Below are positions 1 through 64,000 of a stretch of 64,000 nt of DNA, in pieces (position 1 is the first letter of the stretch; each line of letters opens with the position of its first letter). The DNA lies in contig JAGWLG010000006.1 in the NCBI GenBank assembly GCA_028864975.1, positions 32,001 through 96,000 of the forward strand. Direction: 5' to 3'. A program made the position numbers and the translations under genes. This DNA is from Thermoplasmata archaeon. GTDB taxonomy: Archaea; Thermoplasmatota; Thermoplasmata; Lutacidiplasmatales; UBA184. Under the pieces are notes generated by a model, which made no database searches, was not told the DNA's origin, and was given only the letters and a program-made list of their open reading frames with translations.

Positions 1-283
1 AGAGCTTGTCGCCGACCGCGTCGAGCTTCATCCCGACGCTCTCCATGTTCTGGATCAAGCTCTCGCGCGACTGCTCCATCGTGATGTAGAGCCCCTTCTT
101 GCCCTCCTTCAGGGCGTTCTCGTAGGCCATGTGGTAGGCCACGGTGGACTTCATCGTACCGGGTTCACCGGCGAGGAGCACGACGTGCCCCGAGGGGATC
201 CCTCCCTCCATCTTCTCGTCAAGTCCTTCGACGTAGGTCCGGATGCGCGGGATCTTCGGTCCAGCAGCGGGTCCTGGGCTCAT
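1..283 (-). CDS. KaiC/RAD55-family ATPase, N-terminal part (runs off window start)
   Basis: Manual translation from ATG at 283: MSPGPAAGPKIPRIRTYVEGLDEKMEGGIPSGHVVLLAGEPGTMKSTVAYH...GLYITMEQ; typical KaiC N-terminus and Walker A variant GEPGTMKS. Not in the ORF track because it is truncated. Confidence 0.85.
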   Translation of the reverse strand, partial: MSPGPAAGPKIPRIRTYVEGLDEKMEGGIPSGHVVLLAGEPGTMKSTVAYHMAYENALKEGKKGLYITMEQSRESLIQNMESVGMKLDAVGDKL

Positions 284-346
284 GATCGGTGCTTCCCCTC
301 TCGTAGCTGAGGTGAGAAATCCTCACGCTCCCCATCGACTTCTCAG

Positions 347-352
347 TTTAAA
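347..352 (-). promoter_or_regulatory. TATA box (TTTAAA) likely serving the KaiC-like gene
   Basis: Isolated AT-rich hexamer in GC-rich context about 65 nt upstream of ATG 283. Confidence 0.5.
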
Positions 353-386
353 GGTGTCGCTCGCGATCCGGACCCGGTGAAGGGCG

Positions 387-929
387 TCAGACCCGTCGCC
401 CCCTCGGTGCGCGCGGGGTCAAAGTTCGGCGGCGCACTGCGGTCCTCGTGCCCTGCCGCAGTGCGTCGCGGATGATCCGTGCATGGTCCGCGGCCAGGGG
501 GGGAAGGTGGGCCAGGGAGAACCACCTGGCCTCCGCGGCGTCGTCCCCCCCCAGCGGGGTTCCACCGACCCGCGCGACCCTGAAGGCCACGGTCACAATG
601 TGCCCGCGGGGGTCACGACGGGGGTCAGAGTAGACCCCCACCAGACCCGCCGGACGCACGTGAACCGAGGTCTCCTCCCGGAACTCGCGAGCCACCGCTC
701 GCTCGCAGGTCTCGCCGATCTCGACGAACCCCCCTGGGAGGGCCCACCTCCCCTTCCACGGGGGCCTTCCGCGCTGCACCAGCAGGATGCGCCCTCGAGC
801 GAACAAGAGGCCGTCCACCGTCAGCGCGGGGGTCTCGAGCGGGGGTCGATCGGCGTACGGCGAGAGAGGATAGGGCTTCAAGAGGCCGCGCGGGGTCCGC
901 GAGCCTCGGGGGCTACGGGTTGAGGGCAA
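387..929 (-). CDS. Nudix hydrolase (ADP-ribose pyrophosphatase-like)
   Basis: Nudix box GGFVEIGETCERAVAREFREETS, plus WALPGG and SDPRRDPRGH. Start uncertain. Confidence 0.9.
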   Translation of the reverse strand: MPSTRSPRGSRTPRGLLKPYPLSPYADRPPLETPALTVDGLLFARGRILLVQRGRPPWKGRWALPGGFVEIGETCERAVAREFREETSVHVRPAGLVGVYSDPRRDPRGHIVTVAFRVARVGGTPLGGDDAAEARWFSLAHLPPLAADHARIIRDALRQGTRTAVRRRTLTPRAPRGRRV

Positions 930-1906
930 GGAACCCCCATGCGACCGACAGCAGAAGTAGCCCTCCGACCAGCCACGGGACCCATCGGACCCACCGCGGT
1001 GGGCCGCGCGGAGGACCGCGACCCGCCGTCGTCCCTGGAGATGGCCCCAGGACCTCCTCGTCCGATACTAAGGGTATCCTTCCCCCGGCCATCGCGAAGG
1101 ATCAGGACACGACCCCACCTCAAGGTTCGGGAGTCCCCCCGCGATCCCTCGAGCCTCTTCGGTCCGGGCTCGGATCCTCCGTCGATCGAGCGATCGAAGG
1201 GTCCTCGGAGGTGGCCTTGCTCTTCTCCGGCGGCCTCGACTCTGCGCTGCTAGCGCTCCTGCTTCGCGAACGCGCTCGTTCTCGGGGGCTCGCGGTCCAT
1301 CTCACCACGATCGGGCTCGAGGGCTCGGCCGACCTCCAGCAGTCCGAGGACGCTGCTCGGAGCTTGGAGATGGCTTGGAGCGGTTCCCAGGTCTCCCGGG
1401 AGGAGGTCGTCGAGGCCGCACGCAAGGTCCGCGCTACGGAGCGTGGCGTGGCACCGAACGCTGGAACCGGAGGGCCGGAGGGGGTCGCGCTCGAGGTGCA
1501 GACCGGGATCTACCTCGCCTTGGCCCACGCGCCTTGCTCGAGGGTCCTTTGCGGTCAAGGGGCCGATGAGCTCTTCCTCGGGTATGCTCACTTTCGGCCG
1601 CTTTCCGGGGAGCGTCTGAGGGTCCGGTACCAGGAGGACGTGCGGCGGCTCCGCGAGGTCGACTGGCCGATGAGCCAGCGGCTAGCGGCGTCCCTCGCGC
1701 GCGATCTTCGCGCGCCGTACTTGGACCCATCCTGGTGCGCGCAAGTCGAGTCATACGCACTCGAAGCTCGACGTCCCTCGGGAGTGCCTAAGGGCCTGCT
1801 CCGACAGCTCGCGGCCTTGATGGGATTGCCCGAGACCCTCGTGCAGAGGCCCAAGAAGGCGCTCCAATACGGGAGTGGGATCCACTCGGTGCTCTCCCGA
1901 GCGTGA
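920..1906 (+). CDS. Asparagine synthase C-terminal (N-type ATP pyrophosphatase) domain protein lacking the glutaminase domain
   Basis: SGGLDS PP-loop, GQGADELFLGY and RPKKALQYGSG motifs. True start probably later (~1100); no canonical start there. Confidence 0.8.
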   Translation: MRARNPHATDSRSSPPTSHGTHRTHRGGPRGGPRPAVVPGDGPRTSSSDTKGILPPAIAKDQDTTPPQGSGVPPRSLEPLRSGLGSSVDRAIEGSSEVALLFSGGLDSALLALLLRERARSRGLAVHLTTIGLEGSADLQQSEDAARSLEMAWSGSQVSREEVVEAARKVRATERGVAPNAGTGGPEGVALEVQTGIYLALAHAPCSRVLCGQGADELFLGYAHFRPLSGERLRVRYQEDVRRLREVDWPMSQRLAASLARDLRAPYLDPSWCAQVESYALEARRPSGVPKGLLRQLAALMGLPETLVQRPKKALQYGSGIHSVLSRA

Positions 1907-2211
1907 GTTCGGGGAGGACCCGAGGGAGGCGGATCCCTCCTCATCTCTCTGGGCTTCCCGGCGAGGGCTCGGCCCAAGTTGGAGGGGCCCCCGACCCGCC
2001 CGCGCCAAGCTCCCTTCGCGTGGGTGCTCGTCTCCGCGACCTCGAGAATTCTGGGTCCACACGGGCCGCCATGCACCGTGGCGGACGAGCTTCGGCATCC
2101 TGAAATAGAGGACCGCGTAACAATAGGTAGTGGCCCCTGCCTCGAGGGGAGGACGGCTCCGCCCCGGTAAGCGATCGTTGCAGTTCCTGACGCACCGGGT
2201 GGGCTAGCTCG

Positions 2212-3801
2212 ATGGCCGGACCTCCACCACCTCCCCCTCCAGCCTCCCCTGCTTCGGGCCCGGGAGCTCCTGCGGCCATGCAGGGTTCCTGGGGGGCCTC
2301 CCCTACCACCCCCCAGCGACCGCGCCACGTCCTCGTGCTGGACATCTCGAAGAGCATGCTGGCCCCCCTCCCCGACCCGAGCGACCCCACCAAGATCCGC
2401 AGGAAGATCGAGGTGGCGAGGGCTGCGACGTACCGCATCTTCGAGGCGGTCCAGTCGCAAGGCGCGGTCTTCGGGCTGGTCATCTTCAACAATGTCGCCC
2501 ACGTGGCCATCCCGCTAACCGAGATCCGCCCCGAGATCCGGCCCGCGCTCGACAACCTGGTCGCGCTCCTTCCCCCCAAGGGCCGTTCCGCCATCTGGGA
2601 CGCGCTCGCCCTGGGGGCCGACCTGCTACGCGTCGAAGGGGGTTCCACGGTCGGCAACCTCGTGCTCGTCACGGACGGGTGGGACAACATGTCCCAGCGC
2701 TTCGGGGCCCCCGGTGTCGACCTCCCTCCCCCTCCTCCGCCTGGGGCTCCTCCGGGAACCTATCCCCCTCCTCGGTCCGACATCCTGGCCTACCTGCTCA
2801 CCCAGGGCAGCCGGCTCGGGCTACGGATCATCGGCATCGGCAGCGGGGTCGAACGCGACAAGGGGGTCGACTCGCAGCGGATGCAGGCTTTCGCCTCCAT
2901 CTACCAACAGCGTTCGCAGCAGTGGCGCCTCCCCTGCACTGTGAGCTACGAGGAAGTGACGACGAGCGAGGAGCTCTTCTCCCGCATGGTCCAGGCCTTT
3001 GTCGACGTCCCGTTCGAGGACGCCCTGGCGGTGGAGAACCTCCATCCGGACGAGCTTGCCGAGGCGGCCGCCTCCGCGGCGCGGGCCCTCCGCGACACCG
3101 AGGGCAAGCGGAGCGTCGTGGGACACCTCGCCTCGGGTCCTGCGGGGGCCGCTCGGGGCGGGACGCGAACTGCCGAGGGCACGTCGAGCCCCGGCATGGA
3201 GGTCGACATCCTGAGCCCCCAGGTCGGTCCGTCGGCCGTGAACCTGCGGGACCGCTACGGCCCGCTGGGGGAGGTCGCAGAGGCCTACATGGCCCGAGAC
3301 TGGGCCCGGGCGCAGGCGATCCTCTACCAGAAGGGGGGACTCATCGCCCCCGTCACGAGATTCTACTGGCAGGCCCGCGTCTACTACGCGCAGGGGGAAA
3401 AGACCGAGGCAGGACGCTACCTTGCTCAAGCCTGGTCCGAGGCCGAGACGCTCGCCCCCCAGGAGCGAGGGCGGGTCGTGCGCCGCCTCGCGCTCCTGCA
3501 GGCGAAGGTCGCAGGGGACAAGGAGACCGAGAGCCTGGTGACCTTCTACGACGCCGCCGAGACGAAGGCGAGGTCCCTCGGCGGGGGGCTGGACAAGAAG
3601 CTCGAGCAGATGTTCGACAAGATCCTCTCGCTACGGGGGACCTATGCGGGCGTCAAGGGGGGAGGGGCCGCAGCGCACGAGGCTCTGGTCGAGGAGATCT
3701 TTGGGCTCCTGCAGGATGCCCGGCTCGCGAACACCGGACGCGAGCCCTCGGTCGATGCTTTCCTCGACTTTGTGGAGATCGCCTTGGCGGAGATGAGGTA
3801 G
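2212..3801 (+). CDS. vWA domain protein with C-terminal helical/TPR-like region
   Basis: MIDAS motif DISKS, SAIWDAL and LVLVTDG; C-terminal helical repeats (FYWQARVYYAQGE). Alternative start ATG 2278. Confidence 0.85.
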   Translation: MAGPPPPPPPASPASGPGAPAAMQGSWGASPTTPQRPRHVLVLDISKSMLAPLPDPSDPTKIRRKIEVARAATYRIFEAVQSQGAVFGLVIFNNVAHVAIPLTEIRPEIRPALDNLVALLPPKGRSAIWDALALGADLLRVEGGSTVGNLVLVTDGWDNMSQRFGAPGVDLPPPPPPGAPPGTYPPPRSDILAYLLTQGSRLGLRIIGIGSGVERDKGVDSQRMQAFASIYQQRSQQWRLPCTVSYEEVTTSEELFSRMVQAFVDVPFEDALAVENLHPDELAEAAASAARALRDTEGKRSVVGHLASGPAGAARGGTRTAEGTSSPGMEVDILSPQVGPSAVNLRDRYGPLGEVAEAYMARDWARAQAILYQKGGLIAPVTRFYWQARVYYAQGEKTEAGRYLAQAWSEAETLAPQERGRVVRRLALLQAKVAGDKETESLVTFYDAAETKARSLGGGLDKKLEQMFDKILSLRGTYAGVKGGGAAAHEALVEEIFGLLQDARLANTGREPSVDAFLDFVEIALAEMR

Positions 3802-3856
3802 CCTTGGGAGTCCGAAAGCATAAGACGGAGGGTCGTCATACGAAGGAGAGTTCGGA

Positions 3857-5206
3857 ATGAGCCCGCCCACACCCGCGAAGACCGCATCGAAGAAGAGGGC
3901 CCCGGCCGAACCTTCCGCCACCGCACCCGCCGTTCCGCAGGCTCCTGTCGTGCCTTCCACCCCGGTCGCGCCGTCGGCGGAGGTGATCGCGCCCGTGGTG
4001 AAGCGGGTCGCTCCTGGCTCGATCCCCGCTCCCGCGCGCAAGGTGGCCCTGGCGCCTCCTACCCCGCGCCCGCTCCCACCCCCTCCCGAGCCCGAGCCGC
4101 CCGCCGCGCCGGCGCTCGCCGCGAAGATCGCGGTGGTGGGGATTCCGGCCTCCGGTAAGACCACCTACTTCCGCTACCTCTCCGGCCACTTCGGCCTGAA
4201 CCTGCCGCTGGTCTACGTGCCGAGCCGCTCCGGCACCGTCGTCCCGCTCTTCGGGGACATCGGGAACGAAGTGGTCATGGAAGAGACGACGTACGAGTCG
4301 GACCCGAACCACCCCGACGCCGCGATGGACACGACGACCCGTCTCTACGTGAACCGCCCGATGGAGGACCCGACGCGGCTTTTCGTCGAGCTGGCCCAAG
4401 GACAGGAAGAGCAGGGGATCCTTACGAAGTACCCCCTGCCGACGAAGTACAACCAGTTCGTCGAGATGAAGCTCAACTTCCGCTTCGGGGTCACGGGGAA
4501 CATCGGGGGAGCGAAGCCGATGGTGCTCCGCACCGTCGACGAGGCGGGAGGGATCATCTCGGACTACTTCACCTACGACCGGCTCTGGATCGGCCACCCT
4601 CAGGAGGAGGTCCCTATGGAGAAGTGCCGGGTCATCCCGCGCTTCGACACGTGGAAGCCGGACCGGCAGGAGCTCTGGCGACGGGGGCTGACCTTGATGG
4701 GAAGGTTCACCGTGGACGCCGACGGGATCATCCTGCTCCTGACGCCCCAGCTCGGTTCGCTGCGCGACAGCGCGCAGCAGGTGAACCTGGCCCGCGGGGT
4801 CTTCCGCTACGCCCGTCAGCGAGGGATCCCGGTGGTCATCGCGATCTCGAAGGCGGACCTTCTGAAGGAGTTCTACCTCGAGGTCGAGCAGGTCCTCACC
4901 AACCGGGGGTACCTCTCCCCCTTCGACGCAAACCGTTTCCTGACCGAGCGGGACGGGAGCGGGCTCGGCAGCATCCTGGCAGCCCAGGAGGGCCGAGGGT
5001 TCTCGACGAAGCAGGACGCCTTCCTGGTCGCCTCGGCGATCTCCACGGGGGAAGGCCGACCCCTGCTCTACGGCGACACGGCGGACGTGGACCTCAACAA
5101 CGGGGCCACCGCCGGGGTCCCGGTCATGGTCAACACCACCCTGCCGCTGGCCAGGATCTGCGAACGCGTCCTGACCCAACGAGGAGAGGCCCCCGCGGGC
5201 GCCTGA
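3857..5206 (+). CDS. Atypical TRAFAC-class P-loop GTPase (double-GTPase-like) with Pro-rich N-terminus
   Basis: G1 GIPASGKT, probable G2 YPLPT, G3 DEAG, G4 SKAD, G5 SAI; GGAG RBS upstream. Confidence 0.75.
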   Translation: MSPPTPAKTASKKRAPAEPSATAPAVPQAPVVPSTPVAPSAEVIAPVVKRVAPGSIPAPARKVALAPPTPRPLPPPPEPEPPAAPALAAKIAVVGIPASGKTTYFRYLSGHFGLNLPLVYVPSRSGTVVPLFGDIGNEVVMEETTYESDPNHPDAAMDTTTRLYVNRPMEDPTRLFVELAQGQEEQGILTKYPLPTKYNQFVEMKLNFRFGVTGNIGGAKPMVLRTVDEAGGIISDYFTYDRLWIGHPQEEVPMEKCRVIPRFDTWKPDRQELWRRGLTLMGRFTVDADGIILLLTPQLGSLRDSAQQVNLARGVFRYARQRGIPVVIAISKADLLKEFYLEVEQVLTNRGYLSPFDANRFLTERDGSGLGSILAAQEGRGFSTKQDAFLVASAISTGEGRPLLYGDTADVDLNNGATAGVPVMVNTTLPLARICERVLTQRGEAPAGA

Positions 5207-5213
5207 ACGGGTC

Positions 5214-7775
5214 ATGTCCACGGCGGCGCCGAACCCTGTGGGAGAGGCGCGCCCTGGTGCCCCCCCCGCCTCCCGTACCCTCCCGCCCGGCGTCCCTCCG
5301 TCCGGCAAGGACCGCAGCCTGGTGTCCGTGGTCTGGTGCCGTCAGGTGGACAACGAGGCGGAGAGCCCAGGGTACACGACGGTCCCGACGGAGTTCCCCG
5401 GGCGAAAAGAGACCCTGGACCTGGTGCGGGTCGTGGGCAATCTCGCGATCAACGCAGCTGACACGCACGACTACTGGGACCCGGACCCGTCGACCAAGCT
5501 CGCCTACTACAACAACCTCTTCCTCTATCCCGCCCACGGCGGACGCTACCTCTGCCTGGGTCGGATGTTCCTCTCGACCGAGGACCGCCCGCGATTGGGC
5601 ATGAAGACCCTGGTGCTGGACACGTCGAGCCTTCTCGCCTCGGAGAACCTGGGGCAGGCCCTTCGCCGTTGGTACGCCTCGATGGGGAATCCCGGCCGCG
5701 TCGCCCCGCCGTCCGGGAAGGTCGACCCGCAGCTCGTGGAAGTGCTCTCGGAGGGCTTCACCTACCTGCGAGGGGACCCGACCACTCCGCTCCTGGGGTT
5801 CGTCTCGGACATCTTCGAGAGCGCCGTCGAGGCCGTGTTCTCGCTCCTCGAGCGGGTGCCGATGTCCGTGGCCGGCCGCTCCGGGATCCTGATCTTCCCG
5901 TACTTCCTCCCCGTGGGCCGCGTCAACTTCCCCGAGTTCGCGGAGAAGTTCCCGCTGACCCTGGGTCTCGCGCGGATCCCCCGCAACGAGGCGGGAGGCG
6001 ACCGGCATCAGAAGCGGCTCGCGGGATGGGCCGGCCAACCTGTTCGCATGATCGATCTGACACAGGGGGTCCCCTCGGACCCTGCAGGAGCCTTGACCCC
6101 TCCCGCGCCCGTCGCCTGGTGGTGCAGCGGAGAGAAGAGCGAGCTCGCTTCCGACCTTCGAAAGGGGGTGGACGCGGTCGAGCTCCCTCGACTCCGAGAG
6201 CCGGCGAAGAGCGACGAGGAGACCTCCGGAAGTGCGCACAGGAGAGAGCTCGCACGCCTCGGAGAGGTGATGGTCACTCTCGCGGGGGCGCTGGAGCGTC
6301 CTGCGGAGGAGCGAAGGGAGCTGGATGCCGAGACCTCCTCCAAGGTCGGAGCGTATCTCACGGCCATCGGCCCGGTCGCTCCCGTACCCGAGACCGGTGT
6401 GCTCTCGTCGAGCTTCGCCCCTGCGGCCAAGGCCTCGGGGGCCCTCGCCTCGGGTCCCGTCGCGGGATCCACCGAGACCGCCGAACCTCCCTGGCGACGG
6501 ACCCCGCGGCTCCGATCGGAGCGTTCCGAGGTGGTGCCCGGCCCTCGGGTCGGCCCGGGGGGCGCCGTACCTCCCGGGGTCGAAAGCCCGCCCGCCGCGG
6601 CCCCCGTCGCTCCGGTCGGGACCAGCCCCGCCGCCGGAAGCGCCCTGGTGTCGCAGGCGTCCGCCGCACCCCCGCAGTTCGCCGACGTGCTCCGGCTCTC
6701 CCCCACCCTGCTCGAAGAGCTTCGCGCGTACATCGACGGTCGCATCGGAGAGGTCAAGACCCGCACCGGAGATCTCGATCCCGACGTCGTCGGTAGGCTC
6801 GAGCGGGACCTGGAGCGTCGGCTCGAGGCGAAGGCCAACCTCCTGGTCTCGCCCGAGGCCCTGGAGGCTCGTGTCGTCGAGGTCCTCTCCCGTCGACCCC
6901 CGCCCCCTCCACCGGACCCTCGCTCCCTCCTGACCGACGAAGTGAAGGCCTCGCTGGCTGACGTGGTGAACTCGCTCGTCGCGCAGCGGCTCACCGAATC
7001 GTCGGCCCAGAAGGTCCCGAAAGCGCCTCCCGAAGTGACCTTGGCCAAGGTGGACGACCGCGTGCTGGAGCTCCTTTCAGGCCAGACGGGGGAGAGGCGG
7101 GCGGCCGTGCTGATGGAACAGAAGATCCAGCGCTACGTCTCGGCCTCCGTCGAGGCCGACCGGAGGTCCACCGACGATCGTCTCGACAAGCTACTCAAGG
7201 AGCTGCAGAGCCGGGCCAAGGCGCAGACCGAGCTGGAGGCCACCATCCGCGCGGAAGTGCGTTTCCTCGATGAAAAGCTCCAGACGCTGATGGGTCGGAT
7301 GATCCCGCTGCTCAAACGGACCTGGCTCAAGATCGACGAGCTCGACAAGCGACCCGCGGGGAGCGGCGGAGCGTCGGAGGCGAAGATGAAGCGCCTGCGG
7401 GACGAGCTTTGGTCCGAAATGAAGCGCCTGGAGCTCGACCTGTCGGAAAGGACGCGCCTTATCCTCGACCGGGTGGAGGGGAACATCCAGAACCAGGGCC
7501 GGCTCTGGCTGACCCTCGTGACCCAGCTCTCGAGCCTCACGGAGCAGCGCCGGGAGCTGGAACGGATCGTTCAGGAGTCCAAGGAGGACATCGAGAGCTC
7601 CTCTTCGCCGGAGGCTTCCCCCGAGGTCGAGGTCGAGGGGGGAGAGACCTCTACGAAGGGGGCCCGGGAGGAGGAACCCCCCCGCAAGGGCCCCCGCGGG
7701 CTCCCAGCGTCCGAATCACGGCACTCGACACGAGCGACACGAACCGACGGCCCGTCCGCCGGTACAGAGGGTTAA
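5214..7775 (+). CDS. Large protein: globular N-terminal domain (GAP1-N/DENN-like, tentative), Pro/Ala linker, long coiled coil, acidic tail
   Basis: 853-aa ORF 7 nt after the GTPase stop with host-like codon usage; heptad-rich charged C-terminal half. Domain identity is inference. Confidence 0.7.
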   Translation: MSTAAPNPVGEARPGAPPASRTLPPGVPPSGKDRSLVSVVWCRQVDNEAESPGYTTVPTEFPGRKETLDLVRVVGNLAINAADTHDYWDPDPSTKLAYYNNLFLYPAHGGRYLCLGRMFLSTEDRPRLGMKTLVLDTSSLLASENLGQALRRWYASMGNPGRVAPPSGKVDPQLVEVLSEGFTYLRGDPTTPLLGFVSDIFESAVEAVFSLLERVPMSVAGRSGILIFPYFLPVGRVNFPEFAEKFPLTLGLARIPRNEAGGDRHQKRLAGWAGQPVRMIDLTQGVPSDPAGALTPPAPVAWWCSGEKSELASDLRKGVDAVELPRLREPAKSDEETSGSAHRRELARLGEVMVTLAGALERPAEERRELDAETSSKVGAYLTAIGPVAPVPETGVLSSSFAPAAKASGALASGPVAGSTETAEPPWRRTPRLRSERSEVVPGPRVGPGGAVPPGVESPPAAAPVAPVGTSPAAGSALVSQASAAPPQFADVLRLSPTLLEELRAYIDGRIGEVKTRTGDLDPDVVGRLERDLERRLEAKANLLVSPEALEARVVEVLSRRPPPPPPDPRSLLTDEVKASLADVVNSLVAQRLTESSAQKVPKAPPEVTLAKVDDRVLELLSGQTGERRAAVLMEQKIQRYVSASVEADRRSTDDRLDKLLKELQSRAKAQTELEATIRAEVRFLDEKLQTLMGRMIPLLKRTWLKIDELDKRPAGSGGASEAKMKRLRDELWSEMKRLELDLSERTRLILDRVEGNIQNQGRLWLTLVTQLSSLTEQRRELERIVQESKEDIESSSSPEASPEVEVEGGETSTKGAREEEPPRKGPRGLPASESRHSTRATRTDGPSAGTEG

Positions 7776-7778
7776 TAC
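7771..7778 (+). promoter_or_regulatory. TATA-like box (GTTAATAC) before the surface-protein gene
   Basis: AT-rich octamer about 25 nt upstream of GTG 7800 (leaderless-type spacing). Confidence 0.5.
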
Positions 7779-7799
7779 CCAGGGGAAGGTCGGAAGGAC

Positions 7800-10700
7800 G
7801 TGTCCACGTCAGGGGGCACGCCCCCCGGCAGGTCCGCCCCCAGCGTTAGGGTCGGCCTAGTCCTTCTCGGGATGCTCGCGCTCGTCCTGGGTGGCTCGAT
7901 GGTCCTCCCGGTTCAGGGCACCCACGCTCTCGCCGCGGTCCCCTCCAACACGTCAGGCATGGGCGCGGCGAGCACGAACCCGATGCCTTTGCAGCATGGC
8001 GCCGCCGCCTCCGCCTCCCCGTTGCCTCTTCTTACACGTTCGACGATCGACCCGGTCCTTCCGTACCTCAGCCCCCGACCGCACGTTCCAGCTCCCGGGG
8101 GACCAGGACTTCCGAACCTCACGGGGAACATCACGGGATTCACCCTGGCGCCCCTCTCTTTCTCGCTCACGGGGAATACGGGCCAGCGGTTCAACGCGAC
8201 GATCGGAGCGATGCCGACGGGGGGCAATTCCTCGACCTACGTCTTCGTCCTGCTGGGCGAGACGGTCTCCACGAACTCCACCGCCCTGGTGGGGTACATC
8301 GAAGGTACGTTCGGCCCATTCACCGCCGCGCTTCCCCTCTACCTTGTGCTGAACGGGACCACGCTCTCGACCTGTGGGTTCGGCGGACAGATCATGATGC
8401 CGGGGCCGACGGTCCACACCTTCGCGATGGAGCAGGCCCACCAGGACTGGTGGAACTTCCTCTTGGACGGGAGCCTCATCACGGGAGGGAGCGGGCTCGG
8501 CGGGGGCGGCTTCTGCTCGGGGACCGGGAACGGGACCGCCGACCTCTACGCGGCGAGCACCAGCCCGTTCGTCCTCCCGCTGTTCGCATGGCTCGTCTCC
8601 GCGAACGTCTCGGGCCTGCCCACGTTCCAGATCCCCATCGTCAGCGAGTACCGCACGGGGTCCACGTGGTCCCAGTCGACGGCCGGGACCGTGATCCTGG
8701 ATTCCGTCCTGGGGGTCGAGGGGTACCTGCAGGACTCCACGATCCCCCCGGACTCGGTCGTGGGCGGACCTGCCGTTCCGGTGCAGACCCCGGCCACGTT
8801 CCTGTGGAACACGGGCCCCTTGCCCGCGTTGACGCTCGACCAGAAGGGACTCCCCGGGGAGCTCACTTCAGGAGAGAGCGCCTCGTTCACGGTTTGGATC
8901 AACTCGAGCTCGACCCATAGGGGAGTGAGCAGCGCGAACCTCGCGACGAACTCCTCGCTCGGCGGAGCCTTCGTGCCGAACGGGGGGGGAACCGTTGCGG
9001 GCGAGGACCAACTCGTGTTCACCGCCCCGAATACGATCCAACACGGGAACGACACCATCACCCTCCTCGCCACCGGCACCGGATATGTCGGAGTGAGGTC
9101 GACCTATGCCCTCGGGATCAACGCCGCGCTCCTGGTCCTCCACGCCCGTCCACCTTCTTCCCCCGTCCCGTCCGGGTCGACCACGTCCATCCCGTTCTGG
9201 GTCAACACGTCGCTGGGCGTGCCTGCCGTCCCGACGCAGTTGGTCCCTTCGGTCAAGGGTGGCGGAACCGTGGTGCTTGCTCCGGAGGGAGGGACGACCC
9301 CGGGACTCTACTTCGTGGACTTCACCGCCCCGCTCTTCTCGCGTCCCACCAATTCGACAGTGTTCCTCACCGCCTCTGGCCCCGGGCTCATCACGCAGTC
9401 CGGGTCGGCGACCGTTCCGGTGGGGCTTCGGCCCCTGCTCGTGCTGGGCCCTCCCCCGGGTAACGTGTGGGTCGGAAGCACCGTCTCCTTCGGCCTGTCG
9501 CTCTCGACCCCGGCCGGGAACCTCCCTGTCGCAGGGGGGAGCCTGTGGAACGCAACGGTGCTCGGGGATGACGGGGGAGCCCCGATCCCCTTCGCAGACA
9601 CGGTAGCGGCCGCAGGGGCGACCGCCGTCCTGCGGGTGTCGATGGACCCGACCTACCTCGGTCCGGTTTGGTTCTGGATGAACGTTTCAGCCCCGGGTTT
9701 CGTCCTGTCCGGGGCGACCTGGTGGGAGAACTCGACGGGCAACGCCACGCTCCAGCTCTCCGGACTGCCGGCCGACGTTACCGAAGGACAATCGGTGACG
9801 CTGACGCTGGAGGTGCTCGGCCTCCAGGGTTACCCTCTGGACGGGGCGACCGTCGAGTGGAGCTCTTCCTCGGGAGGGTTCGGTCCGAACGGTGACGCGA
9901 GCGCGCTCGGGTACACCGATTCCACCGGGAGGACGACGGTTCAGTTCGACCCCGCTAGTGTCAGCAACGACACCCCCCTGCTGGTGAGCGCCTCGGTGAC
10001 GTATCCCTACTATGCCCCCGCCTCCGTTACAGGGACCTCCACCGACACGGTCGCGACCGGCCTTCTTGGGACGGCGGACCACGGTATCGCGCTGATCGAC
10101 CTCATCCTCGCTCTTCTGCTCCTCTCGCTCCTTCTCGCCCTCTACGCGGAGTCTAGGTCGCGACAGTCTCGGCGCTCCCCCGGGGCCGGCGGCGTGCGGG
10201 GCGCGGGGTCGGGGTCCTGGGCCCCTCGCGACGCAGGGGAGGGCGAAGGCCGGGCACCTTGGCCGGGGGCCATCACAGCCCGCTACGAAGAGGAAGAACT
10301 AGGCGCTTCCGACCATCCTCCAGAGAGAGAAGCGCGCCCGCCCCAAGTGCCCCCGGTGCGAGGGCAACTTCCACCTCCCGCTTCGGACGCCTCGGGTCCC
10401 GCGGGGAAAGAGGGGATGGATGACGCCGACGACGAACCTCTGCCCCCTGAAACCTCTGCAGCCCCCAGCCCACTCGCGTCGACGGCCCCCGTACCTCCCG
10501 CTGACGAAGGCTCGAGGACCGCTCGGGACGAGCCTTCGGCCGCCTCAGCGCCGAGTGGGTCGATGTCGGGCGCGGCGGAGGTCAAGCCTCAGCCTGTCTC
10601 GGAGCCTGCCGGGGCGCCAGCGCCCGCGCTCCGTCCAAACCTCGCTGACCCACCGTCCGGGGGTGAGGTCGAACCATCGTCCCCAAGCACCCCGCCGGGG

Positions 10701-10805
10701 GGGACCCCAGGGAAGGATGCGCGAGCTGGGAGACAGCGCGATGAACGGAACCCCCCGCCGCGCCGCCAGACGCGCAAGCGAACGGGTACCGACCTTGTGG
10801 AGTAG
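7800..10805 (+). CDS. Membrane-anchored surface glycoprotein: signal peptide, beta-rich N-domain, Ig-like repeats, TM helix, disordered cytoplasmic tail
   Basis: Hydrophobic N-terminal VGLVLLGMLALVLGG; many N-x-S/T sequons; Big-like YPLDGATVEW...YTDSTGRTTVQF; TM IALIDLILALLLLSLLLALYA followed by basic residues. Confidence 0.8.
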   Translation: MSTSGGTPPGRSAPSVRVGLVLLGMLALVLGGSMVLPVQGTHALAAVPSNTSGMGAASTNPMPLQHGAAASASPLPLLTRSTIDPVLPYLSPRPHVPAPGGPGLPNLTGNITGFTLAPLSFSLTGNTGQRFNATIGAMPTGGNSSTYVFVLLGETVSTNSTALVGYIEGTFGPFTAALPLYLVLNGTTLSTCGFGGQIMMPGPTVHTFAMEQAHQDWWNFLLDGSLITGGSGLGGGGFCSGTGNGTADLYAASTSPFVLPLFAWLVSANVSGLPTFQIPIVSEYRTGSTWSQSTAGTVILDSVLGVEGYLQDSTIPPDSVVGGPAVPVQTPATFLWNTGPLPALTLDQKGLPGELTSGESASFTVWINSSSTHRGVSSANLATNSSLGGAFVPNGGGTVAGEDQLVFTAPNTIQHGNDTITLLATGTGYVGVRSTYALGINAALLVLHARPPSSPVPSGSTTSIPFWVNTSLGVPAVPTQLVPSVKGGGTVVLAPEGGTTPGLYFVDFTAPLFSRPTNSTVFLTASGPGLITQSGSATVPVGLRPLLVLGPPPGNVWVGSTVSFGLSLSTPAGNLPVAGGSLWNATVLGDDGGAPIPFADTVAAAGATAVLRVSMDPTYLGPVWFWMNVSAPGFVLSGATWWENSTGNATLQLSGLPADVTEGQSVTLTLEVLGLQGYPLDGATVEWSSSSGGFGPNGDASALGYTDSTGRTTVQFDPASVSNDTPLLVSASVTYPYYAPASVTGTSTDTVATGLLGTADHGIALIDLILALLLLSLLLALYAESRSRQSRRSPGAGGVRGAGSGSWAPRDAGEGEGRAPWPGAITARYEEEELGASDHPPEREARPPQVPPVRGQLPPPASDASGPAGKEGMDDADDEPLPPETSAAPSPLASTAPVPPADEGSRTARDEPSAASAPSGSMSGAAEVKPQPVSEPAGAPAPALRPNLADPPSGGEVEPSSPSTPPGGTPGKDARAGRQRDERNPPPRRQTRKRTGTDLVE

Positions 10806-11438
10806 GGTGCCGTCCGAGTAGATGGTGTCCGCCCCGACCAGCACGCAGGCGGATGGACCCCGGAGATGGGTGGGGATCTCTTCGTCGTCGATCAGTCGCA
10901 CCCGGGCGCCGTAGGTCCGTCGAAGCTCCGTGTAGAGGCTCCTTCCCTCACCTCCAGGTGTGCTCCGGGGTACAACGAGCTTCTGGGGCCGTCGCGCGGG
11001 TGGGAGATCCCGAAGGAGATCTAGGACCGCTTGCGACCTGCTGAACGTCATGACGAGGGCCTTTGGTGGGAAACGTCCGACGGCCGTGCGTCGAAGGAGC
11101 GCGACCTCGTGGGCGAGAGCTCGCTCGTGACGCTGGACCAGCCTTCGAAGCGGCCCGCGAGGACAGGGGCTCGGCGCGTTCTCGGTCCATTCTGAGAAGG
11201 ACCTCGCGAGCTGGACCAGTCCGCCCATCGCAGGCTGGACCCGGCCCATCTCCCTGCACCACCGGCGAAGCCATCGCAACTCGGCCTCCGAGAGGTACTT
11301 GGTCCCCGGTGTTCCGAGGCGATGCAGGGAACGCAGCGCTCGGCGTTGGACCTCGGTCGCGCCGTGCCGCCGGTCGCGGGTGAGCTTCCTCCAGGGTTCC
11401 GAAAGGGAGGAGCGAACGGGTTCGACGCGTCGGCTCAT
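10545..11438 (-). CDS. eIF-2B alpha/beta/delta family protein (ribose-1,5-bisphosphate isomerase-like)
   Basis: MTFSRS, VLVGADTIYSDG, HKVGT and FDLTP...VWTERG motifs; start assigned to ATG 11438. Confidence 0.8.
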   Translation of the reverse strand: MSRRVEPVRSSLSEPWRKLTRDRRHGATEVQRRALRSLHRLGTPGTKYLSEAELRWLRRWCREMGRVQPAMGGLVQLARSFSEWTENAPSPCPRGPLRRLVQRHERALAHEVALLRRTAVGRFPPKALVMTFSRSQAVLDLLRDLPPARRPQKLVVPRSTPGGEGRSLYTELRRTYGARVRLIDDEEIPTHLRGPSACVLVGADTIYSDGTLLHKVGTRSLARLAARRGVPFIALSPSSRILPWGPPRRGAWGRWFDLTPGRWVSEVWTERGRWRPGRLRDRLRLDLRRARHRPTRR

Positions 11439-11504
11439 GCCTTCCCTCGCGTGCACGCCCCGAGAACCTTCAATTGCGCTTCCGCCTCCCTGGAACCGCG
11501 TGAC

Positions 11505-11771
11505 ATGACGACCACGCAGGCTCCTCGGCGGACCGCATGGATCGTCGAGCCTCCGAAGCTCTGTGCGCTCTGCAAGAACCCGTTGGGTACGGATGCGGGG
11601 ACCAGCGCTTGGAACGGGCAACCGGCCCACCGCGACTGCGTCAGGGTCCACCTCCTGCAGCGAGATCCTGCCTTCCGCGATTGGGGAGGCGAGCCCGCTT
11701 CGGAGGACCTGCCGGAGGACCCTGCCTCGGAACTCGGGACCCGCGAGGACGAAGAGGAGGGGGGCGAGTAG
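11505..11771 (+). CDS. Small zinc-finger protein with acidic tail (88 aa)
   Basis: ATG 11505; CALC...HRDC metal motif; acidic C-terminus; fills the gap between two real genes. Confidence 0.6.
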   Translation: MTTTQAPRRTAWIVEPPKLCALCKNPLGTDAGTSAWNGQPAHRDCVRVHLLQRDPAFRDWGGEPASEDLPEDPASELGTREDEEEGGE

Positions 11772-11810
11772 CCGAGGACAGGGCTGGGCCGCACCCCGAA
11801 CACAACGAAG

Positions 11811-11819
11811 TTTCTTAAT
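11811..11819 (+). promoter_or_regulatory. TATA-like box (TTTCTTAAT) for radical SAM gene
   Basis: AT-rich box preceded by A-rich BRE-like sequence, about 40 nt upstream of ATG 11858. Confidence 0.5.
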
Positions 11820-11857
11820 CCTTCAACCGTCTCGTACTCTCCCACAGGGGCCGAGCC

Positions 11858-13453
11858 ATGCCGGAAGTGGTCATCACGTGCGATTGGACGATGATGAGCA
11901 ACCACCACGGGAAGGAATTCCTGGGGTTCGGGACGACCAGCCCTCCGTTCCTGCTCCCCGAACGGGTCTACCAGGGGATGTTCTTCCCTCGGATGAAGTG
12001 CGATGAGGAGGGCCACCCTCAACAGGCCCCCTACGGGATGAGGAAGGTCGAGGCCGCGCTCCTCGACGGAGGGTTCGACGCGCGGATCATCCACCCTAGC
12101 TACCTCGACCGCTACATGCCGGGGAAGGCCAAGGTGATGATGATCTCGGGCCACGACTACTTCGGCCTGAACCCGCCGTCCACCACGTTCAGCGGCATCA
12201 TGGGCGGCCGGGCACCGATGAACCGCCTCAATTTCATGCGGATGCTCCGGATGCCCCACGTCCTGGAAGCCCGCCGTCAAGGCATGAAGCTCATCGCCGG
12301 GGGCCCTTGCGCCTGGCAGCTTTCGCCCGCCACCCAAGCGAAGCTCCCGTGGGTCGGGGACTTCGTGAAGGAGATCGGCGGGATCGACGCCATCGTGGAA
12401 GGCGAGGCGGACATCTTCGTCACGGACCTCGTGAAGAAGGCGCTGAAAGGCGAGCCGTTGCCGCCCCACACCTTCCTGCCCCCGAAGGTGGCTCCGAAGG
12501 TGGAAGAGATCCACTCGATCCGCTATCCTTCGGTCAATGGCCTGATCGAGATCGGACGAGGGTGCTGCCGAGGCTGCTCGTTCTGTTCGGTCACCACACG
12601 GCCGACGCGCTGGTACCCCTACGAGAAGATCGAGGAGGAGCTCAAGATCAACGCCGCGATCGGGATCAAGAAGGGGTTGCTTCATTCCGACGACGTCCTC
12701 TTCTACGGCTCGCCGAACATCATGCCCAAGGAAGAGAAGCTGGTCAAGCTCATGCAGCTGGCCAAGCGCTACTACACCCATGTGGGGTGGAGCCACTGCG
12801 CGATCGCCTCCATCATGACCAAACCGCGCCTGCTCCCGAAGCTACGGGATGTCCTTCTCACGAACGGACAGACCTGGTGGGGCGTCGAGGTCGGGGTCGA
12901 GACCGGGAGCCCCCGGATCATCACCACCGCCATGCCCGGCAAGGTCGCCCCGTTCAAGGCGAGCCAATGGCCCGAGCTCGTCGTTCAAGCCGCGGGGCTC
13001 ATGAACGACAACTCCGTGATGCCGGCCTGCACCTTCATCGTCGGGCTCCCGCAGGAGACGGAGGACGATGTCCTCAAGACCATCGACCTGATCGACGACC
13101 TTTGGGACTTCAAGGCCATCCTTGTCCCGATGTTCTTCGTTCCGTTGGGCCACCTCAACAAGCAGAACTGGTTCACGAAGGACCGTATCACTCGGGCCCA
13201 GAGGGAGCTCCTCTCTCGCGCCATGACGCACGGCCTTCGCCAATCGACCCAGATGTTGCGTGATTTCTTCGAGGAGAAGGACGCGTATCGCAGCGCCTAC
13301 ATCGGAGCGTACCGGGGGTTCATCGCGTTCTTGCTCGCGATCGCGAAGATGAAAGGGATCTACAGCCCACCGAAGGCGGACACGCCCCGCTTGGAGAGCC
13401 CGCTCGCCCACCCCGAGCGGCTCCCCCTACCCACCATCCCGGTTCGCGACTGA
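11858..13453 (+). CDS. B12-binding-domain radical SAM protein (possibly GDGT-modifying Grs/Gms family)
   Basis: CxxxCxxC motif CCRGCSFC; N-terminal B12-like domain with APYGMRKVEAAL; GVETGS and FIVGLPQET motifs. Confidence 0.85.
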   Translation: MPEVVITCDWTMMSNHHGKEFLGFGTTSPPFLLPERVYQGMFFPRMKCDEEGHPQQAPYGMRKVEAALLDGGFDARIIHPSYLDRYMPGKAKVMMISGHDYFGLNPPSTTFSGIMGGRAPMNRLNFMRMLRMPHVLEARRQGMKLIAGGPCAWQLSPATQAKLPWVGDFVKEIGGIDAIVEGEADIFVTDLVKKALKGEPLPPHTFLPPKVAPKVEEIHSIRYPSVNGLIEIGRGCCRGCSFCSVTTRPTRWYPYEKIEEELKINAAIGIKKGLLHSDDVLFYGSPNIMPKEEKLVKLMQLAKRYYTHVGWSHCAIASIMTKPRLLPKLRDVLLTNGQTWWGVEVGVETGSPRIITTAMPGKVAPFKASQWPELVVQAAGLMNDNSVMPACTFIVGLPQETEDDVLKTIDLIDDLWDFKAILVPMFFVPLGHLNKQNWFTKDRITRAQRELLSRAMTHGLRQSTQMLRDFFEEKDAYRSAYIGAYRGFIAFLLAIAKMKGIYSPPKADTPRLESPLAHPERLPLPTIPVRD

Positions 13454-13471
13454 GCTCGACGAGAGAAGGCC

Positions 13472-14830
13472 TTGGACTCCCCAGCCCCCTCGGCGCTTCC
13501 TTCTCCCGTCCGGTCGCTTCCCCCCGAGGGCCTCCGAGCGCTGCGGTCCATCCCGCTCAAGGACTTCCTGCGGGCGGACCGCGAGGTCCGAGTCTTTGAG
13601 GGTCCCATCGAGCTCAAGCTGGGGGTCACCCGCGAGCTCCTGCGAGGCTCTCAGGGTCCGGTGTGGTTCCAAGGGACGGGCAAGGGTTCGCTCGTCGGGA
13701 ACCTCTGGGCCACGCGGGAGAGGGTCGCTCACTACTTCGGGATCGCCCCCTCCGGTCTCCCAGACCTGCTCCTGGAAGCGTTGGAGCATCCGATCGCCCC
13801 TGAACTGGTGCCTCGATCCCAGGCGACCTGGGCCGCCCACGAGGCCCCAGCCGACCTCACGAAGTTCCCGGTCCCGTGGTTCTACCCCGAGGATGCGGGG
13901 TCCTACTTGAGCGCGGCGGTGTTCTCGGCCCGCTGGCAGGGGAAACGGAACCTCTCCTACCACCGGGTCTGGGTACAGGGCCCCAGCGGCGGCCCAGTGC
14001 GCCTCGTTCCCCGACATCTCGACCGCATGGTCCGGGAGGCGCGGAAGGAGGGGATCGAGCTCCCGGTGGCGACCGTCCTCGGAGCCCCGCTGGAGTTCCT
14101 CCTGGCGGGCGCGGTCTCGACGGACTACGCGGTCGACGAGATGGAGATCGCCTCCGCACTTTGCCGCAAACGGACGGGGCGACCCTTGAGGGTCGTCGAG
14201 CTCGAGAGCGGAGCGCGGGTCCCCGCGGAGGCGGAGATCGTGCTCGAGGGGAAGTTCCTGAAGAAGGATGTCCCGGAGGGTCCCTTCCTCGACATCCTCG
14301 GGACCTACGACGCCGTCCGCGACCAGCCGGTGGTCGAGTTCCACCGGATGTACCACGTCGAAGACCCGGTCCTCCCGGTCATCGTCGCCGGCTCACGCGA
14401 GCACTTCATCCTCATGGGTCTCCCGCGGGAGCCCATGATCCTTCGCGCGGTGCGGGCTGTGGTGCCCGGGACCAAGGCGGTGCGGCTGACCGAAGGCGGC
14501 GCGGCGTGGTTGCACGGCGTGGTCTCGATCGACAAGCGCCGGGACGGCGACGGCCGCAACGCGATCCTGGCGGCGCTATCGGGCCACGCGTCGATGAAGC
14601 GGGTCGTGGTGGTGGACCAGGACATCAACATCTTCGATGACCAGGAGGTCGAGTGGGCCATCGCGACCCGGTTCCAGGCGGACCGCGGTTTGCTCACCAT
14701 TCCGCATGCCGTGGGGTCATCGCTCGACCCGAGCGCCAGCACGGACGGACTCACGTGCAAGTGGGGGCTGGACGCCACGCTGCCCGTCAAGCTCGACCGG
14801 CGGCCCTTCACGAAGGGCCGTCTGCCCTAG
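13472..14830 (+). CDS. ubiD: UbiD-family (prFMN-dependent) decarboxylase
   Basis: NLSYHR, PEGPFLDILGTY, KRVVVVDQDINIFD, VEWAIATRFQADR, SSLDPS and KWGLDAT motifs. Confidence 0.9.
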   Translation: MDSPAPSALPSPVRSLPPEGLRALRSIPLKDFLRADREVRVFEGPIELKLGVTRELLRGSQGPVWFQGTGKGSLVGNLWATRERVAHYFGIAPSGLPDLLLEALEHPIAPELVPRSQATWAAHEAPADLTKFPVPWFYPEDAGSYLSAAVFSARWQGKRNLSYHRVWVQGPSGGPVRLVPRHLDRMVREARKEGIELPVATVLGAPLEFLLAGAVSTDYAVDEMEIASALCRKRTGRPLRVVELESGARVPAEAEIVLEGKFLKKDVPEGPFLDILGTYDAVRDQPVVEFHRMYHVEDPVLPVIVAGSREHFILMGLPREPMILRAVRAVVPGTKAVRLTEGGAAWLHGVVSIDKRRDGDGRNAILAALSGHASMKRVVVVDQDINIFDDQEVEWAIATRFQADRGLLTIPHAVGSSLDPSASTDGLTCKWGLDATLPVKLDRRPFTKGRLP

Positions 14831-14845
14831 GTCCCCTCGAAGTGC

Positions 14846-15361
14846 TCAGGTCTTCTCGGTGAGCTTGGGGGGCACCGCGGTGTCCATGTCGGACGCGCAG
14901 TACTTGCACCGGGTGGCCTTGAGAGGGATCTCGGAGATGCAGTACGGGCACTCCTTGGTGGTGACCTCGGGCTTGGGCTTCTTGGCCTCTTGTCGCGCTT
15001 TCATCGTCGCCATAGGCTTGACGATGAGGAGAAAGACCACGAGGGCGATGAGGACGAACGAAATGACCACGTTGACGAGCGCTCCGAGGGCGAAGTGGAT
15101 CTGCTCCGGCACCCCCGTCGCGTTGTGGGCGTAGGTGACGTTGACATACCACGAACCGAAGTTGGCCGCTCCGGTGGCGGGAGCGATCATCGGGGTGACG
15201 ACATCGCCGACCATGCCGTTGACCACGGCCCCGAAGGCTAGGCCGATGACAATCCCCACGGCCATGTCGATGACGTTGCCCTTCGTGATGAACGAACGGA
15301 ACTCGTCCAGAAGTTTGACCTTCGGAATGGGGACCTTGGGGACCTTCGGCATTCGCGTCAT
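14846..15361 (-). CDS. mscL: Large-conductance mechanosensitive channel with C-terminal zinc ribbon
   Basis: EFRSFITKGNVIDMAVGIVIG signature; second TM; C-terminal CPYC...CKYC. Confidence 0.92.
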   Translation of the reverse strand: MTRMPKVPKVPIPKVKLLDEFRSFITKGNVIDMAVGIVIGLAFGAVVNGMVGDVVTPMIAPATGAANFGSWYVNVTYAHNATGVPEQIHFALGALVNVVISFVLIALVVFLLIVKPMATMKARQEAKKPKPEVTTKECPYCISEIPLKATRCKYCASDMDTAVPPKLTEKT

Positions 15362-15433
15362 GGTTCGTGCCCGCGGGGCGGACCGTCCTCAGCTAAAATG
15401 CTTGTGGACCCCCCGCTGAGAAGGGCGCACCGG

Positions 15434-15988
15434 TCAGGCCTCGTCGAGGTCCGGCGGCGGGGCCCCGCCGCCCCTTGCTCGTCCCTGAGGTCCGTGAACG
15501 GTTCGAGGTCGCGTGAAGGTCGGGGGCTCGGAGTCGTCCTCCGGTCCGCCATCCTCGAGGACATCGAGGTGGACCTCTTCTCCACGGCCATCGTACGCTC
15601 GCCAGCAACCCCGGGTGAAGGGGTTCCCGAGGATCAAGTGGCGAAGCCCCCAGTGATGGAAGAGCTGCAAGTCCGCGTCCGAGGGATGGAGGGCGCCGGA
15701 AGGGTGCGAGTGAACGGTACCGATGACCGTGAAATCCGCGGGCAGCATCCAGAGCTGCAGGTTCGCGTGCTTGTGTCCCGCTGTGGTCCCCGGGAGGAAG
15801 AGGAGCTCGGTGATCACCCCTGGTTCGTCCGAGCGCAGCATGCCGCCGAACTCGTTCGGCAGGGACGATCGGCCGCAGGCGAGCGCGCTCTGAAGCACGC
15901 TGCGCCGGATCGAGTTCAGGGGGACCTTCGCGAGGCTCCCCGCCGAGGCGCGCTGGGCCTCCTTACGTCGGGGGCGGAAGATCGGCAC
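15434..15988 (-). CDS. JAB/MPN+ (Mov34) metalloprotease
   Basis: EFGGML and intact JAMM motif HSHPSGALHPSDAD. Confidence 0.88.
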   Translation of the reverse strand: MPIFRPRRKEAQRASAGSLAKVPLNSIRRSVLQSALACGRSSLPNEFGGMLRSDEPGVITELLFLPGTTAGHKHANLQLWMLPADFTVIGTVHSHPSGALHPSDADLQLFHHWGLRHLILGNPFTRGCWRAYDGRGEEVHLDVLEDGGPEDDSEPPTFTRPRTVHGPQGRARGGGAPPPDLDEA

Positions 15989-16826
15989 GGTTCCCCGTCA
16001 GCGCCCAGGGGATGAGCGCCTTGGCCTGCAGTCGCTGGAAGAAGTGGGAGCTGAAGCGGATCAGGCGCGCCCGCCGGGCCGACCGATAGCACTTCACGTC
16101 CATCCCTCGAGGCAGTCGTTCCTCGCGGTGTCCGTCGACCACGACGACAGTTTCCCGGTCCTCTTCGACCGGTCGGACCGAGATCTCCCGCAGCGGAGCG
16201 ACGACCAAGGGCCGGGCAAAGGCGGAGTAGGGCGCGATCGCGGTGAGGACCGTAGCGTCGATCGCGGGGTCGACGACCGGACCCCCCGTGCTCAGCGAGT
16301 AGGAAGTGGACCCCGTGGGCGTGGCCAGGATAACCCCGTCCGCTCGAAGCCGCCCTAGGGGTTTCCCGTCGATGGCGACCTCAAAGGTCCGCATCCTCGC
16401 CACCTGGGCGGTGTGGATGACCACCTCGTTGACCGCGTCCGGGAGATTGCGGTCCCCGACCCGGGTGGCGAGCTTCATCCGGTCCTCACAGATGTAGGCC
16501 CCACGCACCACCCGCTCCAGGGCGCCGTCCAAGGTGTCGTAGTCCGGGTCCACCTCGGTGAGGAAACCTACGGTGCCGGTGTTGATGCCGAGCACGGGGC
16601 ACTCGGTCCGGTGCAGGACGTAGAGCAGGCTCCCGTCCCCTCCGAGGGCGAGCAGGACGTCGACGCGCATGTCCTCGATCGGCTCCCCGGGGAGCCCCAA
16701 AGCGCTCGCGGTGTCGCGCGCGACCGAGAGCTCGACCCGGTCCTTCAGGCGGTCGTGGATGATCCGGGCGAGGTTGAGCGCTTTCTCGTTGAACGGATTG
16801 GCGGTGACGCCCACCGAGATCATCAC
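15963..16826 (-). CDS. nadK: NAD(+) kinase
   Basis: LGGDGS, GINTGTVGFL, NEVVI, DGVILATPTGSTSYSLSTGGP. Confidence 0.93.
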   Translation of the reverse strand: MMISVGVTANPFNEKALNLARIIHDRLKDRVELSVARDTASALGLPGEPIEDMRVDVLLALGGDGSLLYVLHRTECPVLGINTGTVGFLTEVDPDYDTLDGALERVVRGAYICEDRMKLATRVGDRNLPDAVNEVVIHTAQVARMRTFEVAIDGKPLGRLRADGVILATPTGSTSYSLSTGGPVVDPAIDATVLTAIAPYSAFARPLVVAPLREISVRPVEEDRETVVVVDGHREERLPRGMDVKCYRSARRARLIRFSSHFFQRLQAKALIPWALTGNRADLPPPT

Positions 16827-17665
16827 CAGTACCCCTCACGGTGGCCTTCTTGGAGGAGGCGCTTGTCGCCCCAGGCGAGCAGGGAGGTACGGTTCTCCAG
16901 GTTGAGCAGGACGTCCAACGGCCTTCCGTGGGAATCGGCGATGCCACCTCCCGCCTCCTTGAGGATGAGCACGGCCGCCGCGATGTCCGTGACTCGGAGG
17001 TTCAGCGACTGCGGCGAGTTGTCGGAGTAGTATCCGTCCGCGCCCCCTTGGGCCACCATCGCGATCTCGAAGGAAGCACACCCTAGCGAGCGGATCCGGC
17101 GGCTCCTTTGGGCGAGCGCATGGGCGCGCGTCGAGGCGTTGGTCCCGAGGTTGACGAAGAAGAGCTCCTCATGGGACACCCAAGGACGCGTTGCGAGCCG
17201 TCGCCCGTCCATCCAAGCTCCTCCCCCATCGGTCGCCCAGAACGTGATACCGGTATCGATGTCGTGCACCACGCCCACCCGCAGGTCGGAGAGCTTCTCC
17301 TTGCCGAGCGCCAGGGAGACCGTTGCAAAGGGCAGCCCACGCAACGCGTTGTGGCTCCCGTCCACGGGGTCCAGGACGAGCAGGTCATGGCCCCCGCGGT
17401 CGATGAAACCCAGTTCCTCCGAGAGCACGTTCCAAGGGATCCGTTCCTGCTCGAGGAAGGAGAGGACCTGGGCCTCCGCGACCCGGTCGAGTTGGGCGGT
17501 GGGGGAGCCGCTCGCCCCCATGGCGACCTCCCGCTCTTTGTGGGGGGAGGAGAGGACCTGGCGTACCGCGTTGTGCACCGCGTAGGAGAGGCGGACGAGG
17601 ATCTCCAGGTCCGACGCATTATCGACAGCGGTGGGCACGCCCTCGCGAGCCCTCCCCTCCACCAT
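16823..17665 (-). CDS. Inositol monophosphatase / FBPase-IMPase family protein
   Basis: SEE, DPVDGS, RSLGCAS and DIAAAVLILKEAGG motifs; 4-nt overlap with nadK start. Confidence 0.9.
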   Translation of the reverse strand: MVEGRAREGVPTAVDNASDLEILVRLSYAVHNAVRQVLSSPHKEREVAMGASGSPTAQLDRVAEAQVLSFLEQERIPWNVLSEELGFIDRGGHDLLVLDPVDGSHNALRGLPFATVSLALGKEKLSDLRVGVVHDIDTGITFWATDGGGAWMDGRRLATRPWVSHEELFFVNLGTNASTRAHALAQRSRRIRSLGCASFEIAMVAQGGADGYYSDNSPQSLNLRVTDIAAAVLILKEAGGGIADSHGRPLDVLLNLENRTSLLAWGDKRLLQEGHREGYW

Positions 17666-17747
17666 AACCCTTGCCGTGTTCAAGCGCGATGCCGTCGCGC
17701 CGACGGCCTCCCCGCCTCACCTCACGAGGCTCGGCGCCGGGCCCAAG

Positions 17748-17753
17748 CTTAAG
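17748..17753. promoter_or_regulatory. Palindromic TATA-like box (CTTAAG) between divergent IMPase and beta-CASP genes
   Basis: About 25 nt upstream of GTG 17777; only AT-rich element in the intergenic region. Confidence 0.45.
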
Positions 17754-17776
17754 ACGGACCCTGTCTGGGCCCCGAC

Positions 17777-19009
17777 GTGGAGATCCAGTTCCTAGGTGGA
17801 GCCGAACAGGTAGGGTCGCTGGGAATGGTCCTGCGCGACGGGACCCAGAAGGTGCTCTTTGACTACGGCATGACCCCGTCCGATCCCCCCGAGTACCCCT
17901 TGCCCGTGCCCTCGGGGGTCTCCCATTGCTTCCTCTCGCACTGCCACCTCGACCACTCCGGGATGGCCCCCGCCGCGACCCGAGGGCCCCACACCCAGAT
18001 GGTCACGACGGACCTCACTCGAACCGTGGCGGAGCTCCTGCTCATGGACTCGCTCAAGATCGCTCGAGCGGAGCGATACCCCGAGCCGTTCTCGTACAAG
18101 GAGCTCAAGAGCTGGACGTCCAAGACCGTCGGCATGCGCCGGAAGGAGTCCTTTAAGGTCAACGACGTGGAGGTCGACCTCACCTCGGCAGGTCATGTCC
18201 CCGGCGCCGCCATGTTCCGATGGCGTGGCTCGAAGGACCTCATCTTCACCGGGGACGTCCACACGCGCCCGACCCACTTGGTGCAAGGGGCGGAGCCGCT
18301 CGAGGCGGACATCCTCGTGATGGAAAGCACCTACGCCGGGCGGGAGCACCCCGACCGAGCGGAGGAGGACGACCGCTTCCGCAAGGAGGTGGAGACCATC
18401 GTCGGCGGAGGAGGGCAGGTGATCGTCCCCGCCTTCGCGGTCGGGCGCACCCAGGAGATCCTCATGACGCTCGCCGAGTGCAACTACGACATCTGGGTCG
18501 ACGGGATGGGACGCGCGGTCAACGAGATCTATCTTGACAACCCGAGCTACTTGCGGGACCCCAGGGCCCTACGGCGGGCGATCGAGTCGGCCTACATCGT
18601 CGAGGCGCCCTACGAGCGGGAGACCGCACTCTCCGAGGCGGAGGTCATCGTCACCACCGGAGGGATGCTGGACGGTGGGCCGGTCCTCCACTATCTGAAA
18701 GCGCTCCATCGGAATCCCAAGAACGCCCTTTTCCTCGTGGGTTTCCAGGTGGACGGCTCGAACGGTCGTCAGCTCCTGGATTCGGGAGCCATCACGTTCG
18801 ACGAGCGGACCCTCCGCCCGAAGCTTCAGATCAAGACGTTCGACTTCTCCTCCCACGCCGGGCACTCGGACCTCGTCGGTCTCGCGAAGGCCGTCCGACC
18901 GAAGACGATCGTGCTCATGCACGGCGACCATCGGGAGGCCCTTGCCGAGGAGCTTCGGAAGGAGTTCCAGGTCCTCATGCCCATGAACGGGGAGACGCTG
19001 ACGGTCTGA
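17777..19009 (+). CDS. Beta-CASP metallo-beta-lactamase ribonuclease (aCPSF-like, no KH domains)
   Basis: HCHLDH motif, AGHVPG, MESTY, PAFAVGRTQE, FSSHAGH. Confidence 0.9.
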   Translation: MEIQFLGGAEQVGSLGMVLRDGTQKVLFDYGMTPSDPPEYPLPVPSGVSHCFLSHCHLDHSGMAPAATRGPHTQMVTTDLTRTVAELLLMDSLKIARAERYPEPFSYKELKSWTSKTVGMRRKESFKVNDVEVDLTSAGHVPGAAMFRWRGSKDLIFTGDVHTRPTHLVQGAEPLEADILVMESTYAGREHPDRAEEDDRFRKEVETIVGGGGQVIVPAFAVGRTQEILMTLAECNYDIWVDGMGRAVNEIYLDNPSYLRDPRALRRAIESAYIVEAPYERETALSEAEVIVTTGGMLDGGPVLHYLKALHRNPKNALFLVGFQVDGSNGRQLLDSGAITFDERTLRPKLQIKTFDFSSHAGHSDLVGLAKAVRPKTIVLMHGDHREALAEELRKEFQVLMPMNGETLTV

Positions 19010-19045
19010 CCTCGGAACTCGGTGGGCCGACGGCCCTCCCCTGGT

Positions 19046-20116
19046 TCACTCGCGGATGGGTGGCAAGGGCGGAAGCTCGGTCCCTTCGCCCTTGAGCAGC
19101 CCCCCGACCCGACCCAGGAGCTCCTCGATGCCTTCCCCTGTGGTGCAGGAGATCTTGAGGCGTGTGGAAGGGGTGCGCTCGAGGTCGGCCTTGTTCTCCA
19201 CCTCGACAAAGGTCCGGTCGGGGAAGGCGTCTCGTAGGCGGAGAAGGAGTGCTTCCTGCTCCGAGAGCGGCCATCCGCAGGACCCCGAGGGGTCCAACAG
19301 GAAGACGACCACCTGTCCACTCTCCCGGATCGCAAGAAAGGCCTCGCGCTCGATTGGGTTACGCTCCTCCTCCGAGCGTTCCAGCATGCCCGGAGTGTCG
19401 ACGAACTGGGTCCGTCCGACCCGGCCGAGCTTGGCATGGCCCACCGCGACCGCGACGGTCGTGAAGGGATACGACGCGATCTTCGGGCGCGCGCGGGTCA
19501 GGCGCGCCAGCAGCGACGACTTCCCCACGTTCGGGTACCCCACCACGGCCACGGTCGACGCCTGGTCCTCAAGAGACGGGCGGTCGCGGAGCAAGCGCTC
19601 GCCTTCCTTCAGTCGAAGAAGGTCGGGGGCGACCTCGCGAATGAGGCTCGCCGATCGGCCGTAGTACCTCCGCACCGCTTGCGCGATCTCCTCCCGCTCG
19701 GCAAGCCGGGGCACTCGGCGTTCCTCTTCCGTGCGCAGACGAATGAGGCGCTCCTGAGCACGTCGGACCCGAAGCAGGGAGCGGTCGAGCGCGCCCGGCC
19801 CCCAACGGGCATCGAGGAGCGCCCTTCGGAACGCGCCCACCGACTCGGCGTCGCTCAGCGTCCGTGAACGGATGCGCAGCTGCCGGAGAAGGTTTCCCGA
19901 GGTACGTCCGATCTTCCGCAAGGCGAGCCGCCGCTGCCGTTCCAGAGCCGAGTCCCCTGAGGTGGCGACCTTCGCGGCCCGATGGAAGGCGAGCTCCAGC
20001 ATCTCCTGGACCAGCCGCTCCTCGGCCGTGGTCTCTCGAACTCCTCCCGAAGGATTCCCCCGAGTCGGGGTGGGGCGGGCTACCCTTCGCGGGCGGCCCC
20101 GAACGGTCGTACCCAT
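19046..20116 (-). CDS. NOG1-family ribosome biogenesis GTPase
   Basis: GYPNVGKSS, IASYPFTT, DTPG, NKAD; NOG1-type helical N-domain. Confidence 0.9.
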   Translation of the reverse strand: MGTTVRGRPRRVARPTPTRGNPSGGVRETTAEERLVQEMLELAFHRAAKVATSGDSALERQRRLALRKIGRTSGNLLRQLRIRSRTLSDAESVGAFRRALLDARWGPGALDRSLLRVRRAQERLIRLRTEEERRVPRLAEREEIAQAVRRYYGRSASLIREVAPDLLRLKEGERLLRDRPSLEDQASTVAVVGYPNVGKSSLLARLTRARPKIASYPFTTVAVAVGHAKLGRVGRTQFVDTPGMLERSEEERNPIEREAFLAIRESGQVVVFLLDPSGSCGWPLSEQEALLLRLRDAFPDRTFVEVENKADLERTPSTRLKISCTTGEGIEELLGRVGGLLKGEGTELPPLPPIRE

Positions 20117-20172
20117 GGCCCCTCGGGCAGGGTCCGCCGCTCGATAAAGCGGCTCCGGCTCGGGCGAGCGCC

Positions 20173-20979
20173 CTAGGGCAGGCGTTGCTGGAAGGTCCCG
20201 GGGCCGTAGTTCAGGGGTTCCAGCCCCATCTCCCTGCGGAACAGGTTCACGGACTCGGGTGCGAAGCCCGCGAAGTGATTGTTGAAGAAGACGAAGGCCC
20301 GTTCGACCCGCTGAGCTTCGGCGCGGAGCCTGTCCGACCAGAGACGGACCACGGGGGTACGGTCGACCCGCACCTCGCCATGGACCTCTTCAGGAACGGT
20401 GGTGTGGTCCCCGATGAACCGGAGATAAAGAAAGTCGGTCGTCACCTTGGGAGGGACTTCGACGTACGTCAGGTAGGACCAGACGAGCGCGATCTGGCGC
20501 CGGGAGAGCTCGCCAAGGAGCCAGGCCAGTTGGTCCCCTTCGAACCAGGCCCGGTCACGCAGCTCCAGAGCGTAACGGAGGTCGCCATCCAGGGCATCCA
20601 TGAGGGCGACCACGTGGTCTCGCGCCTTTCCAGGCCTGACCCATGGAGTGAACTGGAGCAAGATGGGTCCAAGTTTCTCTCCCAGGACCCGCGCCGTCCC
20701 GAGGAAGGCGCCCAATCGGTCGCGGTCGAGCGGGACCTTGGGGTCGAGGAAATCCCTCGTCAGTTTCAGGGTGAAGCGGAACGCTGGAGGGGTTCGAGAC
20801 CTCCAGCCCTCGATCATGCCCCTCGGCGGGGGTCGATAGTAGCTCGAGTCGACCTCGACGCTGTCGAACGACCGCGCGTACCACGCGAGGCGTTCGCTGT
20901 CCTTGAGGGTCTTCGGATAGACCCGACCCCACCATGCTTCGGAGGTCCAGGATGAGCAACCGATCCTGAGGTCGGCCAC
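20173..20979 (-). CDS. DUF72 domain protein
   Basis: IGCSSW, LAWYARSFDSVEVDSSYY, YLRFIG and FVFFNNH, typical of DUF72. Confidence 0.88.
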   Translation of the reverse strand: MADLRIGCSSWTSEAWWGRVYPKTLKDSERLAWYARSFDSVEVDSSYYRPPPRGMIEGWRSRTPPAFRFTLKLTRDFLDPKVPLDRDRLGAFLGTARVLGEKLGPILLQFTPWVRPGKARDHVVALMDALDGDLRYALELRDRAWFEGDQLAWLLGELSRRQIALVWSYLTYVEVPPKVTTDFLYLRFIGDHTTVPEEVHGEVRVDRTPVVRLWSDRLRAEAQRVERAFVFFNNHFAGFAPESVNLFRREMGLEPLNYGPGTFQQRLP

Positions 20980-21165
20980 GAGATGGGAGGGCGCCTCGAC
21001 TACGTGCCGTTTGCGCTGTCAGGTCGCTGACGGACGAACCGCTCGTGGGGAACCTGGAAGTTACCCCACGTTAGTGGCGTGAAGGGAAGGCCAGCGGCGC
21101 CCTCGGAGCTCCGGACGAAGGCGAGGGGCCGAGGTCCCGGGCGCACACCGAGAGGGACCGCCCAC

Positions 21166-21879
21166 CTACGCCAGCGGAGAAGATCCACCGCGCAGAAGCG
21201 TGGGGACCTCGCTGGCCTCGAGGGGGCGACGGTCCTCGATCCTCTCACAAAGGCGGAACACATCCCTTTGGAGGCTTCGGGTCTGTTCCCGCAGAGGATC
21301 GAGCCGGGTCTCGACGAGGTTGGTCAAGTGCCAGTCCGCCGCGGCCCACTCCGCTCCGCTCTTCGCTCCCTCCTCGGCCAGGGGGTCCGCCCGAAGGAGA
21401 CGGTCGGCGAGGTCGGTCGGGAAGTTCCCAGAGAACACTCCCCGGAGCTCAAAGGCCAGTCGAATGACCGAAGCTCGAGGGCTCGAGCGCGGGGCGGAGA
21501 GAAGCTCGCGCGCGAAGGCCAAGCTTTCCTGCGAGGTCGTCTGAAGCGCGGTGGCGATCGCCCCCAGCTCCTCCGAGACCGGTACGAGCGGGGCCAAGCA
21601 CCTCCCGGCTTGTAGGTCCCTCGAGAAGTCCTTCATGAGGTTCGCGACGCCCTCGAGCTTCGTTCCCAAGTCGACCTTCTCCCAGACGCGTAGGTCGCGG
21701 ACTCCGTCGTTCCCCATGAGCTCGAGGTCGGAGGCCAAGAGGTGGAGCGAGGTCGAGAGGGGCGGATTCTTGTCTCCCAGGTCCTGGAGCTCCGGCGACG
21801 GGCCGCTCACCGGCAGCGCCCGGACGCCCGAGACCAACCCCCGAAGGAGTCTCAGGGCCGGGTCCGCGCCCAAGGACAT
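21166..21879 (-). CDS. Hypothetical all-alpha protein
   Basis: 237-aa ORF from ATG with host-like codon usage, filling an otherwise empty region; no motif recognised. Confidence 0.6.
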   Translation of the reverse strand: MSLGADPALRLLRGLVSGVRALPVSGPSPELQDLGDKNPPLSTSLHLLASDLELMGNDGVRDLRVWEKVDLGTKLEGVANLMKDFSRDLQAGRCLAPLVPVSEELGAIATALQTTSQESLAFARELLSAPRSSPRASVIRLAFELRGVFSGNFPTDLADRLLRADPLAEEGAKSGAEWAAADWHLTNLVETRLDPLREQTRSLQRDVFRLCERIEDRRPLEASEVPTLLRGGSSPLA

Positions 21880-22055
21880 GACAGAAGGGCATTCGGCCTT
21901 CGAGTAGTTAATCGGTGGCTATCCGAGCGGAAATGCGACGAATCGTTGGCCCGTCCGTCCGAGGATTCGGGACGTGCGCGGGGACCTCCGGGGCTCGGTC
22001 GAGCCGACCGCGAGGACGAGGCGTACTTTCATAAGAGGACCCGCATGGCGGAAGC

Positions 22056-22346
22056 ATGGCCGGCATCGGTACCCTGCGCGCCAACTCGAACGCGAACATT
22101 GAGGCCACGATCACGGCCGTCTCCGCCCCCCGCCACGTGGTGACGTCCCGAGGACCCTCGGACGTCGCGGACGCCACGCTCCAAGACGAGACGGGAACGA
22201 TCACTTTCACGCTCTGGGGAGCCGACGTCAACAAGTACAAGGTGGGTCAGAAGGTCAAGATCAGCGACGGCTGGGTAAAGGAGTACCGAGGGAAGCTCCA
22301 GCTTTCGCTCGGGCGCAGCGGCTCGGTCACTATCCTCGGACCTTAG
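22056..22346 (+). CDS. Single OB-fold ssDNA-binding protein (SSB/RPA-like)
   Basis: VADATLQDETGTITFTLWG...GWVKEYRGKLQLSLGRSG OB-fold pattern; TATA-like TTTCATAA upstream. Confidence 0.88.
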   Translation: MAGIGTLRANSNANIEATITAVSAPRHVVTSRGPSDVADATLQDETGTITFTLWGADVNKYKVGQKVKISDGWVKEYRGKLQLSLGRSGSVTILGP

Positions 22347-22473
22347 GACGCCGACGTGGCCCGCCGCCGGGCGGGCGGTACGCATCTAGGGCCCTCCGGC
22401 GGACGCTCAGCGCAACGCCCCATCCCAAGACGATATACCCCCCTTCGGCTGCGAGGCCAACCGGGGCTCGAAC

Positions 22474-23862
22474 GTGGTCCGCTGGATTCCCGGTGACGGC
22501 GAAGAGGAGAAGGCGCTGCTCGCCGAGCTCGGGCTCTCCTCGATCGAGGAGCTGTTCCGGGACGTTCCGGCTGCGGCCCGAATGAGCAGGATGGGGCTCG
22601 GGGCCCCCCTCGAGGAGCCCGCGCTGGTCGCCGCGGTCGACCGTATTCTATCGAAGAACCAGACCCTGGGGTCCTTCGACGCGTTCCTGGGCTGCGGCCT
22701 CTACGACCGCTACGTTCCCGCGGTCGTGGACGGTATCCTCCAGCGCTCGGAGTTCTACACGGCCTACACGCCCTACCAGCCGGAGGCGAGCCAGGGCGTG
22801 CTCCAGACCCTCTTCGAGTTCCAATCCCTCTGGGTCGAGCTCACGGACATGGAAGTGGCGAACGCCTCGCTCTACGACGGCGCGACGGCCTTGGGCGAAG
22901 CGATGCTCATGGCCCGCCGCCTCGCTCCCGGCCACCGGTTCCTCGTTCCCTCGAACCTCTTCTGGGAGCGACGGAGCGTCCTGGAGAACTACACTCCACC
23001 GGGAGACTGCCAGCTCGTCGAGGTCCCGGTCGACTCCGGGACCGGTCGGCTGGACCTTGAGTTCATCGCGCGTGAGGCCCGCAACGACTGCTTCGGAGTG
23101 CTGGTCGAATACCCGGACTCCTACGGGATCGTTGAGGAAGGGCTCCTCGACCTGCGGCGCGCAATCGGCGATACCCCTCTCGTGGTTTCCACCGACCCGC
23201 TCGCGCTCACTCTGCTCGAGCCCCCCGGGGCGTGGGGAGCCGACATCGTGGTCGGCGAGGGACAGGGATTCGGGATCTCCCCCTCGTTCGGGGGCCCCCT
23301 TCTCGGCCTGATCGCGTCCCGCCACCGGTCGCTCCGCATGCTCCCCGGGCGCATCGTGGGGGCGACGACCGACGTGGAAGGTCGACGGGCGTTCACCCTC
23401 ACGCTTCAGGCCCGCGAACAGCACATCCGCCGCTCTCGTGCCACCTCGAACATCTGCACGAACCAGACGCTGATGTCGCTCGCCTTCCTGGCCTATGCGA
23501 CCGCCCTTGGTCCGAAGGGACTTGCCCGACTGGCAGGCGATCTGACCGAGAAGGCTCACCGACTCGCCTCTGCCCTCGCGCGTGTGCCCGGACTGGCTGC
23601 CCCGCTGTACGACGCTCCCTTCCTATGGGAGTTCGTGCTCGGCACGGGACGCTGGGACCCACGCGAGTTCCTCGAGGCCATGGAGCGGAGGGGGGTCCTC
23701 GCCGGGGTCTGGCCGGAAGACCCTCGCGCGGGCCGGCCCTCGCTCGCCTACAACGGGGTCCTGGTCGCCGCTGGGGAGCGAACGGACGATGAGGCCATCG
23801 AACGCTATCGGAAGGCCGCGGAGGCCGTGGTCAATCCCGCGCCGCCACCGGAGGAGCCATGA
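22474..23862 (+). CDS. gcvPA: Glycine dehydrogenase (decarboxylating) subunit 1
   Basis: EFYTAYTPYQPEASQG, ANASLYDG, FTLTLQAREQHIRR...ATSNICTNQ. Confidence 0.95.
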   Translation: MVRWIPGDGEEEKALLAELGLSSIEELFRDVPAAARMSRMGLGAPLEEPALVAAVDRILSKNQTLGSFDAFLGCGLYDRYVPAVVDGILQRSEFYTAYTPYQPEASQGVLQTLFEFQSLWVELTDMEVANASLYDGATALGEAMLMARRLAPGHRFLVPSNLFWERRSVLENYTPPGDCQLVEVPVDSGTGRLDLEFIAREARNDCFGVLVEYPDSYGIVEEGLLDLRRAIGDTPLVVSTDPLALTLLEPPGAWGADIVVGEGQGFGISPSFGGPLLGLIASRHRSLRMLPGRIVGATTDVEGRRAFTLTLQAREQHIRRSRATSNICTNQTLMSLAFLAYATALGPKGLARLAGDLTEKAHRLASALARVPGLAAPLYDAPFLWEFVLGTGRWDPREFLEAMERRGVLAGVWPEDPRAGRPSLAYNGVLVAAGERTDDEAIERYRKAAEAVVNPAPPPEEP

Positions 23863-25379
23863 GCTTCCGCCAGGCTCGCTGGGAGGAGCCTCTCCTCTGG
23901 GAGGTCCGAGAGCCCAAAGCCGGGACCCCTTCCTCGGAAGCGACCGCACGGCTTCCGGAGGCGGTCCGGCGCAGGAAGGGCTTCCGGTGGCCGGAGCTGA
24001 GCGAGCTTGAGGTAGCGCGCCACTTCACACGGCTCTCCCAGATGAACTTCGGGATCGAGACCTCCTTCTATCCTCTGGGCTCGTGCACGATGAAGTACAA
24101 TCCCCGCGTGAGCGAGGTCCTGGCCCGCCGTCCCGAGATCGCGGACGTCCACCCCTACCAGCCGGAAGGGACCGCTCAAGGTCTCCTGGCGATGCTTTGG
24201 GAGCTCGAACAAGGGCTTGGCCGGATCACCGGTCTGCCGAACGTTTCCCTGCAGATCGCGGCGGGCGCCCACGGCGAGTATGTCGCCTTGCGCATGACGG
24301 CGGCCTACCACCGGGACCACGGAGGCGGGGCCCGCGACCAGGTCCTTCTTCCGGACACCGCCCACGGGACGAACCCCGCCTCCGCTGCGATGGCGGGGTT
24401 CACGACGCGCGAGATACCATCCAAGAACGGCTGCGTGGACCTGGCCGCCCTGGAAGCAGCCTTGAGCGAGCGCACCGCGGCCTTCATGCTGACGAACCCG
24501 AACACGGCCGGGCTCTTCGAGGAACAGATCCTCGAGATCGCGGACCGGGTCCACAAGGCCGGCGCCATCCTGTACTACGACGGCGCGAACCTGAACGCTG
24601 TCCTGGGGAAGACCGGCCCTGGCAAGATGGGCTTCGATGTGGCCCACCTCAACCTGCACAAGACCTTCGCCACGCCCCACGGAGGTGGGGGCCCCGGCGA
24701 CGGAGCGCTCTGCGTGGGGGAGCGACTGAAGGACTACCTCCCCGTTCCTCGGATCGTCAAGAACGGGCGCAAGTTCCACCTTTCCTACGACTTCCCCAGG
24801 TCGATTGGGAAGGTCAAGACGGCATACGGGAACGTCGGGCTCGACCTTCGTGCGTTCGTTTTCATGAAGGCCCACGGTGAGGAGGGCCTGCGCAGGGTCT
24901 CCGAGCGAGCGGTGCTGAACTCGAACTACCTTGCGCACCGATTGGGGAAGCACCTCCCTCGGCCGTTCAAGCCCCTCGTGAAGCACGAGTTCCTTCTCTC
25001 GGGGGCCCCGCTCAGGGAACGGGGGGTGCGCACGCTGGACCTGGCCAAGCGGCTCTTGGACGAGGGGGTCCACGCGCCGACGATCTACTTCCCGTCGCTC
25101 GTCGAGGAGTCGCTCATGATCGAACCCCCCGAGACCGAGTCGAAGCGGGACCTCGACCAGTTCTTCGAGGCGTTCCTTCGCGCCCTCCAGGACTCTCCGG
25201 AACGGCTCCATGCAGCACCCATGAACCTGGCCGTCCGCCGCGTCGATGAGGTCAAGGCCGCTCGCGACCTCTTGCTCTCATGGAGGGACCTCGAGCGAGT
25301 CGGCAAGTTGGCAGGATCCCCCGACCCGTCGCCCTCGGTCAGCGGGACCGCAAAGCCCTCGCCTCTGCCGGCGAAGTAG
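23859..25379 (+). CDS. gcvPB: Glycine dehydrogenase (decarboxylating) subunit 2
   Basis: YPLGSCTMKYNP, AHGTNPASA, HLNLHKTFATPHGGGGPG (PLP lysine); 4-nt overlap with gcvPA. Confidence 0.95.
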   Translation: MSFRQARWEEPLLWEVREPKAGTPSSEATARLPEAVRRRKGFRWPELSELEVARHFTRLSQMNFGIETSFYPLGSCTMKYNPRVSEVLARRPEIADVHPYQPEGTAQGLLAMLWELEQGLGRITGLPNVSLQIAAGAHGEYVALRMTAAYHRDHGGGARDQVLLPDTAHGTNPASAAMAGFTTREIPSKNGCVDLAALEAALSERTAAFMLTNPNTAGLFEEQILEIADRVHKAGAILYYDGANLNAVLGKTGPGKMGFDVAHLNLHKTFATPHGGGGPGDGALCVGERLKDYLPVPRIVKNGRKFHLSYDFPRSIGKVKTAYGNVGLDLRAFVFMKAHGEEGLRRVSERAVLNSNYLAHRLGKHLPRPFKPLVKHEFLLSGAPLRERGVRTLDLAKRLLDEGVHAPTIYFPSLVEESLMIEPPETESKRDLDQFFEAFLRALQDSPERLHAAPMNLAVRRVDEVKAARDLLLSWRDLERVGKLAGSPDPSPSVSGTAKPSPLPAK

Positions 25380-25467
25380 ATGAGAACCGGCCGGTTCGGG
25401 CCCAGCGAGCCGAGGGCGGGGGCGCCCACACCAAACCTTTAACGAAGCCTCCCACCTCGGGGCGCCT

Positions 25468-26565
25468 ATGCGCGACCGCGTGAAGCGGATGTTCGGCAAG
25501 GCCGGCAAGCCCCTCGATGCGATGGTCTTCGTGAACTCCGTCGAGCCCCACCTTGACCAGACGTTCTTCTACGTCACGGACGTACCGAGCGGGCTCTTCG
25601 AGGGGTGCACCGCCGTGGCGTTCCCCGACGGCCGTGTCGAGATGTTCACCAGCGAGCTCGAGGCGGAGAGCGCACGGGCGGCCCCCGACGTCAACGTGAA
25701 CGTCTTCACGACCCGGGACGATCAGGCGAAGCAGCTCCAGAAACTGCTCGGCTCTTCCGGCAAGATCGGGCTCAACTTCCACGAGATCACCTACGAGAGC
25801 TTCCTCGGGCTCAAGAAGGAGGTTCCTCAGGGCGAGTGGTCGGATGTCTCGGAAGCGATCCGGAGGACCCGGGTGGTCAAGGACGCGAAGGAGATCGAGC
25901 GGCTTCGCGCGGCAGGACGCATCGGAACGAAGGTCGCCGAGGAGATCCCGAAGATGCTCAAGGTCGGGATGACCGAACTGGAGCTCGCGGCCGAGATGGA
26001 GCATCGCATGAACCTCCATGGCGCCGCCGGACGTTCCTTTGGCACCATCGTGGCCTTCGGAGCCCATGGCGCCGAGCCCCACTTCTCGCCCACGGACACG
26101 AAGCTCGCGAAGGGGACGACCATGGTGTGCGACTTCGGAGCGCTCTACCAGCGCTACTGCTCCGATATCACGCGCTCCTACGCTTTCGGTCGCCCCCCCG
26201 CCGACCGCAAAGCGATCCACGACAAGGTGGAGGAGGCCCAACGGGCCGCCTTTGACGCGATCCGCGCGGGAGTGCCAGCGAAGGAGCCGCACCTCGCCGC
26301 CGCGAAGGTCATCGACTCCTCCCCCTGGAAGGGTCGCTTCATCCACGGTCTGGGCCACTCCATCGGGCTTGCGGTCCACGATGGCTTTGGCATGAACGGC
26401 CGCAACGAGGAGCTGCTCGAGGAGGGGATGTGCCTCACGGTCGAGCCGGGGATCTATGTTCCCGGGGTCGGCGGCGTCCGCATCGAGGACGACATCCTCG
26501 TGACCAAGAAGGGCTACGAGCCCCTGACCACCGCCCCCCGAGGGTATCTCGAGGTGGGGCGGTGA
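25468..26565 (+). CDS. pepQ: Xaa-Pro dipeptidase/aminopeptidase (M24B)
   Basis: DFGA, YCSDITR, HGLGHSIGLAVHD, TVEPGIY, GVRIEDD. Confidence 0.92.
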   Translation: MRDRVKRMFGKAGKPLDAMVFVNSVEPHLDQTFFYVTDVPSGLFEGCTAVAFPDGRVEMFTSELEAESARAAPDVNVNVFTTRDDQAKQLQKLLGSSGKIGLNFHEITYESFLGLKKEVPQGEWSDVSEAIRRTRVVKDAKEIERLRAAGRIGTKVAEEIPKMLKVGMTELELAAEMEHRMNLHGAAGRSFGTIVAFGAHGAEPHFSPTDTKLAKGTTMVCDFGALYQRYCSDITRSYAFGRPPADRKAIHDKVEEAQRAAFDAIRAGVPAKEPHLAAAKVIDSSPWKGRFIHGLGHSIGLAVHDGFGMNGRNEELLEEGMCLTVEPGIYVPGVGGVRIEDDILVTKKGYEPLTTAPRGYLEVGR

Positions 26566-27587
26566 AGATCGGGGTCCTGACGGGGGGCGGGGACTGCCCC
26601 GGGCTGAATCCCGCCGTGCGGGGAGTGGTCTTCCGGGCCACTGCCCGAGGGCACACGGTCGAAGGGTTCTTGGACGGCTGGAAAGGCCTGATGGAAGGGA
26701 AGAGCGTGCCGTTGGACCGCGCTCGCGTTCGAAACTCCATCGGGAAGGGCGGGACCCTTCTTGGCACCTCGAGGACGAACCCCTTCAAGACCGAGGACGG
26801 TGCGAAGAAGGTCCTGGCTACGCTCGCCTCGAAGGGGATCGATGCCCTGGTGGCGATCGGAGGGGACGATACCTTGACCGCGGGGCGAGAGCTCCTGCGT
26901 CGTGGAGGAAAGGTCGTCGGGGTCCCCAAGACCATGGACAACGACGTGAACGGGACCGACTGGACGTTCGGTTTCGATTCCGCGAGTTCGGTCGCGGTGG
27001 ACGCCCTTGAACGCTTGCGAGACACCGCCGAGAGCCACCACCGGGTGATCGTGCTCGAGGTGATGGGCCGCCACGCGGGATGGGTCGCGCTCGCCACGGG
27101 GCTCGCGGGCGGAGCGGACTACACGCTGCTCCCTGAGGAGCCTTTCAACGAGACCGCATTGGTCCAAGCCGTCCAACGTGCGGTGCGAGAGCGCGGGTAC
27201 GCCCTGGTCGTGGCCTCGGAGGGGACCTCCGTCTCACCCAAGCTCAAGTCGGGGGAGGCCGAGAAGGACGATTTCGGCCACGAGATCCTTCGAGAGAAAG
27301 GGGTGGGACCCTACCTTGCCGGGCTGCTCGAGAAGCGGGCCGGTGTCGAGTGCCGTAGCGCGGTCATAGGGCACATCCAACGGGGAGGGCCGCCCACCCT
27401 GTTCGACCGGTTGCTGGCGACCCGGCTCGGGGTAAAGGCGGTGGACCTGATCGACGCCCAGCAGTTCGGGAAGGTCGCCGTCCTACGCGGAGAAGAGGTG
27501 GTGGGGGTGTCGTTCGACGAGGCGGTGGGGACCTCCAAGCGCGTCGGTGCGTCGTGGCTCGACCTGCTGCATACCTTTGACGGTTGA
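26562..27587 (+). CDS. pfkA: PfkA-family phosphofructokinase, PPi-dependent signature (group III-like)
   Basis: GTG 26562 overlapping pepQ stop; TGGGDCPGLN, GGTLLGTSR, GGDDT, PKTMDND, EVMGRHAGW, GHIQRGG. Confidence 0.92.
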   Translation: MKIGVLTGGGDCPGLNPAVRGVVFRATARGHTVEGFLDGWKGLMEGKSVPLDRARVRNSIGKGGTLLGTSRTNPFKTEDGAKKVLATLASKGIDALVAIGGDDTLTAGRELLRRGGKVVGVPKTMDNDVNGTDWTFGFDSASSVAVDALERLRDTAESHHRVIVLEVMGRHAGWVALATGLAGGADYTLLPEEPFNETALVQAVQRAVRERGYALVVASEGTSVSPKLKSGEAEKDDFGHEILREKGVGPYLAGLLEKRAGVECRSAVIGHIQRGGPPTLFDRLLATRLGVKAVDLIDAQQFGKVAVLRGEEVVGVSFDEAVGTSKRVGASWLDLLHTFDG

Positions 27588-27623
27588 CGGCACATCCGAA
27601 GGTGGCCAGGGGACGGGGTCGCG

Positions 27624-28781
27624 ATGAGCCCAAGCACCAAGGAGATCCGCGGCCCTCGGCCCGGTGCCCGTCAAGAGATGGGGAAGAAGTCTGCCGGCGA
27701 GCGGGTTCGCGCCCTGTGGTGGGAGCGGGGCGCGCTACGTGCGATCGACCAACGACGACTTCCGCGCGAGCTCAAGGTCCTGCGGCTCACCAAGGTCGGT
27801 GAGGTCGCCGACGCGATCCGAACGCTCGCCGTCCGGGGAGCACCGACCATCGGGGTCGCCGCTGCGTACGGTATGGTCCTCGCCTCGCACGACCCGCGAT
27901 GGTCCGCCACGACCGCCGCGCGCCTGTTGGGGTCGACCCGGCCGACCGCGCACGACCTGTTCGTCGGCATTGGGGTGGTGCGTCGGGCCTGGGACGAGGG
28001 AGAGGACCTTCTCGGAGCCGCCGAGGGCTATCGCGACGCGGTGGTAGAGGAGTGCAGGGCGATCGGGAGTGCCGGCGCTCCCCTGGTCGCCCCCCATGCT
28101 CGCGTGCTCACGCACTGCAACGCGGGCGCGCTCGCGACGGTCGAATGGGGGACCGCGCTGGCCCCCGTGCGACTGGCGTACCGCGAGGGGCGCGACCCCT
28201 TTGTCTGGGTGGACGAGACGCGCCCTCTGCTGCAGGGGGCGAGGTTGACCGCATGGGAGCTTGAACAGGAGGGCATTCGACATGCCGTGATCGCGGACAA
28301 CGCCGCCGGCCACTTTCTTCATCGACGCGAGGTGGACCTGGTCATCGTGGGTGCCGACCGGATCACCCGTTCCGGCGACTTCGCGAACAAGGTCGGAACG
28401 TACGAGAAGGCCGTGCTCGCCCATGAGAACGGGGTTCCCTTCTACGTGGCGGCCCCTTGGAGCACCTTCGACCCTCGGTTGGAGAAGGGGGAGGACATCC
28501 CCGTGGAGGAGCGCGCCCGCGAGGAGGTCACCACGTGGGGGCAGGTCGTGACCGCCCCCGAAGGCTCTCCGGCCCGGAACCCCGCCTTCGACGTGACCCC
28601 CTCGAGGTACGTGACCGCCTTCGTCACTCCTGCGGGGCTTGTGTCACCGGGGAGGATCTCGTCCCTGCTTCGGGCGCACCGTCCTGAACGCCCGGTCCAT
28701 GAGCACGGGACCCACTTGGACAGCGTGCGGCTGGACCCGAAGGGCGCCGTGCGACCCCGCCGTGCACGCCTTCGGAGCTGA
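27624..28781 (+). CDS. mtnA: S-methyl-5-thioribose-1-phosphate isomerase
   Basis: VRGAPTIG, RPTA, THCNAGALAT, DETRPLLQGARLTAWEL, ANKVGTY, NPAFDVTP. Confidence 0.93.
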   Translation: MSPSTKEIRGPRPGARQEMGKKSAGERVRALWWERGALRAIDQRRLPRELKVLRLTKVGEVADAIRTLAVRGAPTIGVAAAYGMVLASHDPRWSATTAARLLGSTRPTAHDLFVGIGVVRRAWDEGEDLLGAAEGYRDAVVEECRAIGSAGAPLVAPHARVLTHCNAGALATVEWGTALAPVRLAYREGRDPFVWVDETRPLLQGARLTAWELEQEGIRHAVIADNAAGHFLHRREVDLVIVGADRITRSGDFANKVGTYEKAVLAHENGVPFYVAAPWSTFDPRLEKGEDIPVEERAREEVTTWGQVVTAPEGSPARNPAFDVTPSRYVTAFVTPAGLVSPGRISSLLRAHRPERPVHEHGTHLDSVRLDPKGAVRPRRARLRS

Positions 28782-28786
28782 GCGCG

Positions 28787-29518
28787 ATGCCGACCGACGA
28801 GGACTTAGGGGCCCCGCCGAACGCGACGGAGACCTCTGCGGACGGGCTCGACGCGGCGCCCGGACGCCGGCGCTCCGTCCTGGACCCCGTCGTGGAATAC
28901 TACTCCGCCCGGACCGAGGGGGACCTCCCATGGGAGAGCGGTGACGCGTACCTCCTGGGACAGCTGGGTCGTGCCGCGATCGTCGTCCTTGCCTCGTTCG
29001 GGCTCCTCTACCTTCTGTCCCCTGTCGCGATCCTCGGCACAGGGGCGGCGCTCCGGGTCGGCGTCTCGCTCTGGGGCACCGCCGTCTTCGTCGTGCTTTC
29101 TGTGGTGGCCGCCGTGCTCCTGATCGCGACCGCCCTGTTCGTGGCAAGGTGCCGAAGTCTCCTCTCCCACGCCATGATCCTTCAGACGGACGTCCCGTGG
29201 AGGGAGATGGTGCTGGAAACGGGGAAACGGCTCAAGGCCCTTGGGGTGAAGGCCAAGCGGACACGTCTGCGGGAGCGGGGCCTCGTCGTGGGCTACCGGT
29301 TTCCGGTCCGTTCCGACCTCGCCCCGCTCAAGGTTCTGGGCTCGCCCCTCGGATACATCACGTGGGGTGGCGCGAAGAGCCTCCTCGTCGTTCCCCTCCC
29401 CCTCTTTCGGAACGCTCGCTGGGGCCAGGACATCGACCGCATGGTGCGGGATGTTCTGGCGTGGGAGAGGCCGGACCGGGTCCGGACGCCAGCCACCGCC
29501 TCCTTGGATGAGGAATAG
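28787..29518 (+). CDS. Hypothetical membrane protein (2 TM plus soluble C-domain)
   Basis: Two long hydrophobic segments; starts 5 nt after mtnA stop. Confidence 0.65.
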   Translation: MPTDEDLGAPPNATETSADGLDAAPGRRRSVLDPVVEYYSARTEGDLPWESGDAYLLGQLGRAAIVVLASFGLLYLLSPVAILGTGAALRVGVSLWGTAVFVVLSVVAAVLLIATALFVARCRSLLSHAMILQTDVPWREMVLETGKRLKALGVKAKRTRLRERGLVVGYRFPVRSDLAPLKVLGSPLGYITWGGAKSLLVVPLPLFRNARWGQDIDRMVRDVLAWERPDRVRTPATASLDEE

Positions 29519-29569
29519 CCAAGGTCTCGGTGCCCCTGTGGCTCCTGGCGGCCCTCAAGAAGAGGGGAG

Positions 29570-29674
29570 CGCCCCGATCGGGAGTCTCCGAAGGCGGTTA
29601 GGACCGCCGCCCTCCTTTGAACCCGAGCCCACGGCTCGACAGACCGTGATCCTAGACCACTAGACTATCGGGGC
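29570..29674 (-). tRNA. trnD: tRNA-Asp(GTC) with a 32-nt intron at position 59/60 (intron 29584-29615)
   Basis: Minus strand: GCCCCGA TA GTCT AGTGGTCTA GGAT C ACGGT CTGTCGA GCCGT GGGC TCGGG TTCAAA [GGAGGGCGGCGGTCCTAACCGCCTTCGGAGAC] T CCCGA TCGGGGC G. All four stems pair, discriminator G73, no encoded CCA, BHB motif at the junctions. Confidence 0.93.
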
Positions 29675-29700
29675 GCGAGGCCGCGCAGCCTCACGGACCA

Positions 29701-29706
29701 TAATAA
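29701..29706 (-). promoter_or_regulatory. TATA box (TTATTA) of tRNA-Asp
   Basis: 27-32 nt upstream of tRNA position 1. Confidence 0.65.
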
Positions 29707-29896
29707 GGCCTACGAAGGACATCGATGCGCTCCGCCGACGGTAGGACCCCGAGACGTCGCACGGACCCGTCTCGGACCGCGGCGACGGAGCCGGGGGTTG
29801 AACGGTGGGACGGCCGCGGAGGAGTCCTGCGAGGTCTCGGTTGCCGGTCGAGAAGCCCAGAACCCGGGCCGGAGGAGGATGCAGAGGGGCGGCGTC

Positions 29897-30313
29897 CTAC
29901 GGGAACGAGGGGCTTGCATCCACCTTGAGCGCGTCCTCAGGGTTCTCCAAGGTCTTCTGCGGAGCGACCTTGCGGGGAGCGAGCAGGGAAGGGCTCGCGT
30001 ACCCCGCAGAACGAGCAAGGTCGGGGTGCTTGAGCATGAGTTCGGCCCAGCTCCCGTAGGTTTGCAGGCGGGCGAGCAGCGGGGCGTGGCCGCGGCGTTG
30101 CTCGATCACCGAGTGCACGACCAAGGGGCTAGCCCCCTCCGTCCGGTAGAGCGTGCGGTGGACCGTCAGGGATGCCCCCGTGGGTGGTGGAGAAAGCTCC
30201 GGTCCCGGGTCCACCGGGTCGCTCGCCAGCTGCTCGCCGTCAAGCTCGACGCTGCGGAACGCTTGGCCGTCCGACGTGAAGAACCCGACGGGAAGTCGGT
30301 GGTGTTCGCTCAT
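29897..30313 (-). CDS. Hypothetical protein
   Basis: 138-aa ORF; ATG overlaps the upstream gene stop (ATGA), GGAG-type RBS upstream. Confidence 0.65.
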   Translation of the reverse strand: MSEHHRLPVGFFTSDGQAFRSVELDGEQLASDPVDPGPELSPPPTGASLTVHRTLYRTEGASPLVVHSVIEQRRGHAPLLARLQTYGSWAELMLKHPDLARSAGYASPSLLAPRKVAPQKTLENPEDALKVDASPSFP

Positions 30314-30858
30314 GGTTGTTCCTCTTCCTCGCCCTGGACCTCCTCGATCACGCAGGAAGCGCCGCGTGGACGCCAGGAGGCAGGGCCTCCTGGACTGTCG
30401 GGGACGGCCACCACCTTGATCGGCGGGGTCCGAGGGAGATGCTCAGGGATGGGTGGAGGTCGAAGGAGCTCTCGATGCGAGCTCGCTCGTCGTGAGGCTC
30501 GGGAGGGGAGGGCGCGGCCACCCGCGGCGAAGAGGTCCTGCATCCGCTCGATCGGCAGAGGAGAAGGCGCGGTACGCTCGGTCCGACGGGCCGAAGAACG
30601 GGTGTATGGCTCGATGCCAGACGGCCACGATGGGACGAGGGACCAACCTCCCATGACCGGCATCAGAGCGGGCAGGCGGACCGAGGGCGTGGAAGCTCGC
30701 AGCATGCAGAGCGATCCGTGCGCGAGCGGCTCTTCCGGAAGAGGAGCGGCCACCACGCTTTCGCAGTAGAAGCAGTAGAGGTTCTCGAAGCTCTCGCGCC
30801 GAGTCTGCTCCCCACCGCACTGTGGACACACCCTGGATCCTGGTTCGGTTCTCGACAT
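30310..30858 (-). CDS. Zinc-ribbon protein with Pro-rich C-terminus
   Basis: N-terminal CPQC...CFYC; translationally coupled to next gene. Confidence 0.65.
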   Translation of the reverse strand: MSRTEPGSRVCPQCGGEQTRRESFENLYCFYCESVVAAPLPEEPLAHGSLCMLRASTPSVRLPALMPVMGGWSLVPSWPSGIEPYTRSSARRTERTAPSPLPIERMQDLFAAGGRALPSRASRRASSHRELLRPPPIPEHLPRTPPIKVVAVPDSPGGPASWRPRGASCVIEEVQGEEEEQP

Positions 30859-30973
30859 TCCTACGCTCCCTGGGCCAGGGGACGTGCAAACCTCCGCGAG
30901 GAGGCGGAGGGGAGCACGTGTTCCCGCGTGTGCTCATGGAAATAGGGGAGACCCTTCGATTAAAGGTTGCTAG

Positions 30974-30984
30974 TTTGTAACAAA
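30974..30984. promoter_or_regulatory. Palindrome TTTGT-A-ACAAA in AT-rich divergent intergenic region (putative operator)
   Basis: Perfect 5+5 inverted repeat; 30961-31040 is 32/80 = 40% GC by hand count. Confidence 0.45.
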
Positions 30985-31284
30985 GTGAAGTGGATTGCCG
31001 TCAAAATGTGGCATTGCGAACGAATTACATCGTATCCATCGTGATAGCGCTGCCTTGGTGAGCCTGCGCCCCGGAGGAGCGCACGGCCATCTCTCCGAAT
31101 GGGTACGGGAGACCTTTCCCGACGCTCTGCCATCGCCGGTGACGGCTATCCGATTGGTAAGCGGCCCGTTTTCAACCTGCGAATACGTAGAAGTTGCGGA
31201 GCGAGGATCCGACCTCGAAGGCTGCACGGGCGGTCCGCCGCACGCAGGGCTGACGAGGCCTCGCTCCTATTGGAGGAATCTTTG

Positions 31285-32850
31285 GTGTTCCTAGAGCATC
31301 TGCCCCTCGAGCTCCGAGAATTCCTCTCCATGCCCTCGACTCGGACCTTGCTTGTCCACGGAGGTCCTGGCAGTGGCCGGACCAGCCTCGGTCTGGCCCT
31401 GGCGGTGGCCTCTCCAGGTCGGAAGGTATTCTTCTCCGGACGCAACCCCGCCCAGGAGGTCCGTCGACAGTTCGGATGGCTGGCGGGGCCGGCGGGCCGG
31501 GACGTGGAGTTCCTGGACGAGAGCGAAGCCTTGCTGTCGCGGCCCCAGCATCTGCGCCTGGGTCCCACCCTTCCACGACCCGCCGGTCCGGGACGCCGCC
31601 CTTCCACGCCTCCCCCCCTACCCACGAAGGTCCAGGAGGCGCTGCCCCAGGGGCTTCGTGAGCTCCTCCTTCGCACGAACGAGGCCACGCCCACCATCGT
31701 GGTGCTGGACAGTCTGGAGGCTCTGCTCGAACACGTGCAGCGAGGCTTGAGCCGGGGCCTAAGCCGACCGTTGGGACGGGAGGACATCGCGGCGATGCTC
31801 CTGCAGGGGCTCTCGCGAACCCCGGCGCACTTCGTGCTGCTCTCCGAATCCACGGCGCCCGACCAGACCGACTACCTCGTGGACGGGCTGGTCACGCTGG
31901 ACGAGCGATCGGTCGAGGGCCTGCCGTTGCGACTGCTCACCGTCCAGAAGATGCGGGGCGCCCAGCGCAGCCACTTCCGGTACCCTTTCACGCTCGACGG
32001 GGGGATGTTCCGGACATTATCGCCGTGGGCCCCGCCTCCGCTCTCCCGCGTCGTGCTCCCCGAGCCCGAGCCAGCATCGGCCGCGAGCCCCGCGAACTCG
32101 GACGGGCTCTGGCCCGGATGTCGTGGCTATGCGGACTTCTTCGGGACGCTGGCCCCCGGGCGCCTCACGATCATCGACCAGGAGTCGACCTGCCCCGCCG
32201 AGGCCGGGGAGACGATGATCTATCCCATGGTGGCCCACGTACTTGGGCAGGGGGGACAGGCGCTGTTCATCCCGCCCCCCGTGACCTCGCCGACGGAGGT
32301 GTGGGAGATGCTGCAGAGCACGGTCCCGCGCGAGCGGCTCGTCGAGCAGCTCAAGATCGTGGTCGGCAAGCTGGAGCCCGCGCTCTTGGACGACCATCTG
32401 AGCGCCTTGACGCCGCTGGCCGCAGGTCCGAGCGGCTTAGGGGCGGGCGAGGAGTCCGAGGGGGTTCTGGTGGGAGGACGGACCCGCTCCCCCTCCACGC
32501 TCCGCAGGTTCCTTGGATCGATGGCCGAACGTCCTTCGACCAGCCTGGTCGTGGCGGAACTAGCGGGCATCGAGTCCCTGCTCTCTTCCCTCGAGGGGAC
32601 CCCCTTGTCGTCCGGCGACCTGCCGGTGGTCCTTCGTCGGGTCCTGCTGCGGCGAGGGATGCATGCGGTCATCCTGGGGGACGGCAACGACTCGCGCTTC
32701 CGTGCCCTACGACCCATCGCCCACCGTGAGCTCAGCGTTCGTCTTCACGAAGGTCAGGTCTACGTGTACGGGGTGCGTCCTCGAACGCTCCTCCTAGGAC
32801 TAAGTCACGGAACGGGGATCTCCCCCTACGAGCTCATTCGGATGGCGTGA
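31285..32850 (+). CDS. GvpD/KaiC-like tandem RecA-fold protein
   Basis: GTG 31285 with GGAGG RBS; Walker A GGPGSGRT, Walker B IVVLDS, YLVDGLVTL and QKMRG KaiC motifs; second domain degenerate. Confidence 0.8.
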   Translation: MFLEHLPLELREFLSMPSTRTLLVHGGPGSGRTSLGLALAVASPGRKVFFSGRNPAQEVRRQFGWLAGPAGRDVEFLDESEALLSRPQHLRLGPTLPRPAGPGRRPSTPPPLPTKVQEALPQGLRELLLRTNEATPTIVVLDSLEALLEHVQRGLSRGLSRPLGREDIAAMLLQGLSRTPAHFVLLSESTAPDQTDYLVDGLVTLDERSVEGLPLRLLTVQKMRGAQRSHFRYPFTLDGGMFRTLSPWAPPPLSRVVLPEPEPASAASPANSDGLWPGCRGYADFFGTLAPGRLTIIDQESTCPAEAGETMIYPMVAHVLGQGGQALFIPPPVTSPTEVWEMLQSTVPRERLVEQLKIVVGKLEPALLDDHLSALTPLAAGPSGLGAGEESEGVLVGGRTRSPSTLRRFLGSMAERPSTSLVVAELAGIESLLSSLEGTPLSSGDLPVVLRRVLLRRGMHAVILGDGNDSRFRALRPIAHRELSVRLHEGQVYVYGVRPRTLLLGLSHGTGISPYELIRMA

Positions 32851-33055
32851 GGGGAAACTCGAAACCCACGCGCGGAGGGGCCCTCGTGGCCGACGACGTC
32901 CGTCCGACAGCGCTCGAGTTCGGCCCGTCCCGCTCGCCGCGGACCCGCCTCGGGACGTGCCCTCCCCCTCCCCCATACCCCTACCCCTACTCCGCGCGCG
33001 CGAACGGGCGGGGGGGGGTTCTGAACCGGACCTCGGCTTCGAGTGTTCACCTCGG

Positions 33056-33061
33056 CTTAAA
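33056..33061 (+). promoter_or_regulatory. TATA-like box (CTTAAA) upstream of small ORF 33155
   Basis: AT-rich hexamer followed by a purine-rich leader and AGGAG RBS. Confidence 0.4.
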
Positions 33062-33154
33062 CGTCCCGGGTCGGGTGGATGGAGGTAGCGATCGAAGCGA
33101 ACGTGGAAGAGAAGCCGAACGAAACAACGAGATCAAGAAGGAGATCAAGAGACC

Positions 33155-33301
33155 ATGAGCGCCATGTTGAACCTGGTGGGACTGCTGACCCTACTGTCGA
33201 TGAGCGCCGTACTGCTGAACGGGGCGGGGATACCGGTCGGGGCTATCGCCCACGCGACCGCGGGATATCTCCAAGGGCTCCTCCCGTGGAACCTCCCGTA
33301 A
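33155..33301 (+). CDS. 48-aa hydrophobic small protein
   Basis: MSAMLNLVGLLTLLSMSAVLLNGAGIPVGAIAHATAGYLQGLLPWNLP*; AGGAG RBS; below the ORF-track cutoff. Confidence 0.55.
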   Translation: MSAMLNLVGLLTLLSMSAVLLNGAGIPVGAIAHATAGYLQGLLPWNLP

Positions 33302-33339
33302 GGGACGCAAGACGGGGTCGACCGGACCGCGCTTCCGGT

Positions 33340-33633
33340 CTATTCGGAGGGCGGGGGAGTGACGGGCTTCGGGGCCCCCCGAAGCGCCGGGTGTTCCCTG
33401 GGGGCTGTTCCCGGAGGCATCCCGCTCGCCCCCTCCACGATGTCGAGGTCCTGCCAGTTCACCCCGACGGTGACGACGTGGAACCTGACCTTGAGCGTGT
33501 AGTTGGCGAGCTTCCCTACGACCAACCCTTCGGTCCCCTCGACCAAGCCAGGGTTCATGACCGTCAGGTCCTTGGTGAGACGAACTCGCGTCTCCCCAAA
33601 CTTGACACGAGCCAGCTCACTTCGATCCTTCAT
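33340..33633 (-). CDS. Small beta-barrel (SH3/KOW-like) hypothetical protein
   Basis: MKDRSELARVKFGETRVRLTKDL...GTEGLVVG...LKVRFHVVTVGVNWQDLDIV; start assigned at ATG 33633. Confidence 0.6.
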   Translation of the reverse strand: MKDRSELARVKFGETRVRLTKDLTVMNPGLVEGTEGLVVGKLANYTLKVRFHVVTVGVNWQDLDIVEGASGMPPGTAPREHPALRGAPKPVTPPPSE

Positions 33634-33717
33634 GCTCGGGCGGCTGCCTACCTCGCCTTTAACCCTTTCTTCGCCGAGGGAGGCGGCTCGGTCGAGGATT
33701 GCGAGCGCCGAAAGCCC

Positions 33718-33724
33718 TTTTATG
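33718..33724. promoter_or_regulatory. TATA-like box (TTTTATG) between divergent small genes
   Basis: About 33 nt upstream of ATG 33757 and about 85 nt from ATG 33633. Confidence 0.45.
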
Positions 33725-33756
33725 AACCCCCCCTTCGCCGCTCGGGTAGCATCCTT

Positions 33757-33954
33757 ATGACGGAGGCGGTCCGCAGGACCGACAAGACGGTCCACCTCCG
33801 GATCGACCCGCATGACGAAACCACCACCCTTGAGGACGTCCTCTCCAAGATCACCGAGCTCCAGCGCAAGCACCCCGATCGTGAGGTCTTCTTCGACGGG
33901 GACGAGTACGCGATCTGCTCCCGCCCCAAGCGTCTCCGTCGTCCCGCACGCTGA
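33757..33954 (+). CDS. Small conserved-looking hypothetical protein (65 aa)
   Basis: MTEAVRRTDKTVHLRIDPHDETTTLEDVLSKITELQRKHPDREVFFDGDEYAICSRPK; natural composition, TATA upstream. Confidence 0.7.
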   Translation: MTEAVRRTDKTVHLRIDPHDETTTLEDVLSKITELQRKHPDREVFFDGDEYAICSRPKRLRRPAR

Positions 33955-34651
33955 CCCCACGGCTCCCCTAGGCGCCCCCCTGCTGCTCCTGAATCTCAAG
34001 GCCTACACCGGTTGTCTCGGTCCCGGGGCGATGCGGATGGCCCGGTCGCTGGAGAAGCTCGGGCAGGAGCACCAGGTGGCCGTGGCCATTGCCGCCGCTG
34101 CCCCCGACCTGGGGACGCTCGCCGAAGCGGTCTCCATCCCGGTCCTCGCTCAGCACGCCGACAACCACCCTGCAGGGGCAAGCACAGGCTGGATGGTCCC
34201 GGAGTCGCTCCTCGCCTCCGGGGTCCAGGGCAGCCTGCTCAACCATTCGGAGCATCCCTTGGAACCTCTCGACATGGCGCTCACGGTGGAGCGGCTCACC
34301 GAGGTGGGCCTAACGCCTGTGGTCTGTGCGCGTGAAGAGCAGGAGGCTGCTCTCTTCGCCCAAACGTCACGCCCCCCATACTTGGCGGTCGAGCCCCCCG
34401 AGCTCATTGGGGGCAAGGTCTCGGTCTCCCGGGCAAGGCCTGACATCATCAGCCATTCGGTGCTTTCCGTCCGCCGTGCATCGCCCGGCACCCACGTCCT
34501 ATGCGGCGCGGGAGTGCAGGACGGGGAGGACGTGCGGATCGCCCTCGAGCTGGGAGCGGAGGGGATCCTCGTCGCCAGCGCGGTAACGACCTCGCCCGAC
34601 CCTGAGAAAGCGCTGAAGACGCTCCTCTCGGGCTTCAGCGAACGACGCTAG
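33881..34651 (+). CDS. tpiA: Triosephosphate isomerase (archaeal type)
   Basis: NLKAY (catalytic K), LNHSEH, VEPPELIG, GAGV, GILVAS. Start uncertain; GTG 33881 is the nearest canonical start. Confidence 0.92.
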   Translation: MRSSSTGTSTRSAPAPSVSVVPHADPTAPLGAPLLLLNLKAYTGCLGPGAMRMARSLEKLGQEHQVAVAIAAAAPDLGTLAEAVSIPVLAQHADNHPAGASTGWMVPESLLASGVQGSLLNHSEHPLEPLDMALTVERLTEVGLTPVVCAREEQEAALFAQTSRPPYLAVEPPELIGGKVSVSRARPDIISHSVLSVRRASPGTHVLCGAGVQDGEDVRIALELGAEGILVASAVTTSPDPEKALKTLLSGFSERR

Positions 34652-35621
34652 CACGCCTCTTGTCCGGGGCACGGGACTCGACGATGGTCCCGGCCGTCCC
34701 CTGGAGCGCGTGGGCAAAGTGTTCCGCATCGGTGATCAGGGCCCTCCGCCCGCCGTCGCTGATGAACGAGAGCGCCGCCTCGACCTTCGGGCGCATACTT
34801 CCCTCCCCGAACTCTCCCCCTTCAAGGTACGTACGCAGCTGCGACGCTGCGACACGTCCGAGTCGCCGCTCCCTCGGGGTTCGGAACCCTATGGAGACAT
34901 GGTCCACATCGGTCAGGATGGCGAGCTCGTCGGCTCCCAGGGACCGAGCGAGGAGCGCCGCGGTACGGTCCTTGTCGATCACCGCCTCCACCCCTTCGAA
35001 CCGCCCCCCGGCCTTCGCTACGACCGGCACGCCCCCGCCTCCAGCGAGGAGCAGGACCATCCGACGACCGAACCCCTCTTCCAACATCCGTCGCAGCACC
35101 GGTCCTTCTACGATCCGCTGTGGGTGAGGGGATGGGACAACCCGACGCCACCCACCTCGGGCCATGTCGTGGACCATCGTCCAGCCCCTCTGCTTGGTCA
35201 GCAGTCTGGCCTCGTTGTCCGAGTAGTACCTCCCGATGGGCTTGGTGGGATGCGCGAAAGCCGGGTCCTTCCCGGAAACCTCTACCCGTGTCACGACCGG
35301 GATCACGGGACGAAGGACCCCGGAGCGGCTCAAGGCGTAGCCGAGCTCCTGCTGGAGGAGGTAGCCGATCCAACCCTCGGTCGCGGCACCGAGCGCGTCG
35401 AGCGGGAGGGGGGCCACCTCCCGCGTGGCCTCCTGTTGGAGCAACAGGTTCCCGACCTGCGGGCCGTTCCCGTGGGTCAGGATGATCTCGGTGCCTTTCG
35501 AGGCCATGCGGGCGAGGGGGGCCACCACGCTCCGGGCGTTCTCCCGCGCCTCCTCCCAGGTCCCCGCCTCGCCCGCCCGCGAGATGGCGTTCCCCCCGAG
35601 GGCCACGACGATGCGGGTCAC
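34635..35621 (-). CDS. arcC: Carbamate kinase
   Basis: ALGGNA, THGNGPQVG, PTKPIG, RRVVPSP, GGGGVPV, VIDKD, GSMRPKV; GTG 35621 with RBS. Confidence 0.93.
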   Translation of the reverse strand: MTRIVVALGGNAISRAGEAGTWEEARENARSVVAPLARMASKGTEIILTHGNGPQVGNLLLQQEATREVAPLPLDALGAATEGWIGYLLQQELGYALSRSGVLRPVIPVVTRVEVSGKDPAFAHPTKPIGRYYSDNEARLLTKQRGWTMVHDMARGGWRRVVPSPHPQRIVEGPVLRRMLEEGFGRRMVLLLAGGGGVPVVAKAGGRFEGVEAVIDKDRTAALLARSLGADELAILTDVDHVSIGFRTPRERRLGRVAASQLRTYLEGGEFGEGSMRPKVEAALSFISDGGRRALITDAEHFAHALQGTAGTIVESRAPDKRRASVVR

Positions 35622-35658
35622 CCTCTTCCTCCGAGAGCTCCCGCGACCGTCGGGGGGG

Positions 35659-35666
35659 TTAATAAA
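35659..35666. promoter_or_regulatory. Bidirectional TATA-like box (TTAATAAA) between arcC and purB
   Basis: Only AT-rich element in a 65-nt divergent gap. Confidence 0.55.
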
Positions 35667-35686
35667 CAAGGTCCGTTCCCGGCGGC

Positions 35687-37069
35687 GTGAAGGGCCCCGA
35701 AGAGGACCTGGTCTGTCCCCTGGAGTTCCGTTACGGACCCGAGAAGGTCCGAGCGCTCTTCACTCGCCGTGCGCGACTCTCTCGCTGGCTCAGGGTCGAA
35801 TCGGCTCTCGCCCAGGCCCTCGCGGACGAGAAGCTGATCCCCCCCGACGCCGCCAAGGCGATCGCGCGGGCGGCCACCCCAGAGCTCGTCAAGCTCGAGC
35901 GCGTGGACGAACTGGAGCGGGAGACCCGCCACGACGTCATGGCCCTCTCTCGTGCGCTCGCCGAGAAGAGCGGCGAGGGGGCGCGCTGGGTGCACTTCGG
36001 GGCGACCTCGAACGACATCCTTGACAGTGCTCTGGGGCTCGAGCTCCAGGAGACCGTTGCGGTCCTCGACACCTACCTCACCTCGCTCATCGCCGCGCTC
36101 CTGGACCAGGGCGAGGCGCATCGAGGGACGGCCATGGTAGGGCGGACGCACGGCCAGCACGCGGTCCCTTTCACGCTGGGCTACAAGTTGGCCGGCTTTG
36201 CGGCCGAGTTCCTCCGGCATCGCACCCGGCTCGGAGAGCTCGCCCCCCGTCTCGCGGTGGGCAAGATGTCCGGGGCGGTCGGTACGGGCGCCAGCTTCGG
36301 TGAGCACGCGTCGGCCGTCGAGGACCGTACGATGAAAGGTCTGGGACTTTCGGCCGAGCCCGCCCCGACGCAGATCGTGGCGCGCGACCGCCTGGCGGAG
36401 CTGGTGAACTGGATCGCCCTGGTTGGCTCGAGCGCGGACCGGCTCGCGACAGAGGTCCGCAACCTCCAGCGGAGCGAGATCGGGGAGTTGGGCGAACCTT
36501 TCGACGAGGTCTCCCAGGTCGGCTCCTCGACCATGGCCCAGAAGCGGAACCCGACGAACGCCGAGAATATCTCGTCCTTGGCACGGCTCTTGCGGGCCTT
36601 CGCAGGGGTCCCCCTTGAGAACATGGTGCAGTGGCATGAGCGGGACCTCGCCAACAGCGCGAACGAACGCATCGTGCTCCCCCATGCGGTGCTGCTCCTC
36701 GCGGAGATGCTGGAACGGCTCACCACCATCGTTCGAGGGCTTCGTGTCGATCCTTCGCGCATGCGAGAGAACCTGGAGTCGAGCGGCGGCGCGGTGATGG
36801 CCGAAGCGCTCCTCCTGGCGATGACGGAGCGGGGGGTGCCCCGGGCGGAGTCGCACGAGGCGGTACGGCAGCTCACGCGGGCCCTCCCCCACGGGGATGC
36901 CCGCGCCCTCCTCGCGCGGGCCCGTGAGAACCAGGCCGTGGCGCGGTGGTTCTCGAAAGGCGAGCTCGAGCGGCTCCTTGACCCGGAAGCCTACGTGCGG
37001 TCCTCCGAGCGGAAGGCCGCCCGCGTCCTGGCCTCTCTACGGAAGGAGCTTGCCCGGCCCTCCCCGTGA
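35687..37069 (+). CDS. purB: Adenylosuccinate lyase
   Basis: RHDVMA, HFGATSND, GRTHGQHA, GSSTMAQKRNP, WHERDL. Confidence 0.93.
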   Translation: MKGPEEDLVCPLEFRYGPEKVRALFTRRARLSRWLRVESALAQALADEKLIPPDAAKAIARAATPELVKLERVDELERETRHDVMALSRALAEKSGEGARWVHFGATSNDILDSALGLELQETVAVLDTYLTSLIAALLDQGEAHRGTAMVGRTHGQHAVPFTLGYKLAGFAAEFLRHRTRLGELAPRLAVGKMSGAVGTGASFGEHASAVEDRTMKGLGLSAEPAPTQIVARDRLAELVNWIALVGSSADRLATEVRNLQRSEIGELGEPFDEVSQVGSSTMAQKRNPTNAENISSLARLLRAFAGVPLENMVQWHERDLANSANERIVLPHAVLLLAEMLERLTTIVRGLRVDPSRMRENLESSGGAVMAEALLLAMTERGVPRAESHEAVRQLTRALPHGDARALLARARENQAVARWFSKGELERLLDPEAYVRSSERKAARVLASLRKELARPSP

Positions 37070-37100
37070 GCGGACAGGTCCGCCCGCGAAGAACGCCGAA

Positions 37101-37364
37101 ATGAAGTGGAGCGCGGAGGTCACCGTCGGCCCGCTGGGGGAGTCGCTCGCGTCAAGACTGGTCGCGACCCTCCTCCCTGAATCGGGCGACGAAGGAGTTC
37201 CTCATACCCGGACCGCGGTCGAGCTCCTTTCTGGAGGCGTCGTCCAGCTACGGTTCCGGGCCGAGACCACATCCGCGCTGCGCGCGGCGCTCAACGCCCA
37301 CCTGCGGTGGGTCCAGCTGGCCCTGCGGGTGGACGGGCTCTCCCGCCGCTCTCCGCGGACGTAG
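37101..37364 (+). CDS. pcc1: KEOPS complex subunit Pcc1
   Basis: ATG 37101; LLPE...RT...LRFRAETTSALRAALNAHLRWV pattern; near prefoldin beta as in the conserved archaeal order. Confidence 0.75.
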   Translation: MKWSAEVTVGPLGESLASRLVATLLPESGDEGVPHTRTAVELLSGGVVQLRFRAETTSALRAALNAHLRWVQLALRVDGLSRRSPRT

Positions 37365-37425
37365 AGCCTTCCCCCGCGTCGGTCCGCGACCTCGGACGAG
37401 CGCGGCCTCCGCCCGTTCGCGAGCG

Positions 37426-37803
37426 CTATCGAGAAGGGGTACGGAACGCGGACTCCAGGATGAACAGGATGCCCGCGATCACACCGAGGATGGCTCCGAT
37501 CACCACGATGACGTAGGCTCCGTGGCCCCCCGCAAAGAACCAGGTGATCCCGGAGAGGACGAGAACGACCACGCCCCCCACGGCCTTGTCCGGTGGCGGA
37601 TGGGATCGCGCGTACCCCGTAAAGATCAGGATCAGGATACCGAGCACGAAATCGATGATCCCGGAGTAGAGCAGTCCCACGAGATCGTAGCCGTTCCAGG
37701 TGGCGACATCGAGGATCGTCCCGATGAGCGCTCCGAGGAGGACCCCGATGATCACCAACGCTCCGGCGAGGACCCCCAAGAGCGTCGCCAGGTTGCCGCG
37801 CAT
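37426..37803 (-). CDS. Small 4-TM membrane protein
   Basis: 125 aa, four hydrophobic Gly-rich helices. Confidence 0.7.
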   Translation of the reverse strand: MRGNLATLLGVLAGALVIIGVLLGALIGTILDVATWNGYDLVGLLYSGIIDFVLGILILIFTGYARSHPPPDKAVGGVVVLVLSGITWFFAGGHGAYVIVVIGAILGVIAGILFILESAFRTPSR

Positions 37804-37910
37804 GACCCTCGACCGCCGACCCGAATGCCCACATCTAGGTTCTGGTCCAAAGGCATGGGAGGCGACGGCCCTCCAAATCCTAATTACGGGGGTCCGCTCG
37901 AGGCCGCTCG

Positions 37911-38291
37911 ATGGCGATACCCGCGAAGCTCCAGAACGAGATCAAGCAGTTCCAGCGGCTCCAGCAGGAGCTGGCCATGCTCGACCAGCAACGGATGCAG
38001 CTGGAGATGAAGCTCCGAGAGACCTTGAGCACGCTCGAGGAGCTCAAGTCCGTGCCCGACGACGCTCCCATCTATCGTCCGGTCGGTGGCCTGCTGGTGA
38101 AGGCCACGGGGAAGAAGGAGGTCGAGGACGGCTTGACCGAGGAGAAGGAGACCCTCGAGGTCCGGGTCAAGGGCCATGAGCGGAACTTGAACCACCTGCG
38201 GGAGCGACTTCAGACCATGCAGAAGGAGCTCACTTCCTCGCTCCAGGCGGCAGGGGTCGCCGTCGACTCCGGCGGCGAAGAGGCGAGCTAG
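37911..38291 (+). CDS. pfdB: Prefoldin beta subunit
   Basis: Coiled coil, then TLEELKSVPDDAPIYRPVGGLLVK, then coiled coil. Confidence 0.92.
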   Translation: MAIPAKLQNEIKQFQRLQQELAMLDQQRMQLEMKLRETLSTLEELKSVPDDAPIYRPVGGLLVKATGKKEVEDGLTEEKETLEVRVKGHERNLNHLRERLQTMQKELTSSLQAAGVAVDSGGEEAS

Positions 38292-38347
38292 GGGCGCTCG
38301 GCTCGGCGCCCGCGGACCGCCCCCGGGCCTCAGAGGCTCCTCGGACC

Positions 38348-39331
38348 ATGTCTCGTCCCGCGCTGCTCCGCCGGGGCTCGGGCGTCCGGGTGGTCGCTCC
38401 GTCCCGAAGCCTGTCGATCGTGGCCCCAGCGGTACGGGCCATCGCCCTTCGTCGCTACTCGGAGATGGGACTCGAGGTCTCGTTCGGGCGGCACGTGGAG
38501 GAGTCCGACGCCTTCGGATCGACCTCGGTGAAACACCGGGTCGAAGACCTCGTCCGTGCGTTCGAGGACCCTTCCGTCGAACTCCTTCACACGGTGATCG
38601 GGGGCTTCAACGTCAATCAGCTGCTCCGAGAACTGCCCTATCGAACGATCGAACGAAACCCGAAGGCCCTGTGCGGCTACAGCGACATCACCGCGCTCCA
38701 ACTCGCGATCCACGCCAAGACCGGTCTCATCAGCTTCAGCGGCCCCCACTATGCGACCTTCGGGATGCTCCGAGGGTTCGAGTACATCCGGGATCAGTTC
38801 CACCGTGCCCTGTTCGACCGGGGCAGCTTTGAGCTGCCAGCCTCGTCGCGATGGAGCGCGGACCCGTGGTACCGCGACCAGGTGCATCGGCACTTTCGTG
38901 CCAATCGGGGACCCTGGGTCGTCCAGCCCGGGCGTGCCCGAGGGAGGCTGCTGGGCGGCAACCTCTGCACCTTGAACTTGCTCCAGGGGACCGAGTTCCT
39001 TCCCGACCTCGAAGGTTCCGTCCTGTTCGTCGAGGACTGCGACGACGATGGGACCCCGGTCTACTTTGACCGGAACCTGCAGTCCGTTCTGCACCTGCCC
39101 TCCGCCCGGGGGCTGAGGGGCCTGGTCATCGGACGATTCCAACCTAAGGCGAAGATGACGCGGAAGCTACTGCAGGCGATCGTCAGGTCAAAGTCCGAAC
39201 TCGAGGGCCTCCCTGTGGTGGCTGACGTCGACTTCGGCCACACCTACCCGATGTGTACGTTCCCGATCGGAGGTAGGGTGGAGCTCGAGGCCCGAGGGGG
39301 ACGCGTGCGGCTCACGCTCAGCGCGACCTGA
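38348..39331 (+). CDS. S66 peptidase (LD-carboxypeptidase / MccF-like)
   Basis: VVAPS, IGGF, GYSDIT (Ser), GGNL, FVED (Glu), DFGHT (His). Confidence 0.9.
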   Translation: MSRPALLRRGSGVRVVAPSRSLSIVAPAVRAIALRRYSEMGLEVSFGRHVEESDAFGSTSVKHRVEDLVRAFEDPSVELLHTVIGGFNVNQLLRELPYRTIERNPKALCGYSDITALQLAIHAKTGLISFSGPHYATFGMLRGFEYIRDQFHRALFDRGSFELPASSRWSADPWYRDQVHRHFRANRGPWVVQPGRARGRLLGGNLCTLNLLQGTEFLPDLEGSVLFVEDCDDDGTPVYFDRNLQSVLHLPSARGLRGLVIGRFQPKAKMTRKLLQAIVRSKSELEGLPVVADVDFGHTYPMCTFPIGGRVELEARGGRVRLTLSAT

Positions 39332-39470
39332 CCCGCAGCCTTGACGCGGCTTTGGAGCCGTGAACACTGGGGTAGTGACTGGAGCTTGTGCAGGAGGCGG
39401 AGGTGGGACAGGGGATGTGGCGGGTCATGCTCGACCCTTCGCCAGTGTGGCGCCGCCTGCGACGAGGCGC

Positions 39471-39761
39471 TTAATCAGGGAGATCGCGTCGCCAGACCCT
39501 GCGATCTGAGGGGGAAAGTCCCGGGCGGCCGGACCATGGTGGTCGGTGGCCGCCGTTCGCCCTCCGTGCGAAGAGGAACCCCCTGATTCTGGTCCAAGGG
39601 CCTCGAAGGGAGGTCCTGCGATCCGCTGCCTCTACGGGGGGATCCAGCTCCAGCACGTTCGCGAGCCCACCACCGCAGTATTCGTCGCTCAGGAAGGTCG
39701 TGAGCCCATCGTCCATCCGTACGCTTCCGCAGGTCCAGGGACGCCGCGCGTAGTTCGCCAT
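39471..39761 (-). CDS. Hypothetical small protein
   Basis: ATG with AGGTG RBS 7 nt upstream and GC3-rich codons in the 5' half; 3' half less convincing. Confidence 0.4.
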   Translation of the reverse strand: MANYARRPWTCGSVRMDDGLTTFLSDEYCGGGLANVLELDPPVEAADRRTSLRGPWTRIRGFLFARRANGGHRPPWSGRPGLSPSDRRVWRRDLPD

Positions 39762-39873
39762 GTTCGTGCACCTTAGATCTCCTAGGTGCGCGCGGGGTCT
39801 TCCACCAGACGCACCGAGGGAGGTCCCGACCCGTGCTCACGACCGGTGAGCCCCGAGAGGACCTACGGGGAGG

Positions 39874-40977
39874 TCACTTCTTCCTTTCCGTGAGGACCGT
39901 CCCGATGCCCCGCAGCAGGTCCTTGCCCTCAGTGCTGAGTGAGGAGGAGGCGATGCCTCGCTCGGCCTTGGCCACGAGTTCGCGGATCCGCTTTTCAGAG
40001 TAGTCGAAGCTCCCGGCCTCCTCCAACACCGTAAGGGCCTCGTCGAAGGACTCGGGGGAGGCGAGGGCGTTGCCGAGGACCTTGCTGAGCGCCTCCCGGC
40101 CGTCCCGACCGGCGTGGGCCCATCCGTGGACCACGAGGAGAGTGCGCTTACCCTCGTAGAGGTCGTTGGCGCTCTTCTCCGCCTCTTCTCCAGGGACCTC
40201 GCGCGCCCCCAGGATGTCGTCCCTCAGCTGGAACGCGACGCCCAGGTCATCGCCGACGACCTGGAGCATCCTCAGGGTTGACGTGGAGGCACCGCCCAGG
40301 ATGGCTCCCATCCTCAGCGGGGAAGAGACCGTGTACACGGCGCTCTTCAGACGGTGGACCGTGAGGACGTCCTGCTCGCGGACCTTCTGGACCGGGCGGA
40401 CGCCGTTCAGAACGTCCAACACTTGTCCGAAGGCCGTCGCACGGGTCATCTTCCGGTACTCCTCGAGCAAGGACCGCACGCGCCCGTCGGGGCAGCGGCA
40501 CGAGAGGAACAGGTCCATCGTCGAAGGTTCCAGAAGGTCGCCGAGGGTGATCGCCATGGCTTCGCCGAAGTCGGCGTCGCTTCCGGACAGCCGACGCGAT
40601 CCATGGAGCTTGGCGAGCGACACGTGGAGGGTCGGCCCCCCTCGTCGGGTCTCCCCGTGGTCCATGATGTCATCGTGAATGAGCATCCAGCTCTGGAAGG
40701 CCTCGAGCGCGGCGGCGGCAGGGAGCGCTTTGCGGAGCTCCCGACCACCCGCGAGATGGTACCCGGCGAGCAGGAGACACGCACGGAATCGCTTGCCGCC
40801 CCGGAGCGTGAACTCCTCGACGGCGTCGACGAAGAGCGGTAGGTCCGGGTGAAGCCTTCGCGCCTCCTTCCGCAGCGCCCGGAAGTGCTGGCGGAGCAGC
40901 CCCTCAACGGGCTTGCGCATCGCCAGGAGCTGACCCACGTCCAAGCTTTTCCACCCCCCGGCCGCCTCGACCGCCAC
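39874..40977 (-). CDS. Polyprenyl diphosphate synthase (GGPP synthase)
   Basis: GGKRFR, LIHDDIMD...RRG, GQVLD, KSAVYT, FQLRDDIL, DLYEGKRT. Confidence 0.92.
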   Translation of the reverse strand: MAVEAAGGWKSLDVGQLLAMRKPVEGLLRQHFRALRKEARRLHPDLPLFVDAVEEFTLRGGKRFRACLLLAGYHLAGGRELRKALPAAAALEAFQSWMLIHDDIMDHGETRRGGPTLHVSLAKLHGSRRLSGSDADFGEAMAITLGDLLEPSTMDLFLSCRCPDGRVRSLLEEYRKMTRATAFGQVLDVLNGVRPVQKVREQDVLTVHRLKSAVYTVSSPLRMGAILGGASTSTLRMLQVVGDDLGVAFQLRDDILGAREVPGEEAEKSANDLYEGKRTLLVVHGWAHAGRDGREALSKVLGNALASPESFDEALTVLEEAGSFDYSEKRIRELVAKAERGIASSSLSTEGKDLLRGIGTVLTERKK

Positions 40978-40981
40978 CCTC

Positions 40982-40988
40982 TAATAAA
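40982..40988 (+). promoter_or_regulatory. TATA box (TAATAAA) in the 33-nt divergent gap
   Basis: About 25 nt upstream of ATG 41011. Confidence 0.55.
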
Positions 40989-41010
40989 GGGAGCCCGACA
41001 CCGGAGCTCG

Positions 41011-42036
41011 ATGGCCTCTCGTCGGTTCGCGACGCTGGTCGACGCGGTGGCCCGGGCGTTCGGCCAGGAGGGGAACCAGCTCAAGGAGACCCCGGAGGCG
41101 ATCTATCTTCGTTCCTCCGACGGACTCGTCTACGCCTTCTTCGAGGAAGCGCAGCGACTGTCGCCCGCGCTGATCAAAAAGCTCGTCGCTTCGATGGGCG
41201 AGGACATGTCGCGCCTCGTCGTCCTTTCGCTCGGACCCCTCCCTCCCGATTCGATGGCGCTCTTCGAACAGGCGGGGAGCTCGGTGGTGGCGGGGGACCG
41301 GTTCCAACGGCTTCTCGAGGGATTGGAACTGAGCGGCTACGGGGACCTGAGCGGACCCTCGCCGCCCGTCAAGGAGGAGACCCCGCGACGCGTACTTCCG
41401 ACCGCGGACCGCCTGGACCAGCTGATGGAGCGGGGACGTCTGTGGATGGGGTGGGACGTCCCCGCCATCGCGCTGCGCTTCTTCGACGAGGCGACCCGTT
41501 TGAAGCCGGAGTTCGCCCCGGCGCTCCTGGGGAGAGGGATGGCCTTGATCGCCCTGGGCGCGGCGGACTCGGCAGAGTCCTCGTTCGAGCGGGTCCTCTC
41601 CCAATCCCCTGGGGACGAGGAGGCTCGGGTCGGGCTCGCCCGTGTGACGGGTCTGCGGGGAGATCCCGAAGGGGAGGTCGACGAGCTCCTGGCGCTCCTC
41701 AAGGAGAACCCGGGGCGGACCCGCGTGCGCGCTCATCTGCTCGCGGCCCTCGCTCCTCTCGGACGATGGAAGGAGATGCGCTCGCATGTGGACGAGTTCC
41801 TCAGGGTGGTCCCTCAGGACCCCTACCTTCACGCGTTGAACGCCCTCTGTCTGGAACGGCTTTCGGACAAGGACGGCGCGGTGCGGGAACGTCGAGCGGC
41901 CGAGGTACTAGGCATGACCCCCCAGCTCTGGCAACGCCTCCGGGCGAGCGTCGAGCCCGCGGCGACCGCCCCGAGGGGAGCGAAGGGCCCCAAGGGGGAC
42001 GCTCGGGCCCGGTCGTCCTCTTCCGCCAAGCGGTGA
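41011..42036 (+). CDS. TPR protein with N-terminal degenerate restriction-endonuclease(Mrr)-like domain
   Basis: C-terminal TPRs (ALRFFDEATRLKPEFAPALLGRG; ESSFERVLSQSPGDEEAR); N-domain pattern resembles Mrr_cat without catalytic residues (inference). Confidence 0.75.
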   Translation: MASRRFATLVDAVARAFGQEGNQLKETPEAIYLRSSDGLVYAFFEEAQRLSPALIKKLVASMGEDMSRLVVLSLGPLPPDSMALFEQAGSSVVAGDRFQRLLEGLELSGYGDLSGPSPPVKEETPRRVLPTADRLDQLMERGRLWMGWDVPAIALRFFDEATRLKPEFAPALLGRGMALIALGAADSAESSFERVLSQSPGDEEARVGLARVTGLRGDPEGEVDELLALLKENPGRTRVRAHLLAALAPLGRWKEMRSHVDEFLRVVPQDPYLHALNALCLERLSDKDGAVRERRAAEVLGMTPQLWQRLRASVEPAATAPRGAKGPKGDARARSSSSAKR

Positions 42037-42085
42037 GAAGCGAGAAAAGGGGTCGCGGCTGCGCGCCCCACCCCCGTGGGTCCCC

Positions 42086-43045
42086 ATGCGCGTGGTCTCC
42101 TTCCTACCCAGTGCGACCGAGATCGTCTACGCTCTCGGGAAGGGGGACCAGCTGGTCGGACGGAGCCACGAGTGCGACCATCCCCCGGAGGCGACCGGGC
42201 TTCCCGTGGTCATGAAGGCCCGCGAACCGATGGGTCATCTCTCGTCGCGGGAGATCGACGAGAAGGTCGGGGCACGGCTCGAGTCCCATGAAGAGCTCTA
42301 CGAGATCGACGAGGGCCTCCTCGCCAGGCTTTCGCCGGACGTGATCCTGACGCAGGAGCTCTGTCGGGTGTGCTCGATCACCCCAAAGGGACTCGCCGAT
42401 GCGCTTGAGAAGCTCGAGCGCAAGCCGCGGGTCGTGGTCCTCGCCCCCACCCGACTCGCCCATGTGATGAAAGATGTCGAGACCGTCGCGCGAGAGCTCG
42501 GGGTGCCGGACCGCGGGACCGCGATGGTGGCGGAGCTCGAACGCAAGCTCGCCTCCGCGGCGGGACACGAGCGCGCAAGGCCCACTTCGGGCGAGGAGGG
42601 CACCCGACCGCGCGTGGCGGTCCTCGAATGGCTCGACCCGCCGATCGTGGCCGGGCTCTGGGTACCAGACATGATCCGAAAGGCCGGGGGCCTGCCGGTC
42701 CTGGCCAAAGCCGGGGCCCCGGGGGGCCGGACCACCTGGGACTCCCTTCGAGGCGCGGGCGCGGACCTGCTGGTCGCCGCCCCCTGCGCCTACCCTCTCG
42801 AGCGGACCCTAGGGGAGTTGCGTGGTCCCCGACCGCATCCGCTCGAGGACCTGCATCCCCCCCGAGGGGTCTGGGCGGCCGACGAGGCTTTCTTCTCTCG
42901 CCCCGGTCCCCGGTTGGTGGAAGGGGTCGAGCTGCTCTCGGACCTGGTGCACGGTCAGGGGAGGCCGCGTCGGTCCTTCGAAGGTCGGGCGGTCCCGGCG
43001 TTCAAAGCCCCCCTGCCCCCCTACCGCATCCCCACGCGAAGGTGA
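42086..43045 (+). CDS. Cobalamin/iron ABC-type substrate-binding protein (BtuF-like, no signal peptide)
   Basis: MRVVSFLPSATEIVYALG...VGRSHECDHP; FSRPGPRLVEG. Confidence 0.85.
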   Translation: MRVVSFLPSATEIVYALGKGDQLVGRSHECDHPPEATGLPVVMKAREPMGHLSSREIDEKVGARLESHEELYEIDEGLLARLSPDVILTQELCRVCSITPKGLADALEKLERKPRVVVLAPTRLAHVMKDVETVARELGVPDRGTAMVAELERKLASAAGHERARPTSGEEGTRPRVAVLEWLDPPIVAGLWVPDMIRKAGGLPVLAKAGAPGGRTTWDSLRGAGADLLVAAPCAYPLERTLGELRGPRPHPLEDLHPPRGVWAADEAFFSRPGPRLVEGVELLSDLVHGQGRPRRSFEGRAVPAFKAPLPPYRIPTRR

Positions 43046-43054
43046 GTCAGACCG

Positions 43055-43774
43055 ATGAGCGGATGGACCTCCTCCAGCTTCCTCTACCAGCCCCCCATCT
43101 CGTCGCCCCACCCGGTCATGGGACCCCGGGCAAGGTTCTCTCGGCTCGAGCTCCAACACATCGCGATCGCCTTCGTCGTCCTGACCGCCGACCTCGTCCT
43201 CATCCTGCTCCGCGACGCCTACTATCCGGGGATCCCCCGAGCCGACCTGATCTCGGCCGCCTTCGGGGCCGCGGTGGCGGCGCCCCTTGCCGCGGCCACC
43301 GGGTTCGTGGCCCACGAGATGGCCCACAAGTTCTCCGCTCAGCACCGCGGTCTCTGGGCCGAGTTCCGGATGTCCCCGCAGGGCTTGCTCATGTCGTTCA
43401 TCTTCTCCGCCCTCCTGGGCTTCCTCTTCGCCACCCCGGGCGCGACGATGATCGGGGGGCGAGGCACGATGGAAGAGGCCGGGATCACCAGCCTCGCAGG
43501 ACCGGGGACGAACCTTGCGGAGGCGGCAGGGTTCGCCGGGGTCGCGATCCTTCTGGCGAGGTTCCACGAGTGGTTCTGGGCGCCGCTCATCGCCTACGTG
43601 GCCTTCATCAACGTCATCTTCGCCGCCTTCAACCTGCTTCCGTTGGGTCCGCTCGACGGCAAGAAGGTCCTGGCGTGGAACAAGGGCATCTGGGTCCTGG
43701 CCCTTGCCGGGGCCGTCGCCATGGGCGTGTTCGCCTACCTCTACCTCTTCCCTTGGACGACCGGACCCGGCTGA
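43055..43774 (+). CDS. Site-2 protease family (M50) membrane metalloprotease
   Basis: HEMAH, SLAGP and NLLPLGPLDG motifs in TM context. Confidence 0.9.
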   Translation: MSGWTSSSFLYQPPISSPHPVMGPRARFSRLELQHIAIAFVVLTADLVLILLRDAYYPGIPRADLISAAFGAAVAAPLAAATGFVAHEMAHKFSAQHRGLWAEFRMSPQGLLMSFIFSALLGFLFATPGATMIGGRGTMEEAGITSLAGPGTNLAEAAGFAGVAILLARFHEWFWAPLIAYVAFINVIFAAFNLLPLGPLDGKKVLAWNKGIWVLALAGAVAMGVFAYLYLFPWTTGPG

Positions 43775-43789
43775 GCGAAGGGTGCGAGC

Positions 43790-44746
43790 GTGACCGTCCA
43801 AGAGCTCGGGAACGGACGTCTTCTCGTGGACCTGGGCTTCCAGGACCTCGAAGGGGTGATCGGGAGCTACCTCCTCCCGGAAGAGGAGGGATGGGCCCTC
43901 GTAGAGGTGGGACCCACCACCTGCGAAGCCCGTCTCCTTCAGGGTTTGCGGGAAGCCGGGGTCGAACCGCGCGACGTGCGCGATGTCTTGGTGACCCACA
44001 TCCACCTCGACCATGCTGGGGGAGCGGGGCTGCTCGCGGACCATCTGCCGCGCGCAACCTTCCACATCCATGAGGTCGGGGTTCCCCACATGATCGACCC
44101 CCGCCGGCTGCAGGAGAGCGCCCGTCGAGCATGGGGGCCCGCGTCGGACCAGCTGTGGGGAGAGATCCGCCCTCTCCCCGCCACGCGGATCCACGCGCTC
44201 AAGGGGGGCGAGCGGATCATGCTCGCCCACGGGAAGGCCCTCCATGTCCTGCCCGCCCCCGGCCACGCACGTCATCACCTGGCCTTCTTCGATGCCCTCA
44301 CCCAGACGGTCTTCACGGGGGACGGAGCGGGGGTGCTCGTCCCCGGGGCCCGGCACATCCGGCCGGCCATGCCTCCTCCGGACCTCGACATCGAGCAGCT
44401 CCTCCACAGCTTGCAAGCAATGGCGGATACGAGCCCGCAGAAGCTCGCGTTCAGTCACTACGGGGTGTTCGACCACGCCCAGGACCGCCTGAAGGAGGCC
44501 GGGCAGGCCGTCGAGCGCTGGAGAGATGTGGCCCTGGCGGCGGCTCGGAAGGAGCCTACGGTGGCCCACGTGACGCATGCCCTCGAGGACGAGGAGCAAC
44601 GACGCTCGCGCGAGGAAGGCGAACCGAGCGACCTCGCCTCGCGTTCGCAGGCCATCAGCGGACTGGAGATGGCCGCGATGGGGCTCCTGCGCTACTTCGA
44701 GAGGTCGGGGCTGCTTCCCCCCAAACCCCCGCACGGGAACGCGTGA
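43790..44746 (+). CDS. MBL-fold metallo-hydrolase
   Basis: THIHLDHAG, PGHARHH, FTGD, FSHYG. Confidence 0.9.
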   Translation: MTVQELGNGRLLVDLGFQDLEGVIGSYLLPEEEGWALVEVGPTTCEARLLQGLREAGVEPRDVRDVLVTHIHLDHAGGAGLLADHLPRATFHIHEVGVPHMIDPRRLQESARRAWGPASDQLWGEIRPLPATRIHALKGGERIMLAHGKALHVLPAPGHARHHLAFFDALTQTVFTGDGAGVLVPGARHIRPAMPPPDLDIEQLLHSLQAMADTSPQKLAFSHYGVFDHAQDRLKEAGQAVERWRDVALAAARKEPTVAHVTHALEDEEQRRSREEGEPSDLASRSQAISGLEMAAMGLLRYFERSGLLPPKPPHGNA

Positions 44747-46038
44747 GCGCGGTGCGGGAGCTCAGCGACTCGGCCCGAACGAGGGCGGTCGGTTCCCTCG
44801 TCGCCTCGCGCGCGGTCTACGCCTACAACTGGTACGTCATCGGCCCGATCCAAGGCACGATCGCGATGGGACTGGGCGTGAGCTTCGGCGAGGTCTCGCT
44901 CTACCTCTGGGCGTTCTTGGTCGGGGCCGGCATCTTCCAGATCCCCGCGGGGATCGCCTCCCTCCGATGGGGCGCTCGTCGCACCTCGCTCTTCGGCATC
45001 GCGCTGATGTCCGTCGGAGCGGTCGTCAGCGCTTTCACGACCTCGCCCGACGTCTTCTTCGTCGCTCGGCTCGGTGTGGGGGTCGGTGCGGCGTTCTTCT
45101 TCTCTCCGGGGATTGGGCTGATCGCGAGGTACTACACGACCGGAGGTCGTGGGTTCGGGATCGGGCTCTTCAACGGGGCGTTCAGCCTCGGCGCCGCTAC
45201 CGCCGTCCTCCTCACCGTGATCCTGGAAGGGATCCTGGGATGGCAGGGGGCCCTGCTCGTTGCGGGGGCGGGGATGGCGCTCGTCAGCCTCGAGAACGCT
45301 CTCGCCCTACCTGCGCTCTCCGAGCCTTCCCTTCGCTTCGACGTCGCGGTGGCACGCGCGAAGGAGGTCCTGTCCTGCCGCTACCTCTGGCTTTTGGCGC
45401 TGGCGCTCGCAGGGTTCTGGGCGAGCAATTTCGCCGTGGCGCAGTACCTGGTCCCTTGGGCGACCCAGTGGGCGGGGATGAAGGCGCCGACGGCGGGCGC
45501 CCTGGACGCTCTGCTCATCGCCACGTCCCTCATCGGAGGGCCCCTCGGGGGGAGCCTGGCGGAGAAGGGTCGGCACCCTGCCCGACTCCTCGCGGCGTCC
45601 GCAGGAGCCACGGGGCTCGCGGTGGCCGCCCTTCCCTTCATCCCTGCGTTAAGCTCCCTCCTCCTCTGGCCGCTGGCCGTGGCGGGAGGGATCGTGTCGG
45701 GGATGGCCTTCGGGGTCCTCTACTACATGGGGACCCTTGCCCCGATCGCCCGAGGCGAGAACGTGCCCCTCGCGGTCGGGCTGATCAACAGCCTCCAAGT
45801 CTTTCTGGGGGCGTTCGTGGTCCTCGGCCTTGGCCACGAGCTCTTTGGATCGCAGTCCCGGTCCGGGTATGCCACAGGCTGGGTCCTGTTCGGAGCGCTC
45901 ACGCTGATCCCCCTCGCGCTCCTCCTCTGGGCGAGGGTCGAGACCGCGACCCCCGAGGGGGTCAGCTCGGGGCTGGGGTCCGTTTCGGCCGTGGCGGAAG
46001 TGGGACCCTCCGCTCCTCTTTCACCCGGTTCAAAATGA
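44743..46038 (+). CDS. MFS transporter
   Basis: GTG 44743 overlapping upstream stop; about 12 TM segments; motif-A-like RWGARR and ARLGVGVG. Confidence 0.88.
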   Translation: MSAVRELSDSARTRAVGSLVASRAVYAYNWYVIGPIQGTIAMGLGVSFGEVSLYLWAFLVGAGIFQIPAGIASLRWGARRTSLFGIALMSVGAVVSAFTTSPDVFFVARLGVGVGAAFFFSPGIGLIARYYTTGGRGFGIGLFNGAFSLGAATAVLLTVILEGILGWQGALLVAGAGMALVSLENALALPALSEPSLRFDVAVARAKEVLSCRYLWLLALALAGFWASNFAVAQYLVPWATQWAGMKAPTAGALDALLIATSLIGGPLGGSLAEKGRHPARLLAASAGATGLAVAALPFIPALSSLLLWPLAVAGGIVSGMAFGVLYYMGTLAPIARGENVPLAVGLINSLQVFLGAFVVLGLGHELFGSQSRSGYATGWVLFGALTLIPLALLLWARVETATPEGVSSGLGSVSAVAEVGPSAPLSPGSK

Positions 46039-46444
46039 CCTGGGTGTTCGTCCGCTCGATGTTCGGGTCCTGCAAAGCATGCTTGACCCATCGGTCCAGG
46101 TCACGACGGTCCCGGAAGCGGGCGATCACGAGGGCATCGTAGTCCCCGGTGACATCGTACACCGCGTAGGCATGGTCGTCCTTGGCCAGCCGCTCCTCCA
46201 CTTCGCGGAGCCGACCCTTGGAGACCCTTATCCCGACCACGGCGTGCAGGTCCCATCCTAGGGGCTCGTCCTCGAGCAGGGGAACATACCCTCGGATCAG
46301 ACCCTCGTGCTCCATGGCCTCGATGCGGTGGCTCACCGTCGTGGGGGAGACGTTGAGCCGGCGCGCGAGCTCCCGATGACTGCGTCGGGCGTCCACGTTG
46401 AGCTCCTCGAGCAGGGTCCTGTCCAGGGCGTCGAGGTCGGTCAT
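45962..46444 (-). CDS. Lrp/AsnC family transcriptional regulator
   Basis: LDALDRTLLEELNVDARRSHRELARRLNVSPTTVSHRI HTH; YDVTGDYD; GGAGGA RBS before ATG 46444. Confidence 0.92.
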   Translation of the reverse strand: MTDLDALDRTLLEELNVDARRSHRELARRLNVSPTTVSHRIEAMEHEGLIRGYVPLLEDEPLGWDLHAVVGIRVSKGRLREVEERLAKDDHAYAVYDVTGDYDALVIARFRDRRDLDRWVKHALQDPNIERTNTQVILNRVKEERRVPLPPRPKRTPAPS

Positions 46445-46473
46445 TTGTCCTCCATCCAGATAAACCACATGCC

Positions 46474-46482
46474 TATTTTATA
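46474..46482. promoter_or_regulatory. AT-rich TATA box (TATTTTATA) in the Lrp/glnA divergent region
   Basis: 30-38 nt upstream of Lrp start; could also drive glnA with a long leader. Confidence 0.55.
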
Positions 46483-46678
46483 GAATGCAGAGGGATCCAT
46501 GAACAAACGTCCACTCACGCCACGGCAGGGTTGAAGTAAAGGTCCGCCGTCGGAGCTTCGAGGACCGCGGCATGGGGAGGACGGGAGGACTCGGGCAGAG
46601 GGCGGAGGTCGTCGTTGGGACGGCCGAAGCCCAGCTTCAGGGGCCGACCCGCATTCTCCGTGGCGCGGGGAGGCAGAA

Positions 46679-48145
46679 GTGATCGCATCGACCACAGTAC
46701 CGGCGGGCGCAACGGCAGAGACGATCATCGACAAGCTGAAGGCGGAGGAGGTCCGATGGCTGGACCTCCAGTTCGTGGACCTGACGGGTCTGCTCCAGCA
46801 CGTGACGACCCCCGCGAACATGCTCGAGGCCCGCCACTTCTCCGAGGGCATCCCCAAGCTCGACGGCTCGTCCATCCGGGGCTTCACGGACATCCACGAG
46901 TCCGATATGCGGCTCGAGCCGCAGACGAAGACGCTTCGAGCGCTCCCCTGGTACAATCCCCCTCACAAGACCTACAGGATGGTCTGCAACATATGGGAGG
47001 GGTACCGCCACGAGCGGTTCTCCCGGGACCCGCGCTACGCGGCGGAGCGAGCGGAGCAACAGGCCAAGGACCAGGGGTTCGACATCTCCTTCTGGGGCCC
47101 CGAGCTCGAGTTCTTCATCTTCGACAAGGTCCAGATCGACCCCTCGCCCCTGGGCACGACCCAGCCGGGGTCGGGGAACGGCTACAAGATCGAATCGTCG
47201 GAAGCTCCCTGGACGAGCGGGGGTTTCAACCTCCTACCCTTCCCCCTGAAGGGGGGGTACTACGCGGCTCCTCCACGGGACGGGCTCGCCGACCTCCGGA
47301 ACGAGATCTGCTTCATGCTGGAGGACTACTTCGGCATCAAGGTCGAAGCGCACCACCACGAGGTCGCGACCGCGGGCCAGTGCGAAGTGAACATCCGCTT
47401 CGCCCCGCTGGTCGACATGGCGGACAACATCATGACCATGAAGATGGTCATCAAGCGCGTCGCGCAGCAGTACAACAAGGTCGCGACGTTCATGCCCAAG
47501 CCGCTCTTCGGCGACAACGGCAGCGGCATGCACACGCACCAAAGCCTGTGGAAGGACGGTCACAACACCTTCTACGACGCGAGCGAGCCCTACGCCGAGG
47601 TCTCGCAGACCTGCCGGTACTACATCGGTGGGCTGATGGAGCACTCCCGAGCGCTCACGGCGATCACCAACCCCACCACGAACTCCTACCGTCGGCTCGT
47701 CCCCGGCTACGAGGCCCCCGTCTTCATCGCCTGGGCCCGGGGCAACCGCTCCGCGAACTGCCGAGTGCCGGTCTACGAGAAGACCGTGGAGAAAGCGAAG
47801 CGCGTGGAGTTCCGTACCCCCGACCCCTCCTGCAACATCTATCTCGCCCTCGCCGCGATGCAGGCGGCGGGGCTCGACGGGGTCAAGCGCAAGATCGACC
47901 CCGGGAACCCCGTGGACGAGGACATCTACCACCTTACGAAGCACCGACGGACCGAGCTCGGCGTCCGCGAGCTCCCCGGCTCGCTCAACGAGGCCCTGGA
48001 CTCGCTCGAGAGCGACCACGACTTCCTGTCGTCGGTGTTCCCGAAGGATCTGTTCGAGCACTACTACACCCTGAAGCGCAGGGAGGCGCTCGAGGTCTCG
48101 TTGCGGCCGACGCCGCTCGAGTTCTCGATGTACCTCGACGCGTAG
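46679..48145 (+). CDS. glnA: Glutamine synthetase type I (GSI-beta-like insertion)
   Basis: DGSSI, GPELEFFIF, HHEVA, TFMPKP...NGSGMH, RRLVPGYEAP, NRSA, RVEFRTPDP; contains the beta-type insert FDKVQ...IESSEAPW. Confidence 0.96.
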   Translation: MIASTTVPAGATAETIIDKLKAEEVRWLDLQFVDLTGLLQHVTTPANMLEARHFSEGIPKLDGSSIRGFTDIHESDMRLEPQTKTLRALPWYNPPHKTYRMVCNIWEGYRHERFSRDPRYAAERAEQQAKDQGFDISFWGPELEFFIFDKVQIDPSPLGTTQPGSGNGYKIESSEAPWTSGGFNLLPFPLKGGYYAAPPRDGLADLRNEICFMLEDYFGIKVEAHHHEVATAGQCEVNIRFAPLVDMADNIMTMKMVIKRVAQQYNKVATFMPKPLFGDNGSGMHTHQSLWKDGHNTFYDASEPYAEVSQTCRYYIGGLMEHSRALTAITNPTTNSYRRLVPGYEAPVFIAWARGNRSANCRVPVYEKTVEKAKRVEFRTPDPSCNIYLALAAMQAAGLDGVKRKIDPGNPVDEDIYHLTKHRRTELGVRELPGSLNEALDSLESDHDFLSSVFPKDLFEHYYTLKRREALEVSLRPTPLEFSMYLDA

Positions 48146-48157
48146 GCCTCCGCCCGG

Positions 48158-48190
48158 GTGGCCCGGGAGGAAGAAGTCCTCCCGGGCCAC
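48158..48190. terminator. Perfect 14-bp GC-rich hairpin between convergent glnA and pyk
   Basis: GTGGCCCGGGAGGA-AGAAG-TCCTCCCGGGCCAC; role as terminator or stabiliser is inference. Confidence 0.5.
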
Positions 48191-48283
48191 GATCAGACTT
48201 GGTGTGTCGCCCTCGGCGCCTCCGCTTTCGGCGAGGGTCGGTGTGCCGCGGTGCGGTCCAGCTCTCTCTGGAGATGACCCGCC

Positions 48284-49750
48284 CTAGATCTCGACCACAT
48301 TGAGCAGGTTCGTCGGCCTCCCTTCGAGGGGATAACCCGCGGTCAGGACCACACGGTCGCCGCGCGCCAAGTGCAGCTCCTCGATACCCGCGGTCCGCGC
48401 CGCCTCCCGGAGACCGTCCAACGGAAGCTTCGCGGGGACCCCTCGAGACCGGACCCCCCAGAGGAGACCGACCGCGGCCTGCGTCGCGGCCTGGGAAGTG
48501 AGCACGAGCAGGGGAGGTTTCGGGCGCAGTCGGGCGACCAGCCGAGCGGTCCGCCCGGAGTGCGTGGGGACGACGATCGCTCGGGCCCCGATCCGAGCCG
48601 CAAGACGTACGGCGGCTTCCGCGACCGCGCCCTCCTCTCCGTGAAGCTCGGACCCCGCCAGTTCCCCTTCCTTGCCGAGGAACGACCCTCCGGGGGACCG
48701 CCAGAGGGCGGGCTCCGTCGCCTCCGCGATCTCCGCGAGGAACCGGACGGCCTCCTGGGGATGTTCACCCACCGCGGTCTCTTCCGAAAGCATGAGAGCG
48801 TCGGCGCCATCCAGGACAGCGTTCGCGACGTCGGTCGCCTCCGCGCGGGTCGGTCGCGGCGCCTTGACCATGCTGAGGAGCATCTGGGTCGCGACCACGC
48901 AGGGCTTGGCCGCCCGCCTCGCGGCCGTGACGAGCTCCTTTTGGACCATGGCCAGGCTGGCGAGGGGTACCTCGATCCCCAGGTCGCCCCGAGCGACCAT
49001 GATCCCGTCCGACTCCTCGAGGATCCCCACCTGGTTGCGGAGCGCTTCCGCCCGCTCGATCTTGGCGAGCAGGTAGGGAGGGCGGTCGGGGGCCAGGTTC
49101 TTCAAGTGCGCCCGGGCCAGTCTGAGGTCCGCGGCCGAGGCCACGAACGAGAGGGCGACCCAGTCGACCTCTTCCTCCACCGCGAGCTTCAGGTCCTGAA
49201 GGTCCTTCTTGCCCAGGACTTCCGAGCGCAGGGTCGATCCGGGGAAGTAGACTCCTTGGTGGGAGGAGATGTTTCCCCCTTGCACGACCCGCACCACGGC
49301 TCGGGTCTTGTCGACCTCTTCGACGAGGAGCTCCAGGGCGGCATCGCCGAGCAGGACCTGTTGACGAGGCCGAAGGACCTTCAGGAAGCCTTCGACGTCC
49401 ACCGGCAGGGCGGGAGGGTCCGAGGGTCCCTTCGATTCTCGCAGTTCGATCTTCTCCCCAGCCGAGAGGGTCCAGACCTCCGGGCGGAGCTCTCCCAGCC
49501 GGTGCTTCGGCCCTTGGAGGTCCGCGACCAGGGTCACCGAACGCCCGACAGCGCTGGCCACCTTCCGAGCGCGCTCGACGATCAGCCGGTGCTGGTCGTC
49601 GTCCCCATGCGAGAAGTTGATACGGAACGCGTCGGCGCCCGCCGCCAAGAGACCCCGGATCGCTTCCTCCGAAAGCGTGGCGGGCCCAATGGTGGCAAGG
49701 ATCCTGGTCCGGGGCACGGCGGGGAGACGGGCGTCTCCCGTTTGAAACAT
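48284..49750 (-). CDS. pyk: Pyruvate kinase
   Basis: TRILATIGPA, RINFSHG, DLQGPK, AKIE, MVARGDLG, ATQMLLSM, PTRAE, DALMLSEETA; start set at ATG 49750. Confidence 0.95.
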   Translation of the reverse strand: MFQTGDARLPAVPRTRILATIGPATLSEEAIRGLLAAGADAFRINFSHGDDDQHRLIVERARKVASAVGRSVTLVADLQGPKHRLGELRPEVWTLSAGEKIELRESKGPSDPPALPVDVEGFLKVLRPRQQVLLGDAALELLVEEVDKTRAVVRVVQGGNISSHQGVYFPGSTLRSEVLGKKDLQDLKLAVEEEVDWVALSFVASAADLRLARAHLKNLAPDRPPYLLAKIERAEALRNQVGILEESDGIMVARGDLGIEVPLASLAMVQKELVTAARRAAKPCVVATQMLLSMVKAPRPTRAEATDVANAVLDGADALMLSEETAVGEHPQEAVRFLAEIAEATEPALWRSPGGSFLGKEGELAGSELHGEEGAVAEAAVRLAARIGARAIVVPTHSGRTARLVARLRPKPPLLVLTSQAATQAAVGLLWGVRSRGVPAKLPLDGLREAARTAGIEELHLARGDRVVLTAGYPLEGRPTNLLNVVEI

Positions 49751-49818
49751 TGTGAGCGCACTCAGGTCGATTGGGACCGTCTCCGAGGGAGAGGTTCGGG
49801 GGGGAGAGCCCCCCGTTT

Positions 49819-50685
49819 TCAGAGGTAGACCGAAACGCTGCCGACGGCGAACCGCTCCAGGTTCGCGAGATAGCGCCGAGGCACCCGGCCCGACGGCGGG
49901 TCCATCTCCCCGCCACGCGCGCTCGTGAGCTGGCGGGAGAGCGCTTCCTTGACCGGTAGGAACGTCTCGGAGACCCACTCCGGGGCATTGAGCAGGAGCT
50001 TCGCCCGCGCGAGGGGGGACGGGTCGGTCTCTCCGGAGGCCTCGAAGGCCGCCACGGCCGAGAAGTAGAGGTTCTCGGCCTTCCAACTGGACGGGTAGAC
50101 CGCGATCTGGCCGGAGCGCTCGAACGCCTCCGAGGCCTGCAGGAAGTGGAGACGACGCGCCACAGGGTCCTGGGCGGTCAGGCCGAGCAGGAGGTTGCCC
50201 TGCCCCTGGAACCAGGGCGCAAAGCCCGAGAGCTGGCAGAGCAGGAGCCGGGGGACGACGGCCCGACGGACCTCCCGCCACTCCCCCCGAAAGAGGTGGA
50301 CCCAGGCCAGCGTGAGGAGCGTGTCGTACCACCAGAACTGGTTGCGTTGGGTCCGGAGCAGGCCGGGGTCGATCTCCTGCATCGCTTCGTCATAGAACCC
50401 GAGGTCGAGCAGGGCACGGCCCTCGAGGCTCTTCGCCGCCCACCAGATGAACGGCAACTTCGGCGCATGCATCAGGAGCGTCCTAGCCCCGATGAGCGCC
50501 TGCCCCGGGTTCCCGCTCATCAACGCCTCCTCGTAGGCGCCGAGCCGGAGGTCGATCGAGGAGCCTTCGGAGAGGTACTCGGCGGCCCCGACCTCCTCCC
50601 CCAAGGCCGCAATGGCGCGCTCGCGGTGGCCCAGCGACAACTGGACCCGGACCTCACCGTCGATATTGTGGGAACTCACGGCCAT
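49819..50685 (-). CDS. Hypothetical TPR-like helical-repeat protein
   Basis: GRALLDLGFYDEAM, TLAWVHLFRGEWRE, GNLLLGL helical repeats; start set at ATG 50685. Confidence 0.65.
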   Translation of the reverse strand: MAVSSHNIDGEVRVQLSLGHRERAIAALGEEVGAAEYLSEGSSIDLRLGAYEEALMSGNPGQALIGARTLLMHAPKLPFIWWAAKSLEGRALLDLGFYDEAMQEIDPGLLRTQRNQFWWYDTLLTLAWVHLFRGEWREVRRAVVPRLLLCQLSGFAPWFQGQGNLLLGLTAQDPVARRLHFLQASEAFERSGQIAVYPSSWKAENLYFSAVAAFEASGETDPSPLARAKLLLNAPEWVSETFLPVKEALSRQLTSARGGEMDPPSGRVPRRYLANLERFAVGSVSVYL

Positions 50686-50892
50686 AGAACGGAGCCCCGG
50701 GACCTCGGCCCCGGAGTCCTCGAGATAGATATGCGCCCAAATGCGTATAAGCCCTTTCCGGCGGGCCGCTTCGTCGCTCGGAGCCCAGAGGGCTCCCGGA
50801 CTGAGGAGGCCGTCGGCTCCGTGGGGGACCTCGCGGAGGAGTTCGGTCGCGTGAGGTAGGCTTTTCTGCTCGCCCGCTCGTCGTCCAGCTCG

Positions 50893-52581
50893 ATGGTCCA
50901 CCCCGGTTTGCGGGTCGGGGACCTGGTGGAACTGATCGACCACCAGGAGGTCCTCCTCCCGGACTTCCAGCGCGGCTACGTCTGGCGGCGGCCCCAGATC
51001 CTGAAGTTCCTGGACTCGCTCTACCGGGGGTACCCGATCGGCCAGGTCCTCCTCTGGATCCCCCCCCAGTCCTCTGCCGAGGGAGACGGAGCCCAGCAGG
51101 GCCGACCGCTCGGGACGACCCCCGGTCAGGTGGCGGGATCGACCATCTTCGCCTCGGCCGAGCGGGCCGAGAGGGTCCAAGGGACCCGGTCCACCGCCCG
51201 GGCCGCGCCCCCCCAGTTCGTGCTGGACGGCCAGCAACGGCTCACCACGCTCTACCGCATCCTTCGTGGCGATGAGGGGTCCCGGGTCAGGTTCCACGCC
51301 GCCGACGAGATGTTCATGGGGGAGACGGCCGCGTCGGGCAAGGACCCCCTCTGGGTGTCCGTGGGGGACATCCTAGGATCGGGACGAGGACTCTCCAAAG
51401 CGCTCTCCCGACTTCAGAAGGAGCTCAAGCTGGCTCCGGATGACGCGGCCTTCGAGCGATACCAAGCGAACCTCCAGCGCCTCGCGCTGGTGCGGGAGCG
51501 GGTCCTCCCCGTCGATGTCGTCCGTCTCGCCGACCCGGAGCAGGTGGCGGAGCTCTTCGTCCGCATCAACTCTGGGACGCCGCTCCGAAGGGCAGAGCTG
51601 GCCCTTGCCCAGCTGGCGTGGCGCTGGCCGGGGGCGCTCGTGGTCCGTCTCGGGGACGCGCTCGAGGAGTTCGTCGAGGCCGGCTTCGACTTCTCCGCCC
51701 CCTTCCTCATGCGCTGCTTCGTCTCGGTGGCGACCGGGCAGCCCAGCCTCTCCAACCTGGAGTCGCTCTGGAAGCTCAACGAGATCACTCTCTCGAAGAA
51801 CTGGGAGAAGGCCCACAACGGCCTTCGGAGCACCGTCGCCTTCGTCCAGGAGGTCGCGCGGCTCCCGACAGGAGACGACCTCCCTTCGCTCAACACGCTG
51901 GTCCCGATGACCACGCTCTTCGCGAAGAGCATCCGGCTCGATGCCGCTCAGACCCAGCAGCTCCTCTACTGGTTCCTCGTCGCAGGCGCCTTCGGGCGCT
52001 ACGGCACGAACGTCGAAGCCCGGTTGGGCGAGGACCTTCGTGCGATCTACACCCAGACCCCCCTGAAGAGCCTCCTGGAGAACCTGGAGAGGTCTACGGC
52101 CGCCCCCGCGGCCGTGCCACCGGCCGAGCTCGAGGGACGCGGGGTAGGCTCCGGAGTCTATCTCCTCATGGCGAGCTTGCTACGGATGAAGGGGGTCCAG
52201 GACTGGTTCCCGCCCTCGGTCGGGGGACGGCCGCCCTCGCCCGCCCGGGGAGAACGCGACCTGGTGGTCCAGCCCATCTTCAGCCGAAAGCAGCTCCAGG
52301 ACGCAGGAGCGGACCCCGAGCTAAGCGAGGAGATGGCGAACCAGCTGCTCCTCCCGCACCGACCCCCCTCCAAGTGGGCGCAGCTCAATCCGGAGGACCT
52401 CCTCGGGAAGGCGACCGCACAACAGATCCGCGACCAGTGGGTCCCCGAGTCGAAGATGCTCTGGGTGGCACCGCGCGCAAAAGAGTTCCTCGAGGCGAGG
52501 AGGGTGATCCTGGCCAAGGCGTTCACCTTGTCGCTCGAGGCGCTGCACGCCGGGCGCCCGGCGTTCTCTCAGGGCCCGTGA
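50893..52581 (+). CDS. DUF262 (GmrSD-like ParB/Srx) protein with degenerate C-terminal HNH-like domain
   Basis: LPDFQRGYVW, LDSLYRGYPIG, LDGQQRLTTL, LFVRINSG; C-terminal QPIFS in place of HHIFP. Confidence 0.88.
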   Translation: MVHPGLRVGDLVELIDHQEVLLPDFQRGYVWRRPQILKFLDSLYRGYPIGQVLLWIPPQSSAEGDGAQQGRPLGTTPGQVAGSTIFASAERAERVQGTRSTARAAPPQFVLDGQQRLTTLYRILRGDEGSRVRFHAADEMFMGETAASGKDPLWVSVGDILGSGRGLSKALSRLQKELKLAPDDAAFERYQANLQRLALVRERVLPVDVVRLADPEQVAELFVRINSGTPLRRAELALAQLAWRWPGALVVRLGDALEEFVEAGFDFSAPFLMRCFVSVATGQPSLSNLESLWKLNEITLSKNWEKAHNGLRSTVAFVQEVARLPTGDDLPSLNTLVPMTTLFAKSIRLDAAQTQQLLYWFLVAGAFGRYGTNVEARLGEDLRAIYTQTPLKSLLENLERSTAAPAAVPPAELEGRGVGSGVYLLMASLLRMKGVQDWFPPSVGGRPPSPARGERDLVVQPIFSRKQLQDAGADPELSEEMANQLLLPHRPPSKWAQLNPEDLLGKATAQQIRDQWVPESKMLWVAPRAKEFLEARRVILAKAFTLSLEALHAGRPAFSQGP

Positions 52582-52729
52582 GATCGCACTCTGCCTGCCA
52601 CCCCTGGGTTCGTCCCTGACCCGAAGGGCCCGGAGTGCCGGAATTCGCCACTATCGAGGAACGACGCCCATACGCCCATATAGGGGCGAATGCTACGATA
52701 TGACGTGCAACGCTGGAGGGTAGCATAGC

Positions 52730-53518
52730 ATGGAGGTGGGCGTCCCCCCCTCATGCCCCCTGCCTGCGGGCCCTCTGAGCGAGCTCTTCAAGGGAAGGCG
52801 GAGCGAGCCCGAACAGCAGGCGCTCCGCGAGGAGATGCGCCACCGCCTCCACCCGATCACGTGCAGGATCTGCCGACAGGAGCTCGCGTACTTCCGCGAC
52901 GTCGGAAGGTTCCCGCTCGAAGAGCGCGACGTTCAGGGCGCGTACCTGGCAGGACGCGGCTACCGCTCGCTGCTGACCATCTGGTGGGGCCGGGTCGCGG
53001 ACCACCTGGCGGGCGACCTCAAGGAGATGCCGGCGGTCTCGAGCTACTACCGGCACATGTCGTTCCATCTCGGGGTACGGACGGAGCGCGAGGGGACCGA
53101 CGAAGACGGGACGACCAGCATGCTGGCACGTTCCGGAGGGTTCGCGACCGCTCCTCCCGATACGCCTTCTCCCACCCCAGCCTCGGTCGCGACCGCTTCA
53201 AAGCCCTCATTCCCCACGTTCATCCCGGTCCCGGTTCCGGAGCCCGCGCAATCGCCGGCGTGGTCCACGGCGCGGGTCGAGGTGCCCCTGGGCGAGCCGT
53301 CGGTGCTCCGAATGGCCCGCACGATGGTCAAGTTGACCGAGCTCGCAGAGCGCCGTGTTCCTGCCCCAAGGACGGCCGCCTCGAAGCTCACGGCCTCCTC
53401 CTCAGAAGTGCTGGGTCGGGCGGCCGGAACCTCGGCCTCCACGGGGGGGTACGCGATCGGTGCTGCGAACATCGCTCCTGACTTGAGGAAGAAGCGCGCA
53501 CCGCCTCGGTCGGCATAG
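52730..53518 (+). CDS. Hypothetical protein with CxxC...HxxxH metal motif and low-complexity C-terminus
   Basis: CRIC and HMSFH; globular N-half, Pro/Ser/Thr-rich C-half. Confidence 0.65.
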   Translation: MEVGVPPSCPLPAGPLSELFKGRRSEPEQQALREEMRHRLHPITCRICRQELAYFRDVGRFPLEERDVQGAYLAGRGYRSLLTIWWGRVADHLAGDLKEMPAVSSYYRHMSFHLGVRTEREGTDEDGTTSMLARSGGFATAPPDTPSPTPASVATASKPSFPTFIPVPVPEPAQSPAWSTARVEVPLGEPSVLRMARTMVKLTELAERRVPAPRTAASKLTASSSEVLGRAAGTSASTGGYAIGAANIAPDLRKKRAPPRSA

Positions 53519-53585
53519 CGACCTCCGGGCTTGGCTAGGAAGTGACCCGAGCCTCGGGCGAGAGCGGGCAGGTCCCGCCCACCGG

Positions 53586-53798
53586 CTACTTTCCGCGCTT
53601 GGGAGGCGTGGCAGGGACGTGGTAGACCGTTCCGGTCCGGTCCATTTGGGCGGCGAGACGGCGGACCTCCTTCTCCAATCCCGCGAGGAGGGCCTCTGCG
53701 TGGGCGTGGTCCGTGCAGTGTCCCCCGCTCTTGGCGGCACACTCCTTGTACGCCCGACGAAGTTCTTCCAACGAGATCGCCCCGACCACTGCCGCCAT
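53586..53798 (-). CDS. 70-aa helical protein with Cys/His cluster
   Basis: MAAVVGAISLEELRRAYKECAAKSGGHCTDHAHAEALLAGLEKEVRRL...; ATG 53798, 26 nt after AKR stop. Confidence 0.6.
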   Translation of the reverse strand: MAAVVGAISLEELRRAYKECAAKSGGHCTDHAHAEALLAGLEKEVRRLAAQMDRTGTVYHVPATPPKRGK

Positions 53799-53824
53799 TG
53801 ATGGGGCGGAAGCGGAGAAGGATT

Positions 53825-54652
53825 TCAACTCGACGCCTGGGCCGGCTTCGAGAAGACCCTGGAGACCGCCTCGCGCTCCTCCTCGTCGAACCAAGGGGGG
53901 GATCCGGACGCGGCGTTCTCGGTGGGACGACCCACGACGGAGGTCGCGGGAAGCACCACGTCCACCCTGGGGTCGGAGAGGACCCACTTGAGCAGGACCT
54001 GCGCCCAGGTCGCGACCCCCTTCGGGCGCAACCGCTCCATGAGGTCGCGAGGGGGCACCTGGTGAAGGAGGTCGCCGGTCCCGAGGGGCTTCATGACCAG
54101 CACTCCGAGACCGAGTTCCTCGGCTAGGGGGAGCAACCGGTCCGCGGCCTCTCGGTCCCGGGCATTGTAGGGGACCTGGACCGTATCGATCTTTCCGGAG
54201 GACATGAGGTCGGCAAGGTCCCCAAAGGCCTCTCTCCGATAGTGCGTCGCGCCGACCCACGAGACTTGCCCCGTAGAGCGGAGCTCCAACAGTTTGGGCA
54301 GGACTTCCGCTTGTCGAGAGAGGTTGTGGATCTGGTACAGGTCGACCTGGCCCTGGAAGAACCGGAGGGCCGACGCGATCTGCTCGTCCCGTTCGCCCTC
54401 CACCTTGGCCCAGACCTTCGTGGCCACGAACGCCTCCTTTCGATGGTGGCCAAGCGCCTCGCCGAGGACCCTTTCTGCCTCACCGTACATCGGCGACGAG
54501 TCGAAGAGGCGGGTCCCCGCCCGAAGGGCCTCGGAGACCAACTGGTGGCGTACGCGCTCTGCGGGGTCACCCCGGACGTCGAACGTCTTCCAGGTCCCCA
54601 TCCCAACGACGGGGAGGGAGGGCCCTCGGGAGCCCAACCGGCGCATCTCCAT
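53825..54652 (-). CDS. Aldo/keto reductase
   Basis: GMGTW, FDSSPMYG (D/Y), FVATKV (K), DLYQIH, QVPYN, VMKPLG. Confidence 0.92.
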   Translation of the reverse strand: MEMRRLGSRGPSLPVVGMGTWKTFDVRGDPAERVRHQLVSEALRAGTRLFDSSPMYGEAERVLGEALGHHRKEAFVATKVWAKVEGERDEQIASALRFFQGQVDLYQIHNLSRQAEVLPKLLELRSTGQVSWVGATHYRREAFGDLADLMSSGKIDTVQVPYNARDREAADRLLPLAEELGLGVLVMKPLGTGDLLHQVPPRDLMERLRPKGVATWAQVLLKWVLSDPRVDVVLPATSVVGRPTENAASGSPPWFDEEEREAVSRVFSKPAQASS

Positions 54653-54696
54653 GGTCGCTTCGACGGGAGCGGCCGTGCCTTAAGGAGGCACGAGCG

Positions 54697-57651
54697 CTAG
54701 TTCGGAGGGCCGTAGCCATCGTACGCTTCGGAGCCCGGAGCCCAGGTGGTGGGAGCAGGAGCAGCGTAGGGCGCGCTTTCATTGTACGCGCCAACGAAAC
54801 CCGAGGCCGGAGGCATCGAGGAGCGCCGACGGCGACGACGCCAGATTACGGCAGCGGCAACGCCTCCGGCGCCGATCATCGAGAGCGCCACCAGGTAGAT
54901 CCATCCGATACCTCCCAAAGTCCAGGACGACGACGAGCTCGAGGCTGGGGCGACGGTGATCCCGACGTTCGCCCTCGCGCGCTCCCCGAAGCTGTCGCGG
55001 ACCTCGACCTGCACGACGAAGCTCCCGGTCGTGGCGTAGCTGTGGGAAGCCGTAGGGCCGGTGGTGGTCAGCGCCTGCCCGTCCCCAAAGGTCCAGGCAT
55101 AGGAGAGGTAGGCTCCGCTTCCTCCCGAGGCCGAGGCGACCAACGCGACCGTCTCGCCCACCGACACACTCGTGGACGGAGAGACGGAGACGGTCACCGT
55201 CAGGGCGGGAACCCCCACGGGGCCGAGCACATCTACCGCGACCGGGGAGGAGGTCGAGACGTTCCCCCGCGAATCGGTCACGGTTACGGTCGCGTTGAAG
55301 TGCCCCATGGTCGTGAACACGTGGTCCACCACGCGAGAGGAGCCGCTCACGTTCACAATCGACCCGTCGCCAAAGGCGAACGAGAGCGTGCTGTAGATCT
55401 CCGAGCCGCCGGAGGGTGCGGCAGTGAAGGCGGCGGAGAGGGCTTCCGGCCCTGTCGAGACGTTCGTGCTGAGCGAGACGGCAAGGGGAGAGGGCGCGGA
55501 GACGTTGACCACGTCCGACCACACGGCCCGACCCGCGGGAAGTGCCGAGTCGTTCACCCAGGCTCGGATAATGTAGGACCCCGTCGCGGCGAAGCTGTCC
55601 GAGGCGGCGAAGGCACGTGAGCTTTGGGCCGAAGATGCGTAATGGCCATCACCGAACCGCACGGCGAAATGGAAGGGCGCGAGCCCCCCGGTCGCGTTGA
55701 GGTGCACCTGCACGTTGACGGGGACCACCCCCGCGGGCGGGGTTGCCGTTCCCGAGAGAGTGAGCGGCGGCACCGAGACGTGGACGACCACGGAGGAGGT
55801 GCCTCCCCCGGAGCGCGAATCGTTGACCCAGAGCCACGCCGTGTAGTTGCCCGGGATCGCGTAGATGTAGGTGGGGTCGCGAACCACGGCGCTCCCCCCG
55901 TCGCCGAACTTCCACACGAAGCTGTACGCGGGTACTCCCCCCGAGGCGGTCGCGTTGAAGGCGACGCTGAGCGGGGCGGGACCTGAGGTGGGTGTGGCGG
56001 TGGCGAGGACGCTGACGGGGGTCACGCCGAGCGTGATCGTAACGGAGGAGGTGACCCCCTTTGTGACGCTGGCGATCGCCGAGCCCGAACCCAGGGTCGG
56101 GTCCGAGGCGGTCGCCTGGTAGCTCCCGGGCACGAGGGCCGAGTAGAGGACCGTTCCGCTCGCCGAAGTACGAGATGGAAGGCCACCCACGCTCACGAAG
56201 GCGTTCGGGACGGCGGCGCCCGCTATGGTCTGGACCGATACCGAGAGGTTCCCATCCGCGTTGTTTACGAGGGGGACCTGTCCAAAGGTCGTGGTGAGGG
56301 CCTGGCCACCGCGGGCGTCGCCCCATACCGCCGCGGCCGTTCCCCAGGGCGTGATGATCGACCAGATGAAGTCGCCGGGCCAGAAGCTCGAACCCGTCCC
56401 CACGATGGCGTTCGAGAGCGGCCGCACCGCGCTCCACGTCGCCCCGTTGTCCGGGCTGTCGACCTCGTAGACGTTCCAACCGCTCGTCGAAACGGCCGCC
56501 CGGGTGTCCAGCCAGACCGCTTCGAGCTCCCCCGTGGAAGGGTCGCCCATGACCGTGGGGGTCTGGAAGTTCGTTCCCGAGGGCACGGTGCCCGAGAGGA
56601 GGACCGGAGAGGACCAGGTCGCCCCGAGGTCCGTGCTCTGGACGAACTCGACCCCGCTCGAGTCCACGTAGTCCAGGTCGAGGGTGGCGTGGGCCCCCCA
56701 CGCCACTTCCCAGGAGATGCCTGCATTCGAGCACCCCGAGGGAGAGCTCCCCTGGGTCCAGGAGTTGCCCGTGTTCGTCGAAACGGTCACGAAGCAGCCG
56801 GAGGCCCCGGTCGAGTCTCCCGCGTCGGCGACCGCCCAGAGGGTGTCGTTGTAGGCGAGGGCATTGATCGGGATGCCGTTAGCGCCCTGAACGTAGACGA
56901 TCTTGGGAGGGGCCATCCGCGAACCGCCCCAGACGGTGCCCATCCAGACGTTCCCGCTGGAGTCGTCCACCACCTGGAAGACGGTCCCGTTGGGCGTGGT
57001 CGAGAGCCAGTCCCGGTCGAGGAACTGTCCGCTCCCCGCGGCGGTGCACGGGATGTCGTTCAAGGGGCTTCCAGAATGGGTGCCGTTCCCCCACATCGGA
57101 ACGAGGCGGTCGTCCGAGGTGAACCCCGACCCGCAGGAGCCCGGGCTCGAACCGAACCCGAGCCATATCGTACCGTTAGGGGAGAGGCCCCCGCTCGTCA
57201 CGTCGTACTCGAAGGAGGAGCCCGCGATCGCGGGGATCAGGCTCGCCCCAAAGGTCGACCCGCTGTCGTTGGAGAAGGAGAACCCTGCGGGCCCGACCGG
57301 GTTCTGGGGCATCCCTTGTTCCTCCCAGTCGACCTCGAGGGTGCCGTATCGATTGACAGCCACCGTAGGCTCCCCCGCCGGCTGCGGGGCCACCCGGCTC
57401 ACCGCGATATTGGCCGGAAGGGAGGGGAGCGACCTTCCTGGGGCCAGCTCGTGCGAGAGGACCTCTCGGACGATCGTGGACGAGGCCACCCTCGGGCTCG
57501 GGGCGATCGAGTGGACCAGTCCGTGCACCGGGACGGCTGGGGGGGTCCCCCGGGCCATCGGCTCTCCCGCCCAGGAGCCCGCGACGAGGGAAGCGAGGAC
57601 CACAGCGCAGACGAGCTCACGGCCCCACCCACCCGTCCTAGGGTTCGACAT
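54697..57651 (-). CDS. Membrane-anchored extracellular protein: Asp-box (sialidase-like) beta-propeller, carboxypeptidase-regulatory-like domain, four PKD-like domains, C-terminal TM
   Basis: Signal-like ELVCAVVLASLVAGSWAG from ATG 57651; Asp boxes SNDSGSTF, STNTGNSW, STDLGATW, SPDNGATW; PKD WKFGDG, RFGDG, AFGDG, WTFGDG; TM plus RRRRR. Confidence 0.88.
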   Translation of the reverse strand: MSNPRTGGWGRELVCAVVLASLVAGSWAGEPMARGTPPAVPVHGLVHSIAPSPRVASSTIVREVLSHELAPGRSLPSLPANIAVSRVAPQPAGEPTVAVNRYGTLEVDWEEQGMPQNPVGPAGFSFSNDSGSTFGASLIPAIAGSSFEYDVTSGGLSPNGTIWLGFGSSPGSCGSGFTSDDRLVPMWGNGTHSGSPLNDIPCTAAGSGQFLDRDWLSTTPNGTVFQVVDDSSGNVWMGTVWGGSRMAPPKIVYVQGANGIPINALAYNDTLWAVADAGDSTGASGCFVTVSTNTGNSWTQGSSPSGCSNAGISWEVAWGAHATLDLDYVDSSGVEFVQSTDLGATWSSPVLLSGTVPSGTNFQTPTVMGDPSTGELEAVWLDTRAAVSTSGWNVYEVDSPDNGATWSAVRPLSNAIVGTGSSFWPGDFIWSIITPWGTAAAVWGDARGGQALTTTFGQVPLVNNADGNLSVSVQTIAGAAVPNAFVSVGGLPSRTSASGTVLYSALVPGSYQATASDPTLGSGSAIASVTKGVTSSVTITLGVTPVSVLATATPTSGPAPLSVAFNATASGGVPAYSFVWKFGDGGSAVVRDPTYIYAIPGNYTAWLWVNDSRSGGGTSSVVVHVSVPPLTLSGTATPPAGVVPVNVQVHLNATGGLAPFHFAVRFGDGHYASSAQSSRAFAASDSFAATGSYIIRAWVNDSALPAGRAVWSDVVNVSAPSPLAVSLSTNVSTGPEALSAAFTAAPSGGSEIYSTLSFAFGDGSIVNVSGSSRVVDHVFTTMGHFNATVTVTDSRGNVSTSSPVAVDVLGPVGVPALTVTVSVSPSTSVSVGETVALVASASGGSGAYLSYAWTFGDGQALTTTGPTASHSYATTGSFVVQVEVRDSFGERARANVGITVAPASSSSSSWTLGGIGWIYLVALSMIGAGGVAAAVIWRRRRRRSSMPPASGFVGAYNESAPYAAPAPTTWAPGSEAYDGYGPPN

Positions 57652-57879
57652 GCGGCGACCTAACACGGACCCGGTCCTCTCGTATTTCCGTCTATCGAAC
57701 GATGGGACGCCCTTCATTTCCCGCCGACCACCACCTCCGCGAAGGCGACCGTGGTCCGGGAGTCGAAGGGCCTTGCCCCTCGCCAAGCAGGACTTCACTA
57801 ATCCCTGGGAGGCGGGGGGGCGCAGAGGACTACGCCTCCACCCGGCCGCTTTTTGTGCCCCTCGGTCCACCTGGAGGCG

Positions 57880-58245
57880 ATGACGATCCCCCTCTCCGAC
57901 CTGCCGAAGGTGATCATCCTCGAGCCCGGGCGAGGGGTCCGGATGGACGTCAAGATGGAGACCTCCTCCTGCGAGATCGAAGTGCGGCTCGACAAGGAGG
58001 GACCGGGACGCAGCGTGGTGCTTATGCTGGGGCACAAGAACGGGCAGGTCGTCCAACGGGTCCGGGTCGCCGGCAGCTCCAAGGTCCTCTTCGACCCCGA
58101 ATCGCCGGGGGAGTACGTCTTCCTCCTCACGAACCCCATGTCGGAAGCCGCCGTGGTCCACTGGGAGGTGCGTCCGCTCGGCACGGCCGGCGCGGCTTCC
58201 CCGAAGCGCCCCGCCCGCAAGGAGTACGACCCCGCGTTCCGTTGA
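57880..58245 (+). CDS. Small beta-sandwich protein, GOLD (emp24/p24)-like (tentative)
   Basis: ATG 57880 with GGAGG RBS; all-beta pattern ending GEYVFLLTNPMS...VHWEV. Confidence 0.65.
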   Translation: MTIPLSDLPKVIILEPGRGVRMDVKMETSSCEIEVRLDKEGPGRSVVLMLGHKNGQVVQRVRVAGSSKVLFDPESPGEYVFLLTNPMSEAAVVHWEVRPLGTAGAASPKRPARKEYDPAFR

Positions 58246-58259
58246 ACGGTGCGAAAGCG

Positions 58260-58889
58260 CTACCGTTCGCCTTCGAGCGAGGTCATGACGTCGCCGCGGG
58301 TGATGATCCCCACGAGGTGGCCACCGGCCATCACCGGCAAGCGCTGGACGTGCTTGACCAGCATCCACCGAAGGGCGGAGTCCAAGGACGCGTCTTCGGT
58401 GATGGTGACCGCCGGGGAGGTCATCGCCTCTTGGACCCGGAGCCGCTCCAACATCCCCCTCCACCGGGCCCGACGCACTTGCCGATCCTGCGAGGGAGCC
58501 TCGAGCACGTGGTCGATGATCTCCGAAGCAACGGAGAGCCCACCGTGTTCGGCCAGCGTGCGGAGGATGTCCTTCTCGCTCAGGACCCCCTCGAGATGCA
58601 CCCCCTTGACCACGGGGACGCCCGAGATCCCGTGATAGCGAAGCAGCCGGGCGACGGAGTCGAGGCGGGCATCCGTACCGGTGGTCACCAGGTTCGTGGT
58701 CATGACGTCGCGGACGATGGGAGAGCGCGCACGGCCGACCTCTTTCCCTTGACTGACCGGGATGGAGCCACGAGGAGGGGGCGCCGGAGCGGCCGACAGT
58801 CCCCTTGAGGGGGTGGGATGAGCGGGGACCGACCCGATGGGCGGAACCGGGATCGGCAGCGTGGCGCGGGCGGCGGTCTCAGCGGGCAT
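58260..58889 (-). CDS. CBS-pair domain protein
   Basis: VRDVMTT...ISGVPVV...GVLSEKDIL and VQEAMTS...VQRLPVM...VGIITRGDV; start uncertain (ATG 58889 or later). Confidence 0.85.
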   Translation of the reverse strand: MPAETAARATLPIPVPPIGSVPAHPTPSRGLSAAPAPPPRGSIPVSQGKEVGRARSPIVRDVMTTNLVTTGTDARLDSVARLLRYHGISGVPVVKGVHLEGVLSEKDILRTLAEHGGLSVASEIIDHVLEAPSQDRQVRRARWRGMLERLRVQEAMTSPAVTITEDASLDSALRWMLVKHVQRLPVMAGGHLVGIITRGDVMTSLEGER

Positions 58890-58998
58890 GCTCTCCCACG
58901 GGGCGTTCGAGGCCCCGAAACTCCTCGAGAAGCAGATGCGCCGAGCGCGAGATAGCGCGGGCGTGTGGCGCGGTTGACAGGTGCGACGGGACGCGGAC

Positions 58999-59004
58999 TT
59001 TAAA
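58999..59004 (+). promoter_or_regulatory. TATA box (TTTAAA) of cyclophilin gene
   Basis: About 37 nt upstream of ATG 59041. Confidence 0.55.
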
Positions 59005-59040
59005 CTCCCCCGGCGTTGGGCAGATCTGAGGCGTGAAGGC

Positions 59041-59508
59041 ATGGCGAACCCGCGCGTGACGATGGAAACGACGATGGGAACGATCGAGGCCGAGCTGTTC
59101 GTGGACAAGGCCCCGAAGACCGCGGCCAACTTCCGGACCCTCATCGAGAAGGGGTTCTACAACGGGCTCGGTTTCCACCGGGTCATTGACGGCTTCATGA
59201 TCCAGGGGGGTTGCCCCAAGGGGACGGGGACCGGCGGCCCCGGGTACAACATCCCCGACGAGTTCGGCCCTGGGCTCAAGCACGACGGCCCCGGGGTCCT
59301 CTCGATGGCCAATGCCGGGCCGAACACGGGGGGAAGCCAGTTCTTCATCACGCTCGCGGCAACCCCGTGGCTCGATGGCAAGCACGCCATCTTCGCCAAG
59401 GTGACCAAGGGGCTCGACGTGGTCCAGAAGATCGGCAAGACCCCCGTGGACGGCTCGGACCGACCTCGCACACCTGTGAAGATGAACAAGGTCACGGTCA
59501 GCGCGTAG
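59041..59508 (+). CDS. ppiA: Cyclophilin-type peptidyl-prolyl isomerase
   Basis: [39 protein letters not shown]. Confidence 0.95.
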
Positions 59509-59525
59509 CGCGTACCCCCCGCTGG

Positions 59526-59834
59526 CTACAGCTCCTCCAAGAGCTTCCGCACCGCCTGCAGGTCCGCGTCGATCCGGCGGCAGGTCTCCTCCTCGTCCCC
59601 CAGTCGGAGGTCCGGCCGCTTCTCGTGGATCCAGCGGTAGACGCCCGGCCCGTCGAGGTCCTTCACCCATCGGAGCAGCGCCCACTTCGAGCTCTTCGCC
59701 AGCTTCCCGTAGCGCCCGAGCAGCTCGGAGACGCGGTCGCGCACCGAGATCTCCCCCTTCATCCAGGCGTCGAGCCGGGCCTGGTCGAGCTCCCGAACCC
59801 AGCCCTGGAGGATGCGCTCGCTGCCTCCGGGCAT
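59526..59834 (-). CDS. Hypothetical helical protein
   Basis: 102-aa ATG ORF with host-like codon usage filling the gap between ppiA and bcp. Confidence 0.6.
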   Translation of the reverse strand: MPGGSERILQGWVRELDQARLDAWMKGEISVRDRVSELLGRYGKLAKSSKWALLRWVKDLDGPGVYRWIHEKRPDLRLGDEEETCRRIDADLQAVRKLLEEL

Positions 59835-59918
59835 GCCGGGACCTCTGGAGGGCCGGCTCTTGAGCGTTCGCCTGACCGGTGCGGGGAGCGTGAAATACTG
59901 TCCTCACGTCCGCCGACC

Positions 59919-60359
59919 ATGCCCCAGCAAGGAGAGAACGCCCCCGAGTTCAGCGCGAAGGACAGCGACGGCAGGGACTTCCGACTCACCGATTTCCGAG
60001 GCAAGCAGCGCGTGGTTCTCTACTTCTTCCCGGCGTGCTTCACCCCTGGATGCGATATCGAGGCGGGGAAGTTCCGGGACGAGTTCCCCCGGTTCCAGGG
60101 AAAGGACGTGCAGGTGATCGGCGTCTCGAACGACGCACCGGACGTGGCCAAGAGGTTCCGTGAGCACTTCCGTCTCCCCTTCCCCGTCCTTCCCGACCCC
60201 GAAGGGAAGGTCATTGGGCTCTATGGGGTGGCGGGCATGGGAGGGCGCGCGCGGCGCGTCTCGTTCCTGATCGGTACTGACGGGAAGATCGAGGAGGTCG
60301 TCGACAGTCGGCTCCCCGGGCCGCACATCGAGAAGCACCTTCGCCTCGTCGGAGGCTGA
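59919..60359 (+). CDS. bcp: Peroxiredoxin (Bcp/PrxQ)
   Basis: APEFS, VVLYFFPACFTPGC (PxxxTxxC), VIGVSND, RRVSFLIG; ATG 59919. Confidence 0.92.
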   Translation: MPQQGENAPEFSAKDSDGRDFRLTDFRGKQRVVLYFFPACFTPGCDIEAGKFRDEFPRFQGKDVQVIGVSNDAPDVAKRFREHFRLPFPVLPDPEGKVIGLYGVAGMGGRARRVSFLIGTDGKIEEVVDSRLPGPHIEKHLRLVGG

Positions 60360-60380
60360 GGGCGCGCGGCCACGCCCCGG

Positions 60381-61001
60381 CTAAAGGTGGAAGGGCGCCC
60401 CGCACTGGGGGCAGGCCTTGGCCGTAACGTCGACCAGGCTGCCGCAGTACTTGCAGGGGATCCTGACGATCTCCCGGACGACCTCACGCACCACGGTCAC
60501 GGGCCCGTCGTGCCCGGTCATCGAATGGCCTCCGCCGCGGGGCAGGATCGGGGCGATCCGAGCGAGGGCGTTCTCCTTCGCACGGTAGACCTGCTGGAAG
60601 ACCGTGCTCGGGTCGTCCACGTAGTAGCTGAAGCTCCCGACACAGACCGCACGGAGGCCGTTCGGCTCTTCGCGCAGGTCGAGCAGGCCGGAGGTCAGGT
60701 AGTAGTCCCGAACAAAGTCGACCTCGCTCTCCGGATCGATGAAGTAGGTGGCGTTCGGGTCCTTCCCGAGGATCAGGACCTTCCGGCGGGCAAAGCAACA
60801 CCCTCGGGCGGTCACGATGAGGAGGCCGGGCTGGAACACGGCGTGGCCCTGCAGGTCCCCCCGGCGGGCCTGGTACATCCCCACTAGCACGTCCTCCCCT
60901 CGGGAGAACTCCCCCTGAAGGTCCCCGACGCTCTTCTCGGTCCCCAGAGGCAAGAAATCCGAGCGGTCGTCGTTGACGCCGGGGTGAGCCACCAGCCGCA
61001 T
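60381..61001 (-). CDS. PH-like domain plus C-terminal zinc-ribbon protein
   Basis: GLLIVTARGCCF (PH/GRAM-type G-x-L-x-x-T pattern, inference); terminal helix; CKYC...CPQCGAP zinc ribbon. Confidence 0.75.
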   Translation of the reverse strand: MRLVAHPGVNDDRSDFLPLGTEKSVGDLQGEFSRGEDVLVGMYQARRGDLQGHAVFQPGLLIVTARGCCFARRKVLILGKDPNATYFIDPESEVDFVRDYYLTSGLLDLREEPNGLRAVCVGSFSYYVDDPSTVFQQVYRAKENALARIAPILPRGGGHSMTGHDGPVTVVREVVREIVRIPCKYCGSLVDVTAKACPQCGAPFHL

Positions 61002-61018
61002 CCGATCCTTCCCGAGAC

Positions 61019-61618
61019 CTAGGAGAGGTGGCCCTTCTTCTGGGCGATGCTCCGCGCGAGGGAACCGAAGGCATCCCCCACCTGGTCACCGGTCTTGGCG
61101 CTGGTCTGGAAGATCGGGCTCTCCCCGAAGGCCCCGGAGGACATGCCCCGGAGCTTCTGGCGTACCTCCTCGAGGGTGAAGGTCGCAGGGAGGTCGCTCT
61201 TGTTGACGACGAACACGGCAGGGAAGTTCCCGAGCACCTCCTCCGCCGACCTCAGCCAGCCCGAGAGGGAGTCCAGGGTCTCGGATCGCGTGCCGTCGCA
61301 CACCAGGAGGACCCCGTCGGCCTCCTGGTAGTACGCGGTGTAGATCGAGTCGAACCGCTCCTGCCCGATGATGTCCCAGATCTGGAGCCGGACCTCAAGA
61401 GGGCCCTTCGGCGTCTCGAGCTTCTCGACACGGGCCGTAACGTTCGTCCCCAGCGTCTCGACGTAGTGGGGGTCGAACATCGAGAAGACGTACTGCGAGA
61501 TCAGGCTCGTCTTGCCCACGGCGCCGTCGCCCAGGAGGATCAGCTTGGCCATGACGCGACGGGGCTTCCCGCCGGTGCCTGTCGACCCGCGCGTCGCCCC
61601 CCCCTTCCCCTGGGCCAT
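61019..61618 (-). CDS. Rab/Ran-like small GTPase
   Basis: G1 GDGAVGKT, G2 YVETLG, G3 WDIIGQE, G4 NKSD, G5 SAK; GGTGAGGGG RBS. Confidence 0.93.
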   Translation of the reverse strand: MAQGKGGATRGSTGTGGKPRRVMAKLILLGDGAVGKTSLISQYVFSMFDPHYVETLGTNVTARVEKLETPKGPLEVRLQIWDIIGQERFDSIYTAYYQEADGVLLVCDGTRSETLDSLSGWLRSAEEVLGNFPAVFVVNKSDLPATFTLEEVRQKLRGMSSGAFGESPIFQTSAKTGDQVGDAFGSLARSIAQKKGHLS

Positions 61619-61640
61619 GAGGTCCCCTCACCGCTGCGAC

Positions 61641-62660
61641 CTACGGGGGGCTATAGACCTTGAGCGTGCGCAGGAGCAACGCCCGGTCACCGGAGCCGAT
61701 GCCCCCGGAGGGCGTGCAGGCGAAGAGTGCCCCCTTGCCCTCGGCGAGGAGCTCCCCGATGATCGAGAGGAAGTTCCGCGTCGGCTCCACCCCATTGGCC
61801 GAGAGCAACATGGGGAGGTCCGAGAGAAGCACGACCCCGCTGGGGACGCGCTTGATGAACTCGTCGACCGTGTTGAGCATCGCCGGAAGGTTCCCGGCCT
61901 CGAGCGAAAGCAACCCTAGGCCCTCCCCCTGGACCAGGTCGTAGACCCGCACGTGGGAGAGGTCGCGGCGGGAGCGGAGCTCCTTGCCGTGCTCGGCGGT
62001 GATCGCGAGGCCCCCGCGGCGACGAGCTTCGCTCGCGAACAACGTGAGGGCGTCCACCCCGCCACCCGACTCGAGAAGGAGGGCCCCGGACAGGACGTGG
62101 GTCCCGCGACCCTTGGGCGCTTCGACGGGTACCCCGGGTCCGGGCAGTGGCGCGACCCCCCCCTCGGTGGGCGTGGCGGCGAGGATCCAGCGCAACTCCA
62201 GCACGGCCCGGTCGGGTCCGTCACTCTCGGCGAGCAGCTTTCCCACGACCCGCCGCTGGAGCAGTTCGGAGACCGCGCCCACCAGGAAACCGCGGGTGAA
62301 CTCCATTCGTGTCTCCCGCGAGGCCCCGCTCGCGGCCTCCGCGACCCTGGAGAGCTCGAGAAGGAGGTGGTCATCCCCGGACTCGCGGGTCTTGATCTTG
62401 GCCAGCCCGATCTGAGCGGACATCGCCGGGATGACCTCGCCCAGCTCCTTCGCGTCCCGCACCTCGACCTGGCTCTGAAGGACCTGCCCCGCCCCGCAGC
62501 GTGCGCCGAAGGCCTGGACCACCTCCGCGACCTTGTCCTCGCGAAGGTAGAGACGAAGCGTGTTCTTGAGGAAAGCGAGGTCGCGGCTCGGTAGCGCGAG
62601 ATAGTTCGCCCGGACGGGCCCCTTCTCCCCGGCTGGCACCACGCCCACGACCGACCTCAC
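61641..62660 (-). CDS. V4R (Bet3-like) domain fused to DUF835 (inactive RecA/KaiC-like) domain
   Basis: N-half ...GLAKIK...LLLEL...FTRGFLVGAVSELLQRRV...VLEL matches V4R pattern; C-half GLAITAEHG...VVLLSDLPMLLSANG...RNFL matches DUF835 pattern. Confidence 0.75.
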   Translation of the reverse strand: MRSVVGVVPAGEKGPVRANYLALPSRDLAFLKNTLRLYLREDKVAEVVQAFGARCGAGQVLQSQVEVRDAKELGEVIPAMSAQIGLAKIKTRESGDDHLLLELSRVAEAASGASRETRMEFTRGFLVGAVSELLQRRVVGKLLAESDGPDRAVLELRWILAATPTEGGVAPLPGPGVPVEAPKGRGTHVLSGALLLESGGGVDALTLFASEARRRGGLAITAEHGKELRSRRDLSHVRVYDLVQGEGLGLLSLEAGNLPAMLNTVDEFIKRVPSGVVLLSDLPMLLSANGVEPTRNFLSIIGELLAEGKGALFACTPSGGIGSGDRALLLRTLKVYSPP

Positions 62661-62727
62661 CTCCCCATCGAGCCCCGCACCTCAGATGAAAGTATCGCGC
62701 CCGCCCCGAGCGCCCCCGGGCTCGTGG

Positions 62728-64000
62728 TCAGCGCAGATGGGCGTCGGCCAGGTAGGCCAGGACCTTCTCCGCGGAAGCTTCCACGCTCGCGCCGGCCGTG
62801 TCGACGATGAGGTCGGCATGGGCGGGAGGTTCGAAGGGGTCGTTGATCCCAACCATCCTTGGGATGAGCCCCTGCGCGGCCCTCCGGTACAGGCCCTTCG
62901 TGTCCCTCTTCTGGCATTCTTCGAGGGGGCATCGGAGCCAGACCTCGACGAAGCGCTCGCCGCCGTTCGTCCGCGCCGCCTTCCGAGCGGCTTCGTGAGG
63001 CGTGCTCATCGGGACCAGCGTGGCGGCCCCGTTCTCTGCCAGCAGATGCGCGAGATGTCCCAAGCGTGCCGCGCGCCGCTCACGATCGGCCCGGGTGTGT
63101 TCGGCCGAGGTCTTGATCAATCGACGCGTCTCGGAGCCGTCCAGCACCTCCGCCCGCCATCCCTCGGCCCGTAGACCCTCCGCGACGGCCTTGGCGACGG
63201 TGGATTTGCCAGAGGAAGGGAGCCCCTCGACCCAGACGACGAAGCCCAGGCCCTCCTCGGCCCTCGCCGAGCGCCGCACGCCGTGAGGTGCTGAAGGCCG
63301 CTGGACCGAGACGGATTGACCCACCCCGTCGGGAGTGGTGGGGCCGGCCACCCGGGCGTTCGCCGGTAGGTTCCGGACGACCCGAACGACCAGCAGTCCT
63401 ACCGTGCCGACGGCCAGGAAGAGGACCACCCAACCTATCTGCTGGCTGACCCGCGTGACCGCGACGAACAGGCCGAAGGCGATGAACGCGGTGTTCGTGA
63501 ACGCGACGACCCGCAGGAAGCGACCGCGCGACAGGGAGCGGAACGCGAAGATCCCGAGAGGCACCCCGACGATCACCGGTAGGGCCAGGAGCGGCACCAA
63601 CGAAAGCGACGCGGTGGTGAAGAGGGCCTTCTGCGGGACCAACAGCGTGAAGGTCAGGTACGATACCGTCGTGAGGCTGGTCTCTGCGACACGGATCTGC
63701 GCCAGCGTGCACCGGAACTCGTTCTTCCCAAGGTTCTGGTTGGTCCAAAAGGCCGCGAGCGGCGGGCCCGAGATGGTCGTGAGCGCGTAGAGGAACCCGA
63801 TCCCTGTCCCTAGCCAAGGACCCCACTTCTGCTCCTGACGCACCGGGCGACGGACCCCCAGGATCTGGAGCATGGTGAAAGGTAGCAACGTCGAAAAGAC
63901 GATGATCCGCACGGTCGGAGTCGAGAGGGAGGTCAGCGCGAACGTCCCGAGCGCCACTCCCGGGGCGATCCCCAGGATCACGGGCAGCGCCCGTCGCCAA
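62728..64000 (-). CDS. TauE/SafE-like membrane domain fused to adenylyl-sulfate (APS) kinase domain (5'-truncated by window end)
   Basis: Frame open to 64000; TM region with ISGPPLAAFW; C-terminal GLPSSGKST, FVEVWLRCPLEECQKRDTKGLY, GINDPFEPP. Confidence 0.88.
   Translation of the reverse strand, partial: WRRALPVILGIAPGVALGTFALTSLSTPTVRIIVFSTLLPFTMLQILGVRRPVRQEQKWGPWLGTGIGFLYALTTISGPPLAAFWTNQNLGKNEFRCTLAQIRVAETSLTTVSYLTFTLLVPQKALFTTASLSLVPLLALPVIVGVPLGIFAFRSLSRGRFLRVVAFTNTAFIAFGLFVAVTRVSQQIGWVVLFLAVGTVGLLVVRVVRNLPANARVAGPTTPDGVGQSVSVQRPSAPHGVRRSARAEEGLGFVVWVEGLPSSGKSTVAKAVAEGLRAEGWRAEVLDGSETRRLIKTSAEHTRADRERRAARLGHLAHLLAENGAATLVPMSTPHEAARKAARTNGGERFVEVWLRCPLEECQKRDTKGLYRRAAQGLIPRMVGINDPFEPPAHADLIVDTAGASVEASAEKVLAYLADAHLR

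Follow-up and report, generated by a model that had tools for sequence, protein, structure and literature searches.

A conserved vWA, GTPase and head-and-stalk gene trio of one Thermoplasmata family: a putative GTPase switch module with a DENN/TagF/GAP1-like regulator

Introduction

The pairing of small GTPases with longin/DENN-type regulators is characteristic of eukaryotic membrane organisation; to our knowledge, archaeal pairs of a GTPase and a longin/DENN protein have been discussed almost solely for Asgard lineages. One archaeal precedent is an Asgard operon encoding a LAMTOR1-like Roadblock protein, a Rab-like GTPase and a DENN-domain protein (Liu et al., bioRxiv 10.1101/2020.10.19.343400). 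Another point of reference is provided by DO-GTPase/GAP1 conflict systems, described as mobile, patchy in distribution and linked with variable effectors; the GAP1-N2 systems can include vWA and coiled-coil partners, and paralogous GTPase pairs as well as N-terminal Zn-ribbon/TM segments are frequent, but not universal, in the DO-GTPase family (Kaur, Burroughs, Iyer, Aravind, eLife 2020).

Through the gene trio described here, one Thermoplasmata family encodes a regulator of predicted DENN/GAP1 fold alongside an orphan GTPase that is possibly MglA-like. With moderate confidence, we read the trio as a housekeeping GTPase switch module that is confined to this lineage and passed on vertically, equipped with a cognate regulator of the DENN/TagF/GAP1 fold, a coiled-coil tether and a MIDAS adaptor. 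Since the predicted regulator accompanies a highly conserved GTPase, the trio offers a compact three-protein test case for the role of such pairs in a simple cell, for a possible common origin of GAP1, TagF and DENN, and for the idea that "conflict-system" GTPase modules may be domesticated into housekeeping roles. A wider proposal, possible but rather doubtful, is that DENN (eukaryotes, Asgard), TagF (type VI secretion) and GAP1 form one ancient two-lobed superfamily of small-GTPase regulators, and that a non-Asgard archaeal family domesticated one such pair as core cell-organising machinery, with a coiled-coil tether fused on and a MIDAS adaptor added. If true, eukaryotic GTPase-plus-tether modules would have a prokaryotic counterpart with an origin outside the eukaryotic stem.

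The locus and its proteins

The window (the whole stretch of 64,000 nt that was analysed) carries three consecutive plus-strand ORFs with intergenic gaps of 55 nt (vWA/GTPase) and 7 nt (GTPase/head-and-stalk gene), exactly as originally predicted. Their features are as follows.

2212-3801, + strand: vWA/MIDAS protein, 529 aa (Pfam VWA_2 match, invariant MIDAS, synteny)
2341-2688, + strand: MIDAS elements DISKS (2341-2355), GRSAIWD (2581-2601) and VTDGWDN (2668-2688)
3857-5206, + strand: orphan TRAFAC small-GTPase-like protein, 449 aa
4139-5044, + strand: whole set of G motifs, i.e., G1 GIPASGKTT (4139-4165, residues 95-103), switch I YPLPTK (4430-4447, residues 192-197), G3/Walker B DEAGG (4538-4552, residues 228-232), G4 SKAD (4847-4858, residues 331-334) and G5 SAIS (5033-5044, residues 393-396)
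5214-7775, + strand: head-and-stalk protein, 853 aa (homologues and family synteny)
5301-6218, + strand: globular head, residues 30-335
5328-5375, + strand: near-invariant strand1-loop-strand2 motif VVWCRQVDNEAESPGY, residues 39-54 (invariant columns, 16-47 orthologues)
5574-5609, + strand: invariant hairpin STEDRPRLGMKT, residues 121-132, with R125 and R127 (invariance in orthologues)
6711-7583, + strand: helical, probably coiled-coil stalk, residues ~500-790 (composition, weak Pfam matches in orthologues)
7296-7343 and 7491-7532, + strand: conserved C-terminal stalk segments RMIPLLKRTWLKIDEL and NQGRLWLTLVTQLS (block kept across genera)

The head-and-stalk gene lies directly 3' of the GTPase gene, in an order unchanged in all family loci examined; its start is ambiguous (ATG 5214 or GTG 5322, the latter being the 817-aa database call). 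A promoter/terminator scan of the locus relied on bacterial consensus patterns and was therefore uninformative.

The vWA protein comprises a disordered, P-rich N-terminus, the vWA domain (~40-230), a linker and a conserved helical C-terminal domain that finishes in an invariant ...LAEMR tail. Its match to Pfam PF13519 VWA_2 over residues 40-156 (33.6 bits vs. a cut-off of 27, E 6e-8) and the invariance in 9 orthologues of the MIDAS residues D44, S46, S48, S126 and D155, with Ser in place of the usual Thr, bear out the prediction of an intact MIDAS. As for the TPR-like tail predicted alongside it, the region is indeed conserved and apparently helical, but no TPR model matched in the Pfam scan. 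Pfam and NCBIfam scans of the three window proteins yielded nothing beyond VWA_2 and P-loop-level matches, and PDB sequence and profile searches gave nothing useful. A Sec23/Sar1-like reading (a vWA "trunk" plus homologues named Sar1) was rejected, its basis being automatic JGI names only.

In the GTPase, encoded by one gene per genome, a disordered, P/A/K-rich N-terminus of ~85 residues precedes the G domain, into which large inserts are placed at three points: behind helix 1, between G4 and G5, and behind G5. The unusual motifs that had been pointed out are real, all five being invariant or nearly so in 28 orthologues. The predicted structure has the small-GTPase fold, and the sequence carries the full TRAFAC (extended Ras-like) motif set: G1, a switch I Thr, G3 DxxG, G4 [NST]KxD and G5 SAx. 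Family scans as well as an exhaustive profile search place it outside the common housekeeping families, in line with the original prediction. Of 15 matches among 1.84 billion representatives, 12 (E <= 1e-10) belong to its own family and fragments thereof, and the rest (P0278, P0279 and P0280) cover short stretches at E 2e-6 to 8e-5. MglA exceeds Rab/Ras as a match by only ~1 Z, and the window GTPase shares 17% identity with it, differing further by the three large inserts and SKAD vs. NKxD. Kinesin, YcjX, mitofusin, BDLP and septin, retrieved by Foldseek with the GTPase model, aligned weakly (TM 0.2-0.3), and the VIA-align result was preferred.

The third protein has 326 homologues, all unnamed or annotated as "hypothetical protein" and, where an organism is given, derived from Thermoplasmata MAGs. 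Its head is predicted to consist of a longin/roadblock-like lobe (~36-160), an alpha/beta three-layer lobe (~165-288) and short helices. The sequence strings first quoted from this domain are present and represent its most conserved parts. VVWCRQVDNEAESPGY is a candidate GTPase-facing surface, a role proposed from its likeness to the W-D/G-P region found in C9orf72-type longin GAPs (PMC12290439), and R125/R127 of STEDRPRLGMKT form a candidate arginine finger.

The predicted fold and protein-language-model features favour the proposed GAP1-N/DENN-like nature of the head, while sequence-level membership in these families is not supported. Atlas comparisons with GAP1 clusters gave feature similarities of 0.85-0.90, and model-to-model TM values of 0.54-0.57 over 220-239 residues were obtained with GAP1-N2/M and GAP1-N1 clusters, using a whole-protein model that is poor (pLDDT 0.46). 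Close comparators include, besides bacterial TagF, the DENND1A/1B GEFs and the C9orf72-SMCR8 and FLCN-FNIP GAPs. GAP1 HMMs (PF20012, PF20013, PF20014, PF20052) matched neither the window protein nor 77 orthologues at E<=1, and PF20013 found nothing over the whole genome at E<=10. Likewise empty were uDENN/DENN/dDENN and related HMMs in 78 sequences, as well as the PDB profile search. Pfam scans of third-protein orthologues covered sets of 30 and then 47. Alignment of the head profile by hhalign with 7 canonical Thermoplasmata GAP1-N2 proteins gave a probability of 0.3%, with shallow profiles and secondary structure unused, and a head-only profile search of 5.8 billion proteins recovered nothing but own-family fragments. 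We liken the modelled head to DENN/TagF/GAP1 regulators in predicted fold, a link that is weak.

Could this likeness be a chance product of two common lobes? The third protein would then be a novel structural rod (a cytoskeletal or envelope scaffold) devoid of GAP/GEF activity, its assembly being controlled by the GTPase and the vWA protein. We regard this as unlikely, given that DENN proteins and TagF are the only solved proteins aligning over both lobes, that GTPase-platform longin/roadblock proteins dominate the single-lobe matches, that an independent method (Atlas) points to GAP1, and that the most conserved residues sit in the longin-like lobe of a protein whose gene adjoins that of a GTPase.

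Distribution and comparison with known systems

Among 37 sampled genomes of one Thermoplasmata family of uncultured soil archaea, probably Lutacidiplasmatales, 30 carry the trio in single copy and in synteny; a search of 263 genomes from 32 other families did not find it. The vWA gene is syntenic in 23 of 24 family genomes. Presence is all-or-none: six family genomes devoid of one trio gene are devoid of all three. The predicted conserved unit thus exists, within a single family. Its usual neighbours are housekeeping (ribosomal and translation) genes, and its ancestral position is beside rpS19e and aIF6, both of which are less conserved than the trio GTPase. Three findings had been named in advance as fatal to the original prediction, namely a GTPase of a common family, a head without GAP1/DENN likeness and genes that fail to co-occur. 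None was observed, as the trio is conserved, the GTPase falls in no common family, the head shows the likeness and the GTPase has DO-GTPase1/2 neighbours in the Atlas.

The gene order, in which a multi-lobed GTPase-associated protein is encoded after a TRAFAC GTPase, recalls DO-GTPase/GAP1 systems (Pfam PF19975, PF19993, PF20012-14 and PF20052 were the families compared). The window GTPase, whose nearest named Atlas clusters carry DO-GTPase1/2, has the [ST]KxD G4 and the K[FY]PxxT switch I in common with DO-GTPases. Walker B of both contains a Glu, for which the paper describing the family gives no position; the invariant one here (DEAGG) is placed differently from that of canonical Thermoplasmata DO-GTPase2 (DIAGE). 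Unlike DO-GTPases, it is a single GTPase with a P/A/K-rich N-terminus lacking Cys pairs (Zn-ribbon) or TM, and the trio has no GAP1-C, FNIII, GASH or effector. PF19975 and PF19993 did not match the window proteins at E<=0.1, nor did PF19993 match the trio GTPase in a whole-genome search at E<=10. Only the P-loop (21 columns) was aligned by hhalign between the GTPase and canonical DO-GTPase2, global mode being meaningless. The trio resembles a DO-GTPase/GAP1 pair without matching these families at sequence level. The most fitting evolutionary view is that of a domesticated set that lacks an effector and is either an extremely divergent relative of the bacterial (GAP1-N2-type) pair or an analogue of it.

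A bona fide DO-GTPase/GAP1-class anti-virus or abortive-infection system, with an effector unrecognised or encoded elsewhere, would fit the gene order and vWA association of GAP1-N2-type systems, the DO-GTPase and GAP1 families among the Atlas neighbours of the trio proteins, and the presence of canonical DO-GTPase2/GAP1-N2 pairs in other Thermoplasmata, where a scan of genome contigs made to widen the GAP1-N2 profile located only 8 loci, all of Thermoplasmatales. Such a system is nevertheless highly improbable here. Known systems are described as mobile and patchy, whereas the trio is vertical, family-wide and confined to one family, in a housekeeping context. Across genera only the trio itself is conserved at the locus, with no variable neighbour, FNIII or GASH component kept, and PADLOC returned no match. 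Vertical inheritance, housekeeping neighbours, the lack of an effector in the trio (as the original prediction had remarked of toxic domains) and conservation above that of aIF6 argue together against a conflict system, contradicting the initial framing of the locus, and for a housekeeping GTPase switch; the scaffolding or cell-organisation role first offered as a fallback is the better reading. A translation or ribosome-assembly GTPase module, whose MIDAS protein would play the part that its MIDAS domain has in eukaryotic Rea1/midasin, is suggested by the ancestral position beside rpS19e and aIF6 and is likewise highly improbable, since the trio of genus g1 has moved away from these genes intact, seven related g4 genomes lack it, it occurs in one family only while ribosome assembly is universal, and Nog1 scores for the GTPase are no better than those of Ras or Rab.

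The Asgard operon shares with the trio a conserved arrangement in which an archaeal small GTPase is encoded beside a DENN-type protein. Its DENN domain is detectable by sequence, in contrast to the Thermoplasmata head. Besides belonging to another lineage, the Thermoplasmata trio has a vWA protein where the operon has a Roadblock protein, an orphan GTPase bearing large inserts, and a DENN-like head that sits on a coiled-coil stalk. An additional alpha/beta lobe and the stalk also distinguish the partner from MglB, the Roadblock/longin-related GAP that accompanies MglA in bacteria and archaea.

Proposed mechanism

In the preferred housekeeping-switch reading, the 449-aa protein would truly work as a guanine-nucleotide switch, one of extended Ras-like (MglA-like) type. 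As in MglA, no glutamine follows DxxG, so that GTP hydrolysis is probably partner-dependent. The downstream product, with its longin plus alpha/beta head of the DENN/TagF/GAP1 fold type, would be the cognate regulator, offering to the GTPase an invariant strand1-strand2 loop (W41...S51-P52-G53-Y54) and an invariant Arg-bearing hairpin (E123-D124-R125-P126-R127); GAP activity is favoured over GEF. The intact MIDAS of the vWA protein would bind an acidic residue supplied by a partner or target, and GTP would gate the assembly of a scaffold-like complex. Gene structure, motifs, predicted folds, synteny, all-or-none distribution and strong conservation are what the analysis establishes; from them we infer the physical binding, the GAP-vs-GEF direction and the MIDAS role; the cellular process served, i.e., cell-envelope, membrane or division organisation, is our guess.

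The coiled-coil stalk would bear the head, while its conserved C-terminal segment would serve to anchor the complex or make it dimeric. The long coiled coil of the original prediction is supported by an E/R/K/L/Q-rich composition over 290 residues and by weak matches of orthologues to coiled-coil-type Pfam families, but proline runs interrupt it. In other genera the stalk is longer, with proteins of 1000-1250 aa.

Distribution and conservation of the three-gene unit

The genes for the vWA protein, the GTPase and the head-and-stalk protein form a co-directional trio that is inherited vertically in one Thermoplasmata family (probably Lutacidiplasmatales, the window's genome included). The window (~68% G+C) spans bases 32001–96000 of contig C119 in a 3.6-Mb metagenome-assembled genome, G000 (89.6% complete), from an uncultured archaeon, and the ORFs, gaps and quoted strings of the original prediction all hold, every string being present in the translations of the three ORFs.

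Genes of the trio and its neighbours in the window
920-1906, plus strand: asparagine-synthase-like protein (PF00733, E 6e-22, synthetase part of the family only)
2212-3801, plus strand: vWA protein
3857-5206, plus strand, after a 55-nt gap: GTPase
3857-4111, plus strand: N-terminal extension of the GTPase (85-residue)
5214-7775, plus strand, after a 7-nt gap: head-and-stalk protein
7800-10805, plus strand, beginning 24 nt past the trio: surface protein, 1001 aa

Single-protein queries recovered the trio as single-copy, adjacent genes with unchanged order in 23 of 24 family genomes from seven genera, and detected no trio gene in 16 genomes of other families of the same order and class. A profile search for the GTPase detected it in 30 of 37 family genomes (29 of 36 without the unpublished genome G120, on which alone no claim depends) and in 0 of 263 genomes representing 32 further Thermoplasmata families. 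Homologues carry the name 'Thermoplasmata archaeon' or, in one case, 'Candidatus Lutacidiplasmatales archaeon'; the paper describing the order Lutacidiplasmatales (TMEG) does not mention the trio genes.

The GTPase-less genomes (G011, G127, G199, G217, G228, G240 and G269) are a subset of genus g4 with smaller genomes (1.3–1.8 Mb, 92–97% complete), and the vWA protein and head domain are also absent from six of the seven (G011 and five others, G228 excluded). In G199, aIF6 and the M50 peptidase lie on one contig, separated by a contiguous 3.0 kb as compared with 8.6 kb in trio-bearing loci, so the absence is real. This interval and the joint absence indicate that the trio is either complete or missing altogether, and comparative genomics can use the trio-less genomes as natural knockouts.

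Only the three trio genes remain together across the family. In 6–7 of 8 loci from other genera they sit co-directionally between housekeeping genes: rpS19e, a PDCD5-like protein and aIF6 on one side, a cytidylyltransferase-like gene, DUF5611 and the M50 peptidase on the other. The trio is relocated in the window's genus, where its neighbours are the asparagine-synthase-like gene upstream and the gene for a large surface protein downstream. Since the two ancestral flanks of G000 reside on separate contigs (C65 and C44, respectively) and the trio on a third (C119), the three genes were relocated together without being broken up. Identity between G000 and G008 is 64% for the GTPase, 55% for aIF6, 59% for S19e and 50% for the M50 peptidase.

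Features of the encoded proteins

All three proteins lack TM segments. The vWA protein matches Pfam VWA_2 above cut-off and has invariant MIDAS residues among orthologues; its C-terminal 190 residues, which matched no TPR model, form a conserved, apparently helical domain ending in an invariant LAEMR tail.

Motifs G1 to G5 of the GTPase are invariant in 28 orthologues, and the glutamine after DxxG is missing, as in MglA. In the AF2 model (pLDDT 71, pTM 0.78), a small-GTPase core carries three large inserts. Curated families match nothing past the P-loop, and when 1.84 billion representative proteins were searched exhaustively with a HMMER profile, 15 matched, 12 strongly (the protein's own family and fragments) and three weakly (E 2e-6 to 8e-5, short stretches); at the sequence level we treat the GTPase as an orphan. 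Its N-terminal extension is Pro/Ala/Lys-rich in the window's genus; in other genera its place is taken by a short tail of ~30 residues rich in Lys/Arg, a polybasic composition that could serve membrane or nucleic acid binding.

The head-and-stalk protein matches no Pfam family, and neither do 77 orthologues beyond weak coiled-coil-type hits. An AF2 model of residues 1–345 (pLDDT 78.6, pTM 0.82) shows two lobes, one longin/roadblock-like (residues ~36–160) and one alpha/beta (~165–288). The top Foldseek match of the head model is C9orf72 in the C9orf72-SMCR8-WDR41-ARF1 complex (E 9e-3), and where the first lobe aligns alone, the matches are mostly GTPase-platform longin/roadblock proteins (Loki longin, C9orf72, Nprl2/3, FNIP2, Lst4, Ragulator, Rag C-terminal domains, MglB and MglC). 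The third gene has two possible starts: GTG 5322, the database gene call (817 aa), falls directly at strand 1 of the head, and ATG 5214, which yields the 7-nt gap, puts 36 disordered, Pro-rich residues in front.

Resemblance to known GTPase systems

The original prediction had proposed a GAP1-N/DENN-like protein, which stands as a fold-level resemblance (Foldseek, Atlas) but not as sequence membership (HMM and hhalign fail). In the ESM Atlas, a separate method, the head protein is nearest to GAP1-N2, GAP1-N1 and GAP1-M clusters both by features (0.85–0.90) and by structure (TM 0.54–0.57 over 220–239 residues; TagF_N 0.48), and the GTPase to DO-GTPase2- and DO-GTPase1-carrying clusters (0.94, 190–197 shared features). 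DO-GTPases are a TRAFAC family with Glu in Walker B, followed directly by a GAP1 gene; vWA and coiled-coil or tubulin partners are frequent in GAP1-N2 systems, for which cytoskeleton-like assemblies were suggested (Kaur et al., 2020).

The canonical pair occurs in another Thermoplasmata family, in Thermoplasmataceae/Cuniculiplasmataceae-type genomes (L029–L039 and L041–L048), as a DO-GTPase2 of at least ~490 aa with a multi-TM N-terminus and motifs GPPxxGKTTF, NDIAGE and TKTD, followed directly by a 530–606-aa GAP1-N2. Compared by eye, the window family and this pair share likenesses in G1 (GIPASGKTTY vs. GPPxxGKTTF), switch I (KYPLPT vs. KFPELT), G4 (SKAD vs. TKTD) and the Trp ... Gly-Tyr of head strands 1–2, whereas the Glu position differs in Walker B (DEAGG vs. 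DIAGE). With hhalign, the two GTPases align in the P-loop only, and the trio head and canonical GAP1-N2 at a probability of 0.3%.

DO-GTPase/GAP1 systems are described as mobile, patchy and effector-linked (Kaur et al., 2020), and the canonical pair is patchy (in family f20, 7 of 27 genomes), unlike the trio. The conflict-system reading is contradicted by vertical inheritance, housekeeping context, absence of effectors and strong conservation; PADLOC gave no match to the trio. A published Asgard operon encodes a Roadblock protein, a Rab-like GTPase and a DENN protein (bioRxiv 10.1101/2020.10.19.343400), and the trio is a variant in another archaeal lineage.

In the mechanism that we propose, every binding step of which we infer, the head would regulate the GTPase, with GAP activity favored over GEF, via two invariant elements, the strand1-strand2 loop and an EDRPR hairpin ~72–74 residues past Pro-Gly. 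By analogy, this layout may recall the W-D/G-P motif and Arg finger of longin GAPs (PMC12290439). The stalk would position or dimerize the complex, and the MIDAS protein would couple it to a target.

Flanking genes in the window

The upstream asparagine-synthase-like protein has no glutaminase-domain match; its start codon is doubtful, as it is TTG and a long stretch of low complexity follows at the N-terminus. The downstream surface protein carries an N-terminal signal/TM segment, a large Ser/Thr/Gly-rich beta-type ectodomain (weak Big_1 match), a TM segment at ~763–781 and a 220-residue P/E/R-rich cytoplasmic tail, and may be compared with the repeat-rich membrane protein often included in GAP1-N2 systems. 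It is probably not a part of the module, since it is near the trio within the window's genus only (~1.9 kb downstream at locus L018).

What the first reader, a model, noticed from the sequence alone, without database searches (positions are those of the whole stretch)
29570..29674. tRNA-Asp(GTC) with a T-loop intron at non-canonical position 59/60
Seen: a full cloverleaf interrupted after TTCAAA by 32 nt. The junctions form a bulge-helix-bulge: T-stem, bulge AC|T, central helix TTCA:GGAG (one A-G mismatch, one G-U), bulge AA|G, then an 8-bp intron stem GAGGGCGG/CCGCCTTC. A TATA box sits 27-32 nt upstream. Established: most euryarchaeal and Thermoplasma introns lie at 37/38; T-loop introns are known mostly from Thermoproteales and some DPANN, which carry broad-specificity (alpha-beta)2 or epsilon2 endonucleases. 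Inference: this lineage has a relaxed splicing endonuclease or acquired the intron by transposition. Standard scans may miss or mis-call this gene.
Basis: partly seen in the sequence, partly recalled or inferred. Interest (0 to 1): 0.8.

Follow-up and report, generated by a model that had tools for sequence, protein, structure and literature searches.

The report
Aspartate tRNA gene with T-loop intron
This is a real and apparently the only aspartate tRNA gene of an uncultured Thermoplasmata archaeon, split in its T-loop by a 32-base intron of a known kind that proteins cut out; its whole family carries about ten such introns per genome, yet encodes only the cutting-enzyme type that reviews describe as limited to the standard intron position.

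Summary
On the minus strand, window 29674 to 29570, lies a 105-nt tRNA-Asp(GUC) gene: a 59-nt exon 1, a 32-nt intron exactly between positions 59 and 60, and a 14-nt exon 2. The junctions fold into a 3-4-3 bulge-helix-bulge (BHB). ARAGORN mis-calls the gene and the Rfam tRNA model scores it below threshold.

The intron is present in every genome examined of the same family. Across 42 distinct sequences the intron sequence diverges but its pairing is kept by compensatory changes. An A/T box sits at -37 to -27. No second tRNA-Asp gene was found, so a pseudogene is very unlikely.

The genome has one 374-aa alpha'2-type EndA with no insert where the Crenarchaea-specific loop would sit, plus RtcB ligase.

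The gene is one of nine 59/60-intron tRNA genes in this genome. A covariance model finds 4-13 such introns per genome in this family and 0-4 in 28 other Thermoplasmata families. In about 20 other families tRNA-Asp has an intact T-loop, so the Asp intron is a lineage-specific gain.

Earlier agents of this scan reached the same reading on other tRNA genes of this genome. It is a new member of a known intron kind. The interest lies in the enzyme context.

The parts
29570..29674 (-). Whole tRNA-Asp(GUC) gene, 105 nt (pre-tRNA body from G1 to discriminator G73; no encoded CCA)
   Evidence: Sequence read. After removal of the intron, ARAGORN calls a 74-nt tRNA-Asp(gtc). Acceptor, D, anticodon and T stems are 100% paired in 42 orthologues.
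29616..29674 (-). Exon 1, 59 nt: positions 1-59, ending UUCAAA (U54-A59)
   Evidence: 100% identical over 59-60 nt in orthologues of three other genera.
29584..29615 (-). Intron, 32 nt, between tRNA positions 59 and 60
   Evidence: Orthologous introns of 28-34 nt sit at the same site with divergent sequence and conserved pairing.
29570..29583 (-). Exon 2, 14 nt: U60, T-stem 3' strand CCCGA, acceptor 3' strand UCGGGGC, G73
   Evidence: Acceptor pairs 5:68 and 7:66 covary with exon 1 across genera (UA/CG and GC/AU).
29618..29621 (-). BHB central helix H, 5' strand (U54 U55 C56 A57)
   Evidence: Pairs with GGAG at 29586-29589. Across 42 sequences the 57 partner pair is G-C 30, A-U 1 and A.G 11.
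29586..29589 (-). BHB central helix H, 3' strand (GGAG, inside the intron)
29615..29617 (-). 5' bulge A58 A59 | G; predicted cut after A59
   Evidence: Fixed geometry relative to the helices. The bulge reads AA|N in every orthologue listed.
29583..29585 (-). 3' bulge A C | U60; predicted cut before U60
   Evidence: The bulge reads (A/U)(C/A/U)|U in every orthologue listed.
29590..29614 (-). Intron hairpin h': 8-pair stem (29607-29614 with 29590-29597) and 9-nt loop
   Evidence: minimum-free-energy fold. All 8 pairs show changes on both sides among orthologues.
29700..29706 (-). TATA-like box TTATTAT at -32 to -26 from the mature 5' end
   Evidence: A conserved A/T peak at -37 to -27 in 39 orthologous loci.

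Best explanation
This is a functional, probably essential tRNA-Asp(GUC) gene whose T-loop is interrupted between positions 59 and 60 by a 32-nt archaeal intron that proteins remove.

The proposed pathway is as follows.
1. The gene is transcribed from a TATA-box promoter.
2. In the precursor, the universal T-loop bases U54-A57 pair with four intron bases (GGAG). Together with the T-stem on one side and an intron hairpin on the other, this forms a 3-4-3 bulge-helix-bulge.
3. The genome's single alpha'2 splicing endonuclease cuts in both bulges, after A59 and before U60.
4. RtcB joins the exons. This restores the canonical T-loop UUCAAAU, and CCA is then added.

Shown here: the motif, its conservation and covariation, the promoter box, the enzyme genes, and the lack of another Asp gene. 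Inferred: that cutting and joining occur in vivo, and that the alpha'2 enzyme is the one that does it.

The intron is a lineage-specific gain. It belongs to a family-wide multiplication of introns at this one site.
For: - Exact BHB geometry, and a canonical cloverleaf after removal of the intron.
- Present in 25 of 25 loci and 30 of 30 loci of the family, and 54 of 54 family genomes match exon 1.
- In 42 distinct sequences, 92.8% of cells are paired, against 30-58% when partners are slid. Cells with a change on both sides number 134, against 53 in shuffles (0 of 500 shuffles reach this). All 8 h' pairs and H pair 57 covary.
- Exons are nearly invariant while introns diverge.
- Conserved A/T box upstream.
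- The gene lies in an intergenic gap between two plus-strand ORFs.
- No other Asp gene was found: ARAGORN, Rfam tRNA, BLAST.
- One alpha'2 EndA with the Y/H/K catalytic residues aligned, and RtcB.
- Among metagenome contigs, 4 carry these exons with an intron and 0 carry them joined.
- A Ferroplasma alpha'2 enzyme cuts minimal BHB substrates (PMC8707768).
Against: - There is no RNA evidence of the spliced product.
- In this genome H has only three standard pairs (one is U.G) plus an A.G mismatch, and the thermodynamic fold leaves H open.
- A. fulgidus alpha'2 EndA hardly cut a BHB placed in a D-loop (PMC3241643), and reviews state that alpha'2 enzymes act at the canonical position (PMC4090602, PMC5829648).
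- The assembly is 89.6% complete, so a second Asp gene could be missing.
Confidence: 0.9

Rival explanations
1. The gene is real and spliced, but only because this lineage's alpha'2 endonuclease has evolved a broadened specificity by some means other than the known CSL or ASL loops. It would be functionally like (alpha-beta)2 or epsilon2 enzymes. This is the nearest form of the first reader's idea that the data still allow.
For: - A. fulgidus alpha'2 EndA barely cut a BHB in a D-loop until the CSL was grafted in (PMC3241643).
- The family has 4-13 T-loop introns per genome, and D-loop introns were seen by eye.
- H carries a conserved A.G mismatch in 11 of 12 sequences that have A57.
- A sister family has 10- and 14-nt introns at 59/60 with no real h' helix, which is a bulge-helix-loop form.
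- The protein is 374 aa, against 289-305 aa for the solved alpha'2 enzymes. It has an N-terminal extension and an insert of about 30 aa in the first repeat.
Against: - There is no insert at the CSL site.
- Homologous long alpha'2 proteins (36-41% identity) occur in sister families and in one more distant family whose tRNA-Asp has no T-loop intron.
- The motif here is 3-4-3, which all EndA types are reported to cut (PMC8707768).
- 59/60 introns with perfect H helices occur at 1-3 per genome across many Thermoplasmata families.
Confidence: 0.25
2. It is a pseudogene: a tRNA-Asp gene inactivated by a 32-bp insertion and neither spliced nor used.
For: Standard tools score it poorly. There are no RNA data.
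Against: - The insertion is kept at the same site in all family genomes examined, across seven genera. Its pairing is kept through compensatory changes and the exons are near-invariant.
- The promoter box is conserved.
- No other Asp gene was found in this genome.
Confidence: 0.03
3. ARAGORN's reading is right: a 90-nt tRNA-Asp at 29584-29673 with a long extra arm and no intron.
For: One search reports it. The end of the intron (UCGGAGAC) loosely resembles the true acceptor 3' strand.
Against: - That reading needs a mismatched acceptor stem and an atypical long variable arm for Asp.
- In the genera with acceptor GCCCUGG, the intron ends CCGGAAC or CCGAAAC and cannot pair with it. The true exon 2 covaries with exon 1.
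- The spliced form gives a perfect 7-bp acceptor, a 5-bp T-stem and the T-loop UUCAAAU.
Confidence: 0.01

Closest known systems
59/60 introns of Candidatus Micrarchaeum acidiphilum ARMAN-2: pre-tRNA-Pro(GGG) (53/54 and 59/60, strict hBHBh') and pre-tRNA-Cys(GCA) (59/60, 13 nt, relaxed hBH), Fujishima et al. 2011, PMC3239211
   Same: The insertion site in the T-loop is the same. The BHB logic is the same: T-loop bases form half of the central helix. The intron is short.
   Different: ARMAN-2 is a DPANN archaeon with a three-unit epsilon2 endonuclease that carries a specificity loop. Here the organism is a Thermoplasmata archaeon with a plain alpha'2 enzyme. The tRNA is Asp and the intron is a 32-nt strict-type motif with an 8-bp hairpin.
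Non-canonical BHB introns of Thermoproteales and other TACK archaea (Marck and Grosjean 2003 and Sugahara et al. 2008, as cited in PMC6379350 and PMC3239211)
   Same: These are introns removed by proteins at many positions, including the T-loop. They have multiplied within a lineage, and transposition has been proposed as their origin.
   Different: Those lineages have (alpha-beta)2 enzymes with the Crenarchaea-specific loop, many relaxed motifs, and up to three introns per gene at scattered sites. Here the multiplication is concentrated on one site, 59/60.
Canonical 37/38 BHB introns of Euryarchaeota cut by alpha'2 EndA (A. fulgidus 1RLV/2GJW, T. acidophilum 2OHC)
   Same: The enzyme architecture, catalytic residues and 3-4-3 motif are the same. 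This genome also has such introns in tRNA-Trp (107 nt), tRNA-Met and tRNA-Tyr.
   Different: The position is in the T-loop instead of the anticodon loop. The outer helix h is the T-stem, not the anticodon stem.
Methanopyrus kandleri pre-tRNA-Glu(UUC) D-arm HBh' intron (Kaneta et al. 2018, PMC5829648)
   Same: It is a euryarchaeal non-canonical intron handled by an enzyme that lacks a specificity loop.
   Different: The M. kandleri enzyme is (alpha-beta)2, the intron is relaxed and lies in the D-arm, and it is cut inefficiently in vitro.

Membership tests
Archaeal BHB (endonuclease-spliced) tRNA intron | Two 3-nt bulges on opposite strands, separated by a 4-bp helix and flanked by helices h and h', with the splice sites two nucleotides into each bulge | tested here: met
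   Geometry is exact relative to the exon boundaries: h 5 bp, H 3 pairs plus A.G, h' 8 bp. H has 4 of 4 pairs in 31 of 42 orthologues.
Archaeal BHB (endonuclease-spliced) tRNA intron | Removal of the intron restores a canonical cloverleaf with conserved tRNA bases | tested here: met
   ARAGORN calls a 74-nt tRNA-Asp(gtc) on the spliced sequence. T-loop UUCAAAU, G73 and G10:U25 are present.
Archaeal BHB (endonuclease-spliced) tRNA intron | The helices of the motif are supported by covariation among relatives | tested here: met
   15 of 33 pairs show changes on both sides, including all 8 h' pairs. Covariation score 0.281 against 0.131 in shuffles and 0.05-0.12 when partners are slid.
Archaeal BHB (endonuclease-spliced) tRNA intron | The genome encodes the splicing endonuclease EndA and an RtcB-type ligase | tested here: met
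   EndA at G000:C53. RtcB at G000:C104:51240-52547, 565 bits.
Archaeal BHB (endonuclease-spliced) tRNA intron | The spliced mature tRNA exists in cells | not testable with these tools
   No RNA data. Indirect only: 0 joined-exon and 4 intron-containing metagenome contigs.
Lineages with broad-specificity endonuclease ((alpha-beta)2 or epsilon2) | Separate alpha and beta subunit genes, or a three-unit epsilon protein | tested here: not met
   There is one gene, with two PF02778 and two PF01974 domains in a 374-aa protein. No other match was found in the genome. The assembly is 89.6% complete.
Lineages with broad-specificity endonuclease ((alpha-beta)2 or epsilon2) | A specificity loop (CSL/L1 or ASL/L2) inserted next to the active site of the catalytic unit | tested here: not met
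   The segment FGSKIGERLELSL aligns without a gap to wild-type A. fulgidus YGSEKGDLVTLSL, and is about 10 residues shorter than the AFU-CSL chimera 3P1Y (site from PMC3241643). This is a sequence alignment only. No structure was made.
alpha'2 homodimeric EndA (Euryarchaeota Cluster II) | A tandem of a degenerate repeat and a catalytic repeat in one chain, with the catalytic Tyr, His and Lys in the C-terminal repeat | tested here: met
   Pfam domains N-C-N-C. Full-length alignment to A. fulgidus 1R0V at E 1.8e-25 with Y, H and K aligned. NCBIfam PRK09300 models match, but below their equivalog cut-offs.
tRNA pseudogene | Loss of constraint on the gene, and a functional copy elsewhere | tested here: not met
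   Exons are near-invariant, stems are 100% paired, the promoter is conserved and no second copy was found.

The most novel reading that the evidence does not exclude
Thermoplasmata carry T-loop (59/60) introns as a class-wide habit, and one family has multiplied them to about ten per genome, including in tRNA-Asp. Yet they have only an alpha'2 endonuclease without any known specificity loop. If this enzyme alone removes them, including the 10-14-nt loop-type introns of a sister family, then the accepted rule does not hold. That rule says endonuclease architecture or a specificity loop decides whether introns can live outside the anticodon loop. The concentration on a single site would then point to another driver. 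One candidate is that any intron ending in the complement of the universal UUCRA T-loop sequence can form a cuttable motif in any tRNA, which would make 59/60 a universal landing site for intron spread.
Probability: 0.55. Interest if true: 0.65.

Novelty: new member of a known kind. Interest (0 to 1): 0.5.

Why it matters
- **Annotation.** In this family the only tRNA-Asp gene, and about eight to twelve other tRNA genes, are missed or mis-bounded by standard scans. As a result, MAGs of these abundant soil, peat and mine-drainage archaea look as if they lack essential tRNAs.
- **Biology.** Reviews tie non-canonical intron positions to (alpha-beta)2 or epsilon2 endonucleases with specificity loops, and describe alpha'2 Euryarchaeota as having only 37/38 introns. 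This family gives a clean natural counter-example with strong comparative support.
- **A system to test the coevolution model.** It offers one enzyme, many substrates, and sister families with and without the Asp intron.
- **Intron gain.** The family jumped from 0-4 to 4-13 introns at one site, which makes it a useful case for studying how tRNA introns are gained.

Tried and rejected
- ARAGORN with introns allowed on the whole genome gave about 70 obviously false calls with introns of hundreds to thousands of bases. I did not use it.
- My loose T-arm scan without tRNA-body filters gave 396 mostly false candidates. Adding U8, A14 and acceptor filters left 8 true genes and 1 false one. Gly(UCC) was missed only because of a distance bound, and was recovered.
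- Automated removal of D-loop introns for Lys, Arg(GCG) and Pro(UGG) gave ambiguous boundaries. Those introns are reported only as seen by eye.
- A fuzzy-regex search timed out.
- The full-length fold of the precursor does not give a cloverleaf, and the minihelix fold does not form H. I treat thermodynamic folding as uninformative for BHB motifs, not as evidence against.
- The similarity test among the nine introns gave 5 of 36 pairs at p 0.05 or below. I judged this too weak to claim transposition, because hairpins with a G-rich arm and a C-rich arm resemble each other anyway.
- Literature searches for T-loop or non-canonical tRNA introns in Thermoplasmata or Thermoplasmatota found no paper describing them in the held library.
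- The metagenome scan for joined exons found nothing.
- Flanking ORFs 28787-29518 and 29798-30769 have no Pfam match.

Full report
**1. What is in the sequence**

The feature lies on the minus strand. Read 5' to 3' from window 29674, it has these elements:
- acceptor GCCCCGA, then U8 A9;
- D-arm GUCU / AGUGGUCUA / GGAU, then C26;
- anticodon arm ACGGU / CUGUCGA / GCCGU, with anticodon GUC;
- variable region GGGC;
- T-stem UCGGG, followed by UUCAAA;
- 32 nt that do not belong to a tRNA (window 29615-29584);
- U, CCCGA, UCGGGGC and G73 (window 29583-29570).

Taking out the 32 nt gives a perfect 7-bp acceptor stem, a 5-bp T-stem and the canonical T-loop UUCAAAU. ARAGORN then calls a 74-nt tRNA-Asp(gtc). 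The insertion lies between positions 59 and 60, and the boundary cannot slide because the flanking bases differ.

**2. The junctions form a bulge-helix-bulge**

Relative to the splice sites the geometry is exactly that of the archaeal motif:
- outer helix h is the T-stem (5 bp);
- central helix H is U54-A57 with intron GGAG (U.G, U-A, C-G, A.G);
- the 5' bulge is A58 A59 | G;
- the 3' bulge is A C | U60;
- inner helix h' has 8 pairs, one of them G.U, closed by a 9-nt loop.

In a permissive scan of the neighbourhood this candidate (H 3, h 5, h' 8) was the best of about 110 by summed helix length.

Standard tools do fail on the gene:
- default ARAGORN reports a wrong 90-nt gene at 29584-29673;
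- Rfam finds nothing at gathering score;
- Rfam's tRNA model scores 20.2 bits against a cut-off of 29 in the permissive search.

The nearest-neighbour fold of the T-arm minihelix forms h and h' but not the weak H helix. I note this as a caveat.

**3. Organism and context**

The window is part of a 3.61-Mb assembly. It has 67% G+C, 124 contigs and is 89.6% complete. The closest relatives of its endonuclease gene are all MAGs titled Thermoplasmata archaeon.

The gene sits in an intergenic gap between two plus-strand ORFs, 28787-29518 and 29798-30769. TTATTAT lies at -32 to -26.

**4. Comparative evidence**

*Presence in the family.*
- BLAST of the 105-nt gene found a full-length or exon-1 match in 24 of 24 other genomes of the same family, across seven genera.
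- All 25 loci, including the window's own, carry an insertion of 28-34 nt at 59/60.
- A second sample gave 54 of 54 family genomes with exon 1.
- All 30 loci fetched from that sample again have the intron.

*Covariation.* I aligned 42 distinct sequences (A1). Exons are nearly invariant and introns diverge. I then counted pairs for the full precursor structure:
- 92.8% of cells are paired, against 30-58% when partners are slid by 1-3 columns.
- 134 cells have changes on both sides, against 53 in shuffles. None of 500 shuffles reaches that.
- All eight h' pairs show double changes.
- H pair 57:partner is G-C in 30 sequences, A-U in 1 and A.G in 11.
- Two acceptor pairs covary between exon 1 and exon 2. 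This excludes ARAGORN's alternative 3' end.

*Promoter.* An A/T-rich box is conserved at -37 to -27. It is 74-92% A/T at -32 to -28, against a background of 15-28%.

*Copy number.* No other tRNA-Asp was found in the genome.

*Metagenomes.* In 241 million metagenome records, four contigs carry these exons separated by 24-40 nt and none carries them joined.

Together these results make a pseudogene very unlikely.

**5. The splicing machinery**

The genome has one endonuclease gene (G000:C53; L001:1447-2571, minus strand; 374 aa). It has two tRNA_int_endo_N and two tRNA_int_endo domains. This is the alpha'2 homodimer architecture.

- It aligns over its length with A. fulgidus EndA (E 1.8e-25), with the catalytic Tyr, His and Lys aligned.
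- Its best solved relative is the fused M. kandleri enzyme 5X89 (E 3e-34).
- The Crenarchaea-specific loop that confers broad specificity was grafted into A. fulgidus EndA at E174-L178 (PMC3241643). At that site this protein aligns to the wild-type turn without a gap and lacks the roughly 10 extra residues of the chimera.
- RtcB ligase is present.
- Homologous alpha'2 proteins of about 350-377 aa occur in sister families and in a more distant family.

It is also not needed. The motif is of the strict 3-4-3 type, and the alpha'2 enzyme of Ferroplasma cuts minimal BHB substrates without a tRNA body (PMC8707768).

The literature does say that alpha'2 and alpha4 Euryarchaeota have introns only at the canonical position (PMC4090602). 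It says that only (alpha-beta)2 and epsilon2 enzymes handle introns outside the anticodon loop (PMC5829648). A. fulgidus EndA hardly cut a BHB in a D-loop (PMC3241643). That contrast is what makes the case interesting.

**6. Not an isolated gene**

By eye and by three independent scans, nine tRNA genes of this genome have an intron at 59/60: Asp, Asn, His, Lys(UUU), Ala(GGC), Gly(UCC), Ser(GCU), Ser(GGA) and Arg(UCG). Their introns are 28-41 nt.

I built a covariance model of the T-arm with its intron (R1). It finds exactly these nine in the genome at E 4e-5 or better, and the next hit has E 0.94. These nine are training sequences.

Results of the model across 150 Thermoplasmata genomes:

| Group | Matches per genome |
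|---|---|
| This family, 16 genomes (f1) | 4-13 |
| Sister family f2 | 1 |
| f4, f7, f10, f15, f19, f20, f21 | 0 |
| Other families sampled | 1-4, with a few genomes at 0 |

Ten hits outside the family were fetched. Six could be resolved, and these are T-arms with 21-33-nt introns at 59/60 and a perfect 4-bp H. One is a tRNA-Ser(GGA).

The counts are lower bounds. Only 37 candidates per genome were scored, and the model was trained on G+C-rich sequences.

**7. History of the Asp intron**

- In about 20 other Thermoplasmata families tRNA-Asp has an intact T-loop. Four of them have a 37/38 intron instead.
- Within the order, family f2 has no T-loop intron in Asp (3 genomes).
- Family f3 has a 37/38 intron plus very short introns of 14 and 10 nt at 59/60. 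These keep a perfect H helix and the 3' bulge but have essentially no h'.
- The Asp intron is therefore a derived feature of f1, and perhaps of f1 plus f3.
- The cores of the Asp and His introns resemble each other more than shuffles do (p about 0.002 before correction for 36 pairs). This is only a hint of intron transfer between genes.

**8. Mechanism**

*Shown:* the motif, its covariation, the promoter, the enzyme genes, and the absence of another Asp gene.

*Inferred:* the alpha'2 dimer binds the BHB and cuts after A59 and before U60. RtcB then ligates the exons, and CCA is added because none is encoded.

One feature of this site follows directly from the sequences. The 5' strand of H is the nearly universal UUCRA of the T-loop, so an intron ending in its complement plus two bases can form a cuttable motif in any tRNA. 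This may explain why introns accumulate at 59/60.

**9. Comparison with known cases, and novelty**

Introns at 59/60 are documented in ARMAN-2, both in strict and relaxed form and with in vitro cleavage (PMC3239211). They are also documented in Thermoproteales. This intron meets every testable defining feature of that kind.

It differs in lineage and in enzyme context. I found no paper in the held library that describes T-loop introns in Thermoplasmata.

Earlier agents of this scan reached the same reading for other tRNA genes of this genome. I had already identified eight of the nine genes, and I tested the claims independently.

**10. Unpublished genomes**

- The tallies include G042.
- The tally also includes G053 and G065.
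- Two sequences listed (L123, L140) come from G053 and G065.
- These genomes were left out of alignment A1, and no conclusion depends on them.

**Verdict**

This is a real, functional gene: a new member of a known intron kind. The moderate interest comes from the conflict with the accepted link between endonuclease type and intron position.

Noticed in passing
L216-L224 (G000 contigs C32, C38, C59, C93, C97, C100, C104, C119, C50): Nine tRNA genes of this genome carry a 28-41-nt intron at 59/60: Ser(GCU), Lys(UUU), Arg(UCG), His, Ala(GGC), Asn, Ser(GGA), Asp and Gly(UCC). Covariance model R1 finds 4-13 such T-arms per genome in this family and 0-4 in other Thermoplasmata families.
   Followed up: yes
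L143 (G026) and L144 (G028), about 1500-1620 on the minus strand of each locus: In a sister family, tRNA-Asp has a 37/38 intron plus a very short intron of 14 or 10 nt at 59/60. It has a perfect UUCA:UGAA helix and an AA|U bulge but no inner helix, which is a bulge-helix-loop form. These genomes also have only an alpha'2-type EndA.
   Followed up: partly
G000:C38:9218-9363 (+), G000:C32:210148-210260 (-), G000:C44:4196-4306 (-): tRNA-Lys(UUU), tRNA-Arg(GCG) and tRNA-Pro(UGG) appear to carry introns of about 30-37 nt in the D-loop. Lys has both a D-loop intron and a 59/60 intron. My automated splicing did not resolve the exact boundaries.
   Followed up: partly
G000:C115:54062-54164 (-): tRNA-Glu(UUC) with a 28-nt 37/38 intron seems to have the anticodon loop CCUUCGA, that is C33 instead of the nearly universal U33. 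ARAGORN on the unspliced gene calls it Arg(tcg) instead.
   Followed up: no
L111 (G008:C4:91819-91881 region): In another genus of the family, tRNA-Glu(CUC) has a 59/60 intron, whereas the Glu(CUC) gene of this genome (G000:C121:63667-63740) is intronless. The set of tRNAs that carry the intron therefore differs between genera.
   Followed up: no
L001:1447-2571 (-) = G000:C53: The alpha'2 EndA is 374 aa, against 289-305 aa for the solved alpha'2 enzymes. It has an N-terminal extension of about 43 aa and an insert of about 30 aa, rich in Pro, Lys, Ser and Thr, in the first (structural) repeat. T. acidophilum EndA matches it only over the last 87 residues.
   Followed up: partly
G000:C124:18387-18567 (-): tRNA-Trp(CCA) has a 107-nt intron at 37/38. 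This is the size class that in other Euryarchaeota holds a box C/D guide RNA. I did not check it.
   Followed up: no
window 27624-28781 (+), 28787-29518 (+), 29798-30769 (+): Upstream lies an IF-2B family protein (Pfam PF01008, E 8e-66). The two ORFs that flank the tRNA gene have no Pfam match.
   Followed up: partly

Follow-up and report, generated by a model that had tools for sequence, protein, structure and literature searches.

A Rab-like GTPase gene and a V4R–DUF835 gene form a conserved pair in Thermoplasmatota: a probable two-protein signalling module

Three adjacent genes in a 64-kb stretch of DNA of an uncultured Thermoplasmata archaeon (the whole stretch is called the window below) raise the question of which protein serves a Rab-like GTPase in archaea. 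We know of no partners of archaeal Rab-like GTPases. No description of a GTPase–V4R pairing or operon was found in the literature searched, to which Makarova et al. 2017 (mBio), reportedly a source on archaeal DUF835 ('iKaiC') signalling proteins, did not belong. Genome layout in Asgard archaea does not help to assign regulators to GTPases (PMC10933270). The original prediction had read the three genes as a possible proto-TRAPP/Rab module, with a ligand-sensing V4R–DUF835 protein that regulates the GTPase and a PH-like/zinc-ribbon protein as effector or membrane adaptor.

As shown in Table 1, the three genes lie on the minus strand, and the predicted spacing of 22 and 17 nt was correct. The coding signal was strong for all of them in these frames (GC3 0.89–0.94, with 0.89 for gene 3, and GC2 0.43–0.47), marking the ORFs as real. 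The TATA-like sequence expected near 62690 was retained as a promoter-like motif: TACTTTCAT at 62686–62694 is a portion of the 11-nt motif GATAnnnTCAT, which occurs as a single copy within the window; each of the six orthologous loci has it 25–26 nt 5' of the start codon of gene 1. An RBS-like sequence had been claimed for each gene. Genes 2 and 3 were each preceded by a purine-rich SD-like string, as claimed; in gene 1, GGAGGTGA overlaps the first GTG, and its mRNA is therefore possibly leaderless (start 62660). The alternative start of gene 1 is also a GTG and was chosen by another gene caller. Genes 1 and 2 would be transcribed from their own promoter, on an mRNA that is probably leaderless or has a short leader and would also carry gene 3. 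What is peculiar to the window is that its gene order is inverted, that its V4R domain is cysteine-less and that gene 3 is added.

Table 1. Positions of the genes, domains and motifs in the window.
Feature	Position	Strand	Basis or remark
Promoter-like motif GATACTTTCAT (GATAnnnTCAT)	62687..62697	-	25 nt 5' of gene-1 GTG
Gene 1: V4R-fold + DUF835 (inactive KaiC), 339 aa	61641..62660	-	Alternative start 62648
V4R/Bet3-fold domain, gene 1 residues 23–165, without canonical Cys triad	62166..62594	-	Structural matches
DUF835/KaiC-RecA-fold domain, gene 1 residues 184–339, without Walker A	61644..62111	-	Fold and PF05763
Gene 2: Rab-like Ras-superfamily small GTPase, 199 aa	61019..61618	-	PF00071, G motifs, PDB matches
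Gene 3: species-specific, 206 aa, probable PH-like N-part + zinc ribbon	60381..61001	-	Coding signal, look-alikes
Gene-3 zinc ribbon CxxC...CxxC, residues 181–204	60390..60461	-	Pfam Zn_ribbon_3, Zn_Ribbon_1

Gene 2 matched PF00071 (Ras) with 107 bits and small_GTP with 76 bits, and G1 (GDGAVGKT), switch-I Thr58, G3 (DIIGQE), G4 (NKSD) and G5 (SAK) were all present. On sequence grounds it is a complete Ras-superfamily GTPase, in agreement with the original prediction. The best 60 PDB matches were all Rabs, both for the gene-2 protein and for the family profile, and the profile matched Thor-Rab at the top and then eukaryotic Rabs only. The stretch RLQIWDIIGQERFDSIYTAYYQEADGVLLVCDGT aligned to Sec4; however, ERF was not kept in the wider GTPase family. 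At its N-terminus the protein carries about 22 additional residues, rich in Gly/Lys/Arg and specific to the genus, and its C-terminus, ...AQKKGHLS, contains no prenylation cysteines. In the tree, the branch of the window's GTPase was very long, at 1.59 substitutions per site, and fell outside the main V4R+DUF835-linked clade, and therefore GTPase function may have drifted in this genus. Single Rab-like GTPases that also lack C-terminal cysteines and have long branches were described from a Thermoplasmatales archaeon and Aciduliprofundum by Surkont and Pereira-Leal (2016), in a study that did not extend to gene neighbourhoods and noted no V4R partner (PMC4915359).

The AF2 model of gene 1 had a pLDDT of 80.5 overall and mostly 85–93 in the N-domain, in which the two-layer alpha/beta V4R fold was present. 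The top fold match of this domain was PoxR (Z 15.2), and further matches were yeast Bet3 of the TRAPP–Ypt1 complex (3cue_B, Z 13.4), other Bet3 chains (Z 12.6–12.7), the V4R protein MJ1460 (Z 11.3) and Thorarchaeota TRAPPC3 (Z 10.9). Foldseek E-values for the fold ran from 2.5e-6 to 1e-4, and DmpR, Bet3 and PoxR were matched at 1e-5 to 1e-6. Neither gene 1 nor seven close relatives matched Pfam V4R (PF02830) at E<=0.1, and NCBIfam likewise gave no V4R match for gene 1. Alignment with hhalign connected the gene-1 family to the canonical V4R–DUF835 family (99.8% probability, E 9e-28, 309 columns), the members of which themselves pass Pfam V4R and XylR_N (PF06505). The predicted V4R-like character of the N-domain was thus borne out by fold search and hhalign, and by this alignment gene 1 is a divergent form of the canonical family. 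In canonical partners, C101, C127 and C135 were invariant or almost so and the domain carried the Cys...Glu..Cys...Cys zinc site of a sensor-type V4R. In the gene-1 family of the window, Met or non-Cys residues occupied the aligned positions, and the nearly invariant Cys/Glu zinc-site residues have been lost in this genus. This loss makes a protein-binding adaptor more likely than a small-molecule sensor, and the predicted role of the V4R domain as a ligand sensor is doubtful in this genus.

The C-terminal domain of gene 1 matched FlaH (Z 12.6), PH0284 (Z 11.4) and KaiC (Z 10.8 and 10.2) in fold. PF05763 scored 25 bits on gene 1 (E 1.7e-5), under the Pfam cut-off of 33.1, and matched 8/8 members of the gene-1 family, with a best E of 1.9e-8; the hhalign alignment also spanned the entire DUF835 domain. 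The KaiC/RecA fold supported the predicted DUF835 domain. A Walker A motif (GxxxxGK[ST]) was searched for after the first strand of the domain and was absent. The genome of the window had 28 DUF835 matches, 13 KaiC matches and one single GTPase of the gene-2 family. A second V4R-like–DUF835 paralogue in this genome was not adjoined by a GTPase, and therefore the architecture does not require one.

To examine the neighbourhood, 78 Thermoplasmatota-type GTPase loci were retrieved with the GTPase alone; they come from related genomes, and the counts from them overstate independence. A V4R gene directly adjoined the GTPase on the same strand in 45/62 short GTPases, and the partners beside short GTPases were V4R+DUF835 (33) or V4R-only (13). 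About 17 of the GTPase–V4R pairs overlapped by 1–11 nt and 16 had gaps of 0–25 nt. A V4R neighbour was missing at the other 17 short GTPases, at least one of which was at a contig end. The V4R gene was the sole neighbour family conserved across the GTPase loci, and flanking genes varied among lineages while the pair stayed. The gene order was inverted in the window's genus only, with the linkage retained, and in one MAG (P0057) GTPase, V4R and DUF835 formed a single continuous ORF. In the tree, 29/33 of the V4R+DUF835-linked GTPases fell into one group, and the partner type tracked the GTPase tree. Gene 1 and the GTPase were found in all four genomes of the window's genus; in 20 genomes from five sister genera of the family, no GTPase was found and gene 1 was found once, at a contig end (G019). 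A V4R-like fold of the N-domain and conservation of gene order in relatives had been set beforehand as tests of the original prediction, and the GTPase–V4R pair passed both. Throughout the phylum the two genes have stayed together, and therefore the two proteins very probably work together; adjacency, fusion and the conserved neighbourhood all supported a functional partnership of the V4R–DUF835 protein and the GTPase.

Gene 3 was different. Residues 1–165 had no sequence relatives that could be found, the searches giving the zinc-ribbon tail or nothing. The N-part (about residues 24–160) is probably PH-like, as suggested by ESM-Atlas feature scores of 0.91–0.94 to bPH_3/zinc-ribbon clusters and by predicted-structure look-alikes (TM 0.52–0.56 to GRAM and PH_TFIIH models). 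PF14470 (bPH_3) did not match gene 3 at E<=1, nor in the family search of its own genome, and with a pLDDT of 38 the AF2 single-sequence model could not be used. The zinc ribbon gave weak Pfam matches (E about 2e-4), and with about 15 residues before it forms a tail module that is common to the C-termini of surface proteins of relatives. Both predicted parts of the protein were kept, the zinc ribbon on these weak matches and the PH-like part as probable. The place of gene 3 in the module was not upheld: it was absent downstream of the GTPase in two genomes of the same genus, and a NUDIX gene took its place in a third. Gene 3 is outside the conserved unit and is an orphan, species-specific add-on.

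We consider it probable that the products of genes 1 and 2 belong together and form a signalling module of two proteins, through which a GTPase switch is connected to the KaiC/DUF835 network of archaea. The switch would be the Rab-like small GTPase and its dedicated partner the V4R/inactive-KaiC (DUF835) protein, and the V4R domain would bind the GTPase, either as a regulator (GEF or GAP) or as an effector that depends on the nucleotide state. From its fold and from 'iKaiC', the literature label for DUF835 (PMC5847659), we infer that the DUF835 domain may tie the pair to the KaiC-like ATPase/DUF835 signalling network, much enlarged in this genome. Gene 3 would be a recent species-specific passenger or accessory, and its tail may steer the protein to a cytoplasmic site that it shares with surface-receptor tails.

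Other readings have to be weighed against this module. It is highly unlikely that the two genes share only an inherited order and do not interact, even though the loci come mostly from one phylum, in which synteny could be inherited, and a V4R-like–DUF835 paralogue without a GTPase and many GTPases without a V4R neighbour exist. Against this, the pair persists while its flanks change, in many pairs the stop codon of one gene overlaps the start codon of the other, the linkage survives the order inversion, a fusion protein exists, and across the genera of the window's family both genes are present, or not found, together. A model of three parts, in which the GTPase is under the control of a ligand-sensing V4R protein and has the gene-3 protein as effector or membrane adaptor, is improbable. 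The short spacing of the genes after one promoter-like motif, the PH-like look of gene 3, the zinc-ribbon tail that it shares with cytoplasmic tails of surface proteins, and the binding of small hydrophobic ligands by the V4R domains of PoxR, MopR and Bet3 (PMC10933270) agree with it. However, the canonical zinc-site cysteines are replaced in this genus, and the missing relatives of gene-3 residues 1–165, the bPH_3 and AF2 results, and the variable occupancy of the gene-3 position all argue against a third component.

In the proto-TRAPP reading, the V4R protein would be a functional Bet3/TRAPPC3 homologue and a GEF or part of one, and the eukaryotic TRAPP–Rab system would descend from such a pair; we regard this as unlikely. 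In TRAPP, catalysis centres on the longin pair Bet5/Trs23, which makes up the GEF core with Bet3-fold subunits. No longin subunits of this type were found in the operon or the conserved neighbourhood, the operon also contained no Roadblock gene, and the only Roadblock match of the genome was located on another contig. The putative longin-like tail of a nearby Kelch receptor was rejected as a candidate, with no Pfam match on the tail. V4R–Bet3 homology is already published (PMC2253512), and Asgard GTPase genes generally lie outside such operons (PMC10933270), which would make the present pair the first link at genome level. As in TRAPP–Rab1/Ypt1 and Thorarchaeota TRAPPC3/Thor-Rab (PMC10933270), a protein of Bet3/V4R fold (Z 10.9–13.4) accompanies a Rab-like GTPase. 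Among solved structures, Thor-Rab is closest to the GTPase family, followed by eukaryotic Rabs, and the GTPase–V4R pair is conserved and once fused. In contrast to those systems, the V4R domain shares its chain with a dead KaiC domain, the GTPase has no prenylation cysteines, and the association is genomic and not a solved complex. Moreover, the top fold match is the bacterial sensor PoxR, the canonical partners match Pfam XylR_N+V4R and have a Cys/Glu zinc site, which marks them as sensors of the prokaryotic kind, and published trees leave the Thermoplasmatales Rab-like placement unresolved (PMC4915359). The proto-TRAPP claim was not sustained; what it draws on is the shared fold and adjacency, with sensor-type partners and an operon free of longins standing against it.

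The two-protein module resembles prokaryotic operons of small GTPases and their partners, such as MglA–MglB, the actinobacterial conservon CvnA-D and Rup group 1 neighbourhoods (PMC4316618), in that a Ras-superfamily GTPase stands beside a dedicated small partner as a conserved unit predicted to feed other signalling systems. The partner here is V4R plus an inactive KaiC domain and not Roadblock/LC7, and the GTPase, unlike MglA, is Rab-like with a catalytic Gln (DIIGQE). V4R is unmentioned in the survey by Wuichet and Sogaard-Andersen (PMC4316618). Archaeal DUF835 ('iKaiC') signalling proteins, including REC-DUF835 and REC-PAS-DUF835 (Galperin et al. 2018, PMC5847659), similarly have a sensor or receiver domain fused to DUF835, and the family search also returned PAS-DUF835 and REC-PAS-DUF835 architectures. 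In contrast to these, gene 1 has V4R as its input domain and is coupled to a small GTPase gene, a link to DUF835 that is unmentioned in Galperin et al. 2018 (PMC5847659).

Thermoplasmatota, a phylum with cultured members (Methanomassiliicoccus), pair a Rab-like GTPase one-to-one with a Bet3-fold protein, in operons and, in one case, as a fusion. Therefore, two questions are open to bench testing: whether a V4R/Bet3 fold can regulate a Rab-like GTPase, and how a GTPase switch connects to the archaeal KaiC/DUF835 network. The window provides a natural variant for comparison, with its zinc-site loss, inverted order and single GTPase copy in its genome. It is quite unlikely that archaeal Rab-like GTPases already had V4R-fold proteins as dedicated partners before the origin of eukaryotes, that the Bet3–Rab contact of TRAPP descends from a two-gene V4R–GTPase module such as Thermoplasmatota retain, and that the change from a zinc-binding sensor to a Bet3-type scaffold has a parallel in this genus with its cysteine-less, adaptor-like V4R.

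KaiC genes were also considered as general neighbours of the GTPase and were rejected, being found in 5/78 loci only. In favour of the link to the KaiC superfamily, a V4R-less GTPase clade had an active KaiC-like ATPase gene beside the GTPase instead: it lay directly upstream at three loci (L045, L052 and L081) and, at L035, about 0.8 kb downstream, beyond a convergent gene.

The three genes lie co-oriented on the minus strand exactly where the original prediction had placed them, with gaps of 22 nt (gene 1/gene 2) and 17 nt (gene 2/gene 3). The window, with a GC content of about 68%, corresponds to G000:C119:32001-96000 of a 3.6 Mb assembly (G000) that is 89.6% complete, and the locus has its closest named relative in L021, from the MAG 'Thermoplasmata archaeon'. 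In genes 1-3, GC3 was 0.89-0.94 and GC2 0.43-0.47, the codon-position pattern of real genes in G000, which was not seen in alternative frames overlapping them. The TauE-APS-kinase fusion upstream is retained in two same-genus genomes (G001 and G002) and in the sister-genus genome G019, and its kinase half was unmatched in the same-genus genome G003.

Coordinates of the operon, its flanks and related features (L-numbers are related loci with their own coordinates)
Feature	Coordinates	Strand	Note
Gene 1 ORF	61641-62660	-	339 aa
Gene 2 ORF	61019-61618	-	199 aa
Gene 3 ORF	60381-61001	-	206 aa
Gene-3 tail module	60381-60500	-	last ~40 residues; VVRE.V..PCKYCG.L.D.T.K.CP.CGAP
TATA-like element	62686-62694		TACTTTCAT
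TauE/SafE transporter-APS-kinase fusion	62728-64000, on into L104:1-725	-	directly upstream of gene 1; ends 62728
Peroxiredoxin gene	ends 60359	convergent	downstream of gene 3
Kelch-propeller + CarboxypepD_reg surface protein	L104:841-3912 = G000:C119:96340-99411	-	1023 aa
V4R-like-DUF835 paralogue	L101:5020-6063 (G000:C122)		34% identity to gene 1
NUDIX hydrolase gene of G003	L102:3603-4040	-	in gene-3 slot
GTPase-V4R-DUF835 fusion P0057	L103:3001-4584		527 aa; MAG GCA_030595765.1
KaiC-like ATPase -> short GTPase -> long-form GTPase	L045:2712-4807, L052:2695-4807, L081:3266-5356
Tandem arrays of long-form GTPases	L047:425-4846, L071:2802-8285		5-6 GTPases, 270-300 aa each

The TATA-like element claimed near 62690 was found as TACTTTCAT, a portion of the longer GATACTTTCAT. 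The motif GATAnnnTCAT occurred once in the 64-kb window (both strands) and was located 25-26 nt 5' of the gene-1 start codon in 6/6 orthologous loci (the window, G001, G002, G003, G019 and L021), which fits a conserved archaeal promoter element and an mRNA that is leaderless or nearly so. This spacing speaks for the GTG at 62660 as the gene-1 start; the alternative start at 62648, used by the public gene call (335 aa), lies eight bases past GGAGGTGA. Whichever start holds, the operon has its own promoter, apart from the TauE-APSK gene.

Gene 2 encodes a complete Ras-superfamily GTPase, as had been claimed. It matched Pfam Ras with 107 bits and NCBIfam small_GTP with 76 bits, and all nucleotide-binding motifs were present (GDGAVGKT, the switch-I Thr, DIIGQE with the catalytic Gln, NKSD and SAK). 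Its best 60 solved relatives were Rabs without exception, among them Sec4, Rab7, Thor-Rab, Rab8 and Rab1 (E about 1e-24 to 1e-21), and the top solved match of the Thermoplasmatota GTPase-family profile was a Thorarchaeota Rab (159 bits), followed by Rabs only. The protein has no C-terminal Cys, and its Gly/Lys/Arg-rich N-terminal extension is confined to the window genus. In the GTPase tree the stem of the window clade measured 1.59 substitutions per site, and support for the clade's placement was weak. Rab-like GTPases that lack prenylation sites and sit on long, unresolved branches have been described in a Thermoplasmatales archaeon and Aciduliprofundum (PMC4915359). Judged by sequence, 'Rab-like' is a fair description of gene 2 that does not imply Rab membership. 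G000 carries a single GTPase of this family; the genome of one relative, G032, had 32 matches to it.

Pfam gave no V4R match in gene 1 and a sub-threshold DUF835 match (25 bits vs cut-off 33.1, residues 214-331). The predicted V4R and DUF835 identity was nevertheless borne out by fold and profile comparisons. An AlphaFold2 model (12 input sequences, mean pLDDT 80.5) has two domains, residues 22-161 and 188-339. The N-terminal domain matched the phenol-sensor domain of PoxR (Z 15.2), Bet3 of yeast within the TRAPP-Ypt1 complex (3cue_B, Z 13.4), BcsD (12.8), mouse Bet3 (12.7), the V4R protein MJ1460 (11.3) and Thorarchaeota TRAPPC3 (10.9), with Foldseek E values of 2.5e-6 to 1e-4 for the same PoxR/Bet3/V4R set. 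The C-terminal domain resembles KaiC-type RecA-superfamily proteins (FlaH Z 12.6, PH0284 11.4, KaiC 10.8 and 10.2), and no Walker A motif was found in it, in agreement with the label 'iKaiC' given to DUF835 (PMC5847659). Related proteins of 310-370 aa from other families within the class exceed the Pfam cut-offs for V4R and DUF835, and they match XylR_N as well. The narrow-family profile of gene 1 (8 clusters) aligned end to end with that of the canonical family, the V4R-DUF835 partners of other Thermoplasmatota GTPases (hhalign probability 99.8%, E 9e-28, 309 columns). In the canonical family three Cys and one Glu show little or no variation (C101, E124, C127 and C135 of reference sequence A4), with a spacing that we take, by comparison with MopR and PoxR, to be the zinc site of sensor-type V4R domains. 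In the alignment, C101, C127 and C135 were all replaced in the narrow family, which makes gene 1 a divergent V4R-DUF835 family member without these cysteines. The loss of zinc-site residues argues for a protein-protein role of this V4R domain in the window genus over small-molecule sensing, and thus against the ligand sensor of the original prediction. The second V4R-like-DUF835 gene of G000 sits between ThiI and an alpha/beta hydrolase with no GTPase neighbour, and has orthologues in same-genus genomes.

Related loci were searched with the GTPase alignment alone, one genome per species, avoiding bias to V4R, and 78 of the 576 confirmed GTPase loci were kept for neighbourhood analysis. Nearly all were from Thermoplasmatota (Thermoplasmata, Methanomassiliicoccales, Poseidoniales, MG-III and Proteinoplasmatales), with one lineage from Jordarchaeia. 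V4R and DUF835 neighbours were detected with HMMs made from each half of gene 1, and ORFs <=225 aa were taken as short GTPases. A V4R gene was immediately adjacent on the same strand in 45/62 short GTPases, downstream in 44, the sole upstream case being the window's close kin. Partners were V4R+DUF835 (33) or V4R-only (13, mainly in marine groups); about 17 pairs had a stop-start codon overlap of 1-11 nt, and 16 had gaps of 0-25 nt. At least one partnerless GTPase was explained by a contig end (L080). All-against-all clustering of neighbouring ORFs returned V4R as the sole widely shared neighbour family (46/78 loci), and 29/33 V4R+DUF835-linked GTPases fell in one group of the GTPase tree. Long-form GTPases, which carry an extension of some 100 aa at the C-terminus, formed separate clades without V4R neighbours, often in tandem arrays; Pfam had no match to the extension of the arrayed forms. 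In P0057, from a Thermoplasmatota MAG, the Ras, V4R-like and DUF835 regions occupy one continuous ORF; its gene adjoins a UbiA prenyltransferase gene. Within the window's taxonomic family, genes 1 and 2 were present in 4/4 genomes of the window genus. Among 20 genomes of five sister genera, most >90% complete, the GTPase was not found, and gene 1 occurred once, at a contig end in G019 (contamination 7%).

Since the pairing survives order inversion, flank changes and DUF835 loss, and was fused once, genes 1 and 2 very probably act together. V4R, the common denominator of the partners, is likely the GTPase-binding part, and DUF835 is likely an adaptor to KaiC-type hubs. The partner may be a GEF, a GAP or an effector of the GTPase. 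The operon had been proposed as a proto-TRAPP/Rab module, and the comparison is attractive because Bet3 contacts Ypt1 in TRAPP and operons in Asgard genomes give no clues (PMC10933270). At the level of the modelled fold, which is shared with Bet3, the analogy is real. However, the partners belong to the XylR_N/V4R sensor type, PoxR ranks above Bet3 in the fold search, and the operon contains no longin subunit; homology of function by descent from a common ancestor with TRAPP appears quite improbable. A longin-like tail on the nearby Kelch surface protein was also considered and is not supported by sequence, as the protein's C-terminal 160 residues had no Pfam match.

The conserved GTPase-V4R adjacency does not extend to gene 3, which had been predicted as part of the operon. 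It is absent in G001 and G002, where the convergent peroxiredoxin gene comes straight after the GTPase, and in G003 a NUDIX hydrolase gene fills its slot; within the genus, the site downstream of the GTPase takes variable insertions. For residues 1-165, a search of 5.8 billion clustered proteins detected no sequence relatives, and matches were confined to residues ~150-204, a short linker and the CxxC...CxxC ribbon. The predicted zinc ribbon was matched; the predicted PH/GRAM-like part has look-alikes without a Pfam bPH_3 match. These look-alikes, by language model and predicted structure, were bacterial PH (bPH_3/YokE-like), GRAM and PH_TFIIH domains (feature scores 0.91-0.94, TM 0.52-0.56), the same for whole gene 3 and for residues 1-165 alone, and make a PH-like N-terminal part a reasonable lead; a single-sequence AF2 model (pLDDT 38) was unusable for fold. 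In relatives (L014-L020; 43-68% identity) the tail module forms the extreme C-terminus of proteins with a signal peptide, ectodomain and transmembrane segment, and could serve as a shared docking tail in the cytoplasm.

V4R-Bet3 homology (PMC2253512) and archaeal Rab-like GTPases (PMC4915359) have been published, prokaryotic GTPase operons were surveyed without V4R (PMC4316618), and DUF835 was described as iKaiC without GTPases (PMC5847659). No description of the GTPase-V4R operon was found in the papers searched on V4R, iKaiC, TRAPP and small GTPases. Specific to the window are the inverted gene order, the cysteine-less V4R domain, the species-specific PH-like/zinc-ribbon third gene, the conserved, probably leaderless promoter and the one GTPase copy per genome.

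In one GTPase clade that lacks V4R partners, the neighbouring gene instead encodes an active KaiC-like ATPase. It lies immediately upstream of the GTPase in L045, L052 and L081; in L035 it is located beyond a convergent gene, about 0.8 kb downstream. This neighbourhood probably reflects one evolutionary event, but it ties the GTPase family to KaiC-type proteins independently of gene 1. G000 had 28 DUF835 matches, many of them in 1000-1200-aa ORFs, and 13 KaiC matches, and its sole Roadblock gene is on a different contig. About 19 of the 28 DUF835 matches fell within ORFs some 1000-1430 aa long, suggesting that receptor-like proteins with DUF835 output form a large family; DUF835 fusions to PAS and REC-PAS domains also occur.
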